From: Carcharhinus amblyrhynchos | Lineage: Eukaryota | Length of the DNA: 64,000 nucleotides | Direction: 5' to 3' | NCBI GenBank assembly: GCA_965287045.1 | Contig: OZ336888.1 | Span: forward strand, 20,522,001 to 20,586,000 | Part shown: in pieces, positions 1 through 64,000 of the stretch | How the letters are laid out: every line of letters starts with the position of its first letter | Position numbering within the stretch: the first letter of the stretch is position 1 | Translations under genes and position numbers: made by a program | Notes under the pieces: model-generated | The model's input: the letters and a program-made list of their open reading frames with translations, nothing else | What the model was told of the DNA's origin: nothing | Database searches by the model: none

Positions 1-38
1 GAGGCAGCAGTGCTGACCACTATCCTACCGTGCTGCCC
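1..38 (-). mobile_element. 5' head of tRNA-derived SINE (truncated by window edge)
   Basis: Reverse complement ggcagcacggtaggatagtggtcagcactgctgcctc is an A-box-like SINE head, also seen near 36100 and 40020. Confidence 0.7.
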
Positions 39-1029
39 ACTTTATTAAGACGATACCAATCTGCTTTGTGTATTTGACTCTTCTTATGAAGCTGTTGTCT
101 AATTGCTGCTGTTTGAGGAACCTGTGTGCCTGTTTGGTTTCTGAGAGCTTGAGTTGCTATCCTGAATTCTGGGCATGGCCTGCTTTTAGATGGACATGCA
201 GATGAGCTGTTCCCAGTCTGTCAAAGGAATATGTTAGATTGGAGGCTAGCAGAAGTGTTTCACCATACTAAATTGAAATAGGCTGCCCTGTCATTCCAAT
301 TTGAGTTCCAGTAAAAGTTGTGGTGGCATTTCTGTATTTTTAGTCACTTGAATATTTGTTTGCTGCTTAATGAAACACAATAAAATCTAGGCTGATACTT
401 CAGTACTGTGGGAGTGCTTTATTGTTGAGAATACTGTCTTGCTCCAAAATGTTGACAAAGATGTGTTGGAAAATTTGAAAATCACTGTGCCAATAAGTTG
501 GAGTGCTGGAACTTCAGTTGATTGCAGCATTCTTTAATGGGAGTTCGCAGCATTGAGTTGCAGTGATGTCATTGAGCTGTTGAATCATTTGAAGAATTCT
601 CGAAGACACCAAATCAGGAAGTGAAAAACACTCAGTATCAAATCACATTTTTGATTTCAGAGAGATTTTTTAGAGAGAGCAAAATAAAGGTAGGAATGGT
701 AGAAGCTGATCAACCTTCAGTTTTTTTAAAAAAATGCTTTCTGGAAATAATTAGAAAATATGATTATTGTAATGGGGACATGCTACATAATTCAAATTAT
801 CATTCTAGCGTCAGATTAGTTGATCATAAGATTGCAATTAAGAACCAGGTTATGCTTTATTGAAAAAGACAACTTTTTAGAATGTTTGTAACTGATACGA
901 GAGCAGAAAAGTGGAAGTGCTCACCAGATAAGTGAATTTCTCTGTTAAGCAGTTTTGGGGATCCATAGCACAGCCTGAGGTGGAGCAGTGAATGACAGAC
1001 TTCAATATGAGGATTTTGTCATTATTCTG

Positions 1030-1345
1030 AAAGAAGAAAGAACAACATTTATATTGTGTTTTCCATGACCACTGGACATCTCAAAGTGCTCTGCAGTGGG
1101 TGGAGTACTTTTTCAAGTGTGGTCACTGTTGTAGTGTAGGAAATGCAACAGCTAATTTTCATTCAGCAAACTCCCAGAATCAGCAATGTGATGATGAGCA
1201 GATAATCTGTTTTTGTGATGTTGTTTGAGGGATGTATATTGGCTTGGATATTGGGGATAATTTCCTGCCCTTCAGAGCAATGCCTTGAGTTTTTTTTTGC
1301 ATCCATCTGAGTAGTCAGATGGGTTTAATGTTTCATCCCAAATGC
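1030..1345 (-). mobile_element. Deu-domain SINE (SacSINE1-like), decayed
   Basis: Contains gtcactgttgtagtgtaggaaatg...gcaaactcccagaatcagcaatgtgatgatgagcagataatctgtttttgtgatgttg, resembling the recalled Deu-SINE core; appears to resume near 1554 after an insertion. Confidence 0.65.
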
Positions 1346-1358
1346 AATGTCCTAACAA

Positions 1359-1553
1359 TGTTACGGTTTGTGGGTTTTTACAGAAAAGAACGAGGTTTGC
1401 ACACACAGATCCAAACTAACACAACTGGTTTTATTGAAGAGCTGCTCCCTCTGCACTGCAGAATACAAAACTGAAAGTAAAATAAATCACACACTTAATG
1501 ATGTCATCAAATCATATGATCAACTCTTAAAGCATCCTTGTAAATATTTAACA
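1359..1553. mobile_element. Short (~195 bp) TGTTA...TAACA element, solo-LTR-like, copy 1
   Basis: Begins tgtta, ends taaca; alignable by eye to 2686-2889. Confidence 0.5.
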
Positions 1554-1621
1554 CCAAAGATAGCACCTCCCATTATGCAGAATTAGAAACAATTTAAGTA
1601 AATTGTACGTATTTGTGTGTG

Positions 1622-3106
1622 TGTTATGAATATGCTTGAAAATTAAGTTATAGTTCTGTATTTGTGTGTTGAGGTAGGGGGAACCCGAGTTTGATTTCAC
1701 TTTGAAGACTTGCCTGTAAATCTGAAGGTTATTTTCTATACCTGCATTTTAGTTCAGTTTTACGATCCTTGAAGTGGGAAGCTGTATGTCGAAGGAGGTT
1801 AATGGCTTAGCAAATTAAAACAAATGGAAAAAGCTGGGCTGTTAGCGAGCAACAAGAGACTAACACAGACATGGAGAAGGAAAAAGCCTCATTAGTTCAG
1901 TTGGTGCAAGTGCCAGGAAGAACTGAACAAGGTGGGGGTCAGCAGGAAGCAGGTTTTGAAGAATAAAAAAAGAAAACTACCCAATCGATGGAGTAGAACA
2001 GGAGCCAAGTCCAAAGAAGATCACCTCCTCATTGGAAACGAACGGGAATCTGGAAAATGCCAAGTGATGTGAAGTGAAGAGTGAGGAGCAGGGGAAATGG
2101 CTTCAAGTTAAAAGACGCAGCTGCAGAGAACAGACTTGGAACCAAGTGGATTTGCGAGGAGGTAGAAGATCTGAGGAGCTGGCGGAAGGTAGATGACTTT
2201 ACTAAAGGTCTTTTGGAGCTCTGGTATTGTGCTTGGCGTAGTTGAATTACCTGAGAGGATGTATGAGATGTGAAACCTGAATGCATGTAGAGATCTAGGA
2301 AGATGGGACATCAGGAGGAGAGGTCAAAATCCTGGAGGTGGATCCATTGTGAAGAGATCCAAGTGAAAGGATCATTTAGGAGAAGATTCCAAGGTGAGTA
2401 CTGAGTGTGGAGATTGCAAACCCTCGTGAAAGATGAATTCCAGGGAGGTCAATTAACTCATGGTGTGACAAGCATCTGGGGGAAGTCACGAGAAATACAT
2501 CGCATCATGTTTGGAGTGGCACCTGTCTGTTTCAGAGTGTGGTGTGTCAGACCACAAGTTGATTTCTATGGACTGTGCTCTTAATGTGAACAACAGAGAT
2601 TATAAGATACACTTTATAAGTCATGTTATCCTTGCAAATTTGTATATCTGTAAAGATATATTTGAGGTGTTTATTATCTTAACTATGTTAGGCATTGTGG
2701 GTTTCAACAGAAAATAATGTGGCTTGCACATGTGGATTCAAAGAAACACACAGCAGGTTTTATGGAAGAACTGCCCCCTGAAGTGCATCAAGTACAAAAC
2801 TGAACGTAAAACCGAAGACTCTGAAACCCAAATTACATCACCATCAAACCATGTGATCAGCCCTTAAAGCAACTTGCACTCTTTTAAAAATATGTAAGTG
2901 TGAAGGAATTGTCATATAGTTAACCTTTTCCTGTTTAATAAATGTCACTTGTTTTGTTGGAAGTTCATCAGCAGACTCCTTTGACTCTTGTTCAGTCGCT
3001 ATCCTCCACGTTTCTAAACCAAAACTAAATGTTTTAAGATCTATCAGATCAGATTCCACCCTGGGATCCGACTTCTCCAATAGCAACACCAGCTGCAAGT
3101 ATAACG
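1622..3106 (+). mobile_element. Possible long solo LTR
   Basis: Starts tgttatg; purine-rich body, an aataaa near 2937 and an LTR-like end (ctgggatccgacttctccaatagcaaca...ataac). No coding evidence. Confidence 0.35.
2686..2889. mobile_element. Short solo-LTR-like element, copy 2
   Basis: Shares the blocks gtgggtt..acagaaaa, tacaaaactgaa.gtaaaa and tgatca..cttaaagca with 1359-1553. Confidence 0.5.
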
Positions 3107-3695
3107 CCATGTGCTAAATCCTCAAGTTTTGATCAGATTCACAGACTGTCATCAAAATACCCACAAATTCCAGGCCAATCATAATTTGTTGGATTGTATG
3201 AAGGGCGAGATGCTCACATTTCAAAAGTAATTGATTTCCAATGATGTACAGGGCACGTTATAAATATAAATTTATAAATTCTCTTTGTTTCTCACTCATC
3301 CTCAGAAACCATGAGCTGAAGAAGTATAAATTTTGATGTGTGTAAAGTTTGCATTCTGGTTACTGACTCTACGACATCTTCATGATTTATCTCTGCAGTG
3401 TATTCTAGTTCCATGACCTGTTCCAGCAGCTTATCAGGTAGTTTCTCTGGACTCTGTTTTTAATTTCTTCTTCTTCATCTCTCTATTCTGTTTATGGGTA
3501 AGTTTACATGTGTACATTGGCAGGCTCCACCTGTGTTGCTGCTGTCACTGATTCCAGATGAGTTACTTTGTCTTTTTGCTAGAATTGCATCTCGGGAGCA
3601 GTCAGATTTTCCTTTTGTTCTGAAGCTAACAAAAAGCAATTCAGTGCAAGACAAAGCCTCAGCAGTTCATGAAAACATTCAATCAAAATGAACAT

Positions 3696-3870
3696 GATGT
3701 GGAGATGTCGGCATTGGAGTTGGGTGGGCACAGTAAGAAGCCTCACAACACAAGGTTAAAGTCCAACAGATTTATTTGGAATCATGAGCTTTGAGTGTGC
3801 TCCCTCATCAGGTGAGACTCACCTGATGAAGGAGCAGCGCTCTGAAAGTTCGTGATTAGAAATAAACCTG
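3696..3870. mobile_element. Palindromic Penelope-type terminal insertion, copy 1
   Basis: Inverted repeat centred at 3817 (tcatcaggtgag-a-ctcacctgatga). Flanking duplication tcaaaatgaacat (3683-3695) / tcaaaatgaaaat (3871-3883). Confidence 0.8.
3818..3854 (+). ncRNA. Degenerate minimal type I hammerhead ribozyme motif
   Basis: CAC-CTGATGA-A-GGAGC-agc-GCTCT-GAAA-GT-TC-GTG. Confidence 0.6.
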
Positions 3871-4572
3871 TCAAAATGAAAATGGTTGATAGATTCCTAC
3901 AGGCCACCAAGCATTTGTGTTTTCCTTTGCACAGAGCTTTGCTATCTACGTGTTGAGATTTATAAAGTGTGGGACGATCTGTTGGCGATGTTCTCATATA
4001 TCTTACATTTGCCTAAATGACTTCATATCTGGGATCTGGCCATATACCCAGATCACAGCTCCTTCTTTAAATTAAGATATCAGTTGTGGTCATGTCATGA
4101 ACTGAAATGAATAACCTTTCCAGGATGCTGAGGTAGTGAAGGAAGTTCAACTTGAAGGTGCTGTATTTTGTGATGCCCATAAAGTAGTCTGGGCAAATGT
4201 AAACACAGTTTCAGCTTTACATCAAGGCAGATTGTGCTGTATATTTCTGGAGTATACCTTTATGCTGTGACTGTAAACATGGTGATGGCAGGCAAATTGA
4301 TTTTGCATTGTTATTTTTTAGAAGTGTACTTGACAACAGTGAGTAATATTTGCTCCTCCTCCCAAGTCATACACTTAAAAGTCACTAGTCAGCACCACTT
4401 TTTCTGGTCACAAAAGTGACTGTCAATCTATATTCCAACAAGAAAAATACTCTTTGCTTTGTCAGTCAATAGTCTACACTTGGTGCTTTGGAAGTATTTG
4501 ACTTTCCAGGAGCTTTACCAGTGCTTCCAAGGTGCAGTTGGATTAGGCTATTGTCTAAGCATGTACAAATAT

Positions 4573-4777
4573 GACGTAGAGATGCTGGTGTTGGACTGGG
4601 GTAAGCACAGTAATAAGTCGTATAACACCAAGTTAAAGTCCAACAGGTTTATTTGGTAGCATGAGCTTTCGGAACGCTGCCCCTTCATCACTCACCTGAT
4701 GAAGTGGCAGCACTCCGAAAGCTCATACTACCAAATAAACCTGTTGGAATTTACCTGGTATTGTGAAACTTCTTATT
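4573..4777. mobile_element. Palindromic Penelope-type terminal insertion, copy 2 (decayed hammerhead core 4691-4727)
   Basis: Arms around cttcatca-ctcacc-tgatgaag. Flanking duplication gcatgtacaaata (4559-4571) / gcatatacaaata (4778-4790). Confidence 0.8.
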
Positions 4778-6284
4778 GCATATACAAATAGTTTTAAAAG
4801 GATTCTGAGCACTCACGATCTTCAAATATTCCAGGATGATTCTTCATTTTTTTTCTCAACCTAATGCAGCTAAATTATTTTGACTGCTTCAGCCCATTTC
4901 CTTTTTAATATTGTTTTTACCTTATTTAGTTTTCTTTGCATCCAAATTCTAGGAGCCAACATGGGTATGCTTAGCTGGTGTCATTTGTTGTATTATGTGG
5001 GAGCAACTGATTGGCTTGAAAATGTAGTATAAATAATGTATAAATGTAGTATAGATAATTGGTTTATTGAAAAATCATAATGGAGATATGTGCTGAATTG
5101 TGAAATACAAATAAAACAATCATAATTTATAACGTTGTTTCAGGCAATGATTGAAATAAAAATGGACTATAAAATACTGAATGGATTGCCCACTTAGGAA
5201 CATGCAAATAATAAAGCATGTTGTAAATGCAGGTCTCAACTGATGCAATAAAAATTATTCTGCTCCACTCTGTATTTAGTATTAAAGTCCATCGATCTTA
5301 CATTTATCAGGTGGATTCCACAATTTCTCATCATTTGAATATTATTTATGGATTTTATAAAGTAAGGATTGGGTTCTCTCATATCATGGTCCTGGAAATT
5401 GGAAAGTACTCGTGTTCCTTTTTTGCATATTAGAAAAGCTGAACAGATGGGGGAGCTGCAGGTTCATAGTTTAAAGTAATTCTGATCTCTTTCTCCAATA
5501 TAATATTATGCTTCAAAAATAATAAGATCAGTTCATGTAACGTCATTACAAGTTTTGTAATTGCAATGCATATTGTCAGTTAAAGGAAGACATGTTATGA
5601 GTGCAGTTGCAAAATCCTGTTCCAGAATAAATTTCTGGTGTTCAGAACATAATGTAAGTAATTTATTTCTTTTCCTTTTTGTAGGTTGTGGCGAGAGTTT
5701 GGTATTTATCTAATTGCAAATCTTATTTTGAGGAACTAGGTTGAAGATTTTTATTTCTTGTGACAAAGGCTTCATGAGGAAGGAATGCAACAGACTTTTT
5801 GGTTAGATTGGGCAAGAGCTGGAAGTGTTCTTTAAATGCTATGTGGGGAGAAAATATCTAACTGTATCAACAGTGAGCTAAATTCACCAAGACATGCTAT
5901 TTTGATAGGAAAAGTAACATATGGAGTATTTGAGAGAAAGAAGTACATTTTAAAAGCTTGCATGGGAAAATGTTGGAGTACAAAACCAATCAATCAGCAT
6001 CCAAAAATAACTCTTGGGTCGAGATCATTTCAGAACTGACTGGAAAATGAGCAAGCCCCTGACTGACTTGAGGGCTGGGAAATGGTGAAAGGGAAAGATC
6101 TGAAGTGGGGCAGGAGGGCTGCAACAGGGTAAGAAACAAAAAAATGCAAAAGCTGGGTGCGATGTTACTGTGCGATCGAGGTCATTGGTAAGCTTGATGA
6201 TATATTTGGTGTATGCCATCACAAAAAGTGGCCAAATCTGAATTTAACTGATGCCTCAGATGATTGCAAATGGGATTGTTGTCT

Positions 6285-6990
6285 TCTTATTCATTTATAG
6301 GGATGTGGGTGTTGCTGGCTAGGCCAACATTTGTTCCACATCCCGAGTTGCCCTATAGAAGATGGTGGTGAGCTGCCTTGTTAAACCGCTGCAGTACCTG
6401 AGGTGTAGGTATATCCATAGCGTTGTTAGGGAGGGAGGACCAGGATTTTGACCCAATGATAGTGAAGGAACGGGATATACTTCCCAGTCAGAATGGTGAG
6501 TGAGTTGGAGGGGAACTTCTCAGTGATGGTGTTCCCAGGTATCTGTTGCTTTTGTCCTGCTAGATGGTGTTGGAGGTGGGGTTCAGAATGTGCAGCCAAA
6601 AGAACCTCGCTGAGTTTTTGCAGTACATTTGGCTACCACTGTTCATCTGTGGTGGAGGGATTGAATGTTTGTAGAAGGGATAGCTTTTGATGGTGTATGC
6701 CTGGGTTTAGCAGATGCTGCAGATAATTGCAAGTGTTATCTTTTTATTCGTTTATGGGATGTAGGTGTCACTGGCTGCTTTGACCTGGATGGTGTCAAGC
6801 TTCTTGTGTTGTTGGAGCTGCACTTAGCCAGACAAATGGGGAGTATTCCATTACACACCCGACTTGTGCCTTGTCGATGGTGGATAGAAATTAGGCAGTC
6901 AGGAAATGAGTTACTCGCTGCAGGAATCCTGGCCTTTGACCTGCTCTGGTAACCAAGGTATTTATATGGCCAGTCCAGTTCAGGTTCTGG
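6285..6990 (-). mobile_element. Decayed LINE (CR1-clade) 3' fragments
   Basis: Same family text recurs near 31020-31210, 52775-52950 and 62690-62950. Minus-strand ORF contains LNWTGHINTLVTRAGQRPGFLQRV. Confidence 0.6.
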
Positions 6991-9900
6991 TGGGAACCCT
7001 CAGCGTGTACAATTGGCTGTACTATCTGAAGATGATGGAGCCCATTGTACTGCACCCATTGCTGAAATTGGTTGAGTACCTGTCCAGCATTTAACCTGGG
7101 ACCTTCCCAGTCTACATGACCCTCCTGCACATCCATTGTACAGTCAACATACAGCCATGTAGCAGGATTTACAAGTTAAGGAAACTGAAAAAAACATTCA
7201 TTATCTTCTGAATATTGCCATAATGTAGCACAGTATCTGATGGCTAAATTTCCCTGGACTGATCGCTGCATACTGAAATGAGCTTCTGAATGAAATGCGA
7301 AGTTTAAGCTATTTGCGACAATGTTTCTATCCAGTATGCAGTTATGAATAATAGATTCGTCAATGGAGCCTTGTGATTTTTGAAGTTTATAAACAATGTT
7401 CAGACCAGTGGGCTTGAGTTATGACTTGATGAATGATTAAAAAGAAATAATGTTTAAATAATTGCACAATAACTTGCTATGTGCTTCATTCTTGCAAATG
7501 GATGAGCAAATTCTGTGCTTGTTGTGTGGCTTCACGTTTTTGATTTGTTTAAACGTAAAACAAATATGGAATAATTACAAATTGGTAGGATTTGCTTGTA
7601 ATAAACGTTATTGGATTTTGGTGCAATCCAAATGAAAGGCTGAAGGCAGCAATGAAGAAGGAAGCAACAACAAATATTTACAAAACAGTTCAGATGGAGG
7701 TTTGCTTCACTGGTACATGTGGATAACGTGCAAGAAGAGTGAAGCAGAGAGGGAACCGAAGTTGGTGGGTCAGGAGGTGAAAACGATTCAAGTTGAGGAT
7801 TTTGCAAAGGATCTTCAGAGCTCAGGTAATTTTGGTAGGAATGGTATCTTATTGACCTGTTGGATGTAGGAGCTTGGCAAGAGTGTAGGATACTTTTTGT
7901 TTGAAAAATAATGTGCATTCAGCAATCTGGAAAGCTGCAGATTAAGATTGTCACCTGTGTTAGCGTGGGCAATGTTTCCTTACTTTCTGTGTCTGGTGTG
8001 TGCGTTTTCTTACCTGAACAATGATTGTCTGAATGTGAATCATTCTAGTAGCAAGCTTTTTATGAATTTTAAAATAAATTGGGTTATTTATTACCCCACA
8101 ATTCCCCTGGAGGTTTTAAAACGTGATGTTTCACTCACTTGACTCAAGCACACCATCACAAACTGAGCATTTACAGATGAACAAAGTGTAATTGATTCAG
8201 TCTCTGTATTGTGGCAGGCCTGTAATTTCTTAGATGAGTTGGCATTTTTAGTTGAAGAGAAGGACTTATAAGCAGACAATTATCAGTAAGCTGCAAGACT
8301 TCATGTATTTCAATTTCCAGATGATTTTGATATTTAAATAGATTGCGGAGACCCCTTTTTCCATTTCCAAGATATTTTTCTTTATTACTGTGGCTGTCTT
8401 GTTAACTTGCGGCTGTTTCGATGGCTTTTCTGAAGCACTTGGATGGAATGCCAGTCTTTGCAAGCAGCTTTTGCTGTTTTAAAAGCTGACAGAAAACATA
8501 GTTGTGCCCATCTTGTGACTTATGGAGATTCAAGGTCCTTTGTCCAAAGAAAAGTGATGTGTTGATTACACATACTGTTGTTGTTTGACACTGCCAAATT
8601 CGTCCCGAGTAGTTTGGAGGGTTGAAAGATTGATGGGATTCATTTCACAATCATCTAACACACAGTGAGTTTCAATATTTCATGACGGACAAATGAAACA
8701 AAGACAAGCTGGCTGGAAATTATAGTCCTTTTTATTGATGGTCCACCCTTAAAGATACACCCTTAAAGATACACGAAAATCTTGGATGGTTGTGAATGTT
8801 CAGGTTTAATTGTGTATTTGCATGAGACATTGGAGAGGGGAGATGTGGTTGGTTATGGCATCTTCCTCCTTCACCATTTTGTTTCCTCTTCCTCCACAGG
8901 TCTTTGTCTTAGTCCTTTTTTTGCTTTTAGATAGCAGCTGTTCACCCTTTTGCTATTCATAGCTTTTCTTGACACAACCTTTATTTTCTTGTGCCATTTG
9001 CACTCCCTTTGGTCTTGTACCATCAACCTTGTCTCTTCTCCTCTCTCTCTGAGCTTCCCTCTTGTTTTTCCCACCTTCACTTTAAACCTATTACATTTCT
9101 AACTTTTCCGAGATGGAAGATCATTATGCTGCCAAAGTATTACCACTATTTTCTGTTATGTTTTGGAAGTAGACTTGGGAGGACATTGTGTCTGAGGTAG
9201 CTGCGAGGTTGAGAGTCGATGGCTGTTGTTTGCAATGTTCAACAAATGATTGTGCATGAGGAGTAAGCCTGACTGGAGGATTCCCCCATGTGTTTCGTGT
9301 AGTGTAGGAATATAGTTTTGAGGGAATGATGTGTGCCAGGACTTGGGAGAAAAAAGAAGTTGGAAGCAGGTTGATAGTTAAAGAGAACTCCAGTCTAAAG
9401 TTCTCAAAGTGGTAAGGACAGTGCTGAACAGGAAGTTGATGTTGGCTGTAATAGGAGTTTGATGGGCAGGAGGGGTTTGAAGTGGGTGGTGGATTTCACA
9501 GCTGTCATGTGTTTCCTGAGGGTGAGATGGGAGGAGAATGCAGTATGGGACGTTTGGATGTAATTGGGAGGAAAGCATGTCATGTGGCTGAGGGTCACCT
9601 GGGTTGTGGGAGAACATCAAGGTTGAAACCAGGAAAAAGCGCTAAGTTACCTAGTTATTTCAAGCTTGCATTTGTGAAAACCGATTTCTTGGGGGTTGTG
9701 TTCAAGATGAAGGCTGGAATTCCAGTTCGAATTTTGGAAGAAGTTTGTGGGTCTTGATTTCAACACGAGAGATAAAGAAATAAACAGTTAAAAAGATCAA
9801 ATTTAAGAGAGGAAACAAGAGTTTACATTTTTGTTGCATCTTCCACATCCTCCAGTTCCAAAGTGCTTCATACAATTATGCAATTTGTTTTGTTATCAAG

Positions 9901-10599
9901 CTTGTGTTGAAGCTGAAAGACGATGCAAGATGTTATGTGCCAATATAATTTATAATTTTTCCAGTAAAAATATTTACCATTAAAATTATAATTCCCAAGA
10001 ATAGCTAATTATGAAGAAAGATGACTCTCAGTCAACATGTAAGGAAAAGGGGCGATGCCAATTAACTTTCCATACGATCACAGTGGGAGCAAAACTATAA
10101 TGTGGCTACAGAATGAGACATTGCTGAAACAATGACATTTTGAGTAAGAGGAAAAAACATAATTTCTGGTATTGTGATGAACCAGACTAAGTTCTTGAGG
10201 TGGGATCTGCCTGATAATTTCAATTGGTGTAATCGACAAGCTGTCCTGGAAAACTAGCAGCAGATTGAGTGAAAGTTAATCTTATGATTGGTTGTGCGAT
10301 GCAGTTCATGTTCTCATTTTGCTTCAAACACTCCTGTCAAGTCCCTTACATGTAGTGTTTCATTAAAGGCGCAAGACAGTTGCAAGTTATCTGAAAAGGA
10401 CACAGGCTAAACCTATTATTTCTGCATTTTGATCTTGGAAGTGTACTTCGAACTTAGATCATGTTGCTTGTATATTTCTTAAACTCACTTTTGTCTCGAA
10501 CTCAGAGCTACTCATTAATGAAATTGTTGCTGCAGGGATTGTCTGCCGCAAGCCTTGTCCAAGTATTGTCATTAGTGTTATTGATTTTAGCATTGTTAT

Positions 10600-10752
10600 G
10601 AGTTTGAAGAAAAGTCATATTGAACTCAAGAAGTTAATTCTGTTTCAGCTCTGATGAAGGGTCATCCAAACTCGAAATGTTGGGTCTGTTCTCTCTCCGC
10701 AGATGCTGTCAGACCTGCTGAGATTTTCCAGCATTTTCTGTTTTTGTTGCAT
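10600..10752 (+). mobile_element. Penelope-type 3' end (second family) with hammerhead-like motif
   Basis: ctgatgaagggtcatccaaactcgaaatgtt followed by ctctctccgcagatgctgtcagacctgctgagattttccagcattttctgttttt. Confidence 0.65.
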
Positions 10753-11419
10753 ATGCAGCTCGCCTGTTCAAATCAAGTAATTTCAGCGCACGCAAAAAAC
10801 CATGGGTTTTCAGCTACTGTTTTAGTAAAGGAATCATTTACTACAATTAATTCAGAAATACATTAGCATTTACAGCAGGTTTTGCTACATGGAATACACA
10901 AGAAATAGGAACAGAAGTATACCATATGGCCTGTTGAGCCAGCCCTACCGATTCCATTCCATTTTCACACCTGCTCCCCATATCCCTTAATCCCCTCACA
11001 AACCAAAAATCTGTGTATCCCAGCCCAAAGTGTTTGATATGTGGAAGTACCTAAGCAACATAGTATTGTCTTTGTCTTTTAACATTGCCTTGCTTAATTG
11101 CGTACAAAGCCACCATCTACATGGTTTATCAGTAAATCTAATTTGAGTTCAGATGAATATAATCCAGTTTTGTTGTTGTGGAGTTTTTAAAAATAGGCTT
11201 TATAACATTTTAAGCTGAATTTTTAAAGGAATGCCAGATGTGCTATTTGTCTCTCCTTCTGTGCTTTGCTCCTTGTTGTCGATGATCCTGATTTGGTGTC
11301 TAACACGTCTTAAAATGTTAATTCAAGAAGTCATAATTTACAGCACTACTTCTGTGGAAGGCATAGCACTTGTATAACTATTTTCATGCATCAGCCTCAC
11401 TTCAAAAAATACGTATAGA

Positions 11420-11760
11420 TTTGTAAGAATTAAAACCTGCATTTTAAAGATGTACAGGTTAGGTGGTTGATACCCTACAACTGAGGTGGAGAGAAATTTC
11501 ATGACCGAGTGTGGTGAATGTATGGCATTCACTATAACGGAAAGTAGTTGAGGCCAAAACATTGTCTGATTTCAAGAAGCTAGATATAATTATTGGGGCT
11601 AAAGGGATATGGGGGTTGGGGGGGTGTGGGGAAAGGAGGGATCAGGATATTGAATTTGATGATCAGCCGTGATCAAAATGAAAGGCGGAGCAAGTTCAAA
11701 GGGCCGAATGGCCTGCTCCTGCTTCTAGTTTCTATGTTTTTATGCCTATGTTTCTATACT
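11420..11760 (+). mobile_element. CR1 LINE 3' end
   Basis: gatcagccgtgatc...gggccgaatggcctgctcctgcttct plus a tttctatg-type repeat tail; similar ends at ~15050-15128 and 33700-33786. Confidence 0.75.
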
Positions 11761-11849
11761 AAGTGATCTTTCTTGACACCAGCTATGACTGTAAAAGTAG
11801 ACCTTCTCCCCAATTAGACTTCAGAATTACAGGAAGGGGATAGCTTGAT

Positions 11850-12065
11850 CTTGGGATTGGGCATAGCTCGACACAACATTGAAGGCCGAAGGGCCTGTAC
11901 TGTGCTGTAATGTTCTATGTTGATTGACCATGCTAAATTGATCCGAATGTTGGGGGATTAGCAGGGTAAATGAGGCTTACGGGAATAGGGCCTGGATGGG
12001 ATTGTGGTCAGTACAGGCTCAGTGTGCCTAAGGGGCCTCCTTTTGTACTGATGTGATCCTAGGAT
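11850..12065 (+). mobile_element. LINE 3' tail followed by SINE 3' half
   Basis: ggccgaagggcctgtactgtgctgtaatgttctatg, then gattgaccatgctaaattg...gattagcagggtaaat, which matches 43620-43760. Confidence 0.6.
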
Positions 12066-12169
12066 TTTCCCACTGCCTGACCTTAGCCTGATTCTTCTGT
12101 ATATTTTTTCCCCTTTTTTGATGATAACCATTTATCTTTTCAATTATAATGTCCCTGCGTGTAGCAGAG

Positions 12170-12480
12170 AAAAAAAAATCTCCAGCAAAACACTTGGAAA
12201 ACAGTGGCAGAATCGGACAGAATCAGCATGGATTACCATGCTTGACAAATCTACTGGAATTCTTCAAGGATGTAATGAGCAGAGTTGATGAAGGGGTGCT
12301 AGTGGATGTGGTTTCTTTGGGCTTTCAGAAGGTTTTCAACAAAGTCCCATTTAAGAGATTAGCGTGGAAAATTAGAATGCGTGGGATTGGGGTTAGTGTA
12401 TTGAGATGGAGAGAAAACTGGCAGACAAGAAATGAAGAATAGGAATAAACGGGCCTTTTTCCAAATGGTAGGCAGTGACT
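12170..12480 (+). mobile_element. CR1 LINE RT fragment (left part of interrupted element)
   Basis: ORF 12149..12442 has CLTNLLEFF...VDVVSLGFQKVFNKVP; breaks at ggcagtgact. Confidence 0.85.
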
Positions 12481-14119
12481 CATCGTAGAGTTAGAGGTTT
12501 ATAGTTGTAGAAGAAAACGGTTGCTTCGGCCCAATTTGTCTATGCTGCCCAGTTTTTATCACTAAGCTAATCCCAATTGCCCACATTGGGCCCATATCTC
12601 TTTCTATACGCATCTTACATGTAATTGTCTAAATGCTTTTTAAAATAGAAAATTGTACCCACCCCTACTACTACCTCTGGCGGCTGGTTCCAGACACTCA
12701 CCACCATCTGAGAAAATTGCCTCCTGGATCTTTTGCATATCTCTCCTCTCACCTTAAACCTATGCCCTCAAGTTTTGGACTTCCTTACATTAGGGAAAAA
12801 ATGTTGACTGTCTACCTTATCTACGGCCCTTCGTTATTTCAGAGACCTTTTATAAGATCATCCCTGCGCTCCGGAGGAAAAAGGCCCCGGTCTCTCCAGC
12901 GTCCCATCAAGTTCCAGTGGCATCCTAGTAAATCTTTTCTGCACTCTTCCTCATTTAATAATATCCTTTCTATAATAGGGTGACCAGAACTCAACACAGT
13001 ATTCCAGGTGTGGCCTTACCAATGCCTTGTGCAACTTCAAGTCATCCTAACTTCTGTATTCAATGTTCTGACCAATGAAAAACATGCTGAATACCCTTTT
13101 CACCACTTGGTCCGTGTGTGACTCCATTTACAAGGAGCTATGAACCTGTACTCTTAAATCTCTTTGCTGTATAACTCTCCCCAACACCCTATCATTTAAC
13201 TAAGTAGGTCCTGCCCTGATTCGATGTTCCAAAATGTGAGGTGACTCACTTATCTAAATTAAACCCCATCTTCCATTCATTGACCCACTGGCCCAATCGA
13301 TTAAGGTCCAGTCTATATGACTGTCCACAATGCCACGAATCTTGGTGTCATCTGCAAACTTACGAACCACGTCTCCCAAATTCTCACCCAAATCGTTAAT
13401 ACAAATAATAAACAGCAGTGGACCCAGCACCGATCCCTGAGGCGAACCGTTGGTTACAGGCCTCCAGTTTGAAAAACAACCCTCTACAACGACCCTTTGT
13501 CTTCTGTCGTCAAGACAATTTTGTTTCCAATTGGCGACCTCACCATGAATCGCATGAGATTTAACCTTGTGCAGCAATCTACCAAGCGTTACCTTGTGAA
13601 AGGCCTTGCTAAAGTTCATGTAGACAACATCAACTGCACTGGCCTCATCTACCTTCTTGGTTACCCCTTCAAAAAACTCAATCAAATTTATGAGACATGA
13701 TTTTCCACTCACAAAGCCGTGCTGACTGTCCCTAATCAGTTCTTGTATCTCTAAATACCTGTAGATCCTGTCTCTCAAAATACCTTCTAGCAACTTACCC
13801 ACTAAAGAAGTTCGACTCACTGGTCTGTAGTTCCCAAAGCCCTCCTTAAACAAAGGCGCAACATTTGCCATCTTCCAATTTTCAGGCACCTGACCTGAAG
13901 CGGTAGATTCAAATATTACTGCTAGGGGACCTGCAATTTCCTCCCTAGACTCCCGCCAACTCTGAGGATACATTTCGTCAGGCCCTGGGAATTTATCGAC
14001 CTTGATGTGCTTTAAGATTTCCAGCACCACCACCTCTGTAATATGTCTACTCCTCAAGACATCACTATTTATTTCCCCAATTTTCCTAACATCCATGCCT
14101 TTCTCAACAGAAAATACCA
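12481..14119 (-). mobile_element. 5'-truncated CR1 LINE, antisense, nested
   Basis: 288-aa ORF with NYRPVS, SCLINLIEFFE, PQGSVLGPLLF and KFADDTKI RT motifs; 3' UTR toward 12481. Confidence 0.95.
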
Positions 14120-15128
14120 ACTAGTGGGGTACAGCAGGGATCAGTGCTGGGACCTGAGTTATTTACTATCGATATTCATGATTTCATGAGGAAACAAAAG
14201 GTAATATCTCCAAATTTGCAGATGATACAAAACTGAGAGGGTGAGCTGTGAAAAGGCTGTAGAGATCCTAGAGTGTGATTTGGACAAGTTGAGTGAGTGG
14301 GAAAATGAATGGCAGATGCAGTATAATTTGGATAACGTAAGGTTATTCACTTTGGTAGCAAAAACGAGAAGGCAGATTACTTATCAAAAAGGCCGTAAAT
14401 TAGGAGAGGGGAAGTGTGTAACAAAACTGGGTATCCTCATCCACCAGTTGCTGAACACAAGGATACAAGCGCAGCAGGCAGTAAAAAAGGCAAATAGCAT
14501 GCCTCTTCATAGCAAGAGGATTTGAGTACAGCAACAGGGACGTCTTGTTGCAATTATACTGAGCCTTGGTGTGACCACATCTGGAATATTGTGTGCAGTT
14601 TTGGTCATCTTAGCTGAGGAAGGATGTTCTTGCTCTAGAGGGAGGGCATGCAAGGTCGACCAGACTGATTCCTGGGATGGTAGGATTGGCGTATGAGGAT
14701 TGATTGAGTCAGTATTATATTTGCTGGAGGTCAAAAGAATGAGGGGGCATCTCAGAAACTGCTGAAATTCTAAGAGGATTACACAGGGTCGATGCAAGAA
14801 AGATATTCCCATTGGTGGGAGTGTCTAGAACTCTGGGTTAGAGTCTGAAGATAGAAAGTAGACTATTTAGGACAGAGATTGGGAGAAATTTCTTCACTCA
14901 GCATAATCAGCCTGTGGAATTCGCTACAATAAAGGTAGTTGAGGCCAAAACATTGTATGTTTTCAAGGAGCAGCTAGATTTAGCACTTGGGCAAAGGGGA
15001 TCAAAGAATATTGGGGGTAGGCAGGATCAGGTTATTGAGTTGGATGATCAGCTGTGATCTTAATGAATGGTGGAGCAGGCTCCAGGGCTGAATATCCTCC
15101 CCCTGCTCCAGTTTTCGATGTTTCTATC
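14120..15128 (+). mobile_element. CR1 LINE RT/3' end (right part of interrupted element)
   Basis: Resumes actagtggggtacagcagggatcagtgctgggacc (TSGVQQGSVLGP); tttgcagatgatacaaaa (FADDTK); CR1 tail. Confidence 0.9.
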
Positions 15129-15885
15129 TAATGCTTTAAAAAAAGGCCTTGTGCAAAATTCAACATGCCTGCTTTGCATTCAGTTCCCCCAAATCTGAAA
15201 CAAGAATCTCATTTGTTGAATACATGTTGCTGTCTGCACTCCAACCTCTGTAACTTTGCAGCCTGAAATCTCAAAAGAAATGTTAACATTGATAAACTGT
15301 TTACTTTTGCCTTTATTCTCTCCAAATTATTTGACCTTGTTTTTATTTTTGTGTTTCCCTGAGCTATTGGCAACTTTTAATATGGTTGACCCATGTCCTA
15401 CCTCTTTTGATCACTGTCCTCACTTGCATCCATTCTTTGTGGAACCAGAGTTTGTCTATAAATAACTCATCTTCCTCTCATGTTATGAAAATGAAGAAAA
15501 ATATAACATTGCTATGAGCCAGTAAAGATTGTAGCCCAATCCATGCTAAATGCATTTCAACGTTATTGGCTAAAGTGGTTATCTTAAAAATTGCCCTGAA
15601 TGGGCTTCTCTGATATTGTTCCAATAGAGAATACAATGTGCACTTGATTTTGTGCAGTGAAATATTGATTGGAAAAAATCTAGACTGCCTAGTCTAGGAA
15701 TTAGTGCATTTTAAGTTCAAAGATTGGGTGAAATATGAATTGAGTGTACATTTAGGCAGCGTGGTGAAACTTTGCACAGTTTAGCATCACTGAATAGTGC
15801 AGCATTTCAAAATCTGATCACTGTTTATGTTGTGCAGTTGCTTATCTTTAGGTGTCAGAGTTATAATGGTTGAGTCATTGATTAT

Positions 15886-15907
15886 TGTGTGTGTGTGTGT
15901 GTGTGTG
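15886..15907 (+). repeat. (TG)n microsatellite
   Basis: About 11 TG units read directly. Confidence 0.95.
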
Positions 15908-18900
15908 GTAGTCAGAGGAAAGAGTCCAGTGTGGGGCTGAGACAGTAGGTGGAGGAGGGGGTGCATTGTGGGGTTGGGAGGGTAGTTGAGGGTGGCGGGA
16001 ATTGGGAGGACAGTTGGGAGAGAGGATCTAACAGGGAATTGGGAGTATGGTGGTCGGGGTAGGGTGGGGGAGATGATCAGAGGAGGGTGGCCTGGAAAGA
16101 GTAATTGGATGGTTGGTGGATGCCCAGTGCATGAGATCAGTAGTTATCCAGGAGTTAGAACTGTTTTTAATCCTTCTAATATTTCCCAGGTCATTATTCT
16201 GCCAAGTAAGTCAGAACGATCTGAAGTCTTTGATTTTAAATTGATATTTTCGATGATTCCAAAGGCAGAATAATTGCCTAACAGATGTTGAAACTTCCAG
16301 GTCAATTTCCATGCATGGGAGATGTTTGAGGGATTCACTAGCACATCATTTGAGATATTTCCTGAGTGTGACCATTTGGAGAACAGAAACTCTGGGCCAA
16401 TTAATCAGTTCAGACTGCCATCTTGAAAAGCACTCAAATTTTTTGTCTTCGTTCACCTAATTCAGATTAGGAGTGTAAATTTATATGTTTGAATTATTTG
16501 GAAGAAAGGTGTAACCATTTACTTTACTACACTTAGTTTCAAGATTGTTCCATTTAATTATAACTGCGCTTAAAAAGTAATTGATATGTATCTTGCTGGA
16601 GTGAGGTCTCTCTTGGCACATTGGCCAGTTGGATTATATTCTTCAGCACAATTTTATTTGTGCCATAATATTTATTTGGAGTGCAAGTTTCCAATCTTGG
16701 CTTGGTGAATATGACATGTATCAATCATATATCTGGAAGCTTGGGTGCAGGGTGAGACCAACTGTGCACACTCTTAATCAATAAGATTTAAGGATTGAAA
16801 AATAAATTGGAATGGTTAAGGAACAGAATGAATTAAAACCAAATTAGGTAGGAAGAGAAATGAAGGTTGGGCGGGGGGGGTGATGGAATTAGAGTAAGAG
16901 CGGGGAAGAGAAGCAAGAAGAAGAAGATCTTTTAAAAAGTTACATTTACAAGACTCTTTAAAATGTTGAGCCATTTCACAGTTGAAGGATGTGACTCCAC
17001 AGTTTAATGTGTTCTTCAGCTAGTTCTCAAATCTAACTGGGAGGACATAGGTGAGATTTAATTTATGTAAAGTGGGCTCTGGGTATTCGCATCTAATGGC
17101 TTGCTTTTTGAACCTTGAACTTTTCAAATAATGTCTTTAATTGTGAACTGCCTTAATATGTCATCAGGATGTGATAAAGTGTTGCAAAAATGGAAGCATT
17201 TGCTTTGTTACGGCATTGTGTATTTACATAATGCCTTTAACATTAATGTTCGCAGGCATGCAGCCAGATAAAAGTTGGCATTGTTCCAAAGCAGGTGATA
17301 TTGATGTGGGTGACTAAAAGCGAGCTTAAAGTTTCGTTATAAGTAGGCTCTTAAAAGTGGAGAGAGATATGAAGAGGTTTAGGCAGGAAATTTTGTAGCT
17401 TAGGAATTAAATGTACACTGATTAATTGTGAGACAAAAGAGGTAGGGGATTCAAAAGAAGCACAAGCAACAGTTTATGATATCTCCTCTTTTATTTTCAC
17501 AAATGCCCCACTGACATATCATCGGACGTCAACAAGCATCAAAGTCCTGGCATCACACTATAGTGCTTCTGAAAAAAGTGGAAGTTTTATTTATAATGAA
17601 TATTTTCAGTATGCCTAGCAAGTTAGCAAGATGAAATTTCTTCAAATCTGGAGATTCAGTTTTGGGCTCTGAGGTTTAAAATTGAGTATTGAGTCAGTGA
17701 ATCAATAAGGTGGGTGTTGCAACTGCCACACACCCAGCGCTGAAGTTTCGTATCTGTGCACTTGATTGATAATTGCGAATGACATAATTAAATTTGATCA
17801 TTAATACTCAATTTTTAAAAGAACTAGTACAAATAATGATTAGCATAGGTGTTTCCAGCTCTCCATTTCCATTTAATTATTTTGAAGAATTTTCTTCAGT
17901 AAGTGATATGGCATCCATTGACAGAAGTAGCTGGGAAGAGCTAATGAGCTTATAGTGTAAGGGATTTCAACGCACCACAATTGAGATGGCCTTTAAATTA
18001 CTTTTGTGATTTCTCAGCTGTATTTGCATTTACTTAATTTTTGATGTCATTATTGTTTTTTTAAATAAAGAATATAATAAAACCTAAATTAGAGAAAATT
18101 ATAACACATTTTGAACATTTAATTTTGAACATTAATTTGCCTTTTTGTACTGTCAAGTAGATGTGAACTTTACATGGCATCCTTTTAGCAAAATACGCTG
18201 AAGATATTGTCAAGATGCCCATTATATTGGAGTGGATTATGATCAGTCACTTTATACTTCATATACAAAAATTAAGTTAAAAATTGGCTTCTGTTGATGG
18301 CCCAGGTCCCACCACTTAGCTTGGATTCATCTGTAAATTTAATTTGGCTGCTAAGTGCAATAGGTACATTGGACAGTGGATCGAGAGAAAATGTTCCTGC
18401 TCATTAAAGGATCACGAACAAAAAGGCACAGATTTAAGGTGATTTGCAAAAGAAGCAAATGAGAAGAATCATTTTCAAACAGCCAATAATTAGGGTCAGG
18501 AATGCACTGCTTGGAAAGAGAATGGCACTGAGTCATAATGCTGGTGCAGTCATGATGGGCTGAATGGCCTCTTGTGCTGGAACATACCTGTGATTCTGAA
18601 ATTCTATTGTATCTCTGCAGTGAGTAACTGGCAGCTCTCCATTTCCAATCTCTATAAAGGACATGAAAAACGTTGCTGAAGTTCTTCTGTGCGTGCTTGG
18701 GTGACTGGATATATATGGATAATGAATGTTGCCAGGTCCAGTAAAGGCAGGTCATATTGAGAACTTAAAGCTGCCATTCATGAAATGTGTTAGTATAGAA
18801 TTTTCTGGATCTGGCTATACTTTTTAAAAAGAAGATAAAAAGGAGAATATGGTGACAGCAATGGTCAGGAAACCTTTGCATTTTCTGCATAGACTCTGAC

Positions 18901-19269
18901 GTATCTGGCAAGACCTAATTGAATGACCATAGGTGAAGTGCCTCCCTTGAATGGACATGCTAAGACATTTCCATACATTTTCACCCTGTGTAACCAGTCA
19001 AAAATGGCATTCAGCAAGAAAGCTGGTCTTGTTAATGCTGTGTTTGGTTGTTTGCTGATGTCTTTTCCACTTCCACCCAAGAGGTTGGGGAGCAGCAGGA
19101 ATCTCATTACCGGGAAAAATAAAATAAATTAATTTTGGGCAGTGTACCAGCCATTATATTACATTCGGGGTCTATGTACATCACAAATCTTTCTGCATCG
19201 CTGTAAGGCTAATGAATGCTGGCATGTGAAATATTAGATTAAATTAACTTTCTGAGAGAGGCAGTATAA

Positions 19270-19610
19270 TGGGCTTTAACATCTTTGAATGTGAATAAAT
19301 CCCTGGTCTCAGATCAAATGTATCCTCGTCTGTTAAGAGAAGTAAAAGAAGAAAAATAAGAGGTTCTAACCATCATTTTTCACTCTACTGGCTGCAGGCA
19401 TTGAGCCAGAAACGGAGGACAGCTAAGGTTGTACCATTGTTTAAAACAGGATAATGAGATACACCTCGTAATTACAGGCCAGTCAGCCAAACTTTGATGG
19501 TGGGAAAATTTTGAGGGACAGAACAAATCTTTATTTAGAAAGACAGAATAATGAAAGACGACATGGATATAAGAAAAGGCTGTCTCAGATTAAGATGTTG
19601 ATGCATTTAA
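19270..19610 (+). mobile_element. Old CR1 LINE fragment
   Basis: aataaatccctggtctcagatcaaatgtatcc...aattacaggccagtcagcc (NYRPVS), frameshifted. Confidence 0.7.
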
Positions 19611-20374
19611 TGGAGTGTTAGGAAATAGAGCTGGTTCAAACAATTTGATTTGTATTGAGGCTGTTAGAAATAAGGTTTAAGCTTAACTTTTGTTTTTTCT
19701 TTTTTGTGTGCTAAAAAAGGGTTAAATGAAAAGGTGTGAACCTTTATGGATTTTCGTTTCACTTTAAGCTTGCCTGCATTGTAATTAAAGATTTACAATG
19801 TAAACACAATTATCGAAGTTAAGAAAAATACTATGCTGTTGCAGCCAGAGTGAGTAAAAGCAGTTGTTTTTAGTTGGAACAGGTAAACCAAAAAATAAGA
19901 CGCTGCTCAGAGCTTATCAGTACAAGCAGGACAAAAAAATAAATGTCAGACAAAAACAAGGGAATGAGGGGACCAGTCCCAGAAAGACTGAAAGCAAGAG
20001 TTGTGGTCAGACCAGTTGGCTCACAGTGTAGCAAGCATTTCATGATGAGAAATCCACAGTTGTTGAGCTGCAACTGTCATTTTGTTTCAGCGGGTGATAT
20101 GTCCAACTACGTTTCATCTGTTGGTTCACGTGGACGTGTGCATCCTGAGAACATTAAGACAGAACATATATTTTGCAACTTGTGCTATATATTAAATGTG
20201 TAAATCTTTGAAGGGATTCAAGAAGGCAGATGGGACATTTCCCTTCATTAGCCAAGGCACAGAATATATGAGCAGGGACATTGTGCTGGAACTGTATGGC
20301 TCATTAGGTCAAAGCTGGGTTGCGATGCATTTCTGGTCACTAATCACTGTTCCATAGAATTGATGTAATTGCAA

Positions 20375-21974
20375 TAGGAAAGATAGAGGTATTGGGGTTC
20401 TTGAGAAAAATTAAGGTAGACAAGTCCCCAGAGCCTGATGGGATATACCCCAGAATACTGAGAGAGGCAAGGGAAGAAATTGCTGGGGACTTGAGAAATC
20501 TTTGTATCCTCACTGGCTACAGGGGAGATCCCAGAGAATTGGACAATAGCCAATGTTGTTCCTTTGTTTAAGAAGGGTAGCAAGAATAATCCAGGTAATT
20601 ACAGGCCAGTGAGCCTACATCAGTGGTAGGGAAATTACTGGAGAGGATTCTTCGAGTCAGGATTTATTCCCACTTGGAAATAAGTGGACATATTAATCAG
20701 AGGCCACATGGTTTTGTGAAGGGGAGGTCGTATCTCACGAATTTGATTGAATTTTTCGAGGAAGTGACAATGATTGATGAGGGTAGGGCAGTGGATGTTG
20801 TCTTCATGGACTTCAGTAAGTCCTTTGACAAGATCCTTCATGGCAGATTGGTACAGAAGGGGAAGTCGCATGGGATCAGAGGTGGGCTGGCAAAGTGGAT
20901 ACAAAACTGGCTTGGTCAAAGAAGACGGAGGGTAGCAATGGAAGGGTGTGTTTCTGAATGGAGGGTGATGACAAGTGGTGTTCCTTAGGGATCAGTGATA
21001 GGACTTTAGCTGTTAGTAATATATCTATTGGAGGAAAACGTATCTGGATTGATTACTAAATTTGCAGACGACACAAAGGTTGGTGGATTTGCGCGTAGCG
21101 ACGAGGACTATCAGAGGATACAGCAGGATATCGATCAGTTGGAGACTTGGACGGATAGGTGGCAGATGGAGTTTAATCCAGACAAATGTGAGGTAATGCA
21201 TTTTGGAAGGTCTAATACAGATGGGAAATGTACAGTAAATGGCAGAACCCTTAACAGTATTGATAGGCAAAGGGATCTGGGTGTACGGGTACACAAGTCG
21301 CTGAAAGTGGCAATGCAGTTGAAGGTAGTCAAGAAGGCATGTGGCATGCTCGGCTTCATTGGCCAGGGTATTGAGTTGAAAAATTGGCAGGCCATGTCGC
21401 AGCTTTAGAACCTTAGGTCGCAGTTGGAATATAGTGTTCAATTCTGGTTGCCCCACTACCAGAAGGATGTGGAGTCTTTAGAGAGGGTACGGAAAAGATT
21501 TACCAGGATGTTGCCTGGTATGAAGGGCATTAGCTATGAGAAAAGATTGGAGAAACTTGCTTTGTTCTCACTGGAGCGATGGAGGTTGAGGGGAGACCTG
21601 AAGGAAGTCTACAAGGTTGAGAGGCATGGATAAAGTGGATCGTCAGAAGCTTTTTCCCCACAGTTGAAGAGTCAGTTAATAGGGGGGAAATGTTTAAGGT
21701 ACAAGGCGCAAGGTTTAAAGGAGATATACGAGGCAGATTTTTTTAGAGGGTGGTGGGTGCCTGGAACTCGTTGCCGGGGGGAGACAGTGGAAGCGGATAC
21801 CGTAGTGACTTTTAAGGGGCGTCTTGACAAGTACACGAATAGGATGGGAGTTGAGGGATATGTTGCCCGGAAGGGTAGGGGTTTTTGTTAGTCAGGCAGC
21901 ATGGTTGGTGCAGGCTTGGAGGGCTGAAGGACCTGTTCTTGTACTGTAATTTTTTTTTTGTTCTTTTGTTCTTT
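20375..21974 (+). mobile_element. 5'-truncated CR1 LINE nested in an older CR1 3' region (host pieces ~20210-20370 and ~21975-22370)
   Basis: Consecutive RT ORFs (LTNLIEFFEE, DFSKSFDK, KFADDTKV, YSVQFWLPHY) broken by stops and frameshifts; ttcttttgttcttt tail. Confidence 0.93.
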
Positions 21975-24900
21975 GAAGTTGCCTGGATTGCAAGTGCTTA
22001 CTAATGAGGGAAGACTGAAGAGGCTAGGCTTGTTTTCTTAGGAACAAAAGAGGCTGAGGGGAGACCAAACTGAAGTGCATCAAATTCTGAGGGGTTTTGA
22101 TTGAAGTGCCCACTCCTTTAGCTTGAAGGATGCACAGATTTAAAGCAAGAAATAGGAGACTTAGAAGAGATTTGAGGGTTTTCTTTCATCCAAACCATGA
22201 CAAAGATCTGGACCTCGCTGCGTGAAAGGGGGCAGTTGAAGCAAAAACCCTCAAGTACAAGGCTACAGCACAAGACTAGAAAGTGGGATGAGGCTGGATT
22301 GCACCTTGTCGATCACCATGGACATGATGGGCTGAACAGCCTCTTTCCAGCCTGTATATTTGTATGATTCTCTGCAGGAACAGAAATTGGAAAAGCTCTT
22401 GCTGGAAAAAATATGTGACGTTTTTGGTGCCAATAATTCTCTATGTAAAATCTGAGAGGTGAATTTGGTTTGTAACATGTATAACACTCCAATCTATGCC
22501 TCACTTAAAGAGGGCTCTTGATATGGAAGTAGAATTAATGAAAGAAATTTAATGAGATACAACTCATGAGTAAGCACAGCTGTTCCTACCTGAAATAAGT
22601 GGCATACAACCAGTAACTTTGAACTTGATTTCAGTGCAAATTGTAATCACTTGTTGACTGACGTAGTTGACTGCTTGCAACTGGATATTGGATTTTTTTT
22701 AGTGGTAGCAAATGTGCTGATTTTGCAGTGGAATTAGACTTGATGTGTATGTGGGCATTTTTTAAGTGTTAGCATATATGTACAAATGATGTGCGTCGTT
22801 TTTGACATGTGCTGATGAGCTAAACAAGCGCTTTGACATGCATGTTCTTTTGCTGGTAGGGAGGTTGAATTGATAAGGAATGTTTAATCAATATGATTTA
22901 TTAATTTTTCACTCTTGGTGAAAAACGGTTTAAAATCTTCTGGCATTTAATTGAGTAAGATTCATATTTAGAACCATGATAACTGCAAGAAGAACAAATG
23001 GTGTGAAAATGGCCAATGCATATTTTTCTTTTGGGGTTGAGAATGGATCAATGATCCGACTCTCAAGGTTGGATTTCGTAGTATAATTAAATGGAGCCAG
23101 TGCATGGGTCCTTGCCTTCTACTGTCTGAACTAAACAACTATCAGTGTGCAAGTACCATAAAGAAACTAATGCAGGGATTCCCAAACTGGGCGTCACAAT
23201 CCCTAATGGGGTGATGAGGTGAAATTTTGAGGTCATGAACTATGAGGCAGCAATTACGACTCCGAAGTTCAGATTAATTTCTAGCAGTTACGAAGTTCCT
23301 TAACGTTCTTGCATTTTGTTTTTTTGGTGGGCATGGACTACCCTGGTCCAGTTGTAGCTGCAAAAAAAACCGGAAAATAGATACTTTTTGTAGAAACCCT
23401 GTCTTTTATTCAACTCTCCCACTCAACTCGGTTTGCCAACCAAACCCACCTTCCATCACCACCCCGTCACGTAATCAAGAAATAAAGTCCCCTTTTGCCC
23501 AGCAACTATAACTCTCTCTCACTGCTGAACAACTGAAACCTTTTCTCCTTCCCCAGCCCAATACCGTCTAAAATTCCAATCCAAGCATGACATCAAGTCT
23601 GAGCCTTTAAAATGGGGCATATTGAAAAAAGTTTGGAAAGAACTAAACTGAAGCTTCAAGGACAGTTCTTTGATTAATGTTGCATTGATTCGAATGAAAG
23701 TTAGAGGACCTTTGTGTGTATCGGTTCCATTTTGATTCTGACGGTAGCGATTCAAATGTGCAAGCTCTGGATTTACATGTTACGTCATTTCATGTAAAAC
23801 GTTTCATCTGAACAACTTGTTTCATTAGCTCCCCAAGAGCAATTGTATGTAAGATGTCGGTATTGTAAATTGTTACTTGTGTTGTACAGTGTTTGTTACT
23901 TTTGCTGCTATCTTTGTCAATAGTCAAATTTTTTCTCGTTATGAACTTAAAATGTGATGTTTTGTCATCTTAAATTATTGAATGTGTGGTGAAAATTTCA
24001 GGAGGGCAAACTGCTGAAACTGAGCTGAACTATTGCTGCCAGGCTTTTAGCGCTCACTACTTATTGTGCCGAATTGGAAACCACTCCCATAAATAAGTTC
24101 TTGCTTTCCAAGAAATCAGTGCGACTTTAAATGCACAACATCTTATAATGTATTGGCTAGAGGTTGAATCCAAGTCTTTGTTCTTGTAATTAGTTGACTG
24201 ACTTGACATGACTCCTCTGTATTTATTTTTGGTCTTTTGGACAGTGAAAAAATAAACACTTCATCACATTATTCATTTGAGCATGATTTTAATTTATCAG
24301 ATCTAACGATGCTTTGTTGAACACCAGTCGGATCCGAGGTGCAAATCTTTTCACAGTGATTTGCAAGCAAACACCTTTACTTTAATTACCTAATGTCAGA
24401 ACAAGACAAGTGACCTGTCTCTCGAGAAATTATACGGGGCCTCATTTACCAGGAGTGAGCCTGTTCCCTTCAGGCTGCCAACAGTGCTACTTTGCAGACA
24501 GGAATTCACTTGCAGTAAACACACAAAATTGCCAAAACCCACTTTGATTTCTTCATATCCATTGGGAGTAATAAAAACATATCCACGCTTAGTGGCCGCA
24601 GGATTTTTAAAAAAGTCTCTTATTTCAATCCACCTGTTCCTGTGAAGACAATTTTCATATCACAACTGTGGTTCTAAAAGCTTGTTTTTCCTCACCAATT
24701 CGATGCTGATTTTGCTAGTTTCAAGATTTCTCAATGTTTACAAAGTTGCTGCTACTGGTTTTTTGTGGGAGCTGCGTCTATGGCTCCCAAATTTAAATCA
24801 TCTTTGTCATGGCTGCAAACCATAGCCTTGTCCAGATGAACAGCCAATAGTATTGTGATTCCAAAATGTGAGTTTTCCGATCAACTGAGAAGCTTTGGCT

Positions 24901-25339
24901 GAGTCCTGGATATGTCTTGATGACCTTGGACGCAACTGCATGAAGCAGAAAGGAAGGTCACCTGGCTGTTTTATTGATTCACTGTATTCATCTCTCCTGC
25001 AGTAAGGGTCTGGCATTATGGAGGCATGGATACAAGGTGACTAAGGATGGGAAATAAAAAGTCCATCATACTCAACATTTCGAAGAGACCTGCAGAATGT
25101 AATAGGAAGAGGGGTGGCCCTGATACTGAGGAAAATTTGCAAGGGCATGGAGTCATGTATGGCATTAAAGGAGACCACTTGGTCCACCCAAGTCCATGCT
25201 GCTTCTTCTGTGGCTCTGCAAGTTTGCTTTTCAAGTGTCCATGTTATTTCTTTCTGAAATCATTGACGACAAAATATTTCTTCCCCGTATTGCCCCTCCA
25301 TCTCCATTCAAAATCTAAAATGTGTGTCCCCTATTTGTA

Positions 25340-27920
25340 TAATGAGCAAACGACATTTGTGGGAAAGGATCTTGGCTCAAAAAATTGTGAAGTAGAATGG
25401 AGATTAGGAATAGCAAGAGTCAAAACACTGGTGGGGGTGGTAGTAGTTTATAAGCCACCCAGCAACGCTGACGGACAGAGCATTAAGCAAATTATTGGCG
25501 CATGGAACAAAGACATTGGAAATGATGTGGGTACTTTAATATTAATTTCGCTGGACCAATCAAATTGGTAAAGGTTGTCTGTGATGGGAGTTTGTAGAAT
25601 GCCTTTCTCAGAATTTCCTGGAGCAACATATTATGCAATGAATGAGGGATGAAACTATTTTACATTGACTATTGCACAACGAGGAAGTGTTCATTCGTAC
25701 TGTCATAAAAGATTTAATGGTGAATAGTCATCAGAACACAACTGAATTCTACGTTTTAAGTTTGAAAATGACATGCTGCAATCACAAACCAGAATTTTAA
25801 ACTTAAAGCCAATTGCGTAAGTGTGAGGGGTTGGGGGGTAATGGCTCAGGTTTGATTGGGTAAATAGACTAAAGGTTATATCAGTAAATAAAAAGAGGGA
25901 AACATGTAAAGAAACAGTTTAAAATGTTTGAGACAAATACATTATATTGATAAAGAAACTCAATGAGAAAGATAATGGCTTAGTAAGGAGAATAAGGACA
26001 GTATTAGGTTTTAAAAGATTAGGATTATATCTGTAATATTGACAAGAATAATGTTAAATCTGAGGATTGGGAGTGTTTTAGAAATGAGTAAAAGGCCACC
26101 CAAAGGTTAGTGAAAAAGGGAAAATGGAATAAAAGTCAAGTAACCAGGAATATGAAGACTATTTATCGGAGCTTTTACAAGTACATAAAAAGAGTTGCTG
26201 AAGCCAATACTGGCCCCTTAGAAACAGGGTTGGGAGAAATTGTCATGTGGCATGAGGAAATAGTGGAGATGTTAAACAGAAATTTTGTGTGTATCTCGTG
26301 GAAGACACAAGTTGCAAATCAGAAAGTGAAGCTAATTAAAGCATTTGGGGGGGTATAAGAATGAGGAAAGTAAAGTTACCAATAAGAGCAAAGAAAAAGT
26401 ACATGAGGAACTCTAGGGACCAGAATTTGACAAATCCCCAGAACCCAATGGCCTACATGCCAGTTTTCTAAAATGGATCACTGCACTGATAGTGGATTTG
26501 CTGGCTATGATTTTCCAAAATTCCCTATTTCTGGAATGGTCCCAGCAGATAGGAAGTCAGCATGTGTAATTCTGCTATTCAAGAGAGAAAACTGGGAACT
26601 GCATACCAGTTTGCCTCACATCAGTAATTGTGAAAGTCCTGGAATGTATTATTAAGGAACTCTGAACAATGAATTTGGAAAAACATAGTATGGTCAGAAA
26701 AAGTTCATATGGCTTTACAGAAGGGGAATCCTGTTTGATCGAATTGTTGGAGCTTTTTGAGGATGTAATGAGTTGTGCAGAAAGGAGAACCAATGAATTG
26801 TTGCATGTTTGCGTTTCCAAAAGATAATTGATAACGTGCAGAACATAATGTTAATACGTAAGTATTCATGGAGTGGGGGTGATGCACTAGCATTGACAGA
26901 GGAATGGTTAATGGAAAGCAAGCAGAGGGGAGGGATAATTTGGGCAGTTTCGAGTTGGCAGGTGTGCCACAAGGATCAGTATGAAGACTGCAGCTATTTA
27001 CAGTCTGTATCGCTAACTTAGCCGAAGAGATAGCGAGAATAATGCGTCTAAAGTTTGTTGACGATGTAAAGCTAAGTGGGAATGCAAGCTGTGAGGGGAA
27101 TCCTAAAAGACTAGAAAGAGTTATGGATCAGTGAGTGGGCAACAAGGTAGCAGAGGTCTATAAGTAAATATAAGATCATCCACTTGGGTTATCCACTTGA
27201 GTCACAAGACTAGAAAAAGGAAATTTTTTTCAAAGGCATGCAACTTGGAAATATTGATGTTCTGAGAAACTTGGGTGCACAAGGAACACTAAGCATTCAG
27301 GTACTGTAAGCAGTTAGGAAAGCTAATAGCATGTTGACCAATGTTGCCAGGGAATTGCAGTACTAGAATAAAGAACTGTTGCAACAATTGTACAGGGCTT
27401 TAAGACTACACTTGAACACAATGTACAATTTTGGTCTCTATTTAAGTAAGGGTACACCTGCATTAGAGGCTTTACAGCAAATGTTCATGAGAAAGGTCCC
27501 TGAGGTGAAAGGTTGCTCTGAAATGAGTGGCTGAATAAATTGTCTGGAGCGTCGAAGAAGAAGTGATTGAAGTTTATGAAAGGCCTTGACAGGTAGACAC
27601 TAAAAGGTTGTTTCCCTTAGGAGGAGAATCTAGAACAAGGGTGGGGGGCCTGTTTCAGGATAAGGAGCCAATCATTTAGGACTGAGATGAGGAGAAATTC
27701 CTTCACTTAAAGGGTTGTGAACCTTTGGAATTCTCTGCACCAGAACATTGTGGCTGCTCGATTGAGTTGTTTAAGGCTGAGATGGAGGTCTTTTGGCCTT
27801 GAGAATCAAGGGGTACAGGGAGTGGGTGGGAAAGTGGAACCAGCCTCGATCATGTCAAATGGTGGAGTAGGCTAATAGGCCAACCAGTCTTCTCCTGCCA
27901 CTTGTTTTTACGTTCTTCTG
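25340..27920 (+). mobile_element. Heavily decayed CR1 LINE ORF2, endonuclease to 3' end
   Basis: TLVGVVVVYKPP (EN domain), gacaaatccccagaacccaatggc, tttgttgacgatgtaaag (FVDDVK), aggagaaattccttcac, CR1 tail. Confidence 0.8.
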
Positions 27921-28049
27921 TTGAAAAATTACTTGTGGGTACAGAGCATCAATTTTGTGGGCTATTGATGAGAATGAACAGTCAGTTTGGGTTATTGGGT
28001 TCTCATGCATTCCAAGGTCACGCTTCACCTGAGGCCTCTGAGCATCTTC

Positions 28050-29560
28050 CCCTCAGATGATTCGTAGCAGCCTAACAGACCCATTTGCTCAGTAAAGTGA
28101 GCACGAAGCGTAGTGATTAAAGAATTGTCAACATGAGCTGTTTAAAGTTACAGGCAGCCAAGTTGTTGTTTTGTTGTGTTAAATTACAAGCTACAGACAG
28201 AGTAGTTTGTGCTATTTGTGATGTAGTCATCTATTGTGCTCTCATGATGCACTTGGCACTTTGATTGTAACTGGAATGGACAAGGTATCTCCAAGGTCTT
28301 CAGGCTGTCCATACACATGGAATCCAGTGGTTCTCCCCATGTATGGCTTGTGTTGGAATTGGATTTGCTAACATCTACAATAGTAGATCTGATTCTGGAT
28401 ACTGACTTCATATATTTGGATGGCCAGAACAGAGTTTTTGTAGCTATTCATGTGTTTTCTTGAATCCAAGAATGTTAAGGAAAACTAACTTGGTGTGAAC
28501 ATACTCTAGCTGTGTCAAACCTTTTTGAAATCTTCAGGTTGTGATCAAACCTGAAAACCTGTTTGTGTTTGACTTGATTCAGCTGTTTAGGCTGCTATAT
28601 TTTGATGCAGTTTTGATGTCTAATATTTGTTAGGTGAAGCTTCAAATCCACCCAACATCTTGTCATATCTAGAGATTTTAGATGATACTCGAATGTTTTG
28701 TTGGTGTTTATTTAAGATTGTGAACCTTGAACTTTTACTATCCTTTGCGTGCACTCCAATGCAGACATCAGCAGAGGTTAATCCTTTTTTCCCAATTGTT
28801 TTGCACATGACGCAGCTCATATGAAGGACTCTTTGAAGTATGGTGCTGAAACCCTTTCTCCAAATATGTAGTGAAGACTGTTCTTCTGAAGTGAGTTATA
28901 ATGCACTGGAGATTTACTTGACTACCTTCGATCAGTTACTAGAAACTCTGAATTATCCTGTCAAGAGCTGCCCATAAGCTTACAACTATCGCATGCGGAT
29001 TCATGCTGCCTTCTAGACAGGAACTTGGCACTAGAGTTGAATTAAATAATTTCTTGCCATTATCTCCAGTATATTAGCCTTGCATTATGGGTAGATTGAT
29101 TGATTGTCTAACATTTGAAAAATAGGTATTTGATCAGATGTTTTTTCAACATTCGTAAGTTTGAAAGATATGGCTCACTTCACGCTTGCCATTTTGTTTT
29201 GCGTCAAATTTAGCATATTTGCTTTGAGTTGTTCTGTGGGTTTGTTTTTCCTTTTTGAGAGGATCAATGTATCTTTTTGCCCTCTTTTCCCAATATCATT
29301 TTTGAGCAAGAAATAAAAGATAACCTGCATAACTGCCATCAATGATACTTTGAAGTCTGCAAAAGCAAGCTGGAGATGATCGTATTTCCTCCTGCATTCC
29401 CAATGGAAAATGCCTGTCCAGCATGGTGGAAACTTCAACATTTGTTCCATTTGTCTACAACATCTCGGGTTTTTTTGAAGTTCACTTCTCGTTGTAATGG
29501 CAGTAATTGGTTTCAATTGTCATCTTGTTCTTTGCTTCCCTTGATTTGAAATCTCATTTC
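28050..29560 (-). pseudogene. Possible fossil integrase plus Ulp1-like protease (Ginger-like) transposon
   Basis: Broken minus-strand peptides TGDNGKKLFN, QAIHGENHWI, (M)DSL and QQNNNLAACNF resemble those domains; weak, by-eye similarity only. Confidence 0.25.
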
Positions 29561-32109
29561 CAATTAAGACAAAATTACACTTGGGGTCTGCAGTAGATTT
29601 TGAAGACAAATGACTGTGCTATAATTATTAACCCAGTGAGGGGGTAGGTCTTCTGTGGCTTAATTTCCAAAGAATGTTTCAGAAATTGGTCCTATCAGGA
29701 AATTATATTTTTGGATTGATTCTTCATGCAATGGAGAAGCATATAACATTAATTGTAAAGATTTTGCACATGTAGCAATTTGTTGGTATCTACTTGGCAC
29801 GTTTACTTTTTGGCAGTGTGCAAGAACAAACTTTGTTTTTGAGAAGGGAAATGTTTTGCAAATGATTGCACTTAGCACTGTTCCTACACTCATAAATATG
29901 CTTTTCGATGCAGGCAAAGTTACAGATTTTCCTACCGAGGTGTTGAAATTGAAGCTGAAAGATCTAGGTGTGTTAATTCAATAAGCACAGCATGTCTCAT
30001 AATGTTGGAGCAGTAATCAGTCTAATAAAAGGAAGGCTACATAATATTGCTAAGGCAGAGGTGTTAGGATCCCCGTGAAGATGGAGAACAATAACTTAAA
30101 TGAATCAAACAGCTCATCTGGAAAAAAACATGATGAATATGATTTCACCTTGAAAACCTTTACTGTACCAATCAAACCAAAGTGAACATAAACATGAAGT
30201 AACAGGCAAATGGTGTATAAATTATGCTTGAAATAGTTGATACAACTTAGATGGAGCTCTCAGATTTCTTGAGTAATCCCTTTGGCGTAAATGGCATTAA
30301 TTTTAGCTTCATGTAAAACTTGGTCTTTCCCAGGTAGAGATTCAGTTCTTTAATTCATGCAAAAGTTAAGCACCAAGTCTCATCCAATAGTAGCTTTCTT
30401 AGACCTGAGTTATATGGGTACAACGTCCAGCAAAAAGCGCACACCTTTCCCAATCCCCCTCATGTTGCTCACGGAATCAGTCTTTCTTGTCATCTTTTCC
30501 AGTTGCACCAAGACTCCCCTTCCTTGGCTGTCTCTCGCACATTCTTCCTCTGACATGTTCTGACCACTGCTGGAAGTGAGTTCCCAAGCCCTGCGTTATT
30601 CTGACCACTGTTCAGCTGGGTGCTTTTTACCCCCAGCCAACTTCCATTTCCCGAGCAACTGAAGGCCAGATGCTGATTTCTCAGAAGTCAGATGTCACAG
30701 TCAGAAATTCAGAGCTACACCATTCTCCATACCCCCACCCCTACGCTTTTTTTTCCAGGAACTTGGAGTTTTTATTTCTTTTTCTGTTAGGGACTGTCTC
30801 AAAAAGTACAAACTTTGAACCACAGTCATTGCAGACAACTCTTGCAAACTAGATTTTATCATGGAGGGTGTTGGTGAAATGTCAGACTACATCTTGTATC
30901 TTTGATGTCCCAGATATCAGCCATTATGGTGGTACAGAGAATGGTGCGAATAGCCCTTAGTCTGACCTTTATTTGTGAGGTATGAAAATTGCTGGCTCGA
31001 TAAGCAGTTACTGCTTATCCTAATAAGCCCTTGAGAAGATGATGGTGAGCCCCTTCTTGAACAGTCCATGTTGTGTCGGTATAGTCACAATGTTTTTGGA
31101 GAGAGAGTTCCAGAGTTTTGCTCCAGCCACAGTGAAGGAACAGTTTATAGTTCCAAGTCAGAATGCTGTCTGCTTTGGAGGGAACTTTCTGATGGTAGTG
31201 TATCATCGTGTATCTATGCCTTTGTTTTTCTCGTGGTGTTTGCAGTATGTTCCAACTACAAGATGCACTGAGGCAACACAAACCAAGGCTTCTCCAAACC
31301 CACTCCACATACTACTAGAAAAACCAAGACATAGATCCATGGGGACTCTCCCACCAGAAAACTCCCCCCCAAAGCAATTTTTGCTTATTCAATTGAGCAC
31401 TGACTTGAGGGAAGAAAACTTCCCTTTCCCTTTCAAAAAGAACAGTTTTTTAAAGTAATAAATTACTGGAAATAAATACCACAAAAGGCCATTGAAGTTA
31501 GTGTGAGGTGATAAGTGAATGCCGGGGCAGCATTGCCATTAACTTTAAGGCTGATAATGATGAGCATTAATTTAGTTGATTCAAAAAGCACTTGGGGCAT
31601 TTTCACAAAGCTGCTCCAGTTAATTGTGCTGCTGCCGGAAAACTCAATTTTTTATTGCAATTTGAAATTATTTCCTCTCTTATCCTCTGTGGGTTATTGC
31701 AAATAAAAAAAACTCTAACAAATGGAATTTGGATAAATGAGCACATCAAGGCAGTGAATTCACAGAAATGTAAATATTTTCTGTCTTGCATGGCCTACTC
31801 TTTAGAAATGAGAATGCTGGGCTCAGAGAATATGACTTTAGTTTGAATGAGATTCAGGTTTAGTCCAACGCACTGTGAAAGCCATAAACAGTGTCATTTC
31901 AAAAAAATGGTTATTTGTCGGGTGCTCATTCCCAGAAATCAAGGGACTGTCTCTTAGGTTTGGAGCTCTCAATTGTGGTGGATCCAGCATCCCTTCCCAT
32001 GATAGAAAAAATTTGCACACAGGCACTTGTGCACAATTAAGGTCTCTTGTCCTGCCACGTTCGGCTGTCAGTGGTGGACAATAAAATAATTAACAGCAGG
32101 AGTCCACAA

Positions 32110-32510
32110 ATGTTCTTAAAAAATTGTAGAGCTCAGCACATCAGTGCAAAAGTCAAGGCTGAAGCATTTGCAGTCATCTTCAACCAGACGTGCTGGGCAG
32201 GTGATCTATCTTGACCTCTTACGGTGCCCAGCATCATAGATGCCAATTTGATTCACTCTACATGAAAATAAGAAGGCACTGGATGCTACGAAGGCTTGAG
32301 GCCAAGGCAACAGTACTGAAGACTTGTGCACCAAATTTAGCTGTCCAAGCTGTTCTAGTGCATCTACAATATTGGCATCTATCTGGCAGTGTGAAAATTG
32401 CCCAAATATATTGTCCACAAAAAAGGACAAATCCAATTAGGCTAATTACTGCCCCATGAATCTATACTCAATCACCAGCAATGGTGGAAAGGGTTGTTGA
32501 ATTCTATTTC
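32110..32510 (+). mobile_element. Decayed LINE RT-proximal fragment
   Basis: gcaaaagtcaaggctgaagcatttgcagtcatcttcaacc...gctaattactgccccatg (ANYCP); homologous to ~56880-57010. Confidence 0.65.
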
Positions 32511-33249
32511 ATTCATGACTTTAGAGTACTGTCTGACCATTACACAGCCCTGTCAATGCAGACCTAAATGCAATTAGTTGAGTTGATTTCTGCTGCAGTC
32601 ATGAAATCATCAAATATTGCCTTTTCTATTGCTTTTGAACCCTTAGTAAAGTCTTTTATTTTCAGATTCCAAGTTCCAACATGGATGTGAATCTCATGAA
32701 CAATGAATGTTTTAGATTCTTTGAGTGTGACCTAATCTAAAAGATTCAACAATAAATGGGACATTCCAGAAATGTTTGTAGATTGCTGACATTGTGCAAC
32801 AGCCATTGCCACATAGTTGATAAATGCACTAGAAAACTGCCTTCTGATAAATCAATCCAGTGTCTTGACATTGGCATTTTCTCCGATTCCTTGGTTATAA
32901 CAGTCTTTTGTTGAGCAAGGTGCAACAAGTGCACAGCTCACGAGGCTCCTTTTGTGTGCAGTCAGTTGCATTGTTATAAAATTTCTGTCCACACCTTCCA
33001 TTTCAGAAATCAAAGTTCCCTCTTACTCTGATACCAAACCCCAACCATTTGGTGAAAGCCAACGGTTTAAATTAACCACAACAGTAACAGTGGATGGAAC
33101 ATGAAAGACATGGAGAACTAAACAGTGACTTTATCCACTTGACCTCATTGCCGTGAATTCATTAATGTTGAAGACAGCCTCACTCTTCTCCTGAACCACT
33201 CACCAATGCCTCCCACTCCGCTGACACTGATTTATCAAGAAGATCTTGC

Positions 33250-33786
33250 ACCTGCGCAAGGATATTTTGGCCCTGGAGGGAGTGCAGAGGAGGTTTACTA
33301 GGCTGATACCGGAGTTGAGGGGATTGAGCTATGAGGAGAGGCTGAATAAACTAGGCTTGTACTCGTTAGAGTTTAGAAGAATGAGGGGAGATCTCATTGA
33401 GACGTATAAGATGATGAATGGGATGGATAGGATAGAGGTGGAGAGACTCTTCCCACTCAAAAAAGACAGTAGGACTAGGGGGCACAGCCTCAAGATAAAG
33501 GGGAGGCGGTTTAGAACGGAGTTGAGGAGGAACTTCTTCGCTCAAAGGGTGGTGAATCTCTGGAATTCTCTGCCCGTTGAAGTGGTGGAGGCTGCCTCGC
33601 TAAATATTTTTAAGAAGCGGGTTGATGGGTTCTTGATAAGAGAGGGGATTAAGGGTTATGGGGAGAGGGCGGGAAAGTGGAACTGATCCACTTCAGATCA
33701 GCCATGATCTTATTGAATGGCGGGGCAGGCTCGAAGGGCTAGATGGCCTACTCCTGCTCCTATTTCTTATGTTCTTATGTTCTTAT
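33250..33786 (+). mobile_element. Young 5'-truncated CR1 LINE with open ORF2 C-terminus
   Basis: 146-aa uninterrupted ORF (LEGVQRRFTRLIP...RNFFAQRVVNLWNSLP), CpGs retained, (ttcttatg)n tail. Confidence 0.95.
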
Positions 33787-33825
33787 CTTTCCAGTCCACA
33801 TCTTAGTTTAATTTGATCTTTTCCC

Positions 33826-34116
33826 TTTGAGTGGCAAGTGGTTAGTACTGCTGCCTCACAGTGCCAGGGACCTGGGTTTAATTTCCTCCTTGGGTCACTG
33901 CCTGTGCAGAATCTGCACATTCTCCCCGTGCCTGCGTTGGTTTCCTCAGGGTATTCCAGTTTCCTCCCACAGCCTGAAAGACGTGTTGGTTATGTGCATT
34001 GGCCAAAGTAAATTTTCTCTGTGTACCTGAATAAGCACCAGAGTGTGGCGACTAACCTTATAATAACTTGATTGCAATGTTAATGTCAGCCTACTTGTGA
34101 ATTAATAAATAAACTT
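33826..34116 (+). mobile_element. tRNA-derived SINE (HE1-like)
   Basis: A-box-like gtggttagtactgctgcctcacag, B-box-like ggtttaatttc, aataaataaact tail; related copy on the minus strand at 57625-57878. Confidence 0.8.
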
Positions 34117-36009
34117 AAGCTTGAGGACTTTAACTCCTGATTTACGTTTGTCCTGCTAAATCTCACTGTATTATGACCACACAAGACTCTCTCACTGACA
34201 ACCCCATCCACATGCCCAGCTTTAGTCTTTAAAGCAATTCGGAACTTGCCTATCACATGTTGGGTTTGCTACATTCTTGCTAAACATTTTCTCCTAAATA
34301 CAAAGAGTCCTGTGGTCTTGTACCTTTTTAGACTGATTCTTTCCCAGTTGATTGAAATTCCTTGCTATTACTACTCCATTGATTTTGTACTTATCAGAAA
34401 TTTGCCTGAGCATTTGCCCTTCTATTTCCATTTGTCTGTTTGGGTGCCCCTTATATTTCCCCAGCAGTGTGATTGCCTATATTTTTGCTATTCATTTCAA
34501 CTCTCATTTGATCCCTGCTCACAGCTGCAAGTGTTTCTTTAACAATATTATATCCCTACTCTTTTTTATCCCAATCTCGATCTCATCTGAAAGCCTAGTT
34601 ACCCAATGGGCTTCCTTTTCTGCTCTTAAAGCCATGTTTCAGTAATATGTATAATATTATTCTTCTAAACATCCATCTGTGACCTCAGCAAACCTACCTT
34701 CTTCACTAGGCTCATTGCATTGAAATATGTAGCATATTGCAGCTGCCTAATTTCTTTGTCTATTTCCTAACCTTTGCTTCCGCTATTTTTTACACTCGCT
34801 TGTTAATTTTCTGCTTTCCGTGTTCAACTTCGCTTCTTTCCCTTCTGAACCTGCATCCCATGTTTGCGTCTTCAGCTAGTTCAAACCTTTCCCAACAGTA
34901 CGAGCAAACCTCATGTGCCAAGTGCATATTACATTTGCAAAAGCATTGTTGATATCAAATGTCTGTCAAGCATATCTAATCTGTTCAATTAATAACACTC
35001 TACACTTAATTGCTTATTACTTCAAATGATCTAATTTAAAATTTGTTAAACCAAATTTCCATCTCCTTGTGTTGGTTTAATTCATTTTTGTTTGAAAATT
35101 TTAGGAATTACGTAAAATTGCCTGTAGACTGCTTATATTTAGCAGATCATAGATTTGCTAAAATACATATGAATAGTACATTCTGAGAGTCGTGAAGAAA
35201 CAAATTAAGAAAATGAAGCAACACGTGAGTGTTGAAATTTGAATAATTTCTTGAAGACTTGATTTTTCTGAGACCTTCAACCAGATATAAATCTAAAAAT
35301 GCAATTTGTAACTTGAAAGTTAATCATATGCCTCTGGCTTGGATGGCTTGAGAAACTTATAATTCCAATCTCATTTTGCTGGGGTTGGTAAACTCTGCCC
35401 TGATTGTGTGACCAACAGTTGCTTGGTCTATTACAGGATGAGACGAAAACTTAACATCTTATCAATCTGTGGTGTTGCAAAGGATGCAGCCACTCGCTTA
35501 TTTGGGATATTTGTGTTTGTTTCTTTCTGGCTCTCCTCTCCTTTTCTGGTTTTGCTCCATATGACTTCAGAGTCAGAAGAATGGAGAGTTTGAATAGGAG
35601 TGGTGAGTGAGCTGTTGATTGATGCACTGCAGAAGGATTGAGATGGATTATACTGAGTGCCCAGGTCGCTGTATGTCAGCACGGAAAGTAGAATTCTGAG
35701 TGAACAATGGTGGATGAGGGCTACCAGGAATGTTAGATGAAGAGGTGGCAAGAGCATATTTGAGGATTTCAATAATGAATGGGTGAGATAGGAATGGCAG
35801 CTGATGTTGTGATGGAAGTGCAAGTTGGCCTTTATGATGGAAAGAAAATGGAAATGCAAACTTAGATCAGGATTAAAAAAGATGTGAAGGGTGGGAGAAG
35901 TCTTGTTCAGCCTAGGACAACCCAGAAAAGAGGCTGAATTTCTCCACATCCCTTCCCTTTTTTCCCTCCTCTCAAGTTGTTTTTGATATTGATTAACTTA
36001 GAATCAAAA

Positions 36010-36133
36010 TGTGGGAGGAAACCCATGCAGACATGGGGAGGACCTGCAAACTCCACACAGTCAGTCACCTAAGGGTGGAATCGACCCTGGGTCCTTGGCG
36101 CTGAGAGGCAACAGTGCTAACCACTGTGCCACC
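36010..36133 (-). mobile_element. SINE 5' half, ~120 bp upstream of an exon acceptor
   Basis: Reverse complement tggcacagtggttagcactgttgcctctcagcgccaaggacccagggtcgattcc. Confidence 0.8.
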
Positions 36134-36251
36134 AGATTTGCATAGAATCAGGAACTTTTCAACCAGCGATATATATCATGTTTTGGACTGTTACTTAATT
36201 CATTGCACTCTTGATTATGTTTTTAAGACAATGATCTTTGTTTTAATGCAG

Positions 36252-36322
36252 AAGAGTTGAGGAAGTTCAGCTGGTCTGGAATCCCAAGACAGGTTCGACC
36301 AATTACGTGGAAACTTCTTTCA
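36252..36322 (+). CDS. TBC1D22A: Internal coding exon (71 nt) of a TBC1D22-family Rab GTPase-activating protein, start of TBC domain
   Basis: ttttaatgcag|AA GAG TTG...CTT TCA|gtaagt. Translates (E)ELRKFSWSGIPRQVRPITWKLLS, matching TBC1D22A/B as recalled; SWSGIP and WKLLS are A-like. Paralogue assignment is less certain than family. Confidence 0.93.
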
Positions 36323-37335
36323 GTAAGTGTATTTTCTTAATATCTAAGAGGTTGATCTAAAAGTAAGCACATTCAAGGAAAATGAATTGTCTATGATTTT
36401 TGATTCTGAATCAAATTCTTTCTGCACACCATCCTTATAGTTTGTTTAAGATTCAAAGCTAATTTTTTTTGTGCAATACTGGCGATGCCTGTTAATGTCA
36501 GCTTGTGTTTAATTTCAGCTCAAAACTGGTGAGTTGAAATTCTCTTTTTGTTTTAAGTTAAATATAGGACAGTTGAAATTATCCAGACTGGCCACACTCA
36601 TTATCAAACATAGCGATCCGGGGCGGGGGGGAGGGAGGGAGCAGAAAGAGGAGTTGGGGAGGGGATGCATTAATATTGGACTTTCAAACTAAGCCGACCT
36701 TCTGTGGAAAGTGTTCTGTTTGAGCCAGACTTGACTCCAGAATATTTATATTGCCCAGACACAGTGCTAACAGGACTTGGGGACCAGTTTTTCTGAACCT
36801 TGCAAACCAACCTTGATTAAGGTAAATGAGCAATATGAAGTTAATCAGTGTACACTGTTAGGCTCTGTGGTTTTAGATGATTCAGCTCCGGCAGCACCTT
36901 TGTACGTGCGAGAGGATTTGCATTTGGCATGTTGTAGCCTCACTTCACGCTCTATATATGAAACAAAAATACTGAGCAGAATCCTCTGGTCCCATCTGTG
37001 GCAGAAAATTTTGGCCACAATTTTTGATGTTTTTTTTCGGCGGCTTGGTATCAAGTCTATTAAAAATGTTTTTTTTTACCTTAGCCAGGTAACAAACATG
37101 CGAATCAGATATGACACTATGGCACACAAATGCCCTCAGCTTGTCACTTAATTGGCAGCTTTGTCCTGTGAGTGCAACAGGGATCGTTAAGGAATTAAAA
37201 AATGTCATACGAGGAGATATTTTTAAGGTTAACGTGTTATTCCTTCCTGCAAGAGCTTAATTGGGTGCCTGAAATGCAACATACTCCATTTCTCAACAGT
37301 GACAGTCCAGAGTGATTATATTCTAGATTTCTTAG

Positions 37336-37770
37336 GACTGATTTGATTTATTATTGTCATATGTATTGAGATGAAGTGAACAGTATTGTTTCTTCCACGC
37401 TATACAGATAAAACATACAGATAGGGTGAAGAAAAAGATCAATTTACTATATGGTAGGTCCATTCAAAAGTCTGATGGCAGCAGGGAAGAAGTTGTTCTT
37501 GAGTTGGCTGGTATTTGTTCTGTCTTTTGTATCTTTTTGCTGATGGAAGAAGGTAGAAGGGTGTGTGGGGTCCTTGCTTATGTTGGTTGATTTTCTGGGG
37601 TGGTGTGAATTGTAGATGGAGCCATTGGATGTGAGGTTGGTTTGTGTGATGGACTGGGCTATGTTCACAACCCTTTGTAATTTCTTGCGATCTTGGGCAG
37701 AGCAGGAGCCACACCAAGCTGTGATAGATCCAGAAAGGATGCTTTCTGTGGTGTATCTGTAAAAATATGT
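37336..37770 (-). mobile_element. Rex1/Babar-like non-LTR retrotransposon 3' end
   Basis: ORF FYRYTTESILSGSITAWCGSCSAQDRKKLQRVVNIAQSIT...LKNNFFPAAIRLLN. Confidence 0.85.
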
Positions 37771-38229
37771 AAATAGGTCAGGAAGAGAATTATCCATTTA
37801 AAATCAAAGTTGATCTACACTTCACCCAGGTTTTAAACTTTACAGTGCAGGTGCCATTATTTTGTTGTTGGATTATTGATGAAGAACAAAGTTTTGAAAT
37901 TTGGCTTTTAGAAAACTCAACATTGGGTAACTGCTTTCTTTTAAGATCTTAAACTTTTTGCATTGATTCTATCAGGTTTTTGACATTTGGACACCTGCAA
38001 TTTTTGTGGAATTTGCCACATATGTTGAACAATCTTAATTTGATTTATTCAAGGTACTATCTGCATTTCCTTAAACAGCTGTCATATCCCTTTTCCATTG
38101 CAAACTGCTTTCCTGTTTCCAACCTCCTTTACTCACCAAACTTTATGAATATGCTATCACCACCAAAATCTATGCCCATCGTCCCTGAACTTCATCTTTG
38201 AATGCCTCTAATCTGGTTTCCATCTTGCT

Positions 38230-39300
38230 GACAAAGGTAGACTATTCTCCTTTGTTCTTATCAACCTGTGATGAGATTGGGAACAGTATGCTCCTTAATT
38301 ATAGCACCATGGTTGAGGCTGCTGATTCCATTGTATCCAATCATGTTTAATCTGCAATGGCTTCTCTTTCCACTCGCACAACATTGCCTCTGACATGTCT
38401 CAAGAATTTATCCTTGATCCTTTCTTATCTCTCATCGATATGTTGCTCCACAATGGCAACATCAGAAAACACAACATTAGGTTTCACATGTACACTCATG
38501 ATGCCCAGCTCTACCTCAGTCTCCTCTCCTCAAGTGCTCCATTTGTGCTTGTCTGACATTCAGTATTGAATGAACAGAAATTTCTTCTCATGAAATGTAA
38601 TTGTCTTCTATATTCTGTATCTGAGGACTTCATCTCCCTTCCTTGCAACTATACAAGGCTGAGTCAGACTGTTTGCCACCTTACTTTTATGTTTGACCAT
38701 GATGTGAGCTTCTTGACAAAATATCCATGCCATCAACAAGACCATTCACCTCCACCTCCATGACCATATCCAACTTGTCCACTACCTAACCGCATTTACT
38801 TCCATGCCTTTGTTGCCCCTCAACTTGACTACTTGGAGGCACACTCAGCTGGCTTTTCATGTTCTATCTGCCCTAAGGTTGAGGTCATCAAAATCACTCC
38901 TTGCACTGAGTCTTGTTTGCCAATGAAACCTGTACTTGCTGACCTACATTGGTATCTGTTTAAACAAAACTCTCACCCTTGCTTTCAAATTCCTCAATGA
39001 CTTAAACCTCCCAGTCTCTAATTTCCTCCTTCCTCACAATCTCAGTGATATCTGTATTCCTCTAATTCTGGCCACTTGGACATTCCCAGTTCTAATTTGC
39101 TCCACCATTGATGGTTGTGCCTTCAGCTTTCATGGTCCTAAGGTCTGGAACTGCCTCCTTAAACCTCTGCAACGCTATACACCACTTGCTTTGAGATGCT
39201 CCTTGATACCTATCTCTTTGACCAAAGATTTGGTATCCTGCCTTAATATTGCTCTAGTTGGCTCTGTTTCAAATATTGTGTTCTAATTTCCCTGTGAAGT
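38230..39300 (+). mobile_element. Decayed L2-like LINE
   Basis: ttcacatgtacactcatgatgcccagctctac (degenerate FHMYADDTQLY), cttgactac, GCAFSFHGPKVWNCL. Confidence 0.7.
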
Positions 39301-39683
39301 ACCTGGGAACATTTTATTACTTTGAAGGTTCTGTCTAATTATAAGTAGTTTCAGCATCACTGCTGTAACACAGTGACACTTGCTGCTGCACATTTCTGCC
39401 AGTATAGCTTTCATAAATTCAAGTTGCACATCTTTATAGCCATCTCTACAACAGTGCGATTCAGATGGTCTCAGACTCAGGTCACAGATAACACTGTTAA
39501 ATAAAAGCAAAATACTGTGGATGCTGGAGATCATAGAATCCTACAGTGCAGAAGGAGGCCATTCAGCCCATCAGGTCTGCACCAACCACAATCGCCCTAT
39601 TCCCATAATGCCATGCATTTACCCCTGACACTAAGAGGCAGTTTAGCATAACCAATCCACACATCTCTGGACTATGGGAGGAA

Positions 39684-39895
39684 CACAGTAAAAAGTCTGA
39701 CAACACCAGGTTTTAGTCCAACCTATTTATTTGATAATATTCTCACAAGCTTTCGAGGGGACAGCCTCACCTGACGAAGAGGCTGTCCCCTCGAAAGCTT
39801 GTGAGAATATTATCAAATAAATAGGTTGGACTAAAACCTGGTGTTGTCAGACTTTTTACTGTGTTTACGCCAGTCCAACGCCGGCATACCCACAT
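39684..39895. mobile_element. Palindromic Penelope-type insertion, copy 3 (young)
   Basis: Perfect inverted repeat 39682-39768 / 39779-39865. TSD ctatgggaggaa at 39672-39683 and 39896-39907. Confidence 0.9.
39766..39805 (+). ncRNA. Minimal type I hammerhead ribozyme motif, intact core
   Basis: CTCAC-CTGACGA-A-GAGG-ctgtcc-CCTC-GAAA-GC-TT-GTGAG: 5-bp stem I, 4-bp stem II, palindromic AGCT stem III. Confidence 0.75.
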
Positions 39896-40964
39896 CTATG
39901 GGAGGAAACCAGAGCACCCAGAGAAAACCCATGCAGACACGGGGAGAATGTGCAAACTCCACACAGACCATGACCCAAGCCAGGAATTGAACCTGGGTCC
40001 CTGGTCCTGTGAGGCAGCAGTGCCACCATGCTGCCTGCAAGACCTAAAATTAAAACCAAGTGCTGGAAAACTCCACAGGCCTGGCAGCATTTGTGGAGAG
40101 AGAAACGGAGTTAACATTTTGATACGCCTCTTCTTTGAAGTGCAATGTAGTGGTAATATTCTTAACTTCCTTTATCATTAACAACAAATTAGGATCACTT
40201 ATTCACCATTTTGTTAAATTTTTAATATTAAAAATTGCTGTAACTCTGTTGGGTAATATTAAGGGAAATCACTTTGAACCATCAGGTAAGCCTAATCAAT
40301 GTAAATTGGCGTGAATTTTCAGCCAATTAGCAAGCCATGGATTGTGTAGAATAATGCAAGCTTTCTCATTTGATCAGGTAGCAATTCTTTCCAATCCCAT
40401 GGCAGAAGTAAGTTTCATGTCTCGGCAATCCTTTCCTTTTTCCCATTTGATTTATTCTGCTTTTTATCCCCTGGACATTTTAGCCATCTGGTATCTAGTT
40501 GTGTCTTAATAAAACAGGCAAGATAAAGAATATATGAATATGCATATTTGTTTTGCCTCACCATTTTTATGATCGCAAGTCCCACTACCCAACAGGTAGG
40601 TTTTTATTTAATTTGTGTGAAATTGTAAAACCTGAAATTAAATGTTATTTGGTGACCTGGGAGGTTGGGTGGGAGTTGAGGTCTGCTGGGATTCTGTTTT
40701 AGAGAGTCCTTGAAGTTTGTTTAGACGTTTACAAGTTAGGTTTTTAAGCTTCATTATTTGAAACAGATTATGTTGCTGAATCCAGAAACATAATGTTGAA
40801 TGGAGTAATGAGAACCAAATTAAAAAGCCCTCCAAGTATCCGAATGGAAAATCTGTATGTTGTTTGAAGTAGCTGATAGTATTGATGTAACACAAGGATT
40901 TCAGAGGTTCTCCAACATTTCTTGTGATGTGCAATGTTGTTTTCCATGTGATACTTTTGCCAGT

Positions 40965-41515
40965 CACCTTAAATATATATTCTATGGTTCTTAACTCCCC
41001 TGTCCATGGTCACGGTTCTTCGCTGTCTACTATGTTTAGACTCCTCATAATTTTGAACACCTCTGTCAAATCTGCTTTCAATCTTTTCTAAGGAGAACAA
41101 GCCTAGCTTCTTCAGTCAATTCAAAGAAATGAGCCCTTCATCTCTGGAATCAGTCTCGCCATTCCTTTCTGGATCTTTTCCGAACCTTTCTCATTCTTCC
41201 TGAAGTGCGGTGGCTGTAATTGGTCAGAACACTCAAGTGGAAGCTGCACCAGTGTTTCATTCAGGCCAATCAACTAACTTTGCTGCTTTGGCACTCTGTA
41301 CATCTGCCGATTAAAACCCTGGATCCCCATATGCCTTTTGACCACTTTCTCATCTTGCCCTGCTATTTCTAATTATTTATGCACGTGTACCTCCCAGATC
41401 TTTCTGCTCCAGCACTCACTGTAGAATTTTAGACTTTATTGTCTCTCCTCATTCTTCTTGCCAAAAATCTTCACTTTTCTCTGCATTAGCTTCGTTTGCC
41501 ATGGTCACCCAATTG
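40965..41515 (-). mobile_element. Decayed CR1 3' region
   Basis: ctcctcataattttgaacacctctgtcaaatct...aaggagaacaagcctagc is the reverse complement of CR1 C-terminal coding sequence. Confidence 0.7.
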
Positions 41516-43611
41516 TTCTGCAATTTTAACACCTACGTTTTTTGGTTCTGATGAAAGCTTATGCCTGAAGTACTATTCTCTACAGACATTCTTTTGTGTG
41601 CAGTCCAGCATTTTGTTTTCATTTCAGATTTCCATTACTTTGAATTTGTTTTTTTCCATAAATGTTGGATAGCTTTCTCTGGTGCTTTTGTCCTCGTACT
41701 TTGTCCATTCCCAGTAACCTACTAGTCTTTCTCATTGCCACAATGACTGAGGAAGGTTTGGAGGCATGGGTATGCAGGAGTGCATGTACTCAGCTTTTCT
41801 ATTTGGATTCAGTTGTAAAGTCTAGAGTTAAACCAACTTCTAATTAAATTGCATTTGAGTGAAAGTATTTTTGTAAACAGAACTTCATCAGGGGCTAATT
41901 TTGAAATCATATTTGAACTAATGAGGTAAACATTATTGAGCTTTCCTGTAACAGTACATATAATTGTGCAATATATATTTTATATCTATTATATATATCC
42001 TGATGAATGAGCAAGTTTTTCTAAGCTTTGCACACTTTTTGCTGTCGTTCAATCACTGAATGGGTTGCAAAGCTGTTTAGGACATGGTATTTGATTTTTA
42101 AAATATATGGGGAGCAAATGCAGATACAAAAGCTTACCTAGATGCCATTGAAAGGCACCTTCAAGATGTGGATGTGAAAACATCTTACATTTGAAGAGCA
42201 TACTAGATGAATGCTCCATGTGCAGTGCCTTTCAAAGTTTCCTGCCTGCTTCATTTGAATGATGAATTCCACTAATATATCATGATGTATTGCAGTTTAT
42301 GTAGGTGCAGCTGTGAATTTCGATGCAGTAATTAAGAAGCACCTTATAACTTTGGTGTTTGAGAGCTGTGATAAAGGAAGACAGGTGGGTCTCGGGTGTC
42401 ATCTGTCAAAGTTGGAATCTGCCTTATCAAAGGAAGCGACAGTGTGCTGATAAATAATCATGTCAGATCCTAATTGGTAAAAGGACTAGGGGAGTTTTTA
42501 ATTTTTTCCAAACTCTCAATTGAACGAGGCAATTCAGAAGCCACATTAAAAGTTTGATAGGGCACTTTCACCTTCATTCATTATCTCATATGTAGTTGTC
42601 AGCTGTACTTTAAAATTTTGAACTTGATTCTCATTGATGGAAATTGGAACATTTATTCAAAAATTTCAGAATTGGATTACTTAATCACAAATAATTACTT
42701 CAGGGTAACTGGTAAGCCTGTTAACTCTACACTTAATATAACTGATGATATTTCTTCTGAAATGCACATACTTTCTTTGCTGCAATTTGGATAATTGGAT
42801 GCCATATCATTTTTGCCTCGCATTTTGAAAACAAAAAGGATCCTGATAAATCTGCCCCATACTGATGTTTACTATTGAGTACCTGAATGAGCATTTGAAC
42901 AATTTTGTGTTAATGGACAAATTGAACCCCTCTTATCGTTAAATGTACAACATTTTGTGGTATTTAGTCATTCAGTTCAATTGGTGTTTCAGTTTCAATC
43001 CTTGATTTGTGCCATGTTGATAAACTGCTGGGAAAGTTAACCTGACTGTAGCTGGAAGGGGAAAATGAAGCGGTCATCTTCGGTGGATACTTATCTGGCC
43101 ATCTGACGAACTCTGCTAGAAATTGTAATTGTAGCTGATATCGTATATGGACAGAATTTCACTTGTATGTGTGCATGCATGAAGCTGAGAAACGCAAGTG
43201 CCTGCCAACAGGATAGAAGCCAGCTAAGAATTTAAGGACACTTGAAGTAGATTACAAAAATCATGTTTATTGGATCTTTCTTTGTGCACATTTGACTGAA
43301 TCTGTTGGCTGCTGATGCTAATAATTACCTGCTGCAGAAAGTTTTGGTGTCTGATGGAATGCTTGTTTTTTTCTGGAATTCTATCTCAGCGGAGAAGGAA
43401 GTTATCTACGGCTCTTCAAAATTCATAGGTGGTAAAATGCAAATGGCTATTTAAATTGGCCTGTGGGTGTGTCAGCAATATATGAATATGCAATTACTGT
43501 GCTTCAGACAAGACTTCAGATTAAAATGATTTAAAAAAAATCCAGAACTAGATGTGCTCGGAAGACTGATGTGAAGTTAATTATTTCATTTTAAATTGAG
43601 AAGCTAAGATG

Positions 43612-43762
43612 AATGCCCAAGATGTGCAGGTTAGGTTGATTGGCCATGCTAAATTGCCCCTTAGTGTCAGAGATATTAGCCGGGTAAATATGTGGGGTTA
43701 CGGGGATACAGCCTGGTTGGGATTGTTGTCAGCACGGGCTTGATGGGCCAAATGGCCTCCTG
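43612..43762 (+). mobile_element. SINE 3' half
   Basis: gatgtgcaggttaggttgattggccatgctaaattgcccc...gggccaaatggcctcc...gattctatga. Confidence 0.75.
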
Positions 43763-45539
43763 CATTATAGGGATTCTATGAATCACCAAGGAACATATTA
43801 CAAGGCACCACCAAAAGAAACAAATCACAAAAGAGAATAAGGTAAGTCAGAAGTGTTGCTTAATTAAGATCAGGGTTGGACTTTAAATGCCTCAAAATTT
43901 TAGGAGAAGCCAAAGATTGAGAGTGATAAGAAATTCCACAAATTTAAGTTCTTGGAGAAGTATCTTGAGGATAGTTATTGAAAATTAATTCCAAATAGTG
44001 GAATTCTGAAGAAGTGAGTTATGTCAGATAATGAGTTTAAATGGAGCAAAAGGACAGTTCAGAGAAATATTGATCATAGTATTGATGGAGTAGTAAAAAA
44101 AACACAAATTGTGCCAGAGTGAAAAAATTGAAAATTTGAGTAAGAGAGAGATCTGCTGAGATAACAGGTTTTTTCTTGTGTCCTCCCAAGAAATGCAAGA
44201 GGGTCATTATGACCTTGATATATGGCAGCAAAATTCAAACCTGAGTTAGGTAAAGGTATTATAGAGATGTAACAATTTTGCAGAGGCAAATATGCTTGTA
44301 CAGAGCAGCAAAAATAGCTTGAATGCAGGGGAACAAAGTCTAAAAGGCAATTTTGGTAATGGAAAAAATGAGCTTCGGTGCCATCTTCCTTTTTGTCGTG
44401 GGCCTGGAGGCCAGACAGGATAAGGATGACAGGTTTCCTTCCCAAGTGAAGCAGATTGTTTTATAATGACAATCCTGTAATTTCATGATCACATGGTGCT
44501 GCAACACAAAGGCTATTTGTCAAAGGGCTTCACTTCAGTAAGGTTTCTTTATTTTCATGGTTGGCATCATGTTTGAATCTAAGACACCAGATTGAAAAAA
44601 ATCAACATGCATATTGCTATTCATTTTTAAATTAATGTTACCTGTGATATATAAAAGCTAGAACTTGATAAAGGTGGCAAAAGCGGATTTAACATTCCGA
44701 ATTGGTTAATCATCTCTAGAAGCAATAATATGTTAAGTGACTGGGAGTGGAAACTAATCACACAACCCGAGTGCTTAAGACACTGGGGGGAAAAAACTTT
44801 GCATTTCTGCAGAAAGGTTTTGCAAGATCTTGAACCAAATTTTGTGCAGAAGATATTCTACCTCATCAACAAGAAGAGTTTGCGTTTGTATATTGGTCTG
44901 AATTTTACGTTTAGCAGTAATTGAATGGCTAATTCTATTCATTATGCTTACGATGGCTCTCAGAATTTTGAGCGACAACTGAAAGCCATTTGGTGTCTGC
45001 AGCTGCACACCACCCACGCCTGACTATTTGGGATTTACGAGAACAGGGCAAGCAACAGTGTGTCACCTCAACCAACTCAACTGAAGAATCTCCATGCAGA
45101 CATGCAGTGCGTGTTGTATATACGCTAGAACATTTAATTCCATGTGAAATTCACATACAGAAAATGAAATGGAGGGAAAGAAATAACAGATTGAGCGGTG
45201 AGACAAAAGAGTGGAAAGTTTAATTTTGGGAACCTCCAACAATAAGTAGAATCTGAGAGAATGAGACTCTACCTTTGTGTAAAAAAAGATATAATTTCAG
45301 TACCAATGAGGTTGCTTGGAAGAAATTAAGTCTTAATACACCATTAAAAAAATCACTTTGAACTGAATGGACAAGCTCTTTTATTTCCTGGTAAGTTTAG
45401 TGAATAACCAATGGGAAAGTACAGTAACTTTACATCCTTAAATTGATTTCAGTGCTTGCTCCAGGGCATAGTACCAGTAAAGCATGACTTGTGCAGGAAC
45501 ACACAAATTGGACAGCAACATTTGGTTTCTATGTTTTAG

Positions 45540-46500
45540 AATAACTTATTTTTATATAGTGCCTTTTAACATCATGAAATCCAAGGGGTTTCACATAGGA
45601 TTATTAAACAAAGCATAACACTGGGCTACATGAGGAGATGTTCAATCAGATAACCAAGAGCTTGCATATATTTTCCTGGATATGATTTGATAGCTAAGAG
45701 TGGAACCCGGTGAGAGTTCTCCCAAAAGTTAGATGGTGATGGAGAGGTGTTTGAGGAGAGATGGTGAGGTCAAACATGTTTTAAAGTTATGGACAGGTCA
45801 AGAAGGATGAGGAGGGAAAATTTACTGATCGCATGCAATTTGTGACTTGGATAAGAAGAGTTTCTATATTGTGGCAAGGTCCGAATCCTCATTGGAGGGA
45901 TTCAAACATGAAATTCTGGGTAATGTGGGAGCAAATTTGGGAAGTGACAACATGTATAAGGACTTTGAGAGGAAAGGGAGATGGAGATGTGATATTAGTT
46001 TGCCAGGAGGATGCATTTTTCTCTGAGGATTGTGGTGATGATGGCAGTTTTGAAGAAATGAGGGAAACAGCTGAAGCGAGAGAATCATTTACAGTGTTGA
46101 GCCAGGAAGGGAAGTTAGGGGGTCAGCAGTTTAGTGGGAATAGAATTGAGCAAACATGAGGGGTCTAATTTACAAGATGAGCTCAGAGTACTTGATGGGA
46201 GGTAGGACAGAAATTAGAAGATTGTGATTTCAGGACAGTGGCAGAAGAGAGTATAATGGAGATTTGGTTTGGTGGACTCCGAGAAAGGAGGGATGTGGCA
46301 CAGGCAGCTGCTCAAACTGTTTTGATTTTTGGACAAAGAAGTCCTTGAGTTCTTTAATGGTAGCGATGGAGGAGACAGAGAAAGGAGTTGAATAAGATGG
46401 TTTGCAATGGAGGAAAGAAGATGGAGGTTATCTTTGCATTCCAAGATGATTCTGGAATAGTGAAGCATTTTAGCAGGGAAGACCAGGACCCTGATACTGT
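45540..46500 (-). mobile_element. Decayed L2-like LINE
   Basis: Purine-rich + strand; tail-like tttatatagtgccttttaac; minus-strand peptide LHYSRIILECKDNLHLLSSIANHLIQ. Confidence 0.55.
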
Positions 46501-47240
46501 TTTGAGGAAGCTTGATGAATTGCTGCAGTGCATCTCACACTGCTGCCACCATGTGTCAGTGGTTGAGAATGAAAACTATGGTTGATGGATGGGATGCCAA
46601 TCAGATGAGCTGTTTTGGCTTGGATGGTGTTGAGTTTGAGTGATGTTGGAACTACAATGTAAAGTTGCTTTACGTTGTAATAACTTCTATGGCCTGACCA
46701 AGGCTGGTCGCCTCAACATTATTCTTAACATAATACCTTGGCTGTTGTCTTTCATATAAAGAAACATCCCAAGATGTAATGAAATGTCGCAAAGAGAGCG
46801 ATTCGGAATCTCTGAACTGTGGTTGATAATCTGGCCATTAAGTAAGCCTTGGAAGATGGGGTGACAAATGGTGTAGCAGAAAGTTTCAGTGGAAAATTTG
46901 AATGAGGCAACTCCTAGTTTACAAGAATCAGTGAAGGCAAGGTATGTGTGGAATATTGGATTTGGAGGAACCAAGTTTTTGAGGGGAAGGTTCGGCTGGA
47001 GAAGGTGACATTAATTAGTTAGACCTTCCATTAGGAGAACAAGGGACGTTTGTTGACGATTGTTTTTACCTCTCTGCCTATGGGCGCTGATTGCTTCAAT
47101 ACTTGAGAAGTTGTGAAAGACCTTTATGTTGCTTGGGCTGATGAGTGACTTTTGTGTCACATCAGTTCTAGACAATGACCACCACCAACAAAATGACTAT
47201 CTCCCTTTGGTAGTCAGTGGTATAATCAACACTGAATCTA

Positions 47241-47293
47241 CTCTCTCTCCCTCTCTCTCTCTCCCTCTCTCTCCCTCTCTCTCTCTCTCTCTC
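47241..47293 (+). repeat. Imperfect (CT)n microsatellite followed by a C-run
   Basis: Read directly. Confidence 0.95.
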
Positions 47294-47826
47294 CTTCCCC
47301 CCCCCACCCCTTGCCAGTGATGCCCTCGCCCCTTGAAAGAATTAAAACAAAACACAGGGCAAGGATTTGGAGGGACTTAGAGATAAATTTGATGTTTTGA
47401 AGGAAGGGAGCTCATGTTGATCAACGATGGGTGGGTGGCGATAGGGCTTTGATGGGGGAGCTAACTTGTCTGCAAGCAGAAAGATAGTAATGGAACTCAA
47501 CAAAGACAGTTACCTGCAGCAATGTCACAGAATGGAGAAATATTTTGAATCCACCACGGTTAATGTGCAAGCTACCATTCTCCCTGTTTTGGGCAGGAGG
47601 CTGGAGAATACAAAGGACTGTTGTTTTGAAACTGAGCCAGTCTGTTTTATTTAAGGGGATCTTGTGAACTTTTAAGGTTAAAATGTCTTGATCTGTTGGT
47701 TCTCCTTTCATGCTTTCCAAATGTTCATATATTTGGAGCAAATTAATTTCTTGAACCTCAAAACAGTTAGATTGTGCAACCTGAAGTTCAGTTGATGTAA
47801 ATGCACTTGTTCTGTTTTATTTCCAG

Positions 47827-47955
47827 GGTTACTTACCTGCCAATGCTGAAAGAAGAGAAAGCACACTACAGCGGAAACGAGCAGAGTACTTTGCTTTTAT
47901 TGAACAATACTATGACTCTAGAAATGATGAACATCATCAAGACACATACAGACAG
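47827..47955 (+). CDS. TBC1D22A: Internal coding exon (129 nt, phase 0-0) of TBC1D22
   Basis: ttctgttttatttccag|GGT TAC...AGA CAG|gtattt. Translates GYLPANAERRESTLQRKRAEYFAFIEQYYDSRNDEHHQDTYRQ, in frame with the previous exon. Confidence 0.95.
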
Positions 47956-48119
47956 GTATTTGGACTGAAATCTTTCCTGTACTGGCTTTGTTGCATCCCT
48001 TCCTATTGAAATATGCACCTTGTGTGTGAAGTTGAAGTCTCCACTTTTTTCATCATAAGGCCTCTGGAGTTAAAAGTTCTTGCTGTGGCAGATGAATGTG
48101 CTAACTCATCAACAGCTTG

Positions 48120-48360
48120 CAATTATGCAATGCCTTCAACATAGGTAACACTGGTAAATTGGGAGCCAGTACTTGTCAGTGAGCCCAGTGATGATGGGGG
48201 AACGAGACTTGGTACAAGTTTGGATATAAGCAGCTGTGTTTCGGATGAGCTCAGGATGATGAATTGGGAGGCCAGCTACGATGGTATAAATAGACAGCCT
48301 TTGTGATTTAAGGGTATGGATTTGAAAGCTCAAGGCTAAGATTGTGAACAGTCTGCAGCA
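48120..48360 (-). mobile_element. L2-like LINE fragment
   Basis: Peptide ELIRNTAAYIQTCTKSRSPIITGLTDKYWLPI resembles L2 'LIQNAAA...HITPVLxxLHWLP'. Confidence 0.7.
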
Positions 48361-49255
48361 ACCTGAGCTCTATTTTCATCCCTTCTGAGGCCCCAATCCC
48401 AACTTGGTAAAGTTGCCATTGTGTTTCCACTTGGTACTGATTTAAGATGTTTCGGGTGTACATTGATTGAAAAAACAACCACATAACTCTATGGCTATGG
48501 CACAGTCTGACTTTGGAATGAATTAAACCGAACATGGGAGGGATGCCTTCCAACTCTTCCTGTACCACTTGAGTTTTAGATCGTGCAGAATGTGGCTCAA
48601 GTTTCTGATGCAAACTAATGCTTGGTATAGTATCAATATGCCAGGCAAACACTTAGTAAGATACACACAACAGGCATGACAATGGGGTACGTTATATGAT
48701 TGCAAAAATGGTATTAAAATGAACATTTAAATTGTTTTGGACTATCAAATCACTGGCAATTCAATAGGCCCATCATTAAATTCAGAATGTTATCATCTCT
48801 CAATCAGAATGTACTTACTCAGAATTTTAAATTTAAAATGGAGCTCCATTATTAGGACAAAGATGATGCATTTCTTGGTACTGGGCTTAACACTTCATTT
48901 TAACTGAAGGCAAACTGTAATCCATTTTCTTTATCTTGTGAAATATTATGAAGAGGAAAAGTAACTGCATTATTTTAAAAGGCTGCATTAAATTGAGAAA
49001 AACAATTTGCCCAGAATGCCCTGCAGGGCACAATTTGAAAGACGATGCCGTTTCTCTCTCTCAGTCTTGGTGGCAAACTTCAGCCAAAAAAAAAATTACA
49101 GAAATTTAAATATTTGCCTCATTTAATAGAGGAAGGACTTAGACTGTAAACTGGTGTTTAAAAGCATTGGTTTGTTATGGTTTTTGGGGTCAGAAAATGG
49201 AAAAATGTTTTAGACAACTTTTTCCTGAAACTTCATTGTTTTTCTAAACCATCAG

Positions 49256-49318
49256 ATTGCCATAGATATACCTCGTATGACTCCTGAGAGTTTAATACTG
49301 CAACCAAAAGTAAAAGAG
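49256..49318 (+). CDS. TBC1D22A: Arginine-finger exon, copy a (63 nt, TBC1D22A-type)
   Basis: ttgtttttctaaaccatcag|ATT GCC ATA GAT ATA CCT CGT...AAA GAG|gtaaga. Translates IAIDIPRMTPESLILQPKVKE; human TBC1D22A as recalled is IHIDIPRMSPEALILQPKVTE. Not in the ORF track. Confidence 0.9.
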
Positions 49319-51528
49319 GTAAGAGCTTTGGGAATGAAGTAAAATACTATCTTTGCCCTGCCTCATCCACCAGTACCATAACTAAAGCTCCTGTGATTGG
49401 CTATATGGTTTGATTTTTGCAGAGCTGGGTTTCTCATTTGATCAGTTCCAATTGCTTAAAATCCTTCCTGTGTATTTTCTTGAAATTGTTTCAATCAGTA
49501 TTATTTGTGATGCCTTGTGATTGTCATATCAACACCAATTACTTCTGTATTAATGATGAAACATGGTTTGAGAGTCATCCACAGAATTAGTACATGACTG
49601 AGTATTGGGGCTTGATTTTTTTTTTATACAGGGCTTTTTTACTCTCCGACAGCCATATGTGCCTGTAGAGGCTAAGCTATAGGTGAAAGGACAAGCACAA
49701 GAATCTATGCTTCTGCCAACACCAACTTATTTGTCAGTTAGGAAAATTGCCATTTATATTTGAATTTGCAACAGCCCCTTCCACTTTGTCAAAGTTGCAA
49801 CATCTTGTGCCACCTCATGAGTCATTGATAATTTTGGATTGCTATAAATGTCTACAACTTGACAATTTCAATTAATGATGGACATTCCCATTGAACCAAG
49901 GGCAGAATCACAGTGCACTGGTGTGGTGTGAAGCTCAGACAAACCTTGCTGATGTTTTAGTTGTTTTCAGTGTTTTACATACATTCCTGTTCATAATCTC
50001 AGTTTGATGCTAATGGTTAGAATGCTATTTGGGGCCATGTTTGCTGACTAAACTTTTGTTGTATTGACTCTTAAATAAAAGTAGGAAGTGAGATAAAGAT
50101 TGTGACTAGCTCCCTGTTATGAATTGTGAAGGAAAAGAGAGAATTTGGGAGCTGTTTTGAGAGGTAAATCTTATCTAGTGGAGATTATCTAGGTTTTGAT
50201 TTTGTTGTATTGGCACTGCAGCCACTGAAAATGTAATGATGACCCTCAGCTGTAAAGCAGTAGGAAGCTGTAGTTAAGTTGTGTCCTAGTTGCCAAGGAA
50301 TGGAGAAAGCAGTTCTGGGTTTCTGCAGCATTCCAGCTATCTGTTTTCTGCAGGTGGTTGGGTCTACACAATGTGTAGAAATTGGGAGATGATCTCTTGT
50401 GCTATCAGAGGACCCTTTAAGGGGAAGAGACAGCTCATGTCAAAGGTTGGTTGATTGATGATGCAAGAGTAGTTATCTTCAAGCTGATCTTGTCCTTTTG
50501 TCACTGGTGAGCAAAGATACCACTCCTGCAGCAGAACTCTCCTTTTTAATGCAGTTGACTCGTGACAAATGAATGGGTGGTAGCAAGTGAAAATTTAATG
50601 GTGTTTAATTAGGAAGTCAGTTTGCAAGCATAGCTTCTCAACTTGACTATTGCCCTCAATTCCAATAATTGATTTCAAGTGCTTCCTCCTATAGACATTT
50701 ATCACTTAACTTCCCGTGCCGATACATGCACTCAGCACTTTTGTCTAAACTGACTCATCTTGGCAGTTGAATAATACTCGATGCTGAAGTTCAGTATTAG
50801 TGTCAATGTGAAGTTAGAGATTCCAGTCTTCAGAATGCAGCTATCGATCTGAGTTAGGCTAAACAAGGAAACGCTGAAAAAAGATTGCAAGTAAAACTGC
50901 CCAAAAACAGCTATTTTGCACTAAGACAGTCACATGCAAACATATGTTCTTAGGTTCTTATGTACATACATTGCTGTTATCCATTGATCTGGTGAAGTAA
51001 CTTATCCTTAGAATTTTTTGAATTGCATAACAATCACCATGATTTTTGCTGATTAAGCTATAAACTTTTGAGACAAGATTAGAGGTCAGTTTGCAAACAA
51101 GAAGCTTATATAGGATCAAAGATTGCTTAAAAATTTGTGCAGTAAATAAACTGAAAATGTGGATGGTTCTTAAGAATGTTTCATCTCTTCTAGATTTCTG
51201 TAAAACTGGAATATGGAAATGATAGTAAAACTGAATTATCTTTGAAGTATTGATATTATTGATTCACCCAGCTCTGCAAATACAGCAGGCATGGACAAAG
51301 CTAGGATTCAGAGTTGCAAAGTTGGTTCTGTTGCTAAATGTATTCAAGGAGCACTTAACCTTGAATTGTGACTCTTCAATACATTGGGTATTCCTAAACA
51401 AATGGCACCGCACTCTGCAGCTGAGAAACTTGGCTTTGAGTCCCAGCTAAATGCTAGCAATCGCCTTGACTGGCTGCACCACCAGGAATAATTTCGCCTC
51501 TGCTACTGTTTTCTTTCTTTATTTACAG

Positions 51529-51594
51529 ATTCATATTGATATTCCAAGAACTAATCCTCTTATTCCTCTCTTTCAACAAGCTTCTGTGCAAAAG
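51529..51594 (+). CDS. TBC1D22A: Arginine-finger exon, copy b (66 nt, TBC1D22B/Gyp1-type)
   Basis: ttttctttctttatttacag|ATT CAT ATT GAT ATT CCA AGA...CAA AAG|gtgaga. Translates IHIDIPRTNPLIPLFQQASVQK; human TBC1D22B as recalled is IHIDIPRTNPLIPLFQQPLVQE. Lies inside ORF 51451..51645. Confidence 0.92.
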
Positions 51595-53229
51595 GTGAGA
51601 GAACTAATAAATGATGGGCCAGCACTGCTTGAATGGTGTAACTAAAAACAAAACAGAAACGCTGATTTCAATGTATAATTCACTCAGTTTTAGCTGGATT
51701 ATAAGAAGTTGATGCCTGCATGATAATTTGGCAATTATTGTTTACATGGAGTTCCATGGGGAAAGCTGAATCATGTTAACCTGCCATGTGCAGTTTCACC
51801 TTTGTTAGAGAATCAAGCAGATTTTCATGCACTTGTTCATGCGCTGCTGGTCTATCAAGCTGCCTGATGCACAATGTCAACTTAAATGAGCATTCTGTAA
51901 TAAAGTTGCAAGAATCTTAATGCATCATTGTTTCTAACTACCACTTGACCTCGTTGAACGAAATGACCGAGTTTAAGCTAATGTTTTTGGCTTGCATCAC
52001 ACGACTAATTTGATACTGACATTCAGTAGTTTTGCAGTTGAAAGTAAATCAGTATCTGTTTTTACGCTTACTCTCTCACTTGTTTTTCTTTGAGTTTTCT
52101 TTCTATTGGCGGCTAATGATCATGTGAAGAAAATGTGCAGTGAGACGGTGGCGAAGCTGTTCTGTTGAAAATTTTCTTTTTTGTGGTGCTGCATCTGAAA
52201 GTTCTTTCAATCTGCGTTTTTACTGCAGCAGTAGGCTAATTAGAATGATTTCACTTGGAAATAAATCTGTATTCCAGTAACATTTCAGAGTTAACCTGAG
52301 CAGTGGTTCTAATTAATTGTCTTTCTGCACCGAACAAAGCTGAGGATTGAGGGAACTTGTCTCCCGATACTTTAATGAGACCAAGGAAAGATCCAAGTTG
52401 AAGTAATTGTGCATCTTTGTGTGAAGTTCATTTGGTATACTTGAAAATTTTTGGCTTGTTTTTGTACCACTTAAAAGTGCTATATTTGAAAAGGGATAAC
52501 TTTTAACTGTTGTAATTTGCAACTGCTGAATGCTTGACCCTTTGTCATGATACTTGTATAATTGTTAATTTTTATCCACCACTTCCTTTGATGCCCTTGT
52601 CTGTCGGAAAACATGTATTCTCATCATCTGGATTAGTCCCATTACTGTAGATCCCATGTTTTTCTCACACCCAAAGGACACAGACTTAACAAAATCTGGC
52701 ACATTTTAGCCATTTGTCAGATCTGACTGAAATGCTAGAAGTGCTTATTTTGTACTCATGCATGGAAGGAGAATGTTGCTGGTGAAGCCATTATTTATTG
52801 CCCATTCCTTAATTGCCATTAAGAAGGTGACGGTGAACTGCCACCTTGAACTGCTGCAGTTAACTTGGTGTTACACACCCACAGTTGGGTAGGATTTTGA
52901 TCCAGTGACAATGAAGGAATGATAAAGGTTTCCAAATCAAGATGGTGTGTGACTTGGTGGTGGGCCACTATTGGGCTGCCTCCTTTTCTGCTAAGGCCGC
53001 CCACAGCTGTAGGATTGCCCCAGATAGGAAAGGTAATCCAGGGCATCATCTTTCATGAAATTCCTGACACTGGTCCTGGAAAACATTTCCTCCCAGATTT
53101 GTGTCCACTCTTTCTATAGCATTATCTGAGTCTTCCCAATTTCTGCCATGTTGAAATGTCCTTAAGCTAAATCACATCTGCCATCTCCTGTGATCTTTTC
53201 AAGATCTGCAAACTTATCTGATGCTTCTA

Positions 53230-54120
53230 CAGTGCTTGTGCAAGAGAAGCCATAGATCAATTTGGCTAATATCTATCTGTTGTTGGGAAGTTGCTAGAGT
53301 CTGTAACAACTTCTCTGAATAACTAACTTGACCATTTTTGGCCAACCAAAGAAAGCCAGTATGGATTGTGATACGGTTCGTTATGTTTGATGAGTCTGAT
53401 TGGTTTTTTATTTCAATAGGTGAATGAGATAGTGGACAGGGGAATGTCTATGCATTGTTATTTGTATGGACTTCCAGAAGAAGTGTTAGCTAAAACAGAA
53501 TTGAATGTAAATTATTGACATAGTTATTTATTAACAACATAGAAGATGGAATAGAAAGCCCAAATGCAAATTTGTCAATGATACAAATACCTTAAGCAGT
53601 GTAGGTTGGAACATAAAGTTAGAAAGAGATATTAATACGTTAAGCAAATGGATTAGAGTGTATTTCAATGTGAGGTCATCCACTTCAGATGGGATAGATC
53701 AGAAAATTTTCTAAATGATAAGCTGGAAACACTGGTGATCCAAAGAGATGAGAGGTCTGTATGCATATACCATTAAAACACCATGAACTGGTATGGGAAT
53801 TAACCAAAAATATGATTGGGATACTGATGTTTACGTAAAAGGTGAGAATACAGGGGGATAGAAACCATTCAGCCTTAGGTGGAACATACTTGGAGCACTG
53901 CATTCCATTCTGGCCAGCAGACTGTAAGAAGATTCATTTGGAAAGAAATAGATTTGAGTTTCTCAAAATGAGACACGGCTTTCTAGGGTTAAAGTACAAG
54001 AAAAGGTTCCTGAGAATTTAAAGCTTAAGGGATGATTTTGATCAATGGTTTCAAGCTTTAAGGGGAACAGATAGGGTAGATAGAAGCTGTTTCAGCTGGC
54101 TGGGTATCGAGGACTACGGA
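53230..54120 (+). mobile_element. Heavily decayed CR1 LINE
   Basis: gtatggacttccagaag (MDFQK), ttggagcactgcattccattctgg, aagcttaagggatgattttgatc. Confidence 0.6.
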
Positions 54121-56759
54121 ACAAAACTTTTGTGTCTTTAAAAAAAAACTCTTTTCTGAGGTCACTGATAGATAACTCCACACATTCTACTTCCATTTGT
54201 TGCTTCAGTGGCGCAGTGTTTGTTAAGCTCCAGGTGGCTAAAATTCACTGCTAGATCCTGCCTGAGATACTCCACAACATCGTTTTTGGGTAGTTGTTTT
54301 TCAAGTTGCTGAGCTTGAAGCCTTGATCCACTGTTGCACCAAGATTTTAGAAAGGGTGACTGAAAACATCCCATCACCTGGTGGTTGTGGATCAGAAATG
54401 GATATTACACTGCACCTTACCTGGATTGGGAGATGGGGGCAGTCAAGGGGAAGAGGAGGTTGATGAACGTTTGCAATAATAGGATGATTGTGGAGCGAGA
54501 TTCCACTGTGGACAGCTAGGGGTGGAGCAGAAGCAACTTTTGAATCCACTTGAAAAGTCAGATCAAATAATTGAATAAACTAATATAATCACAACAATTC
54601 ATTAAATTGACCATAAAATCAGGCCATTTAGCCCATATCTTTGGTGCAAGATACGTGATCTGGATTTTCTACAATAACCCCATTGCACTTTTTCTAAATT
54701 TCTATCATTCCACGTAACATCATTCTTTTAAATGATAGCATTGTATAAACAGAACATGAATTACAATTTCTTTCAGCCCCTACATCAGAAATCCCTCGTC
54801 AATGTTTATTCCTCTTGGCAATGATTTGATGTCTCTAAATTTATTGTGTATTGACGTATTGAGAGATTGTCTTCACTTCACACTTAACCTGTGCAGTTTA
54901 TTTTTCTTATTACAATGCACAGACTGGCATTCTAATTACACAAAACGACTTTCAGGAAGATCAAGAGCTGTAATGAATAACAAATCACTGCTGACCACTA
55001 ACTTGTTTTCTGGCTTCCCTCGTAACTGGTAACAGTTGTTAGCTTGGCTTGGGTACTACCCCTTTGCTTTTCAAAACTCACCCCACCCCTATAAAAATAT
55101 CCCCCTCAACCCCACAGTTGTTGCAAATCAGCATCTCATCTCATCTCATCTCCCACCTCCCTTTTCTCCTTCAAATTCTTAAAACTATTGACTGTCGAAT
55201 CCATGCCCAACTTTGTCAGAACTCTTGATTGGATAGATTCAAACAAATGAAAAACCCTAATCTAATCTTAAATGCCAAGCTTTGTGATTTGGAATAATAT
55301 CCTATCTGTAAAGGTGACCATCGAGCTATTTGCTTACATTAAAAATCCAACAAGTTTACCAATGTCTTGGGAAGGAAAACTGATGCCCTCACCTGATCTG
55401 GTCTATTTGTTAAAATCATTTTTTTTGTCAGTGTGTTATGTAAGCAAGCAGTGATGGAGAGTGACAATTTTTGAATTGGAGATTCCAATATTTAAAACAT
55501 TGTTTTGGCTGGTGCATTTCACTCTGCTAAGACACACTGGTGGGACTCAGTTGAAGGTTTTTCATAGGTCATTTAGTAATTCAAGGGTCAGTAGACATCA
55601 GTTAGACAGAGACTTAGTCAGGAGCAAGTGAAGCAGAAGGTGGCTGGTTCCGTTCATGTTAGCTTGAGAAGTTTGAAGCCCAGAGAAGCCCCAGTAGCTG
55701 TCACATTGCCCTGTATATTTGGGGCAGGGAAAACTCCACTGGGGGCTAAGACGATGGTTCAAGGCTACTGGCTCCATGTTGCTGGGCAGTTGGAGCAAAG
55801 GAACATCCTTGAGTACTGGTGTTCTCAATGGTTATAAAGCTGGAACTGTGTTGAATGTAACCTTGTGAATTGTGTGGGATGCAATCTCAGAAGAAGAGAT
55901 TGAACAACTGGGAGGCAAACAGTCATTGAAGCAATCTGAATTGGAGAGCCTTTTAAGGGAAGTAGAGGCCAGATCTTAGAAAGAGAGAAGCTGAAATCCC
56001 TCATGAGGGAAAAACAGAGTTTGAAATTCTTTTTTGTCATGCTGTGGGGTGGGGAGGGGTCACAAAAAATTGTGGGCTCTATTTTAATTGTCTGCCATCT
56101 GATATGCAATTTTGTGCTGTACTCAACTGGAGTTTACCTATTAATTCATGTTTACCTCATGTTAATTCTGGATTAAAAAAAAAAATTATTGAGAGCTGTG
56201 CATTGCTGGCGAGGCCAGCATTTATGATCAGAGACAGGATTGCCTTAGGAATAAACAATCCCACTGAGAACATGTCTGCTTTCAGGAAAGCTATTGACAC
56301 ATACAGTAGTTCTGAGATGGTTAATCATCAGCTGCAGAGTATGGATGTGGTAACTGATGAGGCTTTGCACTCTGCTGAGGCCTTCCAAGTGGAGAAAAGG
56401 AAGAAATATTTACAGGAGGGCAAACAGAATGACCAAGCCCAGGGTACATCGTCATTGCTGTATCCAGTGCATTTTGCCATTGTAATGCTTCAGCTCAAAT
56501 ATGCCAACACTGGCGTCTCTGTCCTTGAGATCTACTATCCCATCTGCAACCTCCCTTTCTTCTCAAGTCCAAGACCATGTGTTGCCTCACAAATCCACAC
56601 TCATTTTTTCACACTTTTATTTCAATCTCATCAAATATTCTATCCCATCATAATACTGAAATGGCTTTGGTGTGTGTTACACATGAGATCTGACATAATG
56701 GCAATGCAGTCAGCTATACCTAAATCCTTCTCAATCTGTCGTGAGCCTTAGACACAGCT

Positions 56760-57590
56760 GACCATATCTACATCTTCCAACACCTCTCCATCCATCATCA
56801 CCCTGACAATGTCCTGACTGAATACTAGTACTCGAGAACTAACCACTGCAAATCAAGTTGTTCAAGATCTGCCACATCTTTGGCAGCTGCCCGACAAAGA
56901 AGGAAGTTGCCCAGGTGTTTAGTCTGCAAAAGAGCAGAACAAACACAGTCTGGCCATTATTGCACCATTATCCTCCTCCCAATCATCAGCAAAGTGATGG
57001 AGGGTGTCATTGAAAGTTCTGTCAAGCAACATTTACTCACCAGTAACCTACTCATTGCTCAGTTGGAATTCCACAATTTCAACTTTGCATTGCCTCAAAC
57101 ATGGATGGAAGGGCTCAATTCTAGAGGTGAAGTGAGGGGTAATACTATTGAGCATCAGAGGAGGTGATTCTGTCTTGCTGGAGCCATCCATTACCTGGTA
57201 CTTGATGAGCATGATGTTATTAGCACTTAACACCCAAGTTTTGATGTTGTTCAGGTCTTGCTGCATGGAGGCAAAGATTTCTTCATTATAAGAAATTGCA
57301 GTGGAACTGAACACTTCGCACTCACATCCCTACTTGTGACCAAATGACGGAGGAAAGATCGTCTGAAAATCGTGAGCCTGAAAGTGTTGCTGTGAGGAAC
57401 TCCTGTAATGATGCTGTGATGTGAGATGATGGACCATAGCTGCAAGAACCACAGCTGTTTTCCTTGGTGATGTGGTATAATTGCAGCCAATGGGGCTTTA
57501 TCCTGATCAGTTTGACTTGTGCTCCTTGGTGCCACACTCAGTCGAATATGACCTTTGTGCGAAGGGCAATCACACTTCCCTCACCTCTGG
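56760..57590. mobile_element. LINE RT fragments in opposite orientations (inverted junction near 57140-57165)
   Basis: + strand: HYCTIILLPIISKVMEGVIE. - strand: GVPHSNT and ASMQQDLNNIKTW. Confidence 0.65.
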
Positions 57591-57619
57591 ACATAAGATT
57601 TTGTGCAATATTATGGCTT

Positions 57620-57878
57620 CATTTATTTATTAGTCACAAGTAAGGCTTATGTTAACACTGCAACAAAGTTACTGTGAAATTCCCCTAGTCGCCACAGTCC
57701 AGTACCTGTTCAGGTCAATGCACCTAATGGGCATGTCTTTGAGAATATGGGGGGAAACCAGAACACCTCGAGGAAACCTGGGGTCAACGTGCAGACTTCG
57801 CACAGACAGTGACCCAAGCTGGGAATCAAACCCGGGTCCCTGGCACTTTGAAGCACCAGTGCTAACCACTATGCTACC
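57620..57878 (-). mobile_element. tRNA-derived SINE (same family as 33826-34116)
   Basis: Reverse complement ggtagcatagtggttagcactggtgcttc...cccgggtttgattccc; aataaataaa tail. Confidence 0.85.
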
Positions 57879-59049
57879 ATATGAAGGCTATATTGAGGTT
57901 TGGGGTCTAGTAATCCTTGGGGAGTGCAAATTGAGCACTAGGGAGCAGGCTGTTGGTAAGTGCTGCATCAGGTGTTGGTGGGAACATAGGAGGAGGCAGA
58001 GATGGATCATTCAGTACTTTTGGCTAGAAACGATTGTAAACACTGAAATGTCCTCTCTTTTTGCACTCGCGTTCTGGCCTCTTGCCTTCCAGCACTCAGA
58101 ATGGAAATATTTATGGAGTCTCCTCTTTGTTAATTTGCTTAATTGTCCATCATTATTCACAATTGGAATAGGCAGTATTGTGGAACATGGTCATGGAATC
58201 ACTTGGCTCTGTTTGTAGAATGCCACATTCATTATTTAACATTGACATAATCTGTGTTTATAGCTTCACAAAGTTGACATCTCATTTTCAGGTATGCCTG
58301 GCACTGCTCTCTGCATACTCTTAGATTTATTATTCCACCAGGCGTGGTCATTGAGGTTGATGGTTTCGAGTTGTTCTCCTTTGTAGCCTTGACACCTCAG
58401 TACATCTGTAATGTCGCCGAGTTCAACAAATCCCCACTCTGCCATCAGAATTCTCTTTCCATGATCTTTGCTTCCCCATCGTTTGGCTCTGAACTCTGCA
58501 ATTCCCTACTTCACATTTAAAATCTAACCGAGGAATTGTGTTTTTGATGACCCCCAGAATACCTTACTTGATTTGACAAAAATTTTACCCAGACATGACC
58601 TCCATGAAGTAAATTAGGATGTTTTTTGACAGGAGAGATACATTATAAATACAACAAGTTGCAAGTGCTGGAGGTAGATAGGCATTGCTATGCTCTTGTA
58701 GGTGCTTCCCTTTACTCATCTGATTCATGGACATGGAATCAGCTTGCACATGTATTCTAATGACACCCAGCCCTCTCCTGCCCTACCACCTGTCTTTCTC
58801 CTGTAACTGTATTGTCAGACTGATTGTCTGACATTCAGTCTTGGCTGAGGCACAATTCCCTCCAGCTAAATATTATTTCTCTGAAACTATTAATTATTTT
58901 AGACAAAGATGAACAGGGTAACATTTATTATTATTTCAGTTTCTATAATTATATTCACAGCGATATAATTCTGGAACACAGGAAACAATACAACACAATC
59001 CCTGGACTAAATATTTTCTTCTGTCTCAAACTAGTTGGCACAGACTTAA

Positions 59050-59305
59050 ATGATTGTTCAGGTGTAAGAAGAAATGCTCTGGTCTTGCTTTGAGGAAGAG
59101 CAAAGGGGCCCTTCCAGCTTGAGCCAATTTGTGTTTTTCAATCAAATACACCAGAACTGATGATTCGTCTCACTGCTGTTTTCTCAAACTTGTTTAAAAA
59201 TTGCTTTCCATGTTTGCCAACGTAACAAAACTTCTAAAATGAATTCATTTGCTGTGAGGCACTTTGGGACCTCCTTAAAAAGTGCCCTTGTTAAAGCAAG
59301 TGTTT
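59050..59305 (+). mobile_element. Deu-domain SINE, decayed
   Basis: ttgaggaagagcaaagggg...ttcatttgctgtgaggcactttgggac; similar to the reverse complement of 1030-1345. Confidence 0.55.
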
Positions 59306-60162
59306 TGATGGGAACTGCCATATCAGCCTCCCAGACTTGGTTCCTTTATTTTTTTATTTGCGAGGCAAGATGCCAAAATTCGATTTCTGACTCTATCTTA
59401 GCTCTCTTTGCTCACTGATTGACCAGTAGGGTTATTGATTAAGCTGACTACTGCCTCACCCCTCATTACAATCCAGTAGTTCTATCTCATGCGAACGTGC
59501 CAATGTTGCAGAGGAAACTTGTAAACATGACAAATTTTACTTTTTTCTTTCTTTTTTAAACCATTTCCTTGGTAAATTTATCTTAGAAATTTATTTGAAA
59601 TAGTTTTTATTGCTTTGGATCCATTTTACATGTAAAATTCTCGGCCAGCTGGAACTTACCTGATTGACTCCCATTGTAAAGTATGTTTATTGTTTGTGGT
59701 TTTACTGTTCATGAGCTTTCATGGGAATGTAACCCCTGTGAATGACAGGACTTTATGGTTTAACTAATGTATTATATAGCACCTTAAATGCTGATTAAAC
59801 ACAAGGTACCCACCATGTAGGTTGGATCAATCTTGACTGATTGAAGTGACAACTTTGGCTATCTTTGTGAAGATTAATATTCTAACAAATTGGTGAGCCA
59901 AAATAATTAAAATTTGCAAAATGTGACACATTATTATGCAGCAATGACATGACCTGTTCAAGGTTTGGGGTAGGGGGAGAGCTTGAAATTTTCCACCATG
60001 TATTTCTTGATGAGTTTGTCGAGTGAAATTTGGACATAAAATTTCCTTAAAGTGTCTTTGAAATTGGTTACCGACTTTTTTGGTCCAACTAATTAACCTC
60101 AATTAATATTTTATGGATATAATATTCAAAACTTAATTTGTTTTATGTTCTTCCTCAATAAA

Positions 60163-60532
60163 GCCTGCGCCGATCATGCTTACCTCTCGAGACCAATCAC
60201 TTATATCCCTGTATTCCCTGTCTGCTTATGTGTCTATCCAGATAGTCTTAAATGGCGCTAATGTGTCTGCCTGAATCACCTCACTTGGCAGTGCATTCCA
60301 GGCCCCCACCACCCTCTGTGTGGAAAAAAAAAACTTCACCCACACATCTCTACTGAACCTTTTCCTCTCTTATCTTGTACTTGAGCCCCCTTGTAACTGT
60401 TATTTCTGCCCTGGAAGCTTTCAACTGTCCACCCTATCCATACCCTTCATAACTTTATAGATGTCTATCAGGTCACCCCTCAGTCTCCGTCTTTCCAGGG
60501 GGAACAATCCCAGTTTATTCAATCTCTCCTCT
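60163..60532 (-). mobile_element. CR1 LINE 3' end
   Basis: gcattccaggcccccaccaccctctgtgtg...ctatcaggtcacccctcagtctccg. Confidence 0.8.
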
Positions 60533-61039
60533 GTTCTATATTTGGGACAAAAAGGTGTTCCTCATCTCCCAACCCTTGTCACTGTGAATGCAGCACTGAA
60601 GATTATCATTTTACCCATCGTACTTGTGCCAGCTCTTCAAAAGTGCTCTTTGTTAGTTCCACTCCTTTGCTCTTTCTCCATTGCACTACAAAGTTATTAT
60701 TTCTGCTTCTATTACCCTTTCTGGTAGTGCCATGTGCCCTCTTGAAGGAAAAGGCCATTATGCTGACCCGTGTTACTATATTTTCCTTGCTTACAAATTA
60801 AGGATCTGCGTGCCTTTTCAACATCCTCATCAATGTCCTGTGCTATCTCAAGGTCTGCACATTCTGCACCAGGCTCTCTTCTTGCACCTCCTTTAAAATG
60901 TACCATTTTGTTCATATTGCCTTTCATAATTTTTCTTATCAAAATGGATTGCTGCGCATTCTTTGGATTTCAACAGTTGATGTGGCTTCCTGAAGTCTGT
61001 TATTATCCTCTTCACTGTTGGCAGCTTTGTCTTTTACTA

Positions 61040-62060
61040 TTTCGTGCAAGCTCCCCCCATCTTTGAGGATAGGGATGTTCATGGAACTGCCTCTGTGTGT
61101 TAGTTTTTTTGTCCATAAATTGCAAAGAAATGTTAATGGACTGATGAACTTTGATCTGATCTGTTGGCTGTGGGATCACTTAGCTGGTCCTATGATTTAG
61201 CTGCGTTGGCTTGACACCTCATTTATAGATGCACATGCTGCTGATCCTGGCATGTGTTTCTACATGAATTCAGCCTGGGTTTGTTCCCTGGCTTGATGCA
61301 AATGATGAAGGATACAATGGCTATGAGATTGTTGGAATGCAATTCTACTGCTGTTTGGCCACAGTACCTCGTGGGTGCTAAGTTTTGAGCTGCTAGATCT
61401 GCTATGAATCTGTCCATTTAGCTGGGAGTCGGGCAATTCCAGCACTATAAATGTTGTCCTCAGCATACGCATCTGCACAAGAATTTTATAGTTGTCACTC
61501 CTAATGTTGTCATGGACAGATGCTCTTCAGCAGGTGAATTGGTGAGGATAAGATCATGCAGATTTTTTTCCTTGTCAGTGATCTCACCACCTGCTGCAGG
61601 CCCAGTCTGGCTGATTTGGTCAGTTCAGTCAGAGTGTTGCTGACGAGCCAATCTTGGCAATGGACATTAACAGCATATTCTGTGCCCTTGCTACCCTCAG
61701 TATTTGTTCTAGGTCTTGTTCAGCATAGCGGAGCAATGATTCATTCGTTGAAGGTTGGTTGGCAGAGAAAATCAGCAGGATCTTTCTTCTCCCACGTTTG
61801 AATTGATACCTTGACTCGGTATGGGGTATGGAGTCAATGTTGTGCACGCCCAGAGCCAGTCTCTCCTGCCTGTATGCCACTATACAGCCACATCTAGTTG
61901 GTCTATCCTGCTGGTTGGACAGGACATCCGTAGTGATAGTGACGGAATAATGTGAGACATTGCCTATCGGTATGATTCTGAATCTGATCAAGCATTTCCT
62001 TGACCAGTCTGTGGACAAAGCTCCCAATTTTTGTGCAAGTTCCCACATGTTTGTTTGGAA
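61040..62060 (-). mobile_element. Decayed LINE endonuclease-region fragment
   Basis: Minus-strand peptides QQDRPTRCGCIVAY and LEQILRVARAQNML resemble an APE-like EN domain. Confidence 0.55.
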
Positions 62061-63409
62061 GATTGTGCAAAGTTATTAGAAGAGCCGAGATCACTGGTGA
62101 TTGATCCATCCATTTCATTTTTTTCAGTGGTAATTGAATCAGAAGTCGTCAAATCTTGTACCCACCAAGAGAAGCAGTTCAAGTCACACTTGAACTACAC
62201 TCTGGAAGGTGAAATGCCAAATTCAAATGCACACCATGAATTCCAATGATTAATTTTAACTCTGCAATGTGTAAATGCTGTTCTTGGCTTATCATTGTGG
62301 GGCCAGGGTAACACTGCCATTTTTTTAATACTGTCAAAATTCCAAATCCTTGGTATGGAAAGAGTTAAGTGGTTTGTAAATTTTCCGATTGAACCTTAAA
62401 CATCTGCGTTCTGAGTTTCCCAGGTGGCGCAAGATAAATAACTAATGTTTGAAACAATAAATCTGTGTGAGTGAAATAATGAGATTAATACGAAACGTTT
62501 CTGGTTGGACCATAATTTATCTTCTTAATTTATTCATGAGAATATAAATCTGCAGTAGCAATTTGTTCACTGTGTGAGCTCTGCGTTTGTTTAAGAATGA
62601 CAGGAACCCAACTAAAATCTTAAATTAAAACAGCAAATGCTAGAAATACACAACAGCTCCATCAGAACGTGAAAAGTCGGGAGGTCAGCACTATTAACCA
62701 CCTGGAAGGATAAGGCAGCAATTGCAGGGGAATGCCGCCTCCTGCAAGTTTCTCTCAAACTCGCACACCATCCTGACTTGGAAATATATTGTCATTCTCT
62801 CATTGTCACTGGGTCAGAATCCTGGAGCTCCCTTGTGAGCAATACTGTGGATGGATCTGTACGCCACACTGCAGTCCAAGAAGGTGCTTCATGGCTTGGG
62901 ATGGGAATAAGTGCTGCACTTGGTGGTGATGCCCACGTTCTATGAACAAATAAAATATTTCCACTGCTTAAACAGGTCGTGTTTCAATTGGGCAATCATT
63001 TAAATTAAGCAAAGAGCACAAATAATTTTCTGCTGCCAAGATTGCCAATTACAAAGTTGCCGTTCATGTGTTTTTGAGCGTTAGCACTTTTTTTGGCAAA
63101 TAAGGTTTCTTGTTAAGATGCGATTATCTTATCTACCTTAATTACCTAGAACTGGTGGTGGGTTACAGCCGCATGACTCAGCACTGAGTAATAAAGTTGT
63201 TCAGGGAATGGTTTGCATCTTCATGTTGTAATGAATTTGCCCACAATCCCCTCCAAGTGAAAAGTGATTTATTGATGATCCAAGCTCGCCTTGAGCAATT
63301 TGCATTTTCAGATATAGTGGAATCTTGTAAAGCTTAATGGTTTGTACAGACAAAAATTTTGAATGTGACTAGAGCTGACCAGTCTGACTAAAATCATCCA
63401 GTACATATA

Positions 63410-64000
63410 GCAGGAAAGCCACAGATCACAATCAGTAAGGTTAGGCAACAGCTCCTCCATGATCATTCTCAACATTGGTGCACCACATGGCTGTGTGGCC
63501 AAATTCCCCTCCGACTCTTTGAAGTTTGCTGATAACACCATCGTAGTGCACCGGATTTCAAAAAATGACAAGACGGAGTACAGGAATGACATTGAGAATT
63601 TGGTGAACACGTGCAATGACAATCTCTCCCTCCAAAACGGAGAAGATAATCGACTTCAGGAAGTGTAGTAGAGGATATGCTCCTATCTACATCAATGGGG
63701 ACAACGTAGAAATGCTCGAGACCCTCGTGTTTTTAGGTGTCCATATCACCAACAACCTGTCCTGGTGCCCCCCCCCCCCCAAACCCCATGCCAACACAAT
63801 ATAATTAAGAAAGTCCACCCATGTCTCTACTTTCTCAGAAGGCTAAGGAAATTTGGCATGTCAGCTACAACTTTCTCCAACTTTGACTGATGTACCATAG
63901 AAAGCATTCTTTCTGGCTGTATCACAGCTTGGTATGGCTCCTGCTCTGTCCAAGTCCACAAGGAACTACAAAAGGTCTTGAATGTAGCCCAATCCATCAC
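63410..64000 (+). mobile_element. Rex1/Babar-like RT fragment (runs off the window)
   Basis: LNIGAPHGC...KFADNTIVV; FLGVHITNNLSW; the last ~100 bp match the reverse complement of ~37650-37760. Confidence 0.85.

Follow-up and report, generated by a model that had tools for sequence, protein, structure and literature searches.

Tandem arginine-finger exons in the TBC1D22A gene of a shark encode TBC1D22A-type and TBC1D22B/Gyp1-type active-site segments that are likely alternated by splicing

The determinants of TBC-domain specificity are, to our knowledge, still poorly understood, and a locus of the shark Carcharhinus amblyrhynchos raises the question whether a single gene can supply two versions of the active site of a Rab GTPase-activating protein. 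The window, i.e., the whole stretch of 64,000 nucleotides analyzed here, lies on contig C19 of a 2.92-Gb genome and contains two neighboring exons, hereinafter a and b, each of which encodes an IxxDxxR segment (Table 1). In conventional TBC GAPs, the IxxDxxR and YxQ motifs provide the catalytic arginine and glutamine, respectively, as stated in the accessible part of PMC13090580. Our main reading, to which we assign a probability of about 0.6, is that splicing of these tandem arginine-finger exons likely yields proteins with either a TBC1D22A-type or a TBC1D22B/Gyp1-type active site, which would grip Rab proteins differently.

Table 1. Coordinates of the exons and intronic features discussed in the text (positions in the window unless a contig is given)
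Feature	Position	Strand	Remarks
Upstream coding exon of TBC1D22A (EELRKFSWSG...WKLLS)	36251..36322	+	tblastn of P0012, 24/24 residues; 5' boundary approximate
Upstream exon ending DTYRQ	47827..47955	+	129 nt; 100% match to shark TBC1D22A proteins
Conserved intronic stretch upstream of exon a	49188..49255	+	matches exon-a extension annotated in Scyliorhinus canicula (P0023)
Exon a	49256..49318	+	63 nt, 21 codons; TBC1D22A-type IxxDxxR segment; conserved from sharks to human
Exon a Arg codon CGT	49274-49276	+	arginine of IxxDxxR
Helix left arm, candidate	49416..49436	+	inside a-b intron; common to two alternative predicted RNA helices
Right arm 1, candidate	51266..51280	+	perfect 15-nt complement of 49416-49430; -27.4 kcal/mol
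Right arm 2, candidate	51422..51438	+	17 bp including G-U pairs with 49420-49436; -22.3 kcal/mol
Exon b	51529..51594	+	66 nt, 22 codons; TBC1D22B/Gyp1-type IxxDxxR segment; nearly invariant in fishes
Exon b Arg codon AGA	51547-51549	+	arginine of IxxDxxR
Downstream exon (IFERIL...GYVQG...)	C19:20590950-20591064		carries YxQ motif

Exon a (IAIDIPRMTPESLILQPKVKE; acceptor ...CATCAG, donor GTAAGA) and exon b (IHIDIPRTNPLIPLFQQASVQK; acceptor ...TTACAG, donor GTGAGA) are both free of stop codons, in phase 0-0, bounded by an AG acceptor and a GTRAG donor, and preceded by the exon ending with DTYRQ, which encodes the start of the helix bearing the arginine finger. They are separated by an intron of 2210 nt, and the pyrimidine tract is weaker at exon a (0.67) than at exon b (0.79). 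The aspartate and the arginine of the IxxDxxR motif are intact in both. The encoded peptides are identical at 10 of 22 aligned residues, with an alignment score of 31 that was matched by none of 10,000 shuffles; at the DNA level, the two exons share 34 of 66 positions. The anatomy and the shuffle test agree with the description given in the first-pass annotation of this DNA, namely, two homologous in-frame arginine-finger exons 2.2 kb apart. A scan for extra copies covered 164 open AG..GT/GC candidates of 60-69 nt across the 21 kb that separate the flanking exons, and among these, only exon a (in two lengths) and exon b scored above 10 against either peptide; neither a third nor a decayed copy was found in the introns searched on C19 and on C22, the contig that carries TBC1D22B. 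The downstream exon, located 5 kb past the edge of the window, contains the YxQ glutamine-finger motif in the form GYVQG.

By sequence comparison, the locus is TBC1D22A, orthologous to A rather than to B. The exon upstream of the pair is identical to that of shark proteins named TBC1D22A (Table 1), exon a ends with KVKE, like Mustelus asterias entries, and at the diagnostic residues that differ between C19 and C22, the former agrees with human A and the latter with human B. The upstream exon has one other match in the genome, in the TBC1D22B gene on C22, where a single b-type exon follows 458 nt after the upstream exon; an a-type exon or a remnant thereof is absent from both introns that flank this exon in this genome. 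Between shark A and shark B, the upstream exon is identical at 38 of 43 residues, exon b at 20 of 22 and the downstream exon at 34 of 38, compared with 12 of 22 for exon a, which is the most diverged core exon with respect to shark B, the other compared exons being 88-91% identical. In the DNA, exon b and the TBC1D22B exon are identical at 58 of 66 nucleotides (88%), and exon a matches these two at 34 and 36 of 66. That TBC1D22B donated exon b, by gene conversion or by transfer, was considered on account of this identity but is not supported, synonymous identity being 14/20, compared with 36/71 in the flanking exons (p = 0.14).

The high identity of exon b to its TBC1D22B counterpart could also be taken as a sign that the assembly is a chimera of two paralogous loci, or that the pair includes a dead pseudo-exon. 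However, the locus is covered by collinear DNA contigs of three organisms: for one related organism, a single contig spans the upstream exon, a and b in each of two runs, a contig of a second organism spans a and b, and in all four contig runs, the TBC1D22B layout is found on a separate contig (the best-matching organism among the contig sources, which may be the source of the window itself, was not counted as independent). Together with the location of TBC1D22B on a different contig of the assembly and the conservation of the pair across fishes, these observations render the probability of an artifact practically negligible. The 40 differences listed, out of 226, include none in the exons or in the helix arms discussed below, a number that is too small to gauge conservation. 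The first-pass annotation had allowed for a chimera, which these findings refute, and for one exon being never spliced and unconserved, which is contradicted by the use of each exon alone in transcripts of relatives and by the conservation of both in fishes.

The two segments have counterparts in solved structures. The form encoded by exon a is that of human TBC1D22A (PDB 2QFZ), and the form encoded by exon b is that of human TBC1D22B (PDB 6D0S) and yeast Gyp1 (PDB 1FKM, 2G77), in agreement with the A-form and B/Gyp1-form motifs given in the first-pass annotation; at the protein level, human A and B now differ by the exon type they carry. All these proteins share with shark TBC1D22A the TBC fold and the IxxDxxR and YxQ motifs, but each has one fixed segment, whereas the shark gene encodes both, and the forms of the shark gene that would contain both exons (a+b) or neither (skip-both) are without a solved counterpart.

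The exons had been proposed to be mutually exclusive. In a census of the best 120 matches obtained with the upstream exon, which as a query does not favor a or b, 45 proteins carry a, 27 carry b, 35 are a+b, 8 are skip-both and 5 are other or unspliced forms, these figures being counts of annotations and not expression levels. Automated annotation of relatives thus already contains a-only, b-only, a+b and skip-both isoforms: the seven RefSeq isoforms of Mustelus asterias include three with a, three with b and one with both, and in zebrafish, NP_999964.1/AAS92640.1 is an a+b form and AAH85412.1 is b-only. Accessions of these types are cDNA-based. All three of the a-only, b-only and a+b forms are also present among multi-exon open reading frames assembled in Logan, which must derive from spliced RNA because they lie on short contigs. 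In two skate-like clusters, 7 sequences (18 contigs) are a-only and 4 sequences (7 contigs) are a+b, and the 6 Logan sequences of the zebrafish cluster each contain one exon of the pair (b in 5, a in 1); a+b was found in five Logan sequences. The look-ups covered 10 proteins, picked by hand as were the clusters, and so are no sample of expression.

No steric, frame-shift or donor-type barrier to co-inclusion was found in the exon anatomy; with both exon lengths multiples of three, a long intron and ordinary GTRAG donors, the anatomy does not forbid co-inclusion. Strict mutual exclusion did not withstand the census, in which more than a third of the proteins are either a+b (35/120) or skip-both (8/120), nor the a+b forms of the zebrafish NP_ protein and of assembled transcripts. 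As judged from the annotated and assembled forms of relatives, including the closest annotated shark, a and b behave as a pair of cassette exons, usually used one at a time but not strictly so. One could maintain that the exons are strictly exclusive and switched by tissue, with a+b and skip-both forms being minor splicing noise in deep annotation. Such a scheme is consistent with the prevalence of single-exon forms (72 of the best 120 upstream-exon matches), with the six zebrafish-cluster sequences, with the occurrence of skip forms in tetrapods too (4 rows), as noise would give, and with the typically exclusive splicing that is reported for tandem duplicated exons in the accessible part of PMC9741552. 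We nevertheless consider it unlikely, in view of the a+b structure of the zebrafish reference form, the sizeable a+b fraction in the skate-like clusters, and the features of the intron, exon lengths and donors noted above, among which no enforcing mechanism was found. For work on zebrafish tbc1d22a, it is worth noting that the NP_ reference protein carries both exons. Some bird and crocodilian TBC1D22A entries (P0419, P0424, P0426) skip exon a, resulting in in-frame proteins without the arginine finger.

The a+b product itself might be a regulated form of fishes, in which a 21-residue insertion beside the arginine finger would dampen or redirect GAP activity. This form is in frame and common in annotations, and it is the one given in several fish entries that bear no isoform suffix, but the query behind these entries favored a+b. 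An AlphaFold2 model of the a+b protein retains the TBC fold (TM 0.97 to 2QFZ, target-normalised), with the exon-a arginine located where helix 289-302 ends and with disorder over the additional residues 306-319; however, the model followed the gap placement of its alignment, in which 101 of 104 single-exon rows were already in that register, and an unbiased repeat with a+b sequences only was uninformative (mean pLDDT 42). All considered, a dedicated regulatory role of this product appears very doubtful.

Both exons are kept in chimaera, sharks, rays, bichirs, sturgeon, bowfin and teleosts. Exon b is present in 62 of the 107 fish proteins that hold either exon among the best 120 upstream-exon matches, and with a query biased towards a+b, the 120 matches listed all come from ray-finned or cartilaginous fishes or are unnamed. 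The presence of the pair in cartilaginous as well as ray-finned fishes implies that it likely dates to the jawed-vertebrate ancestor. On the tetrapod side, we used as the query the N-terminal part of a duck protein, which is neutral to exon choice. Among the 120 matches listed, 111 are tetrapod, coelacanth or unnamed, and 102 of these carry a by pattern and none carries b, whereas b is found in 6 of the 9 ray-finned rows; in this set, the coelacanth is represented by one partial a-only entry (P0517), lungfish is absent, and 109-member clusters (human's) are included via one representative. The contrast between 62 of 107 fish proteins and 0 of 102 proteins in the tetrapod-dominated set suggests that land vertebrates likely lost exon b, a conclusion drawn from protein annotations. 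Such a loss would explain the active-site difference between the human sister proteins.

The two exons differ in their degree of conservation: among 89 a+b proteins, which were found partly with a b-containing query, mean pairwise identity is 0.89 for exon a and 0.985 for exon b. Exon a has fixed residues of its own, with Glu11 in 62, Leu13 in 64, Gln16 in 65 and Pro17 in 63 of 66 distinct variants, the pattern used to collect variants having required Met8 and favored later residues. In the rays Pristis pectinata and Narcine bancroftii (P0022, P0024, P0029-P0032), exon b is changed at the otherwise fixed proline before the arginine and, in Narcine, also at the threonine after it; exon b may be relaxing in some rays. 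Exon a is more diverged in salmonid and catfish entries (P0079, P0093, P0111, P0116), and in one Oncorhynchus tshawytscha entry, glutamine replaces the catalytic arginine and the end is non-standard, which may reflect a decaying duplicate or misannotation.

Which of the two exons is closer to the ancestral state can be assessed from non-vertebrate orthologues, of which 104 remained from 150 representatives after manual removal of 21 vertebrate or fragmentary rows and exclusion of those lacking a usable motif. The spacing is b-like in 95 of the 104 and a-like in 2, and by score, 100 are nearer to b than to a. The arginine is followed by threonine in 78 and by methionine in 24: Arg-Met, as in exon a, is found in a sponge, a mollusc, chelicerates, an insect and nematodes, with Arg-Met-Ser-Pro in horseshoe crab, scorpion and dragonfly, and Arg-Thr is found in the cnidarian Clytia. 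By these counts, exon b is ancestral in length (22-residue spacing) and in its second half, and the Arg-Met of exon a is either convergent or retained. The proposal that copy b is ancestral and copy a derived accordingly holds for length and overall sequence but not for Arg-Met, which is common in invertebrate animals. Similarly, the first-pass annotation had attributed the A/B difference to differential exon retention rather than point divergence; human A and B do differ by exon type, but the dichotomy is a false one, as exon a diverged after the duplication through substitutions and a one-codon deletion.

In the simplest history, the A and B genes would have arisen first and the exon would then have been duplicated within A, the edge of this order over an earlier duplication being one of parsimony. 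A FastTree phylogeny had weak support and few B sequences, and was not used for orthology or timing. If, instead, the exon was duplicated before the A/B split, a would have disappeared early from TBC1D22B and b later from tetrapod TBC1D22A, which would amount to the full splice-isoform separation between the human paralogues that had been proposed initially. A retained methionine in exon a would favor this earlier date, and if Arg-Met-Ser-Pro was the chordate state, the threonine of b and of B arose once, before the gene duplication; Arg-Met is also commoner in the animal part of the weakly supported tree. Moreover, exon b is far more similar in DNA to the TBC1D22B exon than exon a is to either, and splice isoform separation is documented for 11 genes in the accessible part of PMC4494069. 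However, an early duplication requires two losses instead of one, the Arg-Thr of Clytia and of most non-vertebrate orthologues (78/104) indicates that this position flips, and at synonymous sites, b is not significantly more similar to B than the flanking exons are. The introns around the TBC1D22B exon on C22 contain no a-type exon or remnant, although a remnant so old would be unrecognizable, and the named orthologue rows are without lamprey, hagfish or amphioxus. We regard an early duplication as somewhat improbable.

Under the main reading, the exon duplication would precede the split of cartilaginous and bony fishes; exon b would then have stayed near the ancestral segment, exon a would have diverged after the arginine and lost one codon, and b would have disappeared in the land-vertebrate lineage, so that human TBC1D22A became fixed for the a form. 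The choice of exon is expected to alter the residues immediately following the arginine, together with the linker that leads into the next helix, and thereby may tune Rab recognition or turnover. As the aspartate and arginine are kept in both exons, a-only and b-only proteins should both be competent, and are predicted to be active GAPs; the a+b form is predicted to act as a GAP whose arginine is followed by a loop of 21 residues, and the skip-both form, lacking the arginine finger, is predicted to be inactive. The human proteins, as characterized in the accessible part of PMC12631847, differ in that TBC1D22B binds GTP-loaded RAB1B and inactivates it, whereas binding by TBC1D22A is negligible, and in that breast-cancer spheroid growth is driven by TBC1D22B and not by TBC1D22A. 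Human TBC1D22A, the a form, inhibits GPCR export, and mutant forms do not; it acts via a Rab that is unlikely to be Rab33, according to the portion of PMC6639060 available to us.

Conversely, the swap may change little, as the catalytic residues are kept in both exons and duplicated exons at active sites usually conserve binding residues (PMC9741552, accessible part); the difference between human A and B in RAB1B binding could then come from other regions. In its full form, this argument holds that the swap is biochemically near-neutral, with the same Rab specificity, that the pair is kept for subtle kinetics or stability, and that the human A/B differences arise elsewhere. Apart from the shared aspartate and arginine, it is consistent with the apparent ability of land vertebrates to manage without b and with the greater tolerance of exon a to change. 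On the other hand, both exons are intact from chimaera to teleosts despite the separate B gene, exon a has its own fixed residues, and it is the most diverged core exon with respect to B. On balance, near-neutrality seems rather unlikely, and a difference in Rab grip between the two forms remains our preferred reading. A much stronger version would make the pair the specificity switch of TBC1D22: early vertebrates would have spliced between a RAB1B-type target (b) and another target (a), fishes would still switch from one tissue to another, with a dampened a+b form made in addition via a looped intron, and exon losses would have frozen the two states into human A and B. We find this quite unlikely; if it were true, swapping 21-22 residues would interconvert human TBC1D22A and TBC1D22B. 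Irrespective of this extension, fish TBC1D22A presents both active-site segments in an otherwise identical protein and hence offers a ready-made controlled swap, so that the pair can serve as a natural swap experiment for TBC1D22A versus TBC1D22B.

Tandem duplicated exons and their separation into paralogues are already known as a class, and the TBC1D22A pair, although not strictly exclusive, resembles both in its workings. Like the homologous mutually exclusive exons described in the accessible parts of PMC8373072, PMC9741552 and PMC5740500, the TBC1D22A exons are adjacent and homologous, similar in length and identical in phase, and they share with such exons an ancient vertebrate origin and a catalytic arginine in both copies; KHK, in which a catalytic arginine lies inside the swapped region, is the nearest example. 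Unlike in those cases, co-inclusion and skipping are in frame and are seen, and human appears to be single-copy. Splice isoform separation, described for CALU, U2AF1, FYN, CACNA1C/D and others in the accessible part of PMC4494069, is similar in that human A and B have one exon type each and fish TBC1D22A has both, but differs in that the loss completing the pattern is much more recent and lies on the land-vertebrate lineage, and in that the exon duplication of TBC1D22 may have followed, not preceded, the gene duplication. That study, to judge from the same part, began from human genes with both exons, so that the TBC1D22 case was beyond its reach. In the supplements that could be searched for three human catalogues of exons of this kind, TBC1D22 had no match, with PMC4494069 and PMC5740500 covered in part, and no paper on the TBC1D22A exon pair was found by title or start of the abstract in a literature set that covers few subscription journals. 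The pair is real, ancient and, apparently, undescribed. It exemplifies a type of case overlooked by human-centered exon catalogues, in which a difference between paralogues traces to an exon pair that is now visible only in fishes.

The intron between a and b contains sequences that might contribute to the control of splicing. For the left arm listed in Table 1, there are two alternative pairing partners upstream of exon b, which suggests competing RNA helices, a prediction that we offer as a lead. These candidate helices are the strongest stacked ones in 47956-53600 and were picked post hoc; both are wholly within the a-b intron and loop out no exon. A helix as strong as that with right arm 1 was seen in 2 of 200 shuffles and in 5 of 50 tiles of the actual locus; for a second helix as strong as that with right arm 2, the respective numbers were 4 of 200 and 1 of 50. 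Helices that would loop out exon a or exon b in 47956-53600 have background energy only. The 15-nt arm occurs 16 times in the genome, compared with 0 occurrences of the reversed control, and thus is not a common repeat; these counts say nothing of function. A weaker direct copy of the left arm is located at 50309-50324. The conserved stretch immediately upstream of exon a, when translated, matches 21 of 22 residues of the N-terminal exon-a extension of Scyliorhinus canicula, across a 2-nt indel, which indicates good conservation between the two sharks; it is a possible splicing control element.

Several repetitive features were observed in and around the locus. A short repeated element at 48175-48253, in the intron upstream of exon a, attracts many unrelated loose-ended contigs in all four runs, and the tile 38611-40820 contains a 77-nt perfect inverted repeat, probably consisting of inverted copies of a mobile element. 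The N-terminus of the Mustelus proteins P0004 and P0007 yields weak matches to many repeated, stop-containing stretches at 33192-33401, at 60460-60537 and on C22; the first exon annotated in these proteins may derive from a mobile element.
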